Assembly (NCBI GenBank): GCA_018662075.1
Contig: JABJGX010000090.1
Location: 1-38,831 of the forward strand
Direction of reading: 5' to 3'
Length of the DNA: 38,831 nucleotides
Origin: Candidatus Peregrinibacteria bacterium
Lineage (GTDB): Bacteria > Patescibacteriota > Gracilibacteria > Peribacterales > Peribacteraceae
Made by a program: the position numbers and the translations under genes. Shown here piece after piece: positions 1 through 38,831 of the stretch (position 1 is its first letter; each line of letters begins with the position of its first letter). Below the pieces are notes generated by a model. It was not told the DNA's origin, searched no databases, and saw only the letters and a list, made by a program, of their open reading frames with translations.

Positions 1-136
1 AAAAGGGGACCGCGAACGTTCTAACTAATTGAGCTTTATAGAAAAATACTGGGAGCAGCTTTGTGGGTTTGAACCCTTGACCTGGCTGGACCTATAACCG
101 CGAACGTTCTAAGCAACTGATCCTATAGAAAAATAC
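1..136 (-). repeat. Degenerate tandem (~87 bp period) partial copies of tRNA-His immediately downstream of the tRNA
   Basis: TATAGAAAAATACTGGG at 37-53 and 124-140; GGGTTTGAACCCTTGACCT at 65-83 identical to tRNA 151-169; ACCGCGAACGTTCTAA at 9-24 and 97-112. Confidence 0.75.
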
Positions 137-214
137 TGGGGCGAGATAAGGGGTTTGAACCCTTGACCTTCCGGACCACAACCGGACGCTCTAACCAACT
201 GAGCTAATCTCGCC
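137..214 (-). tRNA. tRNA-His(GTG)
   Basis: Reverse complement GGCGAGATTAGCTCAGTTGGTTAGAGCGTCCGGTTGTGGTCCGGAAGGTCAAGGGTTCAAACCCCTTATCTCGCCCCA: cloverleaf, GTG anticodon, G-1:C73 identity pair, encoded CCA. Confidence 0.97.
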
Positions 215-273
215 ATGTATGAGTGGTAATAGCCGATACTTTGTTTTAATCCACAGAGCGAAGTTGGAAACTG

Positions 274-311
274 CCTGTCGACCGTAGTTCGCCGGTGCGA
301 ACGAAGGTTGA
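274..311. repeat. REP-like GTAG-tagged palindromic element inside a duplicated tRNA-His 5' fragment (269-327)
   Basis: TCGACC-GTA-GTTCGC-CGGT-GCGAAC-GAA-GGTTGA stem-loop; removing 274-311 regenerates AACTGAGCTAATCTCGCCATG, identical to 197-217. Confidence 0.6.
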
Positions 312-370
312 AGCTAATCTCGCCATGAGATCGGCAATATCCTACAAGGCAACGCGAGACATGAAAAGCT

Positions 371-2272
371 TTAAGATCCTTGTTTTTCATTATCCTCTGG
401 ACTGTCTTCTACGGGTGGCTTTGGAGTATTTGCCTCAAGAGGCTCAATGTCCTCTGCTTTTATGAAGGCTACAGGTTCATCCATGTCCTCAGGTTCGGGT
501 TCTGGAGCCTCTGTTTCCACTGGTATTTCATTCGGAGTCCCCGGTGTGGCAGAGCCATTCTCTTTACGGCTCTTTACGTTTTCCCTATACCGCTGCCTCT
601 TTTGTCTCTTCTTTTCGCGCTGCCTCTCTTTACGGTCAGCATCTGATGCCGTAGTTGTTGTCATAGACTCCTCTTTAGGAACATCCCCCTGGAGCTCTTC
701 TGGCGGAGGTGCATCCACGGTTTGTCCTACTTCCTCAGCTTTTTCGATACCACCTTGCAGCCAATCTGGTGCCTGAGTCGCGTCAGTAGCAAGTTTTTCA
801 GCAGCAGGTTCCATTGCAGTATGCGTTACATTTGGTGCCGGAGCTTCTGCTACCGGTTCTACAACTGGAGCAACTGCCTCTGGCTCAGGTATAGGTTCTG
901 CTACTGGTTCTGCTTTAGGTGCAAGCCACTCTGGTGCTGTAGTTGGCTCTGGTGATGGTGGAATAATTTCTGCTTCTACCACTGGGGCAGGAGTCACAAC
1001 TTCTGGTGCTGGACTCGCAACCGGTGTTTCGACTGGGGTTACTACAGTGGGTTCAGTGTGGATCTCCATTGGTGGAGCACTTTCTGCCACAGTTTCTTTT
1101 GGAGTCTTTACTATTGCACCCTCTGCTTTTTCCAAACTCTTTTCGAGTGAGAATCCTTTCTTCTTTACCTTACTAAAGATGAATATCCCAGCAGCACCGA
1201 CTGCAGCAGAAATAAGAAGGATAAGAATCAGCTTAAAAATGAGTCCCAAGATAGACCCACCATCAGATTTTTTCTTTTCAGGCTTTTTAGGATCTACTAC
1301 TTCTGGACCTGTTTCAGTTTCTTCTTTCATTCTGTTTATAACGATACTATCGGAAACGGTTGTCTGCACTTGTCCTGTTTTTAGATCTCGAATTTCTACA
1401 CTGATGTCATAATTTCCAGACTCTGCAAACATATGAATAGGCTTGTCGAGCATACTCTGTTGACCATCACCAAAGTTCCAGAGGAGCAGGACATTGCTTT
1501 TTACTTCGCTATCCATCTGAAGACCAAATTGCACTTCTCCATTATCACTTTTAAGCACTTGAATACGCATGCCATCTGGAGCCTCTTCTAGTGCTACATC
1601 TTCTCCATATTCACCACCTCTCCTAAAGGAAATATTTTCAAATTGAGTTTCATTGTTATCAAATAAGACACCAAGTCTCATTCCAGGAATTGTGCTATTT
1701 GCGATCCAGAGGTAGAGGGGATTTCCTTCAGACCGAAACAAAGTATTTTTTGTATCGTCATCATTTTCTGGATTTCCATCATTATTACTGTCACGACTTG
1801 TATCTGTATCAATAGCGATAACTTTGATATCTGTGCGCTCCGGCGAAATTTTGATGACATCTGTGCTTCGGCCAAGAGCAATAGTTCCATTCTGCATGGC
1901 AGGGATATATGTGGCGATGGCATTGGAATTCGTTGTGTTTTCCTCATAGCCTGGTTTTCTATCTAGGACAGAGAGGGTAAATGTCTTTCTGATGGCTTCA
2001 TTATTTACAGAAGTCTCTGCAGAGAGCTGAAAGCTTCCAGGCTGAGAAATACGTGTACGGAACACAGGGTCCCGGTTTGCCTCTATGAATTCACCATTCT
2101 GTGTAAGCACCCAGCTTGTCTTTCCAAGGCCACCAACACCCTGCATTTCAAAGATTCCACCAACAGGTACTGTCAGTACCTGTTGGCTTGTACCAAGCTG
2201 TGCAAGCACACCAGACCCTGCAATGGTTACCACTGCAAGAGCAGACGCGATAGAGGAGGTTCGAATATTCAT
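371..2272 (-). CDS. PKD-domain membrane-anchored surface protein with long Pro/Glu-rich cytoplasmic tail
   Basis: N-terminal hydrophobic signal; WNFGDG...PIHMFAESGNYDISVEI PKD motif; Asp-rich DTDTSRDSNNDG loop; TM helix then low-complexity tail. Start moved to ATG 2272 (TAATG overlap with pilin stop). Confidence 0.8.
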   Translation of the reverse strand: MNIRTSSIASALAVVTIAGSGVLAQLGTSQQVLTVPVGGIFEMQGVGGLGKTSWVLTQNGEFIEANRDPVFRTRISQPGSFQLSAETSVNNEAIRKTFTLSVLDRKPGYEENTTNSNAIATYIPAMQNGTIALGRSTDVIKISPERTDIKVIAIDTDTSRDSNNDGNPENDDDTKNTLFRSEGNPLYLWIANSTIPGMRLGVLFDNNETQFENISFRRGGEYGEDVALEEAPDGMRIQVLKSDNGEVQFGLQMDSEVKSNVLLLWNFGDGQQSMLDKPIHMFAESGNYDISVEIRDLKTGQVQTTVSDSIVINRMKEETETGPEVVDPKKPEKKKSDGGSILGLIFKLILILLISAAVGAAGIFIFSKVKKKGFSLEKSLEKAEGAIVKTPKETVAESAPPMEIHTEPTVVTPVETPVASPAPEVVTPAPVVEAEIIPPSPEPTTAPEWLAPKAEPVAEPIPEPEAVAPVVEPVAEAPAPNVTHTAMEPAAEKLATDATQAPDWLQGGIEKAEEVGQTVDAPPPEELQGDVPKEESMTTTTASDADRKERQREKKRQKRQRYRENVKSRKENGSATPGTPNEIPVETEAPEPEPEDMDEPVAFIKAEDIEPLEANTPKPPVEDSPEDNEKQGS

Positions 2273-2655
2273 TATTTTATTATTGAGGTAATGAGCCAAA
2301 CAATTGCGCTAGCAAATAGAATGATAATTAACCCAATGATCGTATAGAAAATAATTTTTTTCGCCTTGTCCTTAGTCGATTCCTCACCCCCACTTACGAC
2401 AAGCATGATGCCAGCAATGACAATAACAATCACAGCAACGAGGCCCATGTACGAAAGAACAAGACGTAAGAGGGCTAGTATAGTTAATCGCAAGTCTCCA
2501 TTGGAAATTCCAAGGATTGCTTGTGCCTGATCAATACCTCCAACAATTCCCGGTCCTTGATACACCTGAGCAATAACGACCTCTGGAAATATTCCAACAA
2601 GGAATCCAGTGACGATAGCAAGTAATACAGTAGGGGGCGCGAAGAGTTTTTTCAT
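2272..2655 (-). CDS. TrbC/VirB2-like pilin (CPR-type T4SS pilin family)
   Basis: 127 aa; signal then two TM helices with the family pattern IVIAGIMLVVSGGEESTKDKAKKIIFYTIIGLIIILFASAIV. Confidence 0.85.
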   Translation of the reverse strand: MKKLFAPPTVLLAIVTGFLVGIFPEVVIAQVYQGPGIVGGIDQAQAILGISNGDLRLTILALLRLVLSYMGLVAVIVIVIAGIMLVVSGGEESTKDKAKKIIFYTIIGLIIILFASAIVWLITSIIK

Positions 2656-2723
2656 GTATGTTTTTGTTATGTATGTTTCATACTATTATAGCTTATTCCG
2701 CTCTTCAGCGCTACCCTAAGGGC

Positions 2724-3716
2724 ATGAGACCAGACCGACTTCAGGTATTACTGGCAGATGCAAAAACAGATGCCTTTCTCGTTTCGAACCTTACAAATAT
2801 TTTGTACCTGTCTGGTGTGAGCGTAAGTGCTGGTTTTGTACTAATAAAAGCCAAAAAGTCTATATTATTTGTTGATGGTCGATATGCAGAGAAGGCAAAA
2901 GGCACTGTACGGAAGGGCATTTCAGTACTCGATATTGAGAAGATAGCTCAAGAGCTAAAAACAGTAAAAAACTGCGGCTTTGAGGCATCTGATGTAACAG
3001 TGGATAGACTTTCGAGGTGGAAGCGGAATTTCTTGAACACAAAATTTGTACAAAAAAAGGGAATAGTGGAAGAATATCGCAGAACAAAAGATAAAGATGA
3101 AATACGTCATTTTAAGAAGGCACAGCGGATAACCAATGATTTGATGACGAGGATTCCATCGTCACTAAAACAGGGGGTTACAGAAATGCAAATAGCCTGG
3201 ATGCTAGAGGCATTAGCAAGAGAGCTCGGGGCTGAGGGGCTCTCTTTTGATGCGATTGTTGGCTTTGGATCAAACTCATCACGGCCGCATCATAGCCCGA
3301 CAAATCGTAAGTTTAAGAAGGGTGATATGGTTCAAATCGATGTTGGTGCAAAGGTAAACGGGTACTGCGCAGATCAAAGCAGAGTATTTTTTACAGGGCC
3401 AAAGACTAAGCTACAAGAAAAGGTTTTTATAGCATTAGGTAGGGCTAAAAAGGAATCAGAAGCAGCGATAAAACCTGGGGTTACAAACCATGAGTTAGAC
3501 AAGATATCACGAAGTGTACTGAAGGAATATGACCTAGAGAAATACTTCATACATAGCCTTGGACACGGTGTAGGGCTAGATATCCATGAGGGGATTACGC
3601 TTTCGCAGAAGGCAAAAAAGACACCTCTACTGAAGAATGAAATCATAACCATAGAGCCAGGTGTCTACATCCCTGGAAAGTTTGGTATGAGGCTCGAAGA
3701 TGAGGTTATAGTATAG
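2724..3716 (+). CDS. Xaa-Pro aminopeptidase (peptidase M24B)
   Basis: Creatinase-N-like start (DAFLVSNLTNILYLSG), metal ligands IDVG..YCADQSR, HSLGHGVGLDIHE, TIEPGVY, GMRLEDEV; start likely ATG 2724. Confidence 0.93.
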   Translation: MRPDRLQVLLADAKTDAFLVSNLTNILYLSGVSVSAGFVLIKAKKSILFVDGRYAEKAKGTVRKGISVLDIEKIAQELKTVKNCGFEASDVTVDRLSRWKRNFLNTKFVQKKGIVEEYRRTKDKDEIRHFKKAQRITNDLMTRIPSSLKQGVTEMQIAWMLEALARELGAEGLSFDAIVGFGSNSSRPHHSPTNRKFKKGDMVQIDVGAKVNGYCADQSRVFFTGPKTKLQEKVFIALGRAKKESEAAIKPGVTNHELDKISRSVLKEYDLEKYFIHSLGHGVGLDIHEGITLSQKAKKTPLLKNEIITIEPGVYIPGKFGMRLEDEVIV

Positions 3717-3770
3717 ATGTTAGGTATACTTGGCAGTCAACTGTTGCACTTTCCTGTATACTAATATGAT

Positions 3771-5177
3771 TTGAAAATACAAAAACAAAATATCTATCGG
3801 ACAAAAGAGCTACGAGTGCCACGGCACATCGTCATCCTGCTTAGCATGATTGCAGTTTTTCTACCATATCATACATACAGTAATCCAGTTATTCATACCG
3901 AGCCGTATACACAGGAGTTTATTATTACTGCGTACTACTCACCATTGTCTAACCAATGTTGCTATGTAAAAGGGGGAGAGTTTGCAGACAAGATTTTAAA
4001 TGGACAGGGGATTGCAGGAGCAGATGGGACGGGGGTCTACCCTGGAATGATTGCAGCTCCTAGTTCGTATCCTTTTGGAACGGTTATATCACTTCCTGGA
4101 TTTGGGACACTGAAGGTGCATGATAGAGGCGGTGCTATTAATGAGCTTGGTAATGGAAAGCATCGGCTAGATATCTGGGCAGGACATGGAGAGGAAGGAC
4201 TTGCAAGAGCCCTAGCCTTAGGCGTTCAACATGTAAAAGGAACAGTGTACCCTAATGCCTCGGGTCAGCCTGAAGTACAGTTCGATCTTGCAAATTTACC
4301 TGCGCCTATCGATGAACTTCGTAGGTACTTTGTTGAGAAGGATAACCTACTTGCACTCCGCCCTAAGGTTGGTGACAGAGGGCTCTCTGTGTACTTACTA
4401 CAAAACTATCTACATGAAATTGGATACTTAAAAAGAGGGCCAACAGGTTTCTTTGGAGAGCAGACGAAGCAAAGCTGGCATACATTCCTCAGGGACTATC
4501 AATTGCAAATTGCAGATGGATTGGACGCAAAATCTGCAGCATTTGTTTTAGGTGTTCAAAAGAGGCAAGGAGCTAAAGAGCCCTTCGCAAAGTACATAGA
4601 TCCAGATGCATCGGAAAGTTCTATTGCAGAAGCACAGAGGCTACTTAGGTTTCTTGGCTACTATAAGGGCCGAACGAACGGTGTCTATGATGACAACCTG
4701 TTCGCATCTATCCTGAAATTCCAGCAAAAACACGCTTTAGTAGGTACAGCTGAAGACATTGGAGCAGGTCGAATTGGACCACTGACAAGCCGCGCTATAA
4801 GAGCAGAGTGGGACAGGCAGATTGTTGCCAGTCATGCAGATCGATATTTAGATCTCCATACTATCGACGTAAAACTTTCAGAGAAGGGGAATCGTCTAAA
4901 GCAGTTCCTTGGAGATGACTACAATGGTGGCCAAGTCCGCTTGCTACAACAGGCTCTTTCAGACCTTGGTTTCTTCGATGCAAAAAAGATTAACGGCAAC
5001 TTTGGACCAATGACCAAAGAAGCAGTGACTGCTTATCAGTTTGATAGAGAAATTATTATGTCAATGTCAGATACCGGAGCAGGGTATGTAGGTCCTACGA
5101 CACTGCGGTCTTTGCGCTCTGATCAGCGAAATATTCTCTATAGGCTTGTTAGAGCTGAAGGATGGAATGCACTATAA
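3771..5177 (+). CDS. 3D-domain protein with repeated peptidoglycan-binding (PG_binding_1-like) domains; putative cell-wall lytic enzyme
   Basis: ITAYYSP...ADGT...IAAPSSYPFGT...VHDRGGAI...RLDIW (3D); three LQxxLxxLGY/F...G.FG..T..A...FQ-type repeats; start codon uncertain. Confidence 0.85.
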   Translation: MKIQKQNIYRTKELRVPRHIVILLSMIAVFLPYHTYSNPVIHTEPYTQEFIITAYYSPLSNQCCYVKGGEFADKILNGQGIAGADGTGVYPGMIAAPSSYPFGTVISLPGFGTLKVHDRGGAINELGNGKHRLDIWAGHGEEGLARALALGVQHVKGTVYPNASGQPEVQFDLANLPAPIDELRRYFVEKDNLLALRPKVGDRGLSVYLLQNYLHEIGYLKRGPTGFFGEQTKQSWHTFLRDYQLQIADGLDAKSAAFVLGVQKRQGAKEPFAKYIDPDASESSIAEAQRLLRFLGYYKGRTNGVYDDNLFASILKFQQKHALVGTAEDIGAGRIGPLTSRAIRAEWDRQIVASHADRYLDLHTIDVKLSEKGNRLKQFLGDDYNGGQVRLLQQALSDLGFFDAKKINGNFGPMTKEAVTAYQFDREIIMSMSDTGAGYVGPTTLRSLRSDQRNILYRLVRAEGWNAL

Positions 5178-5236
5178 GAACGTAGTTTGAAAAAATAAGA
5201 ATTGCTTCTTGATGAAATATTGTTCAAGGTGCATAC

Positions 5237-6277
5237 ATCAAATATTTACTTGTTGTTTTAGGCCTTCTTTTTTTGCCAACTTCTGTTATGGCAGAAGACA
5301 ATTATGCAACGCGTAGAGATGGGTTCTTAACGATGTGGGAAAGTATTTCTCGTCCTGCGTATGAACGCCGTGTTAACTATGATGATATAGAAGAAGGGGA
5401 TAGAGGCTACCTCGAAATTAACTATGCTCGTAGTAGAAAAATCCTGGAGGAAGAGACAATGTTTTACCCAGATGAGCCACTGCTCATGAAGCATGCATTA
5501 CTGTGGTTATTTAGAACACGAAATATTCGGGAGCTACCAGATATGCAACCAGAAACACTTGCTTCCATGATCTCAGATTATCCAATTGTAGAAGAGGACA
5601 GGGATCTTACAGGAAGGACCAATAAGCAAGAACTCCTTACGATGATGCGAAAATTAGACCAAATGCTCGTAAAAGAGGTTCATGAAGTAAGTTTCTATGC
5701 AGATGACTTCCACGGTAGAGGTACTGCATTTGGCGAAACCTTTGATATGAATGACATTACAGCAGCGCACAGGTCTTTTCCTCACGATACTCTCGTTAAA
5801 GTTACCAATGTCGATAACGATAAGTCAGTCATTGTGAGGATAAACGACAGAGGGCCATATGTGCATGGTAGGGATATGGACCTAAGCAAAGCTTCATTCC
5901 TAGAGATTGCGCCACAGGGCCAAGGTGTACTGAGAGCGACATTTGAAAGGTTAGGGAACGTAGAGATGGTTACTTCTTGCGAACAGCGCCAGCAGGTATT
6001 TCAAAAAAGAATCACCAGAGATATCAGATTTTTTAGGGGTGTCCCCCATACATTTACCATTGGGAATCCATTAGTATTGCAAAGCACTAAGCCATTTGTA
6101 GTGCAAAGTATAGTGTTCCCAGATGGTCAGAATCTTCGTATACAAGACTTTGTGAACCCGAAGGAGAAATACCAATTCTCGCCAGATATGACAGGAAGGT
6201 ACTCTATATTCGTTGGTGATACTCTTGGGCATATCCGTGAAATGAGGATGAATGTGTCGTCGTGCGTTTTGCCTTAG
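5237..6277 (+). CDS. RlpA-family (DPBB) lytic transglycosylase-like secreted protein
   Basis: SFYADDFHGRGTAFGETFDMNDITAAHRSFPHDTLVKVTN...VRINDRGPYVHGRDMDLS; reading frame open upstream of TTG 5273 through a signal peptide IKYLLVVLGLLFLPTSVMA beginning at ATC 5237 (start uncertain). Confidence 0.85.
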   Translation: MKYLLVVLGLLFLPTSVMAEDNYATRRDGFLTMWESISRPAYERRVNYDDIEEGDRGYLEINYARSRKILEEETMFYPDEPLLMKHALLWLFRTRNIRELPDMQPETLASMISDYPIVEEDRDLTGRTNKQELLTMMRKLDQMLVKEVHEVSFYADDFHGRGTAFGETFDMNDITAAHRSFPHDTLVKVTNVDNDKSVIVRINDRGPYVHGRDMDLSKASFLEIAPQGQGVLRATFERLGNVEMVTSCEQRQQVFQKRITRDIRFFRGVPHTFTIGNPLVLQSTKPFVVQSIVFPDGQNLRIQDFVNPKEKYQFSPDMTGRYSIFVGDTLGHIREMRMNVSSCVLP

Positions 6278-6375
6278 CGAAGCTCTGAGAAGCCAATCTG
6301 ACCTATTCAGCAAGTTCAAATTCTGCTATAATAGAGGGATTTACTGTATCCTACGTTCAACCCTTTTAAGACCAC

Positions 6376-8973
6376 ATGGTTTCGTTTCTCCGCTTTGCAT
6401 CCTGGCCCATTCTCTGGCTCTCAGCCATTGTTCTGATTACTGTTACCACAGATGGCTTTTGGCGTTCTCTTGGGAGGGAATTTTTAAGTGCTCCTTTTAC
6501 ATTTATTTTTACTATTGTATTGCTCTACGGAATATGGAGAGTGTCGCGAAAGTTTTTTCGTTATTGGTATGCAATCCGAAATGCAAAATCACTTGTTGCT
6601 CTGAAGGTCTTACTACCACGGAAAGAATCTAAGATCGACCAGGATAAGCGAACAGAAAAAGACTTCAAAGAAAAGATCGCAATGATGGAACAACTGTTCC
6701 GCGCACTGTGGGAAATTAAAGCGTTGAACTTACAACAAATGATCCACTTCTGGTTCTTCAGGTATCTTCCAATTAGCTTCGAGATGTATGTCGTAAAAGG
6801 CCAGTTGACTATGTACGTTGTGACAAAAGAAAACTTACTTTCCATTGTAGAAAAGCAGATCACAGCATTTTATCCAGATGCAGAGGTGACACTGCAGGAG
6901 ACCCCAGAGATATGGCCAAAAGGAACTCATCTAATGGCATACAATATGGTGCAACAAAAACCATTTCAGTATCCTATTCGGTATTACGAGCAAATGCAGG
7001 ATGACCCTTTGAATGGAATTGCAAACGTACTGAGTAAGATGGATGCAGATGAAACTGCGTGTATTCAGATTGTCGTAACACCATCATTCAGTGGCAAGTG
7101 GAACAAGAAAGCAAAACTTTTTGCCTCTGCTGCGTTTAAGGGAAAGAAAACACATTGGCTTAGTAAGATTCCAGGTTTAAAAATGTTTGGAAATATTGTT
7201 TCCGGTATAGCGACTGGTGATACAGGAAATATGGCTCCAGGCGCAAAAGAAGGGGACTCCTTTGTACGTATGATTGCACCAGAAGAAGAATTATATAAGC
7301 GCATGGGTGAGAAAGCAGGTATGAGCTTTTACCATTCATCTATTCGCATTTTTGCATCGACTGCTAGTATGCAGCGTTCTCAAGAGATTACGAATAACAT
7401 GCAGATTGCGTTTAATGCATTTAAAGACTTATACGGAAATGTTCTGCAAAACAGACGTATGTATGTCGACTTCTTCCCTCTTAACTGGAATGCAAAAATC
7501 CTACATAAGCTGTGGAAGAATCGTATTAATGGTTTTGCTCACAAGAAGTCTTTACTAGTAGAGAAGGAGTTGGCAGGACTCTTCCACTTCCCAGATAGTC
7601 GTTATAACTCAATGCCGATTATCCAATGGGTTGCATCGAAAATGCTTCCGCCACCACCAGCCCCTCCTACAGAAGGAATACTGCTTGGGCACAATAGGTA
7701 TCGTGCGAAGGATACAGAGATCAGATTCTTGCCTAAAGACCGTACGCGTCATCATTACATCATTGGTAAATCTGGTACTGGTAAATCTGCATATATTAGC
7801 TGGATGTCACGTCAGGATATCGCAAACGGTGAAGGTGTCTGTATGATCGACCCACATGGAGACCTTATTGAAGACGCCCTTGCACATGTGCCGAAAGAGC
7901 GTGCAAAAGACATTGTTGTATTCGATCCATCAGACATGGACCGGCCAATGGGTCTAAACCTTCTAGAGGCAACGACACCAGAAGAGAAAGACAGAGCATC
8001 TTTGGATGCCATGGAAATTTTCATTAAGCTCTTTGGTAACGAGATCTTCGGTCCACGTATTCAGCACTACTTCCGTAATGGATGTCTGACACTTATGGAT
8101 GACGAAGAGGAGGGCGCAACAATCCTCGATGTCCCTCGTATGTTTGTCGATGAAGACTTCCAGCGTTATAAGGTTAGCAAGTGTCGAAACGCTGTGGTCC
8201 GTAGTTTCTGGACGAATGAAATGGCAAAAACTGGTCAGCGTGAAAAAGAAGAGATGATCCCATACTTTAGTTCAAAGTTTGGACCATTCATTACGAATAC
8301 AACAATGCGAAATATTATCGGTCAGCCAAAGAGTGCTTTTGATATCCGTAAGATTATGGATGAAGGAAAGGTGCTACTGGTAAATCTCTCTAAGGGAAAG
8401 ATTGGTGATACCAATGCACAGCTCCTTGGTCTGATCTTTGTAAACAAGATCAATATGGCTGCAATGGGAAGAGCAGATATGCCGAAAGAAGATAGGAAAC
8501 GTTTCTACTTATATGTGGATGAGTTCCAGAATTTTGTAACAGATGCCTTCGCCACTATTCTTTCAGAGGCTCGTAAGTATGAACTAGGTCTTATCATGGC
8601 TCACCAATTTATCGGACAACTAGTGGAAGGTAGCGGAGCAGATAGTGGGAAGCTACGAGATGCCGTCTTTGGTAACGTCGGTACTATTAGCTCGTTTAAG
8701 ATTGGTGCTGAAGACGCCGAGTACATGGCAAAGGAAATGGCACCGGTACTTTCAGAGCAGGATGTTATCAATGTCCCGAACTTCCAATGTTACACAAAGT
8801 TGAATATCAACAACGTGACATCAAGGCCCTTTAGCTTGAATACTATTTATGATGAGTCTGCTCGTAACGAGAAGCTCGGAGGTCTCATCAAAGAATACAG
8901 CCGAATGAAATACGGTCGAAAGAAGATCTTCGTAAACCAAGAGATCGAAGACCGCATCGGAATTGTCGACTAG
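6376..8973 (+). CDS. Membrane-anchored VirD4/TraD-like (type IV coupling protein / HerA-FtsK clade) ATPase
   Basis: Two N-terminal TM helices; DRTRHHYIIGKSGTGKS Walker A, IDPHGDL, LYVDEFQNF Walker B, LSEARKY, AVFGNVGT. Confidence 0.88.
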   Translation: MVSFLRFASWPILWLSAIVLITVTTDGFWRSLGREFLSAPFTFIFTIVLLYGIWRVSRKFFRYWYAIRNAKSLVALKVLLPRKESKIDQDKRTEKDFKEKIAMMEQLFRALWEIKALNLQQMIHFWFFRYLPISFEMYVVKGQLTMYVVTKENLLSIVEKQITAFYPDAEVTLQETPEIWPKGTHLMAYNMVQQKPFQYPIRYYEQMQDDPLNGIANVLSKMDADETACIQIVVTPSFSGKWNKKAKLFASAAFKGKKTHWLSKIPGLKMFGNIVSGIATGDTGNMAPGAKEGDSFVRMIAPEEELYKRMGEKAGMSFYHSSIRIFASTASMQRSQEITNNMQIAFNAFKDLYGNVLQNRRMYVDFFPLNWNAKILHKLWKNRINGFAHKKSLLVEKELAGLFHFPDSRYNSMPIIQWVASKMLPPPPAPPTEGILLGHNRYRAKDTEIRFLPKDRTRHHYIIGKSGTGKSAYISWMSRQDIANGEGVCMIDPHGDLIEDALAHVPKERAKDIVVFDPSDMDRPMGLNLLEATTPEEKDRASLDAMEIFIKLFGNEIFGPRIQHYFRNGCLTLMDDEEEGATILDVPRMFVDEDFQRYKVSKCRNAVVRSFWTNEMAKTGQREKEEMIPYFSSKFGPFITNTTMRNIIGQPKSAFDIRKIMDEGKVLLVNLSKGKIGDTNAQLLGLIFVNKINMAAMGRADMPKEDRKRFYLYVDEFQNFVTDAFATILSEARKYELGLIMAHQFIGQLVEGSGADSGKLRDAVFGNVGTISSFKIGAEDAEYMAKEMAPVLSEQDVINVPNFQCYTKLNINNVTSRPFSLNTIYDESARNEKLGGLIKEYSRMKYGRKKIFVNQEIEDRIGIVD

Positions 8974-9396
8974 CTACTTCTTAGCAATCTTGCGCATCGC
9001 AGCCTTATACTCTTTTTCTTCGTTGATCTCTTTTTTGATTTCTTTCAGTTCCCAACTCAGCATCATAGTAACTGCGGTACGCAAGGTAATAATTGCCGCT
9101 AGCTTTCCAAGTTCATCCCATGTTGGCTGCATGATAGATTCGATAATATCTTTCCCAACAAGGAACTCGAGCCCAAGGGCTAAGTGCTTTCCAAGTTCAA
9201 TACGGATGTGCGGAAGGTGATTCTGTCTTCGAATGCTTGATAGCATAAAGTGGATTGCACTTTTTATTCCTCCGTATGCCATGATCATTACTCCAATGTA
9301 CCCAATGATACTTGCTACAAAAACCGAGAGGGCCTCAAGACTGGTTGTGACAAGGATAAGATCGTGAATAAGATTCGTGTTTTCTATAACTAGCAT
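8974..9396 (-). CDS. DUF1622 family membrane protein
   Basis: IRIELGKHLALGLEFLVGKDIIESIMQPTWDELGKLAAIITLRT signature; exact start uncertain. Confidence 0.85.
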   Translation of the reverse strand: MLVIENTNLIHDLILVTTSLEALSVFVASIIGYIGVMIMAYGGIKSAIHFMLSSIRRQNHLPHIRIELGKHLALGLEFLVGKDIIESIMQPTWDELGKLAAIITLRTAVTMMLSWELKEIKKEINEEKEYKAAMRKIAKK

Positions 9397-9507
9397 TGTA
9401 CCATTTTTACCCTTTTTACGCTACTGCTTAATTTCTACAGATAGCCTTGCAAGCAGCCTTGCATAACCGTAATCTACTCGCACTATACTTCGATTCCCTC
9501 AGTACAA

Positions 9508-9822
9508 GTGACATCACTATCACAAGCAAAGGACATGTTTAAGCTACAAAAGCAGGCAAAGAAGATTAAAAAGGAGCTCAAGAACATCCACGTTGAAGCA
9601 GAGGCTGAAGGAGTGGAAGTAGTGGTAAATGCAGAGCAAGAGGTAATAAGCATTACCATTGGTGAAGAGGTTCCACGAGAGCGCATTGCAGCTCTTGTTA
9701 CAGATGCACTAAACCGAGCCATGAAGAAGGCACAGATTGTTGCTGCAGAGAAAATGCAGGCAGTAATGGGACAGATGGGAATGGGTGCTCCAGACGCTGG
9801 AATGAAAGGCCTTGGTCAATAA
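9508..9822 (+). CDS. ybaB: YbaB/EbfC family nucleoid-associated protein
   Basis: 104 aa; KKIKKELKNIHVEAE..GVEVVVNAEQEVISITI...LVTDALNRAMKKAQ. Confidence 0.88.
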   Translation: MTSLSQAKDMFKLQKQAKKIKKELKNIHVEAEAEGVEVVVNAEQEVISITIGEEVPRERIAALVTDALNRAMKKAQIVAAEKMQAVMGQMGMGAPDAGMKGLGQ

Positions 9823-9833
9823 ACTCTTACTTT

Positions 9834-10856
9834 ATGAAGAAAATATTTCTTTACATTATCGTTATCAGTGCAGGTTTTGCTTGTTGGTATATCTATGCTA
9901 CTGCAGCAATTGGGGGAGATGATGCAATGCGCAAGAAAGTAATCATCAAGCCCGGATGGTCTACAACACAGATAGCAAATCATCTACATGATGAAGGATT
10001 TATCCGTTCTGCTCTTGGCTTCAGGTTATATGTTCGATCTCAGAAACTGGATGGAACATTGCAAGCAGGTGTGTTCTTGCTACTGAAAACACAGTCAGTA
10101 TCAGATATTGTAGAAACATTTCGCACAGGAAAGGCGGAGGAAGTGATAGCAACTATTCCTGAAGGGTTTACGGTGCTCGATATAGACAACCTACTGTTCT
10201 CTATGGGGTTAATTGAAAAAGGAGAAGTAATCCGCTGCTCTCAGGAATGTGATTTCGAGACGTATGACTTCTTACCAGAAAATATCACAGGTCTTGCACA
10301 GCGAGGAGGAAGGCTTGAGGGGTATCTCTTCCCAGATACATATTATGTTCAGGAAGAAGGATTTGTTGCTAAATTCTTTCTAGAACGCATGCTCAATGCA
10401 TTTAGAAAAACTGTTCTAACGAAGAATGCAGAGGCCGTCGAGACATCAGGTAGAACGTTAGATGAGCTCATTACCATGGCCTCTCTTATAGAGGAGGAGA
10501 CACGAAAAGAAGAAGAGCGAACTATGGTCTCTGGCATCCTATGGAAGCGGTTCGATGATGGAAGGGGACTGGGTGTTGATGCAACAGTTCGCTACATTCT
10601 CAATAAACAGACAGAGGTTATTACGCATGGTGATCTCAATTCAAACTCTGCCTATAACACACGTAAGTTCAGAGGTCTTCCACCAGGTCCTATTGCAAAC
10701 CCAGGCCTTCCAAGTATTCTCGCTGCTGCAAAGCCCGAAACTAGCCCCTATTGGTACTATTTGCATGGGAATGATGGCCAGATCTATTACGCTAAAACCA
10801 ACGAAGAACACAATACAAACCGCTATTTCCACATAGGAAGTGGATCTAAGGAATAA
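9834..10856 (+). CDS. mltG: Endolytic transglycosylase MltG (YceG family)
   Basis: N-terminal TM; TIPEGF, LEGYLFPDTY, MASLIEEET, LGVDAT, YNTR..GLPPGPIANPG. Confidence 0.95.
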   Translation: MKKIFLYIIVISAGFACWYIYATAAIGGDDAMRKKVIIKPGWSTTQIANHLHDEGFIRSALGFRLYVRSQKLDGTLQAGVFLLLKTQSVSDIVETFRTGKAEEVIATIPEGFTVLDIDNLLFSMGLIEKGEVIRCSQECDFETYDFLPENITGLAQRGGRLEGYLFPDTYYVQEEGFVAKFFLERMLNAFRKTVLTKNAEAVETSGRTLDELITMASLIEEETRKEEERTMVSGILWKRFDDGRGLGVDATVRYILNKQTEVITHGDLNSNSAYNTRKFRGLPPGPIANPGLPSILAAAKPETSPYWYYLHGNDGQIYYAKTNEEHNTNRYFHIGSGSKE

Positions 10857-10876
10857 TCTGAAGCATTTGACATATA

Positions 10877-10905
10877 TTGATAAATGTTGCTTATTATGCT
10901 ATTAT
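10877..10905 (+). promoter_or_regulatory. Sigma70-type promoter for small ORF 10912
   Basis: TTGATA - 17 nt - TATTAT with TG extended -10; ATG 6 nt downstream. Confidence 0.6.
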
Positions 10906-10911
10906 ATATAC

Positions 10912-11055
10912 ATGAAAAACGTATTTGTAACGGCCATGCTATTCATGTTCATTTACGCAGCCTTCCGTCCACCGGAGGGAATGCGCAAATTTCCAGTAGC
11001 AAACCTGCAGTTTGAAGTGCAGACATCGAACATGAGCATGAGCATATCAAAATAA
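10912..11055 (+). CDS. Small (47 aa) hypothetical membrane/secreted peptide
   Basis: MKNVFVTAMLFMFIYAAF hydrophobic N-terminus; fills intergenic gap; near-consensus promoter directly upstream. Confidence 0.5.
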   Translation: MKNVFVTAMLFMFIYAAFRPPEGMRKFPVANLQFEVQTSNMSMSISK

Positions 11056-11102
11056 ATCTTAAGGTATACTAGAGATATTATTAACACATACACCACACTT
11101 AT

Positions 11103-11753
11103 ATGGTTGACGAACATGATCACAGATTAAAGATCGGAGTAATGGGTTCCGCATCTGGCCCCCAGCTTGAAAGCAAAGAAGCTGCAAGAATTGCAAAAGC
11201 ACTTGGTCATGAGATTGGTCGAAGAGACTACATCTTTATTAATGGTGCTTGTCCTGGCCTTCCAAACGATGCATTGATAGGAGCAAAGGAAGCAGGTGGC
11301 TTTACAGTAGGAATCTCTCCTGCATTCTCATTAACAGAACATATAACAGAGTACAGCTCTCCTCATGACCATGATTTTATTATCTATACAGGTCAGGGAT
11401 TCATGGAAAGAGATATTATTAACATCCGTTCTAGTGATGGAGTGGTAATTGTCGGGGGAGGAATAGGAACGTTAAACGAACTCACTATCGCATATGAAGA
11501 AGGTCGTCCTATTGGGATTCTTACCAATACTGGAGGAATTTCTAATCATGTTCCAGAGATCATCGAAAAGATGTGTCAGAGAATGGTCCCACCAAATATG
11601 GTGTTTGATGACGATCCAATAAAGCTTCTCGATAAGATCGCAATTGCTATCAGTGCATATCCACTACCAACACATGGAGACGGTCGTGTTGTCGACAAAC
11701 GTACATGTAATCGGGGGGAGTGGTGGTGTCAGGATCCAGGAAGAGCAGGTTAA
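11103..11753 (+). CDS. LOG/SLOG family protein (TIGR00725-like Rossmann fold)
   Basis: KIGVMGSA, INGACPG, GGFTVGISP, RDIINIRSSDGVVIVGGGIGTLNEL. Confidence 0.88.
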   Translation: MVDEHDHRLKIGVMGSASGPQLESKEAARIAKALGHEIGRRDYIFINGACPGLPNDALIGAKEAGGFTVGISPAFSLTEHITEYSSPHDHDFIIYTGQGFMERDIINIRSSDGVVIVGGGIGTLNELTIAYEEGRPIGILTNTGGISNHVPEIIEKMCQRMVPPNMVFDDDPIKLLDKIAIAISAYPLPTHGDGRVVDKRTCNRGEWWCQDPGRAG

Positions 11754-13087
11754 CCACCTTTTGGAATCCAGCGAATGGGAGTACCTTTGAAGTCGAATAC
11801 TTTACGGATACTGTTATCCAGATATCGGATCTGAGAGATCTTTATCTTGCTAGGATCTTTCACAAATACCACAAAGGTTGGTGGAATATCTTCTGCTTGA
11901 ATAATTAACTTAGACCTCGATAGCTGCCCCATAGGCTGACCATATACAGCCCTTTTGTACCAATCTATAAGGTCTTTTGTTGGAATGCGTCGTACACGGT
12001 TTCTCTGTACCAATTCGATAATATCAAAGATCTTCAGCAGTCCTTCTTTTGTTACGGCAGAGACCGGGATAATTGGCGCATGCTTACAGAACTGGAAGTG
12101 CTTTTTGATCTCTTCCATCATAAGTGCCTTTTGTTCTGCATCCACAGTATCAACTTTATTGAGCAAGATAATAAATCCCTTTCCTTCATCGTTGGCCATG
12201 CCAGCAATTCTTTTATCCTGTCTGCTCAGTGGCTCGCCTGCATCCATAACAAGCACTGCGATGTCACAGTCTTCAAGCTCTTTGACGCTACGGAAGTATG
12301 AATAGGTATCGATGTCAGTTGTTGTATCCTTTCGCCTACGAATACCTGCAGTGTCTGTAAAGATGTAGTCTTCTTCGTGGTATCGAATCATTGTGTCTGT
12401 TGCGTCACGCGTTGTTCCTGGAATGTCTGATACCAGTAGTGGAGACTTTTCTTTCTGGGTTTCGGACATGAAAGAATTAACCAAAGAACTCTTTCCAACG
12501 TTTGGCTTTCCAATGATCGCAATACGAGGAGGGCTATCTTCTGGTCGTTCTACTTTTTCAAAGCTGAGTCCTATGAGAGCCTTTTCGATTGCAGACTGCA
12601 GCTGCTCTATACCTATTCTATGTGTAGCACTGACAGGGATAATCTTGTCAGTAATACCTAGGTCGTAATACTGCGGAAGAATTTCATCGATAGACCCTGG
12701 ATCATCGCACTTTGTTGGAAGGAGAATGATTGGAACATGGCTCTTGCTGTGCTTACGTAAAATATCGACAATTTCAAAGTCGTTTGCAGTGAGGTCATCT
12801 TTACTATTAATAGTAAACAAGATGACATCTGCGTGCTCTAGCGCTAGTAGCGACTGTTGATGCACATCATCTTCGAGGTCTTTATCTTCTGTTCCTCCTC
12901 CCATTCCTCCAGTGTCTACCAGTAGGTAGTCGAGGCTTGTTCCAGTGACATGACCTGCCACCTGGTCACGGGTCGTACCAGGGGTATCGGATACTATTGC
13001 TTTTCGTCTTCCAATAATCTTATTGAAAAGTGTAGATTTGCCAGTGTTGGGACGCCCAACGATTGCGACAGTAGGGATTTTGGCCAT
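11750..13087 (-). CDS. der: Ribosome biogenesis GTPase Der (EngA)
   Basis: Two GTPase domains (GRPNTGKST/DTGG; GKPNVGKSS/DTAGIRR/NKVD), PGTTRD twice, KH-like C-terminus FDFKGTPI; start likely ATG 13087. Confidence 0.97.
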   Translation of the reverse strand: MAKIPTVAIVGRPNTGKSTLFNKIIGRRKAIVSDTPGTTRDQVAGHVTGTSLDYLLVDTGGMGGGTEDKDLEDDVHQQSLLALEHADVILFTINSKDDLTANDFEIVDILRKHSKSHVPIILLPTKCDDPGSIDEILPQYYDLGITDKIIPVSATHRIGIEQLQSAIEKALIGLSFEKVERPEDSPPRIAIIGKPNVGKSSLVNSFMSETQKEKSPLLVSDIPGTTRDATDTMIRYHEEDYIFTDTAGIRRRKDTTTDIDTYSYFRSVKELEDCDIAVLVMDAGEPLSRQDKRIAGMANDEGKGFIILLNKVDTVDAEQKALMMEEIKKHFQFCKHAPIIPVSAVTKEGLLKIFDIIELVQRNRVRRIPTKDLIDWYKRAVYGQPMGQLSRSKLIIQAEDIPPTFVVFVKDPSKIKISQIRYLDNSIRKVFDFKGTPIRWIPKGG

Positions 13088-13152
13088 AAGAGAGCTGAAG
13101 AGTACCTGAAATTTGGACATTATCCCATTAAAAACGTAGAATCGGGCCACTT

Positions 13153-15558
13153 ATGTATGAACCAAGTTCAGTCGAAGGCAAGTGGCAAAAGAAGTGGGAA
13201 GAGGCTAAAACCTATGAAATAGACCTCAAAAACGCAAAAGACCCGTTTTATAGCATGGTTATGTTCCCCTATCCAAGTGGGGACAAGCTCCACGTTGGGC
13301 ACTGGTATAACTTCGCTCCAGCAGACAGTTTCGCAAGATATATGAGGATGAAAGGCCACGATGTCTTCACTCCTATGGGGTTTGATGCCTTTGGTTTGCC
13401 TGCAGAGAACTATGCAATTAAGACAGGCGTTCATCCAGACGACTCTATTACAACCAATGTCGAGACCATGATTACGCAGCTAAAGCGTATTGGAACCATG
13501 TACGACTGGAGCAAAATGGTGAATACATCAAAGCCAGACTACTACCAGTGGACGCAGTGGCTATTCCTACAAATGTTCAAAAACGATCTTGCATTCAAGA
13601 AAGAAGCGAGCGTGAATTGGTGTGAAAGTTGTCAGACTGTTCTTGCAAACGAGCAGGCACAAGATGGAACATGCGAGCGATGCGATACAGAGGTTATTCA
13701 AAAGCCAATGACACAGTGGTACTGGAAGATCTCTGATTACAGTCAGCGTCTTCTTGATGGGCATGACAATCTAGACTGGCCAGAAAAAACAATCTCTATG
13801 CAGAAGAACTGGATTGGAAAAAGCGAAGGGTGTGATGTTACGTGGAAAGTAGAGGGCAGTGACTTGTCACTCGATACATTTACCACAACAGTTGATACAA
13901 TTTATGGAGTTACTTTCGCAGTTATTTCCCCAGAGCATCCAGAGTTAGAAAATATCGTAACAGCAGAACACAAAGATGCAGTCGCAGCATATCAAAATAA
14001 AGCAATTAAGAAGACAGACATCGACCGAATGGCCGAAGGAAAAAAGAAAACAGGAGTCGACACAGGAGCTTTCCTTATCCATCCATTCACAGGAGAAAAG
14101 GTTCCACTGTGGGTAGCAGACTATGTCTTAATGAATTACGGAACAGGAGTTGTCATGGGAGTACCCGCACATGACCAAAGAGACTTAGACTTCGCAACAA
14201 GTTATGGATTTAGTATTGTACAAAGTATTCAGTCTGATACAGGTGAAACTTTTGTCTATGACGATGTCGATAAGTACAACGTCAAAGGTGAAATAGTAGA
14301 GTCAGGAGACTTTACAGGGATGAGCATTCTTGATGGTCGTAAAAAGATTACAGAGGCGCTAGAAGCTAAGCAGTTGGGAACAGCAAAAGTACAATTTAAG
14401 CTCCGCGACTGGAGCATCTCTCGTCAACGGTACTGGGGCGCACCAATTCCAATTGTCTATGACCCAGAAGGAAACGCACATGCAATCCCTGAAGAGCATT
14501 TGCCGTGGGAACTTCCTCGCGATGTCGAGTTCAAACCAACGGGAACATCTCCACTTGCACAGAGTAAAGAACTAAAAGAACGTACGGAGAAGATCTTCGG
14601 AGCTGGCTGGACACCAGAGGTGGACACCATGGATACCTTTGTCTGTAGTAGCTTCTACCAGTTCAGGTACTTGGCAGAAGGGTCAGACACAGAGTTTGTT
14701 CCGAAAGATATTGCAAAGAAGTGGATGCCTGCTGACATGTACATTGGTGGACCAGAACATGCATGTATGCACCTTATCTACAGCCGCTTTGTGACGATGG
14801 CTCTTAAAGACTTTGGCTTTATAGATACCGAAGAACCATTCAAGAGACTCGTGCACCAAGGTCTTATTACCAATGGTGGAGCAAAGATGAGTAAGAGCAA
14901 AGGAAACGTCGTCAGCCCAGATGCATTTATCGAAAAGTACGGGAGTGATACCTTCCGCATGTACCTAATGTTCATGGGACCCTTTACGGACGGAGGAGAC
15001 TGGAACGATACGGGAATTAACGGAACAGACAGGTTTGTGAAGCGTCTATGGAGACTATTTGATGAATTCAAGTTCAGCCCTAATGGTAGCGAAGAAAAGG
15101 AAGTTACAAGCAAGCTTCATGCCACCATTAAAAAGGTAACAAATGACATGGAGAGGCTACAGTTTAACACCTCTATTTCAGCCCTTATGGAACTCCTTAA
15201 TCTTCTAGAGAAGGCAGAGAAGATAGATGAAGACACAGCGAAAACTATGATAAAACTCTTGGCTCCACTTGCTCCACATTTAGCAGAAGAGGTCTGGGAA
15301 AAGCTTTCAGGAGATGGTTTTGTCATCGACCAAGATTGGCCAACATATGACGAGGCATTACTTGTGTCAGATACACTTACTATTGCTGTTCAGGTAAATG
15401 GAAAACTCCGCGGAACTATTTCTGTTGATGCCACTGCTTCAAAAGAAGATATCATAAGCCAAGCAAAAGCAGATCCTAATGTCTCAAAGTTCACAGATGG
15501 TGCAGATATCAAAAAAGAAATCTATGTACCAGGGAAGTTAGTAAGTTTGGTTATTTAA
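13153..15558 (+). CDS. leuS: Leucine--tRNA ligase
   Basis: MFPYPSG.LHVGH, DAFGLPAENYAI, GVPAHDQRD, DWSISRQRYWG, GGPEHACMHL, KMSKSKGN, AVQVNGKLR. Confidence 0.98.
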   Translation: MYEPSSVEGKWQKKWEEAKTYEIDLKNAKDPFYSMVMFPYPSGDKLHVGHWYNFAPADSFARYMRMKGHDVFTPMGFDAFGLPAENYAIKTGVHPDDSITTNVETMITQLKRIGTMYDWSKMVNTSKPDYYQWTQWLFLQMFKNDLAFKKEASVNWCESCQTVLANEQAQDGTCERCDTEVIQKPMTQWYWKISDYSQRLLDGHDNLDWPEKTISMQKNWIGKSEGCDVTWKVEGSDLSLDTFTTTVDTIYGVTFAVISPEHPELENIVTAEHKDAVAAYQNKAIKKTDIDRMAEGKKKTGVDTGAFLIHPFTGEKVPLWVADYVLMNYGTGVVMGVPAHDQRDLDFATSYGFSIVQSIQSDTGETFVYDDVDKYNVKGEIVESGDFTGMSILDGRKKITEALEAKQLGTAKVQFKLRDWSISRQRYWGAPIPIVYDPEGNAHAIPEEHLPWELPRDVEFKPTGTSPLAQSKELKERTEKIFGAGWTPEVDTMDTFVCSSFYQFRYLAEGSDTEFVPKDIAKKWMPADMYIGGPEHACMHLIYSRFVTMALKDFGFIDTEEPFKRLVHQGLITNGGAKMSKSKGNVVSPDAFIEKYGSDTFRMYLMFMGPFTDGGDWNDTGINGTDRFVKRLWRLFDEFKFSPNGSEEKEVTSKLHATIKKVTNDMERLQFNTSISALMELLNLLEKAEKIDEDTAKTMIKLLAPLAPHLAEEVWEKLSGDGFVIDQDWPTYDEALLVSDTLTIAVQVNGKLRGTISVDATASKEDIISQAKADPNVSKFTDGADIKKEIYVPGKLVSLVI

Positions 15559-16178
15559 AAGGTAATAGAGGCTCTTAGATTTTTTTTATCAAGAGGTCTA
15601 GTTCCGCTGTGCTGAATACCAGCTGTATTAACAAGCTCTGATAGTGACTCTGGTGAAAAACGGGAATGGGTTCTGTAAAACTCTTCCTCACCTAATTTTT
15701 GACGCCACCTCTTCTCAGTATCAGCCACAAGAAGGTTTTGGACATCCATTTTCGACCTTCCGTCAAGGGTATAATCAATAATTATAAATGATGCTGAACT
15801 ATGTTTTTCCTTCAGCCTCTCAAGAGTTTCCCTTGCCTCACGCGGCTCCATTAGACATAGGACATAAGAGATATTCACAATATCAAACTGATCTCTGTTC
15901 GGACCAAAAACTTGTTCTGTATTTACAACTGAAACATTATTATAGTTAGATGGATTAATATTTGCACCTGGATCAAAGAGAGACAACTTATTTCGAGTTC
16001 CCATAATTTGGCACTCTATAAAGGCGCGACCGGCTCCTGTAGGGCCACATCCAAAGTCGAGAATATTAGCCTCACCATTCGTATCAATTTTCTTTTTGTA
16101 AATATCTTGCTGATTCATTGCTGCCTCCATATGACAGGCTACGTCGTGAAATAGTGTTGATGCAATCATTACAGTCAT
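15555..16178 (-). CDS. Class I SAM-dependent methyltransferase-like protein
   Basis: ILDFGCG motif I, FDIVNISYVLC, FIIIDY; substrate unknown. Confidence 0.7.
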   Translation of the reverse strand: MTVMIASTLFHDVACHMEAAMNQQDIYKKKIDTNGEANILDFGCGPTGAGRAFIECQIMGTRNKLSLFDPGANINPSNYNNVSVVNTEQVFGPNRDQFDIVNISYVLCLMEPREARETLERLKEKHSSASFIIIDYTLDGRSKMDVQNLLVADTEKRWRQKLGEEEFYRTHSRFSPESLSELVNTAGIQHSGTRPLDKKNLRASITF

Positions 16179-16286
16179 AGTAGTATATATAATAGTTAGT
16201 AGTCAATACGTGGCTTAACATAGCAAAAAACGACAATTATAGCCAAATTCAGATTGAAAAGTGGTCAATGCTGGTACACTATCGCC

Positions 16287-17720
16287 GTGCATCATCCTTT
16301 CGATAGATATTCGGCATATACAGATGTTGCAGCGCTCAAGGAGTTTAGCGGCAGACCTCTTCGTAAATGTATGAGGGTGAATACTTCAAAGCTTTCTATT
16401 GCAGATTTTGAGAAGCATGCCAAAGAGCAAAAATGGAACCTTCAACCAGTGCCATGGTGCAAGGAAGGGTTCTTTGTAGACCGCAAGGACAGAAGCGTTC
16501 CACTCGGGAAAGACTTATTGCATGTGCTTGGTTATACCTACATGCAAGAGGCAAGTAGTATGCTTCCGGTTGCCATGCTTGACCCGCGTCCAGGGGAAAA
16601 GATTTTAGACATGGCTGCAGCCCCTGGAAGTAAGTCCACACAAATAGTAGCCAGGCTACGGGGTAAAGGTTTTGTCGTGTGTAACGACATGCAAGAGATG
16701 AGACTAAAAACTTTGCGTGAAGCACTAAGAAGGCTCAGCTGTATTACAGCGCTTGTAACAAAGAGAAAAGGACAGTGGTTTGGAAAGCACATGGTTGGTC
16801 GGTTCGACAAAGTATTAATCGACGCTCCGTGTACAGGGCAGGGGACAGTGCGAAAGGATAAGTCAGCGCTTCAGTATTGCAGCCTCGATTCTATTGGAAA
16901 AAATGCAAAGCTACAGCGAGAGCTTATAGAGTCTGCTGTCCATGCAACGAAGATCGGCGGACGCATTGTGTACTCGACATGCACGCTAACGCCAGAGGAG
17001 AACGAAGAAGTTGTACTGTCTATTTTGAGAAAGTATCCAGAGCAACTAGAAGCAGTAGACCCACGAACCATTCCGCTTGAAGGCAGAGAGTGGAACATGG
17101 ATAAAGCAATTGAAGATTCTATGCTCATGCAAAAAGATCTTTCGGACTACACCTCAGACCAACCTATGCTTCGTATATGGCCACAGACATATGATAGTGA
17201 AGGATTCTTCTGTGCAGTACTGAAAAAGATTGGACCAACTGCAGAGCCGTTGATGACAGACTTGGTAAAACCACGGGAAGAGATTATTCCTCGTTCTCGC
17301 GAAAAGCAGATTTCAAATTACCTGGTAGATCATTTTGGTATGGATCCTATTGGTGAGGATGAAATGCTTGTTGAGCATGACGGTCGATACTTACTGACAT
17401 CGAAAGCTATTTTTAATTTCAAGTTGCCAACACCAAATGTTGGACTCGGTCTTCCATTTGGAAAAAAGATTGCAAGTGACCCAGTGCTTTTGGACCACGA
17501 CTTCCTAACCCTCAGAGGATCATCTGCCACAAAGCACATCATAGAACTCACAGATGAGGAGTGGAAAGAGGTGATATCAGGAAAGGACATTGCCTGTAGC
17601 GAGGAGCTCTTTGGGCACATAGCATTTAAGTACAATGGTATATGTGTAGGGCGAGGACGTGCAAAGAACGGAAAGTGCAAGAACCAGCTGCCACGGTGGA
17701 TGATTACAATTAGTAATTAG
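16287..17720 (+). CDS. RsmF/NOL1/NOP2/Sun family rRNA m5C methyltransferase
   Basis: YMQEASSMLP, ILDMAAAPGSKST, DAPCTGQG, YSTCTLTPEENE, C-terminal PUA-like domain; start likely GTG 16287, 6 nt after TGGTACACT. Confidence 0.93.
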   Translation: MHHPFDRYSAYTDVAALKEFSGRPLRKCMRVNTSKLSIADFEKHAKEQKWNLQPVPWCKEGFFVDRKDRSVPLGKDLLHVLGYTYMQEASSMLPVAMLDPRPGEKILDMAAAPGSKSTQIVARLRGKGFVVCNDMQEMRLKTLREALRRLSCITALVTKRKGQWFGKHMVGRFDKVLIDAPCTGQGTVRKDKSALQYCSLDSIGKNAKLQRELIESAVHATKIGGRIVYSTCTLTPEENEEVVLSILRKYPEQLEAVDPRTIPLEGREWNMDKAIEDSMLMQKDLSDYTSDQPMLRIWPQTYDSEGFFCAVLKKIGPTAEPLMTDLVKPREEIIPRSREKQISNYLVDHFGMDPIGEDEMLVEHDGRYLLTSKAIFNFKLPTPNVGLGLPFGKKIASDPVLLDHDFLTLRGSSATKHIIELTDEEWKEVISGKDIACSEELFGHIAFKYNGICVGRGRAKNGKCKNQLPRWMITISN

Positions 17721-17768
17721 ACTTTTTGTTTACTGGACGGGCTAAAGTCGAATTGCTACTATTGAAAT

Positions 17769-18770
17769 ATGGATAATCCTGGATTTGAAAAAATCATTGA
17801 CTGTTCAGGGGATATTTCATGTTTTCGCACGCTTAATAATAGCGAGCATCAATTCTCTAAAATACAAGAGCGTACTATGATAGAGAGTAGGCAGATAGCT
17901 CACAACGTAGTGGATATATCACAGTTAACTCGATTGGCCATTGGCAAGATGCATGTTGAGCTAGGTAAACCGAAAGATGGTTATAGCGGACTTGTGCTAT
18001 CAAGCTCAAATACAGAAGAGCACGCTGGTGGGCTAGATAAGGTAGCAGAGGGAATTGCTAATCTTTATGGAATCCCAAAGTTTGAAAGTCTAAATTATGC
18101 ATGTAGTGGATTTCCTGCTGCTGTAGAGGCGGCAATTGCAATGGGAAAAGAAGATCCAGATATGAAAAGAATATTAGTAGTAACAGCTGAAAAATTAAGC
18201 GAGATTGTAGATTATAGTGATGAGAATACGTCAGTACTTTTTGGAGACGGTGTTGCAATATCTAGTATTGTGCCAAATGGTAAACATCAAATAATTGATG
18301 CTTGGGCTCGTGGAAATATTGATGATCCTAAGAAATGTCTAAGGAAAGAATCAAAAGTGGGCACTAAAATGGCAGACGGTTCAATTAATGAAAATGATAG
18401 AGATGTTATTGTTATGGATGGTGGAAGAACGTTATACAAAACAGTGCCTCAGTCATTATTAGACATAGCATGCCATACAAAAGTTGGCCCAGAGGGTATA
18501 GATTATATTGTTCCTCACCAGGCAAATGGTAAATTTATTAGTTACATGGAAAGGTTATTACAAAAGCAGTATCCAAATATAGATATAGAAATCATTGGAA
18601 CAATTGCACATCATGCTAATAGTGCATCTGCATCAATCCCAAGAGCACTGGCTTCTTCCATAGATCGTTTTGAATCAGGCAAAGTGGTTGCGTGCCCTGC
18701 AAAGGGTGCTGGAATTAATTACGAAGAAGGTAAGTTAACAGAGGGGTTGGTGTTATTCAAAGTTGGATAG
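17769..18770 (+). CDS. 3-oxoacyl-ACP synthase III (FabH)-like condensing enzyme, divergent
   Basis: YACSGF, AEKLS..DYSDENTSVLFGDG, VPHQAN, HANSASASIP: Cys-His-Asn triad present. Confidence 0.85.
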   Translation: MDNPGFEKIIDCSGDISCFRTLNNSEHQFSKIQERTMIESRQIAHNVVDISQLTRLAIGKMHVELGKPKDGYSGLVLSSSNTEEHAGGLDKVAEGIANLYGIPKFESLNYACSGFPAAVEAAIAMGKEDPDMKRILVVTAEKLSEIVDYSDENTSVLFGDGVAISSIVPNGKHQIIDAWARGNIDDPKKCLRKESKVGTKMADGSINENDRDVIVMDGGRTLYKTVPQSLLDIACHTKVGPEGIDYIVPHQANGKFISYMERLLQKQYPNIDIEIIGTIAHHANSASASIPRALASSIDRFESGKVVACPAKGAGINYEEGKLTEGLVLFKVG

Positions 18771-18790
18771 GTATATACTACCCATCCTCT

Positions 18791-20548
18791 ATGGACCCAA
18801 CTATTGAAATAAAGGCGAAGCTTCCGATCGAAGAACTGGTAGGACAATATTGCCAGATCAAAAAGAAAGGACGACAGTTTGTCTGTGTTTGTCCGTTTCA
18901 CCAAGACACACATCCAAGTATGCAAGTTTCTCCTGACAAAGGAATTGCATATTGCTTTGCCTGTAATAGTGGAGGAGACATTTTTAGTTTCTATCAAAAG
19001 ATAGAAGGTGTTGATTTCAAGCAAGCCCTCAAAGATCTTGGTGAAAAGACAGGAGTAAAGGTTGAGGGTCTGAAAGTAGATTCTCCAGTTCAAAAAGACC
19101 ACAAAGAGCGTATTCGAGATTGCTTAGTAGCTGCCCAGAAGTTCTACGCCCAGCAGCTTACAAAAGACGAGAAAACAAAGCTCTATCTGACATCACGTGG
19201 CATACCGGATGAACAGGTAAAGGAGTTTGGCATAGGCGTTGCACCAGATTCTTTTAGCGATACATATCAGTATTTACTAAAAGCCGGCTTTAGTAGAAAG
19301 GAAATTGTCGATGCAAGCCTTGGAATCCAAAAAGACTTAGAGGAAGGAAAGATTTACGATCGCTTCCGCAACAGGCTCATGTTTCCGATCCTTGATGGTA
19401 ATGGAAAAATAGTAGGCTTTGGTGGGCGCACTCTTGGCGACGACGATGCAAAATATATAAATTCAGGTGAGACTCCTTTGTATAATAAGTCTGTAACACT
19501 CTATGGCCTTAGTCACGCAAAAGAGCATATACGTGACCAGAAGAGTGTTGTTCTAGTCGAAGGATACTTCGATGTCCTCGCTTGTCATCGCATCGGTATT
19601 AAAAATACTATCGCAGTATCAGGTACCGCACTGACAGAACAGCACGTGAAAATATTAAAGCGCTACTCAGACAAAGTTGTATTATGTCTGGACCAAGACA
19701 GGGCAGGGCAACAGGCCGCTGAGAGGTCTTATCTTTTGTGTACCGAGGAAGAAATATCAGTGCACACAGTGACACTAGAACAGAAAGACCCAGATGAGGC
19801 TGCCGTGGCAGACCCAGATGGTCTCAAGAGAATACTGACTGATGAGACAGTTCCCTACTTGCGTATGGTGATAGACCGCTTAGCAGAAGGTGACACAGTG
19901 TCGTCCGAAGGAAAGCGTGCAGCTCTTCAGATCCTTCTTCCTCTTATAAGTGTTATTCAGTCTTCTGTCGAAAAAGAACATTTCATGCAAAAGGCTGCAG
20001 CACTTCTTTCGACAACAGAAGTATCACTCAAAGAAGATATAGAAAGGCTAGAACAATCTATTCCACAAATTCCTACATACGATACAGGGCCAACTGCAGA
20101 TGCAGTGCCGGACCGTAGTGCATTTAGCACGGCAGAGATTGCCTTGGGGCTCTTCGTATTATTCCCAATACATAAAACACTACTTCCAGAACTTATCGAA
20201 CCTGAAGACCTGTACATCGCGTCATTGTACAGTGCTATTAAAGAGTCACCGACAGTAGAAATCTTAACCCTTGAAATGTTAGACCTTGCTCCGGAGTATC
20301 ATGAACGGGCATCTATTCTTATGCTGTTTTGTGAACATCATGGATTTTCCGAGTGGAGTGCGACTATGGCAGGACAGGAAATTCGAAAAAACTGCCTGAA
20401 TGCTAATAAAGAGTACTTACGAAATAAACAGATAGATATAGCCAAAAAGCTTCAGGTTGCTCGTTCTGAGGGTAATTCCACTGAAGAATCCAAGCTTTCA
20501 CAGCAATACACGCAAGTGCTCAAGCTTGCGAACATGGCATCGAAGTAA
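18791..20548 (+). CDS. dnaG: DNA primase
   Basis: CPFHQD...YCFAC zinc finger, [43 protein letters not shown]. Confidence 0.98.
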
Positions 20549-20615
20549 TGATAAATATGATTTTAAGGCAAGATTCCCTTGGAAATGGCGCCTTTTTCAC
20601 TATACTGCTCCCGAT

Positions 20616-22160
20616 ATGGCTTCACACCCAAGAAAATTCATCGCGCAACCAACAGAAGACGATTTGAAGAATTTGCCAGATGAAGTAAAACATTTGATCA
20701 AGAAAGGCCGAGAACAGCGTTATGTAACGCATCAAGAAATTATGTCCGTCGTGCCAATGGCAGAGGCGAATGTAGATTTACTTGATGATGTGTACTCTAT
20801 GCTTGTCGACCTTGGTATTCAGGTTATCGACGTAAAAGACGCTCTTATCTGGCAGAAGAAGCAAAAAGGAGGGCTGCAGATTCCAGAACCAACAGAGGAC
20901 TTAGGAGATATCTCTTCTACGGATGACGATGATGACGATATCGATTCTGATGATGAAGAGGAAGCGAGCACTGTTAGCAGCATGAAGTCAGATAAGGACG
21001 ACATGATGGACGTTGTTGCAACGGCTGGTATTGCCATTGATAAAACGAAGGAACAAACAGACGAAGAGCGTGGACGTCGTAAAAGAGAGCGCGAAGTGGA
21101 CTTGCTAGAGATTAGTAACGACTCAGTTCGTATGTATTTGAGCGAGATTGGACGTGTTCCATTGATCGATGCGAAGAAAGAAGTAGAACTTGCTCGTCGC
21201 ATCCGCAAAGGAGACGCATCAGCAAAGCAACAACTTGCAGAGGCAAACCTTCGATTGGTTGTTTCTATTGCAAAGAAGTACATTGGACGTGGTCTTTCAT
21301 TCCTCGATCTTATTCAAGAAGGAAACATTGGACTCTTCCGTGCTGTTGAAAAGTTCGATCCTGAACGTGGATTCAAATTCTCTACATATGCAACATGGTG
21401 GATCCGTCAGGCGATCACACGCGCCATTGCAGACCAAGCTCGTACAATTCGTATTCCTGTGCACATGGTGGAAACAATCAACAAGCTGACACACACTCAG
21501 CGTCGTTTAGTACAGGAGCTTGGACGTGAGCCAACAGTTGAAGAGCTAGCGGTAGAAATGGAGATGGATATCAAGAAAGTGCGACACATTCAGAAAATTT
21601 CACAGGATATCATCTCACTGGAGTCTCCAGTGGGATCTGAGGAAGACAGTAAGCTTGGTGACTTTATCGAGGATGAAGAGGCTGTAAACCCATTCGAGGC
21701 AACAAACAGGCAACTTAGAAAAGAAAATGTCCACTCTATGCTCGAATTCTTAACCCCTCGTGAGCGAAAGATTATCGAAATGCGATTTGGACTGGGTGAC
21801 GGTATCGGACACACTCTTGAAGAAGTTGGAAAAGAGTTTGGTGTTACTCGTGAGCGTATTCGACAGATCGAAGCGAAGGTTCTCCAGAAAATGCGAGATC
21901 ACCCACGTTCTATGACTATCCGTGAACATGGTGGAGCGCCAAAGCGTATTGGATTCTCTAACTCTACAAAGTATAACTCTGAAGAGTCTGCACAGTCTGG
22001 TGCATCATATGTCGACTTCATGCGAATGCTTGAGGAGGATATGAAGCGTAACGGAGATCCTTGTAAGAAATGTGGAAAGGGAACACTTGTACCACTCTCA
22101 AAAGAAGGTAAGAAGATCAACAAGTGTGACAGTTGCGCAGACGAAACAGACGTACTATAA
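20616..22160 (+). CDS. rpoD: Primary RNA polymerase sigma factor RpoD with C-terminal zinc-ribbon-like extension
   Basis: Region 1.1-like N-terminus, [73 protein letters not shown]; follows dnaG; start likely ATG 20616. Confidence 0.97.
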
Positions 22161-22190
22161 AAAAACACCCTCAGGAGAGGATGCTTTTTT
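22159..22190. terminator. Probable bidirectional intrinsic terminator between rpoD and DUF378 gene
   Basis: A-run, CACCCTC-AGGA-GAGGATG imperfect stem-loop, then T-run. Confidence 0.65.
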
Positions 22191-22204
22191 ACTATGTGCG
22201 AATA

Positions 22205-22411
22205 TTATTTACTGCACTTTGCGCCTCCTACAAGCTTTTTAACTCCTGCAAGACCGACAAGTACGTATACAACATCTTCTGCGTATGGAACGCTTCCGAG
22301 TAGCATGTGGACTACGTTAAGATCAGAACCAATAAGGTTTCCAAGGCCTACAAGACCCCAGTTAATAGCTCCGATAAGAATAAGGTAACCACAGATTTTA
22401 CAACAGTTCAT
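22205..22411 (-). CDS. DUF378 family small membrane protein
   Basis: LILIGAINWGLVGL...VVYVLVGLAG signature. Confidence 0.9.
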   Translation of the reverse strand: MNCCKICGYLILIGAINWGLVGLGNLIGSDLNVVHMLLGSVPYAEDVVYVLVGLAGVKKLVGGAKCSK

Positions 22412-22572
22412 GAGATGGTGGGAAAAGAATTAGATGCCAAATGGCAGATTTAATTAAGACTATAGCAGCATCTGTTACAGATGTACTCTTGCAGCAATCA
22501 AATATCATTGTAAGGTTAGTTTTTGAGAGATCGGTTGATGTGCAAAGTATCGAGTTCTGCTAGCATGCAAAC

Positions 22573-25569
22573 ATGACCAAAATAAAGACGGCTCAGTCGG
22601 GACCTGCAACAAAAAATGCATTGCGAAAGCTTGTCACAAAAAATGACGAACACTTTGCAAAGGCATATGCAATACTCAATGAGCAACAGAAAATTGCTGT
22701 AGATACAACGGATGGGCCTGTCATGGTGGTCGCCGGACCGGGGACAGGAAAGACACAGGTTTTAGCGCTTCGTACTGCCAATATATTACGGAGCACTCAG
22801 ATGAAACCGGGGAATATTCTCTGTCTTACATTTAGCAAAAGCGGGGCGACTGCAATGAGAAATCGCTTGCGAGAGATCATCGGGCCCGATGCATATGGGG
22901 TAACAGTAAATACCATTCATGGCTTTTGTAATGACATTATCGTGTCCAACCCAACTGTTTTTGAGCAGTGGTCATCCATGGAACAAATTAGTGATGTAGA
23001 GCGCTTTAGAAGCTTGAACAAAATAATTGATCAACTACTTCCGGGGCTGGCTATTGTAAACGCAAAGTCACCATATATGAGAACGAAAGACATACTTGGT
23101 CGAATGTCTGAAATAAAGCGTGAGGGGGTGTCAGATCCAGCAGATCTGTATCGCATTGCAGATGAATATGCAGAGATCATGGCACATAAAAGTAAAGAGG
23201 GGACGAAGGTGCATAAAAGAAACCTTCTTGCTGCAGTAAAGTTCCGTGAACTCATCGATATTTATTGTAAGTATCAAGAAATGCTAAAGGCTACAGGACG
23301 ATATGACTATGAAGATATGATCTTAAACGTTATCAAGGCGTTAAAAGAAGAGGATTGGCTTCTAGCATCGTTGCAGGAAAGGTACCAGTACATACTTGTC
23401 GATGAATTTCAGGATACCAATGGATCTCAGTACGAACTCATAGAACTTCTTAGTACAGACCCAACGGCAGACAGTAAGCCAAATATTTTTGTAGTAGGGG
23501 ATGACGATCAGGCAATATATCGCTTTCAAGGTGCGAATCTTAAAAATATTCTCTCATTCAGAGAACGGTTTGCCAAAGCTCCAGTTATTACACTGACACA
23601 GAGCTACAGGTGTACTCAGCCAATACTGGATGCTGCAGAAAACTTGATATCACAAAACACAGAACGCCTTGTGGGAAAGATAGAAGGCATGGATAAGCAC
23701 TTAGTTGCAGCAGCTCAGGAAGGAGGAACCCCGCCAGTACTCCTGGTAAGCGCAAGTGATATGAGTGAGCCATGGATGATTGCAGATCTAGTCGAAGAGC
23801 GAACCCGAGAGAGGGTAGATCCATCAGAGATTGCAGTACTGGTACAAACCAACAGAGAACTTTTAACATTGTACGATGTCTTTAAGGCACGCAGTATCCC
23901 ATCCGTTCTATCTGGAAAGCTAGACTTACTGTCACATCCTCTTGTCAGTCAGGCGATTGCAATACTTCAAGCAATAGACACGCCAAAGGATAATATGGTT
24001 GCAAATGCACTATCGTGTGAATGTTTTGGCTGTCATCCCGCAGATCTTGCAGAAGTATTTGCAAAGGCACGTGAAGAAAAGGCGAGCATTGTCAATATTC
24101 TTCTAGGATTTGATAAGGAGGACAGTACTATTTCCCTGAGAAATCCAGAGAGAATCCTCTCAGCACGAGACTGCTTCTTGCAGCTGCAGCTTAATGCAGA
24201 GCGTCGAACAGTTATCGAAACACTTGAGCATTTATATAGGGATACTGGTCTTCTAGAAAACATGGAAAAAGGACACATGGACATCGTGGACTTCGCAGCA
24301 GCAACAGAGTTCTTTGACCGCGTAAAACAACGTGCATATGAACAGCCTCAGTTTGGTTTCAAAGAATTCCTCAATGACATAGAATATTATACAAACCCAG
24401 ATTACGGCAGTCTTCGACTAACGTATGATCTTCCACACCTTACAGAGTCTGGAGTACAGCTTATGACTGCTCATAAGAGTAAAGGGCTAGAGTTCCACAC
24501 AGTGATCATTTCCAACTTCAGAGAGGGGCACTGGGACAAAAGAAGAAATCCGCCATCGGTCGCAGTACCAGAAGACTTGATGTTTGGGTGGGAGAAAGAC
24601 CAAAAGAGTTATGAAAAAAATCAAGATGAACGAAGGGTTGCATTTGTGGCTATGACTAGGGCTAAACGAGAATTAATATTTACATGCCCACACGAACTTA
24701 CTTCAGGGGATAGTACAAAAACAGTCGCACCTTCGGGCTTCTTTGCAGAGTCGGGTGACCTTCCAGAAGAGCACAGAGAAGTAGAGCATCCAGAGCAAAT
24801 GTCGACCCTGCTACAAGTACCACCAAGAGAGTTCGATGCAGAATTCGAAACATTCCTTCGGCGTCGCATAGAACATTTCTCCTTGTCGCCCACGTCGCTC
24901 AATCATTTTTTGGAAGATCCTCTCATGTTCTTGGAATTAGACTTGTTACAACGTCCCCAGGCAAAGCAGCCACACTTCGCTTATGGAAATGCTATTCACC
25001 ACGTGATGGCAAAATGGGCAGATGGTGTGTCATCTGGCAGTCCGCTTTCTATGAAAGAAGGAGTGGACCTCTTCACCGAGCATCTTAATCAAAAAGAACT
25101 ATTGACCAATAATGAACGTGATCGTCTCACACATTTGGGCATCAATACATTGACTCGGTATTTTGAAACATCACTCATACCACCATATCCAGTCATTCAC
25201 AAAGTGGAGTTCGGTATTAATGCACGTATCGGAGACATCCCAATTAAAGGAAAAATCGACCGTATAGATTTAATGGAACCAAACTCGACATCTGCGATTA
25301 TCATTGACTTTAAAACCGGAAAGCCAAAGACAGAAAAACAGATTGTTGACTACGGGTACTTTCGCCAGCTTGTATTTTACGGAGTACTTATTGAAGCAGG
25401 ATACGGAATGCTTCAACCCAAGGAATACATCTTAGACTTTGTGGGAGAGTCAGAGCTTGACCCCATTCAGCGTCGATTCACGGTATCAGAACAGGATAAA
25501 ATAGAGCTAAAACAGGTGATAGAAGCAGTCTGGACAAAGATACTTGCACTGGATTTCACACCAGTCTAA
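22573..25569 (+). CDS. UvrD/PcrA-family SF1A helicase fused to C-terminal PD-(D/E)XK nuclease
   Basis: LNEQQ, AGPGTGKT, LVDEFQD, VGDDDQAIYRFQGA, SYRC, TAHKSKGLEF, ERRVAFVAMTRAK; C-terminal LSPTSL...KGKIDRID...IDFKTG...QLVFY. Confidence 0.95.
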   Translation: MTKIKTAQSGPATKNALRKLVTKNDEHFAKAYAILNEQQKIAVDTTDGPVMVVAGPGTGKTQVLALRTANILRSTQMKPGNILCLTFSKSGATAMRNRLREIIGPDAYGVTVNTIHGFCNDIIVSNPTVFEQWSSMEQISDVERFRSLNKIIDQLLPGLAIVNAKSPYMRTKDILGRMSEIKREGVSDPADLYRIADEYAEIMAHKSKEGTKVHKRNLLAAVKFRELIDIYCKYQEMLKATGRYDYEDMILNVIKALKEEDWLLASLQERYQYILVDEFQDTNGSQYELIELLSTDPTADSKPNIFVVGDDDQAIYRFQGANLKNILSFRERFAKAPVITLTQSYRCTQPILDAAENLISQNTERLVGKIEGMDKHLVAAAQEGGTPPVLLVSASDMSEPWMIADLVEERTRERVDPSEIAVLVQTNRELLTLYDVFKARSIPSVLSGKLDLLSHPLVSQAIAILQAIDTPKDNMVANALSCECFGCHPADLAEVFAKAREEKASIVNILLGFDKEDSTISLRNPERILSARDCFLQLQLNAERRTVIETLEHLYRDTGLLENMEKGHMDIVDFAAATEFFDRVKQRAYEQPQFGFKEFLNDIEYYTNPDYGSLRLTYDLPHLTESGVQLMTAHKSKGLEFHTVIISNFREGHWDKRRNPPSVAVPEDLMFGWEKDQKSYEKNQDERRVAFVAMTRAKRELIFTCPHELTSGDSTKTVAPSGFFAESGDLPEEHREVEHPEQMSTLLQVPPREFDAEFETFLRRRIEHFSLSPTSLNHFLEDPLMFLELDLLQRPQAKQPHFAYGNAIHHVMAKWADGVSSGSPLSMKEGVDLFTEHLNQKELLTNNERDRLTHLGINTLTRYFETSLIPPYPVIHKVEFGINARIGDIPIKGKIDRIDLMEPNSTSAIIIDFKTGKPKTEKQIVDYGYFRQLVFYGVLIEAGYGMLQPKEYILDFVGESELDPIQRRFTVSEQDKIELKQVIEAVWTKILALDFTPV

Positions 25570-25586
25570 ATTGGCTATAGTTAGCC

Positions 25587-26426
25587 ATGATAAATAAGAT
25601 CGGATCCAACCACAGGCTCGATTATCATCAAATATCCTTACACGAAGATTTTCGAACAAGTTCCCAAATGCTTGTTGATATAAGACAAGAGACAGTCGAA
25701 AGAATGAGGGTTGATAGTAACCTCGAGGAGCCAGAACGAACAAGGATTGCAGGGCGTGCTGAAGAGCTTATTCAAAGCTTGGAAGAGATTGCTCTTGAGG
25801 CAGCAGAATCTATTCATCTTATGTCCACGCCTGAGGGCGAAGTAGATGCATTGCAATCGACTGATTATCTTCAGCAGGAGCTAGTACGGACAGGTATATT
25901 AATAAGGCTCAAGGAATGGAAGAGTAGGCACGATTTACATGCTAAGCATATTAGTAGAGAGTCTGGTGGCAAAGTCGACACAGGATCAAGTGAAAAAAGT
26001 GTATATGAAATAATTGTCCGAAACCTTCGAGAGGACTTAAGTGGTTTATCAGAGGAGAGTGAATGCTTTCGTGCTCTTCTGATTATTAAGGAGATTCAGA
26101 ATCGAAGAGGTGTAATGAGTCTGACTTTTTTAGCTACACCCGTAAGCTCCATACGAAACCTGACAGCAACTGTTGTATCTAGTGCAATCTTCTTCGGTGT
26201 CACGACAGGGGTTACACTGGGAGTTGCCTCAACGGGTATTCAGTATGCATCAAACGGCATAGATAAATGGACTATGTCACAAAAGCTGTCAGTTCCAGAG
26301 AAAAATGCACTAGATACTATATATGCATATGAAAAAAAGGACAGAGGCATGCTCATACTCCTTATGGCAAAGGCAGGTGTAAGCGGAAATATCGAAGATT
26401 TATTATCAGCTAGAGCAAGTGCATAA
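25587..26426 (+). CDS. Hypothetical protein (helical, one hydrophobic segment)
   Basis: 279 aa ORF filling the gap, TATAGT 5 nt before ATG; no recognised motif. Confidence 0.7.
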   Translation: MINKIGSNHRLDYHQISLHEDFRTSSQMLVDIRQETVERMRVDSNLEEPERTRIAGRAEELIQSLEEIALEAAESIHLMSTPEGEVDALQSTDYLQQELVRTGILIRLKEWKSRHDLHAKHISRESGGKVDTGSSEKSVYEIIVRNLREDLSGLSEESECFRALLIIKEIQNRRGVMSLTFLATPVSSIRNLTATVVSSAIFFGVTTGVTLGVASTGIQYASNGIDKWTMSQKLSVPEKNALDTIYAYEKKDRGMLILLMAKAGVSGNIEDLLSARASA

Positions 26427-27006
26427 GATAATCTCGCAACTGTTGTACAGCCCTTCCTCTGTGGGAGAATTCATTCTTTTCATCGATACTCATGGCACTG
26501 TATACCTTATCGAAGCCTTCTGGGATAAAGCATGCAGAAATAGGGAGACCTGGTAGGTAGTCTGCCTCAAGCTCTGGGGTAATGGTGCCTTCGCATGTGC
26601 CTTCAAAGATATGATGATCTCCACTAGGATCTATATAGGCAAGGTTACACACAAATCGAGCCTTCTTGTTTTGCTCTGCCTGCATGCGTTCTAAGAAGTA
26701 TGATATCCATTCTTCATCCGAAGCCTGGGCACCTGCGCCCCAGCGCCTAGTGTAGACGCCAAGCTCGTTTTGTATGGCTTCAACAATGATACCAGAGTCA
26801 TCTGCTATTGTGGGAATTGATCCTCCATGCTCGAAGAAGTGCTTCGCTTTGAGCAGTGCGTTCTCTGCATAGGTTGTACCGGTTTCTTCAGGCTCTATTG
26901 TTATTTGTAAGTCTGCAGGAGAAAGAAGCTCTAGGTCAAGGTCTCCAAGTACTTCAGATATTTCTATATGTTTTCCCGGATTATTGGTGCCAACGAGAAC
27001 TTTCAT
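26410..27006 (-). CDS. rdgB: Non-canonical purine NTP pyrophosphatase (RdgB/HAM1)
   Basis: GTNNPGK, EETGTTYAENALLKA, ADDSG, EKNEFSHRGRA. Confidence 0.95.
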   Translation of the reverse strand: MKVLVGTNNPGKHIEISEVLGDLDLELLSPADLQITIEPEETGTTYAENALLKAKHFFEHGGSIPTIADDSGIIVEAIQNELGVYTRRWGAGAQASDEEWISYFLERMQAEQNKKARFVCNLAYIDPSGDHHIFEGTCEGTITPELEADYLPGLPISACFIPEGFDKVYSAMSIDEKNEFSHRGRAVQQLRDYLMHLL

Positions 27007-29219
27007 TATTGCGCGATTTTATCAATATAGACTTCGCGTGCTTTGGCTCCATTACTTGGTCCAATCAAGTTTTTCTCTTCCATGATATCAAGAAGCCGAG
27101 CAGCTCGTGCGTAACCAACTTTAAGATGCCTCTGTAGCAAGCTTGCAGAAGCTTTGTTCGTCTCTTGTATAACTCGTACAGCGTCAAAGAAGAGGTCGTC
27201 TCCACCATTGTCATCAGCATCAAGATCGATGTAACTTCCGTTACTTTCCTCGGTGCCATCTTCATTTTCTCCGATATCAATCTGTTCAGTTACTTTTCCA
27301 CCACCTGCAATCTTCAGAGAATTAATCACACGTTCAACTTCCTTTCCAGATGTAAGAATTCCCTGCATACGCCTAGGATTTGAGGTATCGGCATTCATGA
27401 AGAGCATATCTCCTCGTCCGAGAAGATCTTCAGACCCAATAGAATCGAGGATCGTACGAGAATCCACAGCAGATACCGTTCTAAATGCAATACGTGTCGG
27501 GATGTTCGCTTTAATAAGACCGGTAATAACATCCACACTCGGACGTTGCGTTGCAATGATCAAATGCATACCAGTAGCTCTAGCCATCTGCGCAATACGC
27601 GCGACCATTGTCTCTGTGTCACGTCTGTACTGGCGCATCATAAGGTCTGCAAGTTCATCGATAACAATGACAATACGTGGAAGAACACCTTCTTCTTCCA
27701 TTTGTTTCTCATTAAACTCATCGAGGTTTCGTACCTTTGCCTCGGAGAAGCGATGAAGTCGTCGTCCCATCTCTGCAACAGCCCAACGCAAAGCCTGTAG
27801 TGCTCTTTCTGCTTCGGTGATAACAGGGGTAAGCAGGTGAGGAATACCGTCGTATGGCATAAGCTCAACACGCTTTGGGTCGATGAGAATCAGCTTTAGT
27901 TCGTGCGGTGCATTTTGATAGAGTAGTGAAATAAGGAACGAGTTCATACAGACAGACTTACCAGCACCTGTTGCTCCTGCAATGAGGAGGTGAGGCATCT
28001 CATCAAGAGCCACCACCACTGCTTGGCCAGAAACGTCTCTTCCGAGTGGGAGTGTCAGTGGTGAAGTACTTTCGGTAAATTCTGGACTCTCAAGCATTTC
28101 TCGCAAGTGCACAGTGGTCCGTTCACTGTTTGGCATTTCGATTCCAACAAGAGCTTTTCCAGGAATAGGTGCCTCAATACGAAGGCTAGGAGCTGAAAGA
28201 GCCAGGGTAAGGTCGTCTTTCAGTGCGGCAATCTTACTCAGTTTCACTCCTTCAGATGGCTTCAGGGTAAACTGTGTCACAGTTGGTCCTGGGTGAGCAT
28301 CGCGCATTGTGACTCTAATATCGAACTCTTCCAACTTTTCCTCAATAAGCTTTGCCTGCATCTTTAGTTCTTCATCATTTACTTTAAGCTCACTCTGGGA
28401 GGTATCAAGTAGGTCATATCCTGGGAATGTCCATTCTTCGAAACGCGTATCTTTCATTTGCAGTACATCTTCAATAGTTTTTCCAATAACTTTTTTTGTT
28501 CTAGCCTTTATACTGCTTTGTGCAAAAACAGGTCGAACAATGTTTAATTCTGGAGCTTCACCATCTTCTTCGACAAGATCGTCATCTTCCTCATCCTCCT
28601 CTTCCTCATCCTCCTCTTCCTCATCTTCGTATTCATATTCCTCTTTGGGAGCCTTGCGTCGCTTTTTTTTCTGTGGAGGGAAAAGGAAAGATTTTAGTGA
28701 TTCAACGATTCCACCAAAGTCTGGCTCGAAAGAGATAAATAGCCCACTCACAAACAGTGCACCCAGAACAGTGTATCCCACAGACCGACTCGCAAATACA
28801 AGGAACGGTAAACTCATCATAAAGCCGATAGCCCCTGCAAGTTCATCACGCTGACTTGCAATGTCTTCAAGTGGGGCACCGATATGCACTATACCAAGAA
28901 AAGAAAGAAGGCAGAGGACAAGTCCAACAGACCTTTTCATTTCAAAGGCAGTCTCACGGGTGAACCAGTGAAGGAGTCCAGAGCCTATAAGGAATGATGG
29001 AAATATCATGCTCCATGAGCCAAAGAAGAATGCCATTGCTGTATTCATGCTCTGGCCAATCATTCCTGCATCCTGCTTCAAGACGAGGAGTAGCAAGATA
29101 CCGGCAGCCATTTGGGCTGTCCCAGAGATGAGCCGCTCAGTTTCTGGTGCAAGGTGTAGGGAGCTCTTCTTTGCTCTCTTACGCCTACGCCGTGTTCTGC
29201 GTCTTCTTCTTTTAACCAT
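27006..29219 (-). CDS. ftsK: DNA translocase FtsK/SpoIIIE
   Basis: N-terminal TM helices, RIEAPIPGK, PHLLIAGATGAGKS, IDPKRVEL, IDELADLMM, ATQRPSVDVITG, gamma domain ASASLLQRHLKVGYARAARL. Confidence 0.97.
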   Translation of the reverse strand: MVKRRRRRTRRRRKRAKKSSLHLAPETERLISGTAQMAAGILLLLVLKQDAGMIGQSMNTAMAFFFGSWSMIFPSFLIGSGLLHWFTRETAFEMKRSVGLVLCLLSFLGIVHIGAPLEDIASQRDELAGAIGFMMSLPFLVFASRSVGYTVLGALFVSGLFISFEPDFGGIVESLKSFLFPPQKKKRRKAPKEEYEYEDEEEEDEEEEDEEDDDLVEEDGEAPELNIVRPVFAQSSIKARTKKVIGKTIEDVLQMKDTRFEEWTFPGYDLLDTSQSELKVNDEELKMQAKLIEEKLEEFDIRVTMRDAHPGPTVTQFTLKPSEGVKLSKIAALKDDLTLALSAPSLRIEAPIPGKALVGIEMPNSERTTVHLREMLESPEFTESTSPLTLPLGRDVSGQAVVVALDEMPHLLIAGATGAGKSVCMNSFLISLLYQNAPHELKLILIDPKRVELMPYDGIPHLLTPVITEAERALQALRWAVAEMGRRLHRFSEAKVRNLDEFNEKQMEEEGVLPRIVIVIDELADLMMRQYRRDTETMVARIAQMARATGMHLIIATQRPSVDVITGLIKANIPTRIAFRTVSAVDSRTILDSIGSEDLLGRGDMLFMNADTSNPRRMQGILTSGKEVERVINSLKIAGGGKVTEQIDIGENEDGTEESNGSYIDLDADDNGGDDLFFDAVRVIQETNKASASLLQRHLKVGYARAARLLDIMEEKNLIGPSNGAKAREVYIDKIAQ

Positions 29220-29332
29220 ATATTAAGAGTATACCAGATACTTGAGTAATTGGAATGTCAGAGTTTCCCTCTAGGTGTAGCTAATACCATCTTTTCATTA
29301 AGGTAAAACTGTACTTCTGATATACTGCACAC

Positions 29333-30151
29333 ATGAAAATTATGATATTTGGATCAAAGGGCTTTATGGGGCAGTATTTTCTGTCTGCATTTCCAGATGC
29401 TATTTGTCCATCGGTCGATATTGCAGATGCTCCGAAAGTTGCAGAAGTTTTGGATGCCGAGAAGCCAGATGTCGTGATTAACGCTGCAGGAAAGACTGGT
29501 CGTCCGAATGTTGACTGGTGTGAGGATCATAAGATAGAAACCATTCATAGCAATGTACTCGGACCTCTTGTTCTTCTAGAGGAATGTGACAAGCGAAATA
29601 TTTATATGGTGCACATTGGAACAGGGTGTGTGTATTCAGGAGGACCAGAGACAATGTATAGCGAAACAGATGCTCCGAACTTCTTTGGAAGTTTTTATAG
29701 TAGAAGCAAAGGGCATATCGACCAATTGCTTAATGACTTCCCAGTATTAAACATTCGTTTGCGTATGCCTTTTGATGGTACTAACTCAGAGAGAAGCTTG
29801 ATCAACAAGTTAAAGAAGTATGAAAGAGTCATCGATACTGATAACTCTATGACGTACATTCCAGACTTGCTAGCTGCCACGAAGACACTTATAGAAAAGA
29901 AGGCAACTGGGCCATATAATGTTATAAATCCAGGTTCTATGAATCCATATAGGATTATGGAGCTATACACAGAGATTGTTGATCCGAGCCATACATTTGA
30001 AAAACTAGAGCTCGAAGACCTTTCAGAAGTTGCAACAGCTGGACGCAGTAATTGTGTCCTCGATGGCAAGAAACTAGAGGATGAGGGCATTTCTATGCGA
30101 CCGGTTGAGGATGCTGTTCGGGAAGCACTCGAGAAGCTTAAAAATTCATAA
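29333..30151 (+). CDS. NDP-4-dehydrorhamnose reductase family, NRS/ER (3,5-epimerase/4-reductase)-like
   Basis: IFGSKGFMG, AAGKTGRPNVDWCEDHK, GTGCVY, GSFYSRSK, IRLRMP, RSNCVLD. Confidence 0.88.
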   Translation: MKIMIFGSKGFMGQYFLSAFPDAICPSVDIADAPKVAEVLDAEKPDVVINAAGKTGRPNVDWCEDHKIETIHSNVLGPLVLLEECDKRNIYMVHIGTGCVYSGGPETMYSETDAPNFFGSFYSRSKGHIDQLLNDFPVLNIRLRMPFDGTNSERSLINKLKKYERVIDTDNSMTYIPDLLAATKTLIEKKATGPYNVINPGSMNPYRIMELYTEIVDPSHTFEKLELEDLSEVATAGRSNCVLDGKKLEDEGISMRPVEDAVREALEKLKNS

Positions 30152-30201
30152 CTAGAAATTGCTTGAGATAGAAGGATTCTTCTCTACAATATGTTCAACG
30201 T

Positions 30202-30286
30202 GGGTCGGTACCGAAGTGGTCAAACGGGTCTGGCTGTAAACCAGATGTCTCTGACTTCGCTGGTTCGAGTCCAGCCCGGCCCACCA
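30202..30286 (+). tRNA. tRNA-Tyr(GTA)
   Basis: GGGTCGG/CCGGCCC acceptor stem, TCTGG-CTGTAAA-CCAGA anticodon arm, long variable arm, GGTTCGAGTCC, ACCA end. Confidence 0.97.
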
Positions 30287-30315
30287 TATATAATCTGTGA
30301 TATAGTACGTCCACT

Positions 30316-31455
30316 ATGGATTACGATGTCGTTATTGCTGGCGCTGGACCTGTTGGACTCTGTCTTGGGCTCCGTCTAGCACGCGAAGGAAAGAGGGTTC
30401 TTATTTTGGAGAAGAATGCGACAACACATGAACATTCTCGTGCGCCAGGTATTTGGTGTAAGACACAAGATATTTTGGAAAGCCTCGGTGTTATGGAAGA
30501 ATTTGAAAAGCAATCTATCACCATGAACGCATTACAGATGCATGATGTTGATAGCGATCGTATTATTTTAAGGGTCCCACTTGATGACATTAAGCATTTG
30601 ACAGGGTATCCGAGAATTATGGTTATCCCACAGTCACGAACAGAAAGGATTCTTGCAAAGGCTGTAGGGCAAACAGAGGGTGCTGACCTGAAGTTCTCTT
30701 CCGAGATAACAGGGTTTACGCAAGATAAGGCATCAGTCACTGTGGAGTGGAGTGAAAATGGGAAGACACAGAGTGCTACAGCCGAGTACCTAATAGGCTG
30801 TGACGGAGCACATAGCACAGTTCGCGAAATTCTTGGTTTCCATCTGGAGGGTGAAACCTATGGCATGGAGATTGCACTTGCAGATATACGACTAAAAGAT
30901 GAGCGCACAGGTCCAATGATTTCTACAGATGGTGTTATCGTTCTTGCAATAAAGATCGAAGCTGATCTTTGGCGGATGATTTTGATCCATGCACGAAAAG
31001 AAGAAATGTCTCTTGAGGAGCGCATTGTAAAAGCAGCAGGTCAGTTGTTTCCTGGAAAGAGTTATGAAGATGTGTGGAGTAGTGAGTTCAGAATTCACAA
31101 TCGCATTAGCTCGGACTTTGTTGAGGGACGAGTAGCCCTTGCGGGAGATGCAGCCCACCTTAATAGCCCTGTGGGAGGGCAGGGGATGAACGCAGGAATT
31201 CAAGATACAGAAGTTCTCGGAAATATTCTTTTATCAGCACTCGATGAAAACAAGCCATCACACCTGGAGGTGTACAGTCACTATAGAAAGGCAGCAGTAA
31301 AGGGCGGCGTAAACCGGTTTACCGATATCCTGACAAACGTTCTTTTTGTCTGGAAGGGGAGAATCCTAAAGCTCGTCATGCGAACATGGAATATCATGCT
31401 ACGTGTTCCGTTTATTCGAAAACGATTCGTGAGAAAGATTACAATGCTGTCTTAG
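30316..31455 (+). CDS. FAD-dependent monooxygenase (FAD_binding_3; PheA/TfdB/MhpA-like)
   Basis: VVIAGAGPVG, LIGCDGAHSTVR, VALAGDAAHLNSPVGGQGMNAGIQD. Confidence 0.92.
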   Translation: MDYDVVIAGAGPVGLCLGLRLAREGKRVLILEKNATTHEHSRAPGIWCKTQDILESLGVMEEFEKQSITMNALQMHDVDSDRIILRVPLDDIKHLTGYPRIMVIPQSRTERILAKAVGQTEGADLKFSSEITGFTQDKASVTVEWSENGKTQSATAEYLIGCDGAHSTVREILGFHLEGETYGMEIALADIRLKDERTGPMISTDGVIVLAIKIEADLWRMILIHARKEEMSLEERIVKAAGQLFPGKSYEDVWSSEFRIHNRISSDFVEGRVALAGDAAHLNSPVGGQGMNAGIQDTEVLGNILLSALDENKPSHLEVYSHYRKAAVKGGVNRFTDILTNVLFVWKGRILKLVMRTWNIMLRVPFIRKRFVRKITMLS

Positions 31456-31586
31456 GATAATATATATCTATAACATAAATACAAATTGAAAAAAGTATAC
31501 GCACTCTTAGAGCGATTTGGCTCCGTTTGGCAATATTCCTCAAAAATTGCTACCCATTTGGTAAAAAGGCGAGTATAGTGCCCCGG

Positions 31587-32906
31587 ATGAAAAACGATAA
31601 CGACGCACAACCAGCTGAGCCCTCTGGCTTTCAGGAGATGGGTATCAGCGAAGACCTCTTAAAGATCCTCAATGCACGAGGCATAACGAAACCGACCCCA
31701 ATTCAGCATCAGGCTATTCCCGTGGCACTTCAAGGGAAAGATCTCATTGGTGTAGCGCAAACTGGTACAGGAAAGACCTTCGCATTTGGACTACCACTTA
31801 TTCAGCACCTAGCTGCAGGAAAGAAAAGAGCACTTATCGTGCTTCCTACACGAGAACTTGCATACCAAGTAGACGATGCCTTAAGGCCATTTGCTAATGC
31901 CGTTGGTATCAAGACTGCTGTCTTTGTTGGAGGATCACCAATGTACCTTCAGAAAAAGGCATTAAAGACGAACCCACGAATTTTGGTAACTACTCCTGGT
32001 CGACTTAATGACCACTTGGACCAAAGGACGGTAACGCTTAAGGAGGTTGAAATATTGGTTTTGGATGAAGCTGACCGAATGCTGGATATGGGTTTCAAGC
32101 CTCAAATTAACAAGATACTAAGTCAGATCCCACGTGAGCGTCAGACGTTGCTCTTTTCAGCAACAATGCCACAAGGAATTGTAAAACTTGCAACAGCAGA
32201 GATGGATATGCCACTGCGCATCGAGGTAGCGCAGGAAGGAACAACAGCAACAAATGTGGAGCAAGAGCTTATTATCGTAAAACAGCACGATAAGTTACAA
32301 CTATTAATATCACTACTAAAGGAGCATCAGGGAAAAATTATCGTTTTCTCTCGTACAAAGCATGGTACAAAGAAGATTACAAAAGTACTGAACGATGAAA
32401 GGTTCAAAGCCGCAGAGATCCATGGAAATAGAACATTGGGACAGAGAAGAGCTGCTCTTGCAGGCTTTAAGACAGGTGCAAGCAGAGTGCTCGTTGCAAC
32501 AGACGTTGCATCTCGTGGTATCGATGTTTCAGATATTGCGGTAGTTATTAACTACGACCTTCCAGATGACGCAGCAGATTACGTTCACCGTATTGGACGT
32601 ACGGCACGTGCTGGAAAAGAGGGTAAGGCTATTTCTTTCGCAACACCAACTCAAGCAGGTCATATTCGTGATATAGAGAGGCTAATCCGTACACCTATTC
32701 CACGAAAGGCACATGCTTCTCTTCCAACAGTTTCAATGGAAAGAGGGGGCGGAGGAGGTGGACGACCACCACGACGAGGAAGTGGAGGAGGAAGAAGCTC
32801 TGGCGGGTATTCATCAGGACGAAGTTCTGGAGGTTCATCTGGTGGACGAAGTTTCAGTAGTAGGAAACCGAAACCAAGCAGCGGAGGAAATAGGCGTCGT
32901 CGTTAA
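31587..32906 (+). CDS. DEAD-box RNA helicase (RhlE-like) with Gly/Arg/Ser-rich tail
   Basis: PTPIQ, AQTGTGKT, PTRELA, TPGRL, LDEADRMLDMGF, SAT, HRIGRTAR; start likely ATG 31587. Confidence 0.96.
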   Translation: MKNDNDAQPAEPSGFQEMGISEDLLKILNARGITKPTPIQHQAIPVALQGKDLIGVAQTGTGKTFAFGLPLIQHLAAGKKRALIVLPTRELAYQVDDALRPFANAVGIKTAVFVGGSPMYLQKKALKTNPRILVTTPGRLNDHLDQRTVTLKEVEILVLDEADRMLDMGFKPQINKILSQIPRERQTLLFSATMPQGIVKLATAEMDMPLRIEVAQEGTTATNVEQELIIVKQHDKLQLLISLLKEHQGKIIVFSRTKHGTKKITKVLNDERFKAAEIHGNRTLGQRRAALAGFKTGASRVLVATDVASRGIDVSDIAVVINYDLPDDAADYVHRIGRTARAGKEGKAISFATPTQAGHIRDIERLIRTPIPRKAHASLPTVSMERGGGGGGRPPRRGSGGGRSSGGYSSGRSSGGSSGGRSFSSRKPKPSSGGNRRRR

Positions 32907-32946
32907 TAAATTTTCGATTTCATAATCTGTCGACTATGTTCATTTA

Positions 32947-33138
32947 ATGATAGATCGTGTAAGACATTCAGAAAAGAATAGAAACCAAGACCTTCTCGAT
33001 GACTTCGATACTCTTAAAGATAAGTGGTATGATATGTTCCCAGAGCCTTTTGGGGCAATTGAGCAGTCGGAGAACTCAAGTCAGTGGTTATTTGATAGAA
33101 GTCAGAGTAGGGTAAATGGAGGTTCATCCTATAATTAA
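32947..33138 (+). CDS. Small hypothetical protein (63 aa)
   Basis: Fills gap between helicase and DUF1761 gene; TATGTT 6 nt before ATG; no motif. Confidence 0.4.
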   Translation: MIDRVRHSEKNRNQDLLDDFDTLKDKWYDMFPEPFGAIEQSENSSQWLFDRSQSRVNGGSSYN

Positions 33139-33149
33139 CCCACTTCTCT

Positions 33150-33566
33150 ATGATAGACTTTTCAAGTATTAACTTCATTGCTGTTCTCATGGCATCTATT
33201 GCATCTATGGCAATTGGTTTTGTCTGGTATAACCCAAAGGCATTTGGTAGTGCGTGGATGAAATGTATTGGCATGACCGAAGCAGATCAAAACAAAGAAG
33301 ATATGAAGAAGTCGGTGGGAATAGGATTCATTGCTACTGTTATTAGTATGACATTTATTGCTCTTATATTAGAGATTATTGGTACATCTACTATAACTGA
33401 AGCAGCAACCGTTGCTGTTGTTCTATGGGTAGCAACAGCGCTTCCAGGGGCATTACATGGCGTTGCGTGGGAGAAGCATCCTATGCATCTTGTGTACATT
33501 AATACCGGTAATGCGCTGGTGACATATATCGTTGGTGCTGTCATCTTGCAATGGTGGCCTGCATAA
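33150..33566 (+). CDS. DUF1761 family membrane protein
   Basis: INFIAVLMASIASMAIGFVWYNPKAFGSAWMK signature, four TM helices. Confidence 0.88.
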   Translation: MIDFSSINFIAVLMASIASMAIGFVWYNPKAFGSAWMKCIGMTEADQNKEDMKKSVGIGFIATVISMTFIALILEIIGTSTITEAATVAVVLWVATALPGALHGVAWEKHPMHLVYINTGNALVTYIVGAVILQWWPA

Positions 33567-33594
33567 CTTACACTTTCGCTCCTACTTTCTACTT

Positions 33595-34218
33595 ATGATG
33601 ACTATGTCACCAAAACTTCTTATTCCACTATTTGCTCTCGCAATTTTACTTTCCGCATGTACAACGTCAGTTGTAACTAATGAGGATCGAGAATTACCAA
33701 TGCCAACTGAGTTAGAAGGTCTTAGAGATTCAAGGTCAACATTTACAGGAACATTAAATGAAGTTCTTTCAGACAGCTTGTTTGCATTTGTTGGATCAAA
33801 AGGAGATATCATCTCACATGAATGTAAGTTTAATGAATTTACAACAGAGGTCGTATTTGACAATGGTATGCCAGTGTCACTAACAGCATCTATCGCTATT
33901 AATAGCCTCGAGACTGATACAGGAAAACTGACAGCACACCTATTAACAGATGATTTCTTCTCAGCAGAAACATACGAGACGGCAACTTTCGAGTCTACGT
34001 CTATTGTGATGAATAAAGGAGAAGACTTCACAGTTACAGGTACTCTTACTATAAAAGATGTGAGTAATGAGGAGGTTATTACAATGGTCATCAACGAAGA
34101 ATACGTTCAGGCAAGTCATACAATAGATAGAACAGCATATTCTATTGGCGGACCTACAGAAGGCCTAAAGGCTGTAAATGCAGCGATTCCACTAGAGATC
34201 AAAGTAGAGCTTCAGTAA
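33595..34218 (+). CDS. YceI-family (polyisoprenoid-binding) lipoprotein
   Basis: Lipobox LLSAC; SLETDTGKLTAHLLTDDFFSAETYETATFESTSI, VTGTLTIKDVS, IDRTAYSIG; start at ATG 33595-33604. Confidence 0.85.
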   Translation: MMTMSPKLLIPLFALAILLSACTTSVVTNEDRELPMPTELEGLRDSRSTFTGTLNEVLSDSLFAFVGSKGDIISHECKFNEFTTEVVFDNGMPVSLTASIAINSLETDTGKLTAHLLTDDFFSAETYETATFESTSIVMNKGEDFTVTGTLTIKDVSNEEVITMVINEEYVQASHTIDRTAYSIGGPTEGLKAVNAAIPLEIKVELQ

Positions 34219-36114
34219 TTACTGATTTCCCAATTGGCTTAAAGCAGATGTGGCCCTGGTATTGCCTGGGTCATGTTTGAGTACTTCAGTAAATTGCTCG
34301 ATAGCCATACCGATCTTATTTCGATCTGCATAGGCAATACCAAGGTTAATGCGAGCGGCGACGAATCTTGGTTCTAGGTCTACTGCTTTTTCTAGGCTCT
34401 CTAGGCTCTCTCTATTTCTACCTACCTTCTTATAAGCAGAAGAAAGGTTGAAGTGCACCTGTGGAAAGAAGGGGTTAATCTGAAGTCCCTTTTCAAGTAT
34501 GGCAATTGCATCATCTATCTGTCCTGCTTGTATATATAAAGACCCTAGGTTTACATATGGGGTGACCAGAAGAGGGTTCGCTTCAATTGCCTGTTCATAG
34601 TATTGCCGCGCCATAGAACCATTTCCAACTTGCATGAGCATAAGACCTTTACCCTGTAATGCAAGAGCGTTTTTAGGGTTTAGGCGAAGTGCTTCATCGT
34701 AGTGGTTTCGAGCAGCATGAATATCGCCTTGTTCCCTTCGTGCAGAACCAAGATTGGCAAGGATCTTACTTTCCCCCTCTTTAATATCCGATGTGGTTCG
34801 GCTGTGTTCCCAGCTCAGAGCTAGAGATGTTTCATAGTGCTCGATTGCCTTATCTGTTTCACCTGTGCTTCTTAGATGGTTTCCAATGTTGTTATAGGCA
34901 ATGGCAGAATTTGGGTAGGTATCGATAGCATTCTGGAAAAGAGTTGCCGAGTTGGTCCAGGTAAGAGATTGCATATTACAACCAATTCCAAGTCCTATAA
35001 GTACTGCAATAGACCCATAGTTTACAAAATTGTTTTGGCGAATGTAGGATCCGACTATAAACAACAGTCCAATCATTCCGGCATATGCATATCTGTCTGA
35101 CGCAAAGTAGATGAAGTCCCCCTTAGAGAAGTTCAGTACACTTGGTGACACACAGAGGGTAAACCATGCAAGTCCGAAGAAGATCGCCTTTGTACTTTTA
35201 AGCGAATATATTCCAATGCCAATAATGGCAATCATAACAACCAGAGGTAGTAGAAGTGTTGGGTTTGTAAGGCTGACGTCACTCGTAAATGGATAGAGGA
35301 CAGAGAGGTGAGTCGGAACAAAAAACTTTTCTATATAGAAGATGAAACTCTTCGTTGGAATAAGTATCTTCTCAAGAAGGGTTGAGCTTCCAAGAACACC
35401 TGTTTTCCCAAACACAGCAATGACTGCAAAAATACCCGAAAGTACAAAGTAGGGGATTTTCTCTTTCATCATATTCTTTGTCATATTCCGAGCCTCTTTC
35501 CAGTCGATAAGAAGAAGAAGTACAGGAAGTCCAATAACAGTGACTTTCGCAAGAAGCCCTAGTGCAAAGGCAGAAATAGACACGTAGTAGTGGCAGCGTT
35601 GGCTGGTACGCCTATAGGAAATGTAGCTAAGAACAGATGCAAGAAGCCATGCAATAGACAGAAGGTCTTTACGGGCACTAGCCCAGACAACAGCTTCGGT
35701 GTTAAGCGGATGCAGTGCAAAGACGAGCCCGAGGAATAGTGCAATCCATCTCTTGTGCATCATGGTGGCAAGAAGCCATGTTATAAGAAGGCTATTGACC
35801 AGGTGCAATGCGAGATTGTGAAAGTGGTACACAGAAGGATTGATACCTCCAATCATGTAGTCCAGTTGATAGCTTATTAGGGTCAGTGGAATGTAGAGTT
35901 CAGGGTCGTACGTCGTAAAGACGGTATAGAGGTTTTTTAGTGTTATTCCTCTGATTGCAGGGTTCTCGTAGATAAGCATGCCGTCATCCCATCGTACAAA
36001 CCCAAAAGAAAGCGAAGGCCCGTAGACAATCAGGAGTATAAAAAAGAAGAGTCCAACGATGCTGAGCAGCACGGATCTCTTTGGAAGAATGTCTAATGGG
36101 GAGGCAAAATTCAT
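34219..36114 (-). CDS. TMTC-like GT-C membrane glycosyltransferase with C-terminal TPR repeats
   Basis: FVRWDD..IYENP, YIPLT, YHFHNLALH, FALHPLNTEAVVWASARKD, SDRYAY, WTNSATLF, then several TPRs (AYNNIG, YVNLG, HFNLS, RINLG). Confidence 0.85.
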   Translation of the reverse strand: MNFASPLDILPKRSVLLSIVGLFFFILLIVYGPSLSFGFVRWDDGMLIYENPAIRGITLKNLYTVFTTYDPELYIPLTLISYQLDYMIGGINPSVYHFHNLALHLVNSLLITWLLATMMHKRWIALFLGLVFALHPLNTEAVVWASARKDLLSIAWLLASVLSYISYRRTSQRCHYYVSISAFALGLLAKVTVIGLPVLLLLIDWKEARNMTKNMMKEKIPYFVLSGIFAVIAVFGKTGVLGSSTLLEKILIPTKSFIFYIEKFFVPTHLSVLYPFTSDVSLTNPTLLLPLVVMIAIIGIGIYSLKSTKAIFFGLAWFTLCVSPSVLNFSKGDFIYFASDRYAYAGMIGLLFIVGSYIRQNNFVNYGSIAVLIGLGIGCNMQSLTWTNSATLFQNAIDTYPNSAIAYNNIGNHLRSTGETDKAIEHYETSLALSWEHSRTTSDIKEGESKILANLGSARREQGDIHAARNHYDEALRLNPKNALALQGKGLMLMQVGNGSMARQYYEQAIEANPLLVTPYVNLGSLYIQAGQIDDAIAILEKGLQINPFFPQVHFNLSSAYKKVGRNRESLESLEKAVDLEPRFVAARINLGIAYADRNKIGMAIEQFTEVLKHDPGNTRATSALSQLGNQ

Positions 36115-36123
36115 GCCTAGATA

Positions 36124-36873
36124 CTACATTGCGATGTCCGCAATGTCTCGTAGAAGTACACCAATACCATAGGCAACAAATGCGCCAAGTGCCCCAACAG
36201 TAACAATTTCGATAGGCCCACGGAAGATGCGTTCTTTTGTCACGATGCTTCTTGTAAGCCCGAGTATCGCTAGTGCTCCGAAAGTTGACCAAATGGCAAT
36301 GGTAAAGCGGCTATCTGCTTCTAGACGAAGTAGGTATGGAAGGAGTGGAATAGAACCAAATACCAAAAAGCTAGAAAACGTCATTAGTCCATGCACAACA
36401 GGGTGCCCTCCCGAGTCGCGTATCATTCCATGCTCTTCAGCCATCATGACATCTGCCCAGACGTCTTTATCACTGGTGATAATATCGACAACACTATCCA
36501 AGTCTTTCCCCGTAAACCCTTTTCTTTCGTACGCCTCACGTACTTCTTCTTTTTCGATCTCTGGAATTTCCTCTATTTCATCCATCTCTTCTTTTCTAAG
36601 TTTTTCAAAATGGTCCATCTCAGACTTAATAGCAAGGTACGATCCTGTTCCCATAGAAGTGCCATCGGCTACGAGGTTTGCAAGTCCAAGAATAATAACG
36701 ACGTAGTGCGGTAGGTCTGCTCCAACTGTTCCTGCAACGACCGCAAATGTCGTTACAATTCCATCGTTACCGCCATAAACAATATCTTGAATAAATGGAC
36801 CAAGTTTAGAACCATGGCGTTCTTCAAGCTTATGTTCTTCAAGCCGCTGCTTTATAGTCTCATCAGTAGTCAT
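36124..36873 (-). CDS. VIT1/CCC1 family Fe/Mn transporter
   Basis: [37 protein letters not shown], Glu-rich cytosolic domain, [15 protein letters not shown]. Confidence 0.93.
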
Positions 36874-36945
36874 TTTATGTAGTGTACACTGAAAGCGCTT
36901 TTTCGCAATCTCTCATCTAGGTAGTGCTGATGTACAATATTAATC

Positions 36946-38091
36946 ATGTTGAAGCCAAAGATTATTGTAGCTTTCATTGCAGGCATGATTGCAGTGTTTT
37001 CCGGTAGTGTTGTTGCACAGCAGTTTGGAGGACTTCTTTTTCCAGACGTAGTGCCAAATGATTATTTTTATGATTCAGTTAATCGATTCGCAAAGAAAGG
37101 AACTATCACAGGGTATGACTCTGGTCGGTTCGGTCCACACGACTATGTAACGCGCGGTCAGGTTGCAGTTATTTTAGATAGATACGACCAGCAGACAATA
37201 AGCTTGATGCGAAACCAGATAGCGCAGATTAGAGGGCAATTGGGTCTTGGTGCATGTGGTGATGGGTCTATTCAGGTTGGCGAAGAGTGTGATGATGGTA
37301 ATTCATTAAATGGAGATGGTTGCACGGTTGACTGCCAAGAAGAGATTCACTGTAGTGGTGGATACAAGATAGGGGACAGGTATCCAGCACCAGACGGGTG
37401 TAATATCTGCTCTTGTACAGAAGCTGGTATTGCATGTACCGAGAGAGCGTGTACGCAAAAGAAATGCTTCTCTAGTGCTGAATGTATTCAAAGCGAAGTG
37501 TGCTCTGTTGAACAAGGTGATTGTAGATATCCTTGTCCAAAGGGTGCTGTATGTATTCAGGCATGTGCAGGAGTATGTATTCCGCGCGCAGCCACAACAA
37601 TTTGTGGTAATGGCACATGTGAAGATGGTGAAACAGCATTCCCAGATAGAACAGGGGCAAGTCTATATTGTCCGCAAGATTGTGATCTTGGAGGACCAGT
37701 ATGTGGAGATGCAATTTGTGCAGCTGGGGAAAGCGATGAATACAGAATTGGGGACAATGGTCCTGAATTATTGCGTCGTGGAACATGCCCAGAAGACTGC
37801 GAAGGTGGCTTAACCTCATGTGAGCAAAAGAAGAAAAGTATAGACGTTCTGTTTGATAGGAATGTGAAATGCGAAGAGGATTCAGACTGTACGGTATTTA
37901 CACGCGGATGCAGTCCATACCTCACGTGTGGGAAGGCAGTACAGAAAGATCAGATCATCATGGTTACGTCAGAGGTGCTGAAGTACGCAGATGAATGTGC
38001 TACAGAAGAACCGACACTCTGTGCTAGTTGTTTACCAAGCAGTGCCCAGTGTATAAATAACGTCTGTACTGTTGTACAGGGAGATCTTTAA
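36946..38091 (+). CDS. Secreted SLH-domain protein with Cys-rich repeats (Myxococcus Cys-rich/DUF4215-like, pacifastin-like)
   Basis: Signal peptide; FPDV..DYFYDSV...GTITGYDSGRFGPHDYVTRGQVA (SLH); CGDGSIQVGEECDDGNSLNGDGCTVDC; about 36 Cys by hand count. Confidence 0.85.
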   Translation: MLKPKIIVAFIAGMIAVFSGSVVAQQFGGLLFPDVVPNDYFYDSVNRFAKKGTITGYDSGRFGPHDYVTRGQVAVILDRYDQQTISLMRNQIAQIRGQLGLGACGDGSIQVGEECDDGNSLNGDGCTVDCQEEIHCSGGYKIGDRYPAPDGCNICSCTEAGIACTERACTQKKCFSSAECIQSEVCSVEQGDCRYPCPKGAVCIQACAGVCIPRAATTICGNGTCEDGETAFPDRTGASLYCPQDCDLGGPVCGDAICAAGESDEYRIGDNGPELLRRGTCPEDCEGGLTSCEQKKKSIDVLFDRNVKCEEDSDCTVFTRGCSPYLTCGKAVQKDQIIMVTSEVLKYADECATEEPTLCASCLPSSAQCINNVCTVVQGDL

Positions 38092-38831
38092 AACTGGTAT
38101 GTCTTATTAAAACAATGCTTTGTGGCAAACCACAACGCTGCAATACTTCCGAGTACGATAAATACAATACCTCCTGCTCCTGTTTCTGGTTGTCGAGTTG
38201 GTCCACTATTAGAGAAAGATGTTGGGGCTGGTGCAGTATTTGGAGCATCTCCAAACGCAGATTCAATAGGATTCCCATCACCGTCAAACGGATGAATACG
38301 TACACTATCTGCTGTGTATGGGTTCTGTGGAATGTTTGAACCTGATGGTGCAGCTACTGGCGTTGGCGCAGGTGTATCGAAAGGAGATGATGGTGGTGGA
38401 GTTGTTGTATTTACATCGTTTCCTCCCTGTGGGACATTGCCAAAGACATCATTATCCAAAAGAGATGTAATATCTTGGAAGTCATCAGCAGCAGTTGTCG
38501 TGATGATAATCACTCCTTGGATGTCTGAAGAGGTTGCAGACGTGTAGTTATACGATCCTGCTGGCATATCCAGAGTGATCGTAAAGTTGTCACTTTCTCC
38601 TTGGAAGAGTGTTTTTGTCTGAAGACAGTACCCTGTATCACTACAGAGCTCTTGGGACTCTAAGATATGTGGAATTGCCTGATTGTTTGTCCACGTGATT
38701 GTTTGTCCATGTTCTACTTCCAGGGTGACTGGTGAAAGGCCATCTGCTGTGATTACGACATTTTTCTGTTGATCTCCACTAGACACTTGTCCAGTAAGAG
38801 ATTCTACTCCCTGGAAAAATATGTATCCAAT
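38088..38831 (-). CDS. Cupredoxin-like-fold surface protein with Pro/Thr linker and LPXTG-like C-terminal sorting signal (5' end outside window)
   Basis: Frame open to window edge (IGYIFFQGVESLTGQVS...); LSPVTLEVEHGQTITWTN...PH...LFQGES..GSYNY; QPETG + hydrophobic helix + K/H tail. Confidence 0.75.
   Translation of the reverse strand: MGYIFFQGVESLTGQVSSGDQQKNVVITADGLSPVTLEVEHGQTITWTNNQAIPHILESQELCSDTGYCLQTKTLFQGESDNFTITLDMPAGSYNYTSATSSDIQGVIIITTTAADDFQDITSLLDNDVFGNVPQGGNDVNTTTPPPSSPFDTPAPTPVAAPSGSNIPQNPYTADSVRIHPFDGDGNPIESAFGDAPNTAPAPTSFSNSGPTRQPETGAGGIVFIVLGSIAALWFATKHCFNKTYQF

Follow-up and report, generated by a model that had tools for sequence, protein, structure and literature searches.

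A conserved C-terminal tail with a predicted C4 zinc ribbon on the housekeeping sigma factor of Peribacteraceae

The housekeeping sigma factor encoded in the analyzed window (the whole 38,831-nucleotide stretch of contig JABJGX010000090.1, from a Candidatus Peregrinibacteria bacterium) continues in frame beyond region 4.2 into a tail of 82 residues, which occurs throughout the family Peribacteraceae and is maintained by selection. The tail is built from up to three modules: a disordered, invariant IRE...KRxGF motif, an acidic amphipathic helix found in the source genus, and a classical three-stranded C4 ribbon. Few bacterial architectures are as conserved as that of primary sigma factors, for which the textbook picture includes nothing appended past region 4.2. 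In openly accessible full texts of main articles, no account was found of a primary sigma factor with a zinc ribbon or other folded domain following region 4.2. The tail is tentatively read here as a cis-tethered initiation accessory, which may connect region 4 to the β′ zinc-binding domain (ZBD)/zipper and to the promoter DNA beside it, much like the trans-acting RbpA of Actinobacteria.

The rpoD product and the anatomy of its tail

The rpoD gene encodes a complete group-1 sigma factor, the housekeeping sigma of this Peribacteraceae (Peregrinibacteria, CPR) bacterium. Translation of positions 20616-22157 yields a 514-aa protein (stop codon at 22158-22160) in which regions 1.1, 1.2, 2, 3, and 4 all score above the Pfam cut-offs (PF03979, PF00140, PF04542, PF04539, and PF04545). 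The NCBIfam model TIGR02393 (RpoD_Cterm) is matched at 372.8 bits, above its cut-off of 354, and the full-length RpoD equivalogs fall below their cut-offs (NF004208, 478 versus 555; NF006666, 472 versus 572), as expected for a divergent lineage. This is the single group-1 match in the assembly, which is 86.5% complete; two other sigma-70-family frames, located on different contigs, are ECF-sized (210 and 182 aa). The Pfam match to region 4 stops at residue 427 and all NCBIfam RpoD models stop at residue 437, leaving 77 in-frame residues (438-514) unexplained. The features of the locus are as follows.

20616..22160, forward strand: rpoD, group-1 (housekeeping) sigma-70 factor, 514 aa plus stop (Pfam, NCBIfam)
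21741..21896, forward strand: sigma region 4 (residues 376-427), whose helix-turn-helix binds the -35 element and to which the tail is joined (PF04545)
21912..22157, forward strand: C-terminal tail, M433-L514, 82 aa, with 438-514 outside every RpoD model (NCBIfam/Pfam limits, tail profile)
21918..21956, forward strand: conserved proximal motif I435-R436-E437...K443-R444-x-G446-F447 (67-sequence alignment)
21957..22007, forward strand: Ser-rich low-complexity linker, S448-S464 (variability, pLDDT 51-57)
22008..22049, forward strand: acidic amphipathic helix, Y465-R478 (AlphaFold2)
22062..22136, forward strand: C4 zinc ribbon core CxxC-x17-CxxC, C483-C507, with the folded domain extending to about residue 512 (22151) (Cys conservation, model)
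22158..22191, forward strand: weak A-run/T-run hairpin, stop codon included, where two genes converge (folding)

The dnaG gene lies directly upstream of rpoD, giving a dnaG-rpoD arrangement, and the neighborhood, which also holds a DUF378 gene and a UvrD-type helicase-nuclease gene, is ordinary. The initial annotation placed a terminator after the rpoD stop codon; a weak hairpin is indeed present there (-9.3 kcal/mol, z -2.3, with 5 of 200 shuffles folding equally well), whereas a terminator consensus scan 3′ of the stop called none. The same annotation described the tail as a motif followed by a Ser-rich linker, a helix, and a C4 ribbon at 22062-22136, an anatomy that holds in every part and, for the cysteine motif, to the exact position.

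Across 67 aligned full-length sequences, some of them ribbon-less, the seven named residues of the proximal motif are invariant. AlphaFold2 predicts the motif to be disordered, with pLDDT <60 when the tail is modeled alone and <50 when the whole protein is modeled. The Ser-rich linker varies in both sequence and length inside the genus, and the short-form tails of other genera have neither linker nor helix. The helix, predicted at tail residues 33-46 in the isolated tail and at 465-477 in the full-length model, is conserved across the genus, and a similar helix terminates the tail of the ribbon-less variants. The ribbon cysteines are C483, C486, C504, and C507, with spacings of x2, x17, and x2.

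Occurrence and conservation of the tail

A tail profile (A1) built from 22 sequences matched all 65 sampled genomes of the family (assigned as Peribacteraceae from match names), the source genome G000 included, and 60 of these matches cover profile positions 1 to at least 55. Outside the family, no equivalent of the tail was detected in 336 genomes of other families of the class, which gave only two weak partial matches. In a phylum-wide sample, the profile matched 12/12 family genomes, and 389 genomes from outside the family held no equivalent, with eight weak matches to the ribbon only. That group-1 sigma factors normally stop just past region 4.2, as the initial annotation had stated, is borne out in the same class, where the RpoD loci of other families (7/7) end 4-6 residues past HPTS/HPAA.

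The conservation of the cysteines in relatives, on which the claim of a real tail beyond region 4.2 had been made to depend, was found to be complete: all 22 aligned relatives share the four Cys and, in tail numbering, G57, G66, K71, D73, and A76, and the 25-residue CxxC-x17-CxxC spacing is identical in all 56 distinct tails. Residues beyond the last Cys, at the true C-terminus, are the least conserved part of the tail. Against the closest relative, the dN/dS of the tail is 0.03 at saturated synonymous sites (dS 1.56), pointing to strong purifying selection.

Conservation is nevertheless modular. Three genera (3/65 genomes) have only an acidic helix in place of the ribbon, so that the ribbon is not indispensable, and in one genome (G280) KRxGF is lost. 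An in-frame ribbon is present at 22 of the 23 family rpoD loci; at the sole exception (G023), the sequence changes within region 4.2 into the ending of a generic RpoD, at most 310 nt from a contig end. Because this switch falls inside the most conserved stretch and near a contig end, the ordinary end of G023 is probably chimeric.

An origin of the tail as a downstream small ORF fused through stop-loss or misassembly, which the initial annotation had named as a ground for refutation, or as a functionless leftover, could be read from the ordinary RpoD end of G023 and from short tail-only "proteins" (37-128 aa) in the 1.84-billion-protein library, yet this reading can be regarded as refuted, as far as sequence data allow, by the strong purifying selection, the probable chimerism of G023, the location of the tail, in each matching family genome, within a frame as long as a sigma factor (467-679 aa; the G411 match lies at a contig end), the identity of three apparent internal stops as natural stop codons, and the library entries themselves, two of which retain region 4 remnants while the others begin at internal tail residues. 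The library consists of 50%-identity representatives, with full-length family RpoDs hidden within general RpoD clusters. Similar sigma-ribbon fusions may occur in other phyla.

Fold and relatives of the ribbon

AlphaFold2 predicts three beta-strands for the ribbon (tail residues 58-64, 67-72, and 78-80; pLDDT 86-88), and 33-35 residues of the predicted domain align with solved zinc ribbons at 1.2-1.7 Å; because the domain is tiny, no Z value exceeds 2.8. The superposition partners are the Rpb9/C11 N-ribbons, MqsA, a 34-residue chain of a Pol III complex, and domain D7 of topoisomerase I, the last of these (9gda_F) giving the best fit (1.2 Å, 33 residues, 24% identity, Z 2.0). The modeled fold is that of a generic three-stranded C4 zinc ribbon with putative zinc binding; assignment to a specific family from the fold (VIA-align) was rejected, since only generic ribbons were recovered. 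A Foldseek search of the tail against the PDB returned nothing at E ≤0.001, a profile search of PDB sequences returned chance-level knuckle matches only (C2H2 finger, 0.018; MqsA, 0.46; Thermus L24, 0.53), the ESM Atlas contained no usable match for the tail, and the tail encoded in the window reached no Pfam family.

At the level of sequence, the nearest non-sigma relatives of the ribbon are the C-terminal ribbons of topoisomerase I, which account for 6 of the 24 matches in the profile search of the 1.84-billion-protein library. In addition, five of the eight weak matches outside the family in the phylum-wide sample lie in frames of 737-757 aa, and the three of these frames that were inspected have at their ends four Cys ribbons of the topoisomerase type, of which the third starts CPKCxKGE[LI][VI]. 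The first knuckle and following strand, CPxCxxGx[LM][VI], are common to the sigma tail and the topoisomerase I ribbons (PF01396). The second knuckle differs, being CxxC in the sigma tail and C-x5-C in the CPR topoisomerase ribbons inspected, and the sigma tail is a single ribbon without conserved aromatics, whereas topoisomerase I carries a tandem array.

Domain models relate the tail weakly to several zinc ribbon families. PF01396 (Zn_ribbon_Top1; gathering cut-off, 32 bits) matches 8 of 22 tails, all below threshold (best E, 0.0041), and PF13453 (Zn_ribbon_TFIIB) matches 20 of 22 weakly (best E, 1.9e-5); the tail encoded in the window matches neither at E ≤1. TIGR04272, a CxxC-x17-CxxC domain, is matched through the first knuckle alone at 13.6 bits (E 0.042) against a cut-off of 36, so that the tail is not a member. 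A copy of the ribbon from the genome's own topA was ruled out, as that TopA has no CxxC or Cys ribbon of any kind, and the tail profile found no further match in the rest of the source genome.

Possible roles of the tail

As a cis-tethered initiation accessory, the tail would start at the end of region 4, which is expected to sit on the -35 element beside the β′ ZBD, and from there the KRxGF segment and the ribbon could reach the neighboring β′ ZBD/zipper and the promoter DNA running past. A second sigma-core anchor, and possibly a sigma-DNA anchor, would then stabilize holoenzyme-promoter complexes, with the zinc of the ribbon presumably structural. The proposed working analogy is RbpA of Actinobacteria, in which, according to two reports (PMC5302886 and PMC7403470), a small beta-rich domain on the β′ ZBD/zipper beside region 4 and a short basic DNA-touching segment tie the principal sigma to core. 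The first of these describes interaction of the β′ ZBD with sigma region 4, contacts of the RbpA core domain with the β′ ZBD and zipper, and contact of its basic linker with the DNA backbone (PMC5302886); in the second, sigma is tethered to core by RbpA through the β′ ZBD (PMC7403470). RbpA is, however, a separate protein that holds sigma region 2 via its SID, whereas the tail is fused to region 4; the two have no sequence similarity, their elements occur in reversed order, and the contact between tail and β′ rests on a weak docking score. Streptomyces RbpA binds zinc. The RbpA model PF13397 matched neither the tail nor any of 41 related genomes (the control matched in Corynebacterium).

Two explanations for the origin of such an accessory were rejected. 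The tail is not a substitute for a lost alpha C-terminal domain, since PF03118 is present in 41/41 genomes, nor does it compensate for a loss of RbpA or CarD confined to the family: RbpA was found in none of the 41 genomes, and the CarD_TRCF domain is restricted to Mfd-sized frames (738-1135 aa) inside and outside the family alike.

Comparison of the core subunits points to the β′ ZBD/zipper. Within β′ residues 15-140, QRAEP is found in 22 of 23 family sequences (QRPDP in the other) versus QKPE[RT] in 6/6 others, FQC in 23/23 versus [WY]EC outside, and KYKG in 23/23 versus KYK[RK] outside, a change that counts as a single evolutionary event, as the family is one clade. Among columns invariant outside the family, 3 of 346 in β′ are switched within it, two of them in the zipper/ZBD, compared with 1 of 370 in β. 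These β′ substitutions are also fixed in the three ribbon-less genera and in G280, which has lost KRxGF, so the pattern tracks phylogeny and cannot be assigned to either module. The initial annotation had proposed a built-in accessory module near the beta flap and RNA exit channel; the accessory module is retained as the best reading, and the flap is rejected as a co-evolved partner, there being no family-specific column in its 230-residue segment.

Docking of the tail to β′ 15-140 with two Zn gave an ipSAE of 0.42 (runs of 0.42, 0.43, and 0.40; best of three controls, 0.00), with at least 36% of contacts shared among runs and a partner pLDDT of at least 58. In a calibration that is rough for this case, given its custom alignments and riding zinc, the mark applied was reached by 116/157 solved complexes and 2/215 mismatched pairs, and it was reached at ≤0.60 by 18 of the 157 solved complexes and by both passing mismatches. 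The resulting verdict is weak support, a grade that errs more often than not for any guess without high prior likelihood. An AlphaFold2 model of the full-length protein, built on the 67-sequence alignment, showed no docking of the tail (mean pLDDT 56; residues 432-465 <50) and is too poor to count for or against a fold-back.

A bolder form of the accessory reading, which is rather doubtful, is that Peribacteraceae have fused to their housekeeping sigma a function that separate proteins serve in other lineages: docked on the β′ ZBD/zipper, the tail would act both as an RbpA in cis and as the bacterial equivalent of the TFIIB B-ribbon, and would have co-evolved with the near-invariant β′ residues. 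Such an additional core-binding domain would be a first for a primary sigma, and modular loss or replacement (ribbon, acidic helix, or both) would reflect tuning of promoter-complex stability in reduced genomes with few transcription factors. Like the sigma tail, TFIIB/TFB is an initiation factor with a C4 zinc ribbon, and the sigma ribbon superposes on polymerase-associated ribbons. The B-ribbon docks on polymerase near the RNA exit, at about the position of sigma region 4. It is N-terminal in TFIIB, whereas the sigma ribbon is C-terminal on an unrelated sigma-70 protein, and the resemblance is one of generic ribbon fold. A ribbon on the sole housekeeping sigma, kept through the history of the family, places an extra module in every promoter complex. 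If that module anchors sigma to the β′ clamp or to DNA, it would represent a new route to stable initiation complexes in organisms with minimal regulation, a natural cis version of RbpA-type factors, and a convergent parallel to the archaeal/eukaryotic TFB/TFIIB ribbon. The anchor idea is directly testable with recombinant proteins.

Alternatively, the tail could bind nucleic acid without touching core, with KRxGF in a DNA groove upstream of or beside the -35 element and the ribbon on duplex, fork-junction, or single-stranded promoter DNA or on nascent RNA, in the manner of topoisomerase I, thereby lengthening the sigma footprint; this is considered unlikely. The kinship with topoisomerase I ribbons in sequence and in best superposition is in its favor, and these ribbons reportedly act at RNA polymerase, binding DNA at the upstream bubble edge and helping RNA polymerase binding. 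K443 and R444 are invariant, the segment preceding the ribbon carries a charge of +3 in most short-form tails, and ribbon positions K6, K14, and K21 are conserved. The net charge of the ribbon core is nevertheless low and at times negative (mean +1.7, range -2 to +5), so that the ribbon itself is no obvious candidate for contacting DNA, and the residues past the ribbon, as well as the helix of the source genus, are acidic. In a preprint, topoisomerase ribbons are described as using aromatic and basic residues, whereas the sigma ribbon has no conserved aromatic and a strand in which four of five consecutive positions are hydrophobic, [LM][VI]x[LVI][TIV]; protein contact would fit such a strand better than topoisomerase-style base stacking. 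Moreover, the acidic helix that takes the place of the ribbon in three genera would be unable to bind DNA. A survey of 331 upstream regions from crude gene calls found 39 promoter consensus matches of ≥10/12, compared with 13 in a single shuffled set. Hexamer enrichment yielded no information, and these regions showed no additional upstream promoter element, although the method is too crude to exclude one.

It is less probable still that the tail serves as a regulatory handle, whether as a dock for a lineage-specific protein acting in trans (an activator, anti-sigma-like factor, topoisomerase, or primase) or as an autoinhibitory element that folds back, like region 1.1, on the DNA-binding surfaces of free sigma. 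Short, invariant linear motifs within disordered segments are a hallmark of peptide-domain contacts, a distal module that can be a ribbon, an acidic helix, or both is as interchangeable as a recruitment or masking element might be, and the basic DNA-binding face of region 4 could be masked by an acidic amphipathic helix next to it. No partner candidate emerged, however, and the neighbors of rpoD are ordinary; no fold-back appeared in the full-length model, poor as it is; and in the docking controls the tail did not adhere to an unrelated protein of comparable size.

Hardly probable is a role as a metal or redox sensor or as a stability element, in which Cys oxidation or zinc loss would alter the activity or half-life of sigma, as in zinc anti-sigma domains and some Cys-rich ECF extensions. 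Four invariant Cys on a solvent-exposed mini-domain are compatible with sensing, and on-board Cys-rich sensors are reported on ECF sigmas (PMC9023288). ECF (group 4) sigmas with C-terminal extensions belong to the sigma-70 family and likewise add an activity-modulating module after region 4, according to published reports (PMC7826278, PMC9023288, and 10.1101/2020.01.30.927608). These are alternative two-domain sigmas with on-board regulators or sensors, whereas the bearer of the tail is a full-length housekeeping sigma with a canonical ribbon conserved in the family. The CxxC-x17-CxxC pattern with CPxC and GxG knuckles is that of a structural zinc ribbon. ZAS anti-sigma domains also combine zinc and Cys, but the tail is a beta ribbon and has neither their helical fold nor, in its sequence, the HxxxCxxC motif. 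The degradation tag suggested in the initial annotation is disfavored because the real C-terminus, where a degron would lie, is the least conserved part of the tail. Apart from its function, the tail provides a clean sequence marker of the family.

The rpoD gene and its C-terminal tail

The housekeeping sigma factor of the window ends in a tail that extends past region 4 and contains four Cys in a CxxC-x17-CxxC arrangement.

20616-22160, + strand: rpoD, 514 codons; the tail described in the initial annotation is its 3′ end
22062-22136, + strand: CxxC-x17-CxxC core, 25 residues, read from the sequence

Primary sigma regions 1.1, 1.2, 2, 3, and 4 are all present in RpoD according to Pfam, with region 4 spanning residues 376-427; TIGR02393 scores over its cut-off and the full-length NCBIfam equivalogs score under theirs. 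All NCBIfam RpoD models stop matching at residue 437, and the 77 residues beyond could be assigned to no family, the top scores being those of TIGR04272 ("CxxC-x17-CxxC domain", 13.6 bits) and PF23477 (E 0.15). The tail, numbered here from M433, consists of a 13-residue proximal motif, a Ser-rich stretch, a 14-residue helix, the 25-residue C4 core, and seven acidic or neutral residues before the stop. Its sequence and the position of the C4 motif, as first annotated, are identical in the translated frame. The annotated stop is also present, but in place of the terminator said to follow it there is just an A-run/T-run hairpin of modest strength (-9.3 kcal/mol, z -2.3), which a terminator scan does not call.

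The gene neighborhood is ordinary: dnaG lies immediately upstream, a 68-aa DUF378 membrane protein is encoded convergently (22205-22411, - strand), and beyond it 22573-25569 (+ strand) encodes a 998-aa protein of AddB/PcrA-like architecture that joins a UvrD-type helicase to a PD-(D/E)XK nuclease. This RpoD is the one group-1 sigma in the assembly (879 kb, 86.5% complete), which also holds two ECF-sized sigma-70 family frames outside the window (C39:36472-36912, - strand, 210 aa; C25:2848-3300, - strand, 182 aa).

Distribution, constraint, and modular make-up

Residues 425-514, used as query in a word-seeded search, retrieved 77 proteins, each either of sigma size or a piece of such a protein, and those that carry a name are RpoD from Candidatus Peribacteraceae, Peribacter, Peribacteria or Peregrinibacteria. 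The full CxxC-x17-CxxC is present in 58; another 18 keep the proximal motif and have an acidic helix or short stretch at the end in place of the ribbon, and one is cut off past the first knuckle. At the level of whole genomes, the ribbon is in frame with sigma at 22/23 RpoD loci of the family Peribacteraceae, and the seven RpoD loci taken from the class but from outside this family all end 4-6 residues past HPTS/HPAA. The single family locus without a ribbon (L017, G023:C26:1-3040) is ~84% identical to the window RpoD as far as RIRQIEAK and then adopts a generic bacterial RpoD ending; the switch falls where region 4.2 is most conserved and 220-310 nt from the contig end, the genome has 5% contamination, and a chimeric contig end is the probable cause.

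A profile built from 22 tails (A1) was run against a class sample and a phylum sample. In the former it matched 65/65 family genomes, that of the window included (60 covering profile positions 1 to at least 55), while 336 genomes of at least 39 other families gave only two partial matches, both weak; in the latter it matched 12/12 family genomes, with eight weak ribbon-only matches in 389 others. All family matches sit in open frames of 467-679 aa, except in one genome (G411) where contig ends cut the match, and three matches marked as containing a stop merely extend across the natural stop codon. The initial annotation had allowed that the Cys might vary among relatives, or that the tail might be a separate small ORF there; since C483, C486, C504, and C507 are conserved in 22/22 tails and no relative examined has the tail as an ORF of its own, neither doubt holds. 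An artefactual tail is ruled out as far as sequence allows, with next to no probability left to it.

Also invariant in these 22 tails are G57, G66, K71, D73, and A76 (tail numbering), and the core spacing is identical in all 56 distinct ribbon-bearing tails. In the proximal motif, I435, R436, E437, K443, R444, G446, and F447 (the last four forming KRxGF) are invariant in a 67-sequence full-length alignment, ribbon-less variants included. Relative to its nearest relative, the tail has a dN of 0.048 and an omega of 0.03, with synonymous sites saturated even at this distance (dS about 1.4-1.6). The tail is under constraint, though of a kind about tenfold weaker than that on the sigma body, because within the genus dN is about 0.25 for the tail versus about 0.02 for regions 2-4.

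The modules are combined differently across genera: motif, Ser-rich linker, acidic helix, and ribbon in the genus of the window; motif, about eight residues, and ribbon in the majority of other genera; and motif plus acidic helix, ribbon absent, in three sampled genera (G376, G239, and G095). One further genome, G280, has the ribbon and lacks KRxGF, this otherwise invariant segment being swapped at its rpoD locus (L105, G280:C7:229521-233633) for a different Gly-rich linker with a short helix-like EELLQALQ stretch; its genus would offer a mutant made by nature in which the KRxGF and ribbon modules can be told apart.

The window RpoD is rated as a housekeeping sigma of canonical type to which a zinc-ribbon accessory specific to the lineage has been added. 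Full-text searches of the open literature brought up no primary sigma described as carrying a folded domain beyond region 4.2, only ECF sigmas with C-terminal extensions. A 50% representative library buries full-length family RpoDs in general RpoD clusters, and similar fusions in other phyla could be masked.

Predicted fold and sequence kinship of the ribbon

AlphaFold2 modeling from the tail alignment predicted the first 30 residues to be disordered (pLDDT 51-59), residues 33-46 to be helical, and residues 58-80 to form a three-stranded ribbon (pLDDT 86-88). Foldseek with this model gave no match at E 0.001 or better. VIA-align superposed the ribbon on classical zinc ribbons, namely on the N-terminal ribbons of Rpb9 and C11 (1.3-1.7 Å over 33-35 residues), on MqsA (1.5 Å over 35 residues), and on topoisomerase I domain D7 from an RNAP-TopoI complex (9gda_F; 1.2 Å over 33 residues, 24% identity), with NrdR also among the matched ribbons; all Z values are ≤2.8, as expected because the domain has only about 35 residues. 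The predicted fold is that of a zinc ribbon and nothing more specific.

At the sequence level, PF13453 (Zn_ribbon_TFIIB) is touched by 20/22 tails (best E 1.9e-5) and PF01396 (Zn_ribbon_Top1) by 8/22 (best 0.0041); the window's own tail touches neither. A profile search of 1.84 billion representative proteins yielded 24 matches, none of them a free-standing tail family: five C-terminal pieces of the same RpoDs, six topoisomerases I with several ribbons, six miscellaneous proteins, and seven eukaryote-type C2H2 arrays, the last taken as probable noise on the KCDxC knuckle. Weak A1 matches in other families of the phylum are mostly frames of 737-757 aa, and three that were inspected each terminate in four topoisomerase-type ribbons, of which the third has a start resembling that of the sigma ribbon, CPKCxKGE[LI][VI], and a different closing knuckle, C-x5-C. 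The 800-aa topoisomerase I of the window's genome (C60:~1100-3504, - strand, L112-L114, outside the window) has no CxxC at all, its C-terminus consisting of Cys-less GR[FY]GPYI repeats and a Lys/Ala-rich tail.

Possible roles, and other features of the RNA polymerase genes

Taken together, geometry, family versus non-family comparison, and docking tentatively favor, as the best single reading, a cis-tethered contact of the tail to the beta′ zinc-binding domain (ZBD)/zipper and adjacent promoter DNA. The tail departs from region 4, the -35-binding part of sigma, and while tethered in cis would reach the ZBD/zipper and neighboring promoter DNA. According to published accounts, region 4 is contacted by the ZBD and region 3 by the zipper, RbpA engages both of these beta′ elements extensively through its core domain and the DNA backbone through its basic linker (Hubin et al. 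2017, PMC5302886), and RbpA tethers sigma to core via the ZBD (review, PMC7403470).

When RNA polymerase segments were compared between family and non-family sequences, no column of the 230-residue beta flap segment separated the groups (19 versus 10 sequences). Within beta′ 15-140, family sequences have QRAEP (22/23; QRPDP in one) versus QKPE[RT] in 6/6 others, FQC (23/23) versus [WY]EC, and KYKG (23/23) versus KYK[RK]. Under a strict rule (column invariant outside the family, at least 90% different inside), 3/346 beta′ columns switch, two of them in the zipper/ZBD, and 1/370 in beta. Docking of the tail to beta′ 15-140 with two zinc ions scored 0.42 (runs 0.42, 0.43, and 0.40; best of three controls 0.00), which the tool grades "weak support", a grade that by its own account is more often mistaken than correct when the guess was not already probable, and its calibration is rough here, with self-made alignments and riding zinc. 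At least 36% of contacts agree between runs and partner pLDDT is at least 58. The docking mark is attained by 116/157 solved complexes and 2/215 mismatched pairs; of those attaining it, 18 solved complexes and both mismatches lie at ≤0.60.

Against a beta′ contact, the beta′ substitutions are common to ribbon-less genera and G280, and so follow the family tree and are not attributable to a module; the family forms a single clade and counts as one evolutionary event; the ribbon can be lost; and it carries little net charge (mean +1.7, range -2 to +5). The full-length structure model is too poor to bear on the question.

A tail that binds DNA with no contact to core is possible but unlikely. [quoted passage not shown] However, the ribbon has no conserved aromatic residues and is interchangeable with an acidic helix. 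A regulatory handle or autoinhibitor is a doubtful prospect, and a zinc or redox sensor is improbable.

Two compensatory roles were rejected. The alpha C-terminal domain, which the tail might have replaced, was found in 41/41 genomes; as for a family-only loss of RbpA/CarD, RbpA was found in 0/41 genomes, and CarD-type domains were confined to Mfd-sized frames, in the family as well as beyond it. A crude look at 331 upstream regions revealed no extra promoter element.

The rpoBC operon appears to be split in the family, because rpoB and rpoC lie there on separate contigs or far apart (C20 and C59 in the window's genome; C1 at 144 kb versus C2 at 374 kb in G007; C3 versus C2 in G017; C1 versus C4 in G008), whereas they adjoin on one contig in 11 genomes from the class's other families. 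The 1289-aa rpoB product of the window's genome (C20:85-3951, L035, outside the window) carries a ~70-residue Lys/Ala-rich, histone-H1-like repeat (AKKA type) before its conserved body. DNA-binding in appearance, this repeat may represent a second addition to this RNA polymerase that is specific to the lineage.
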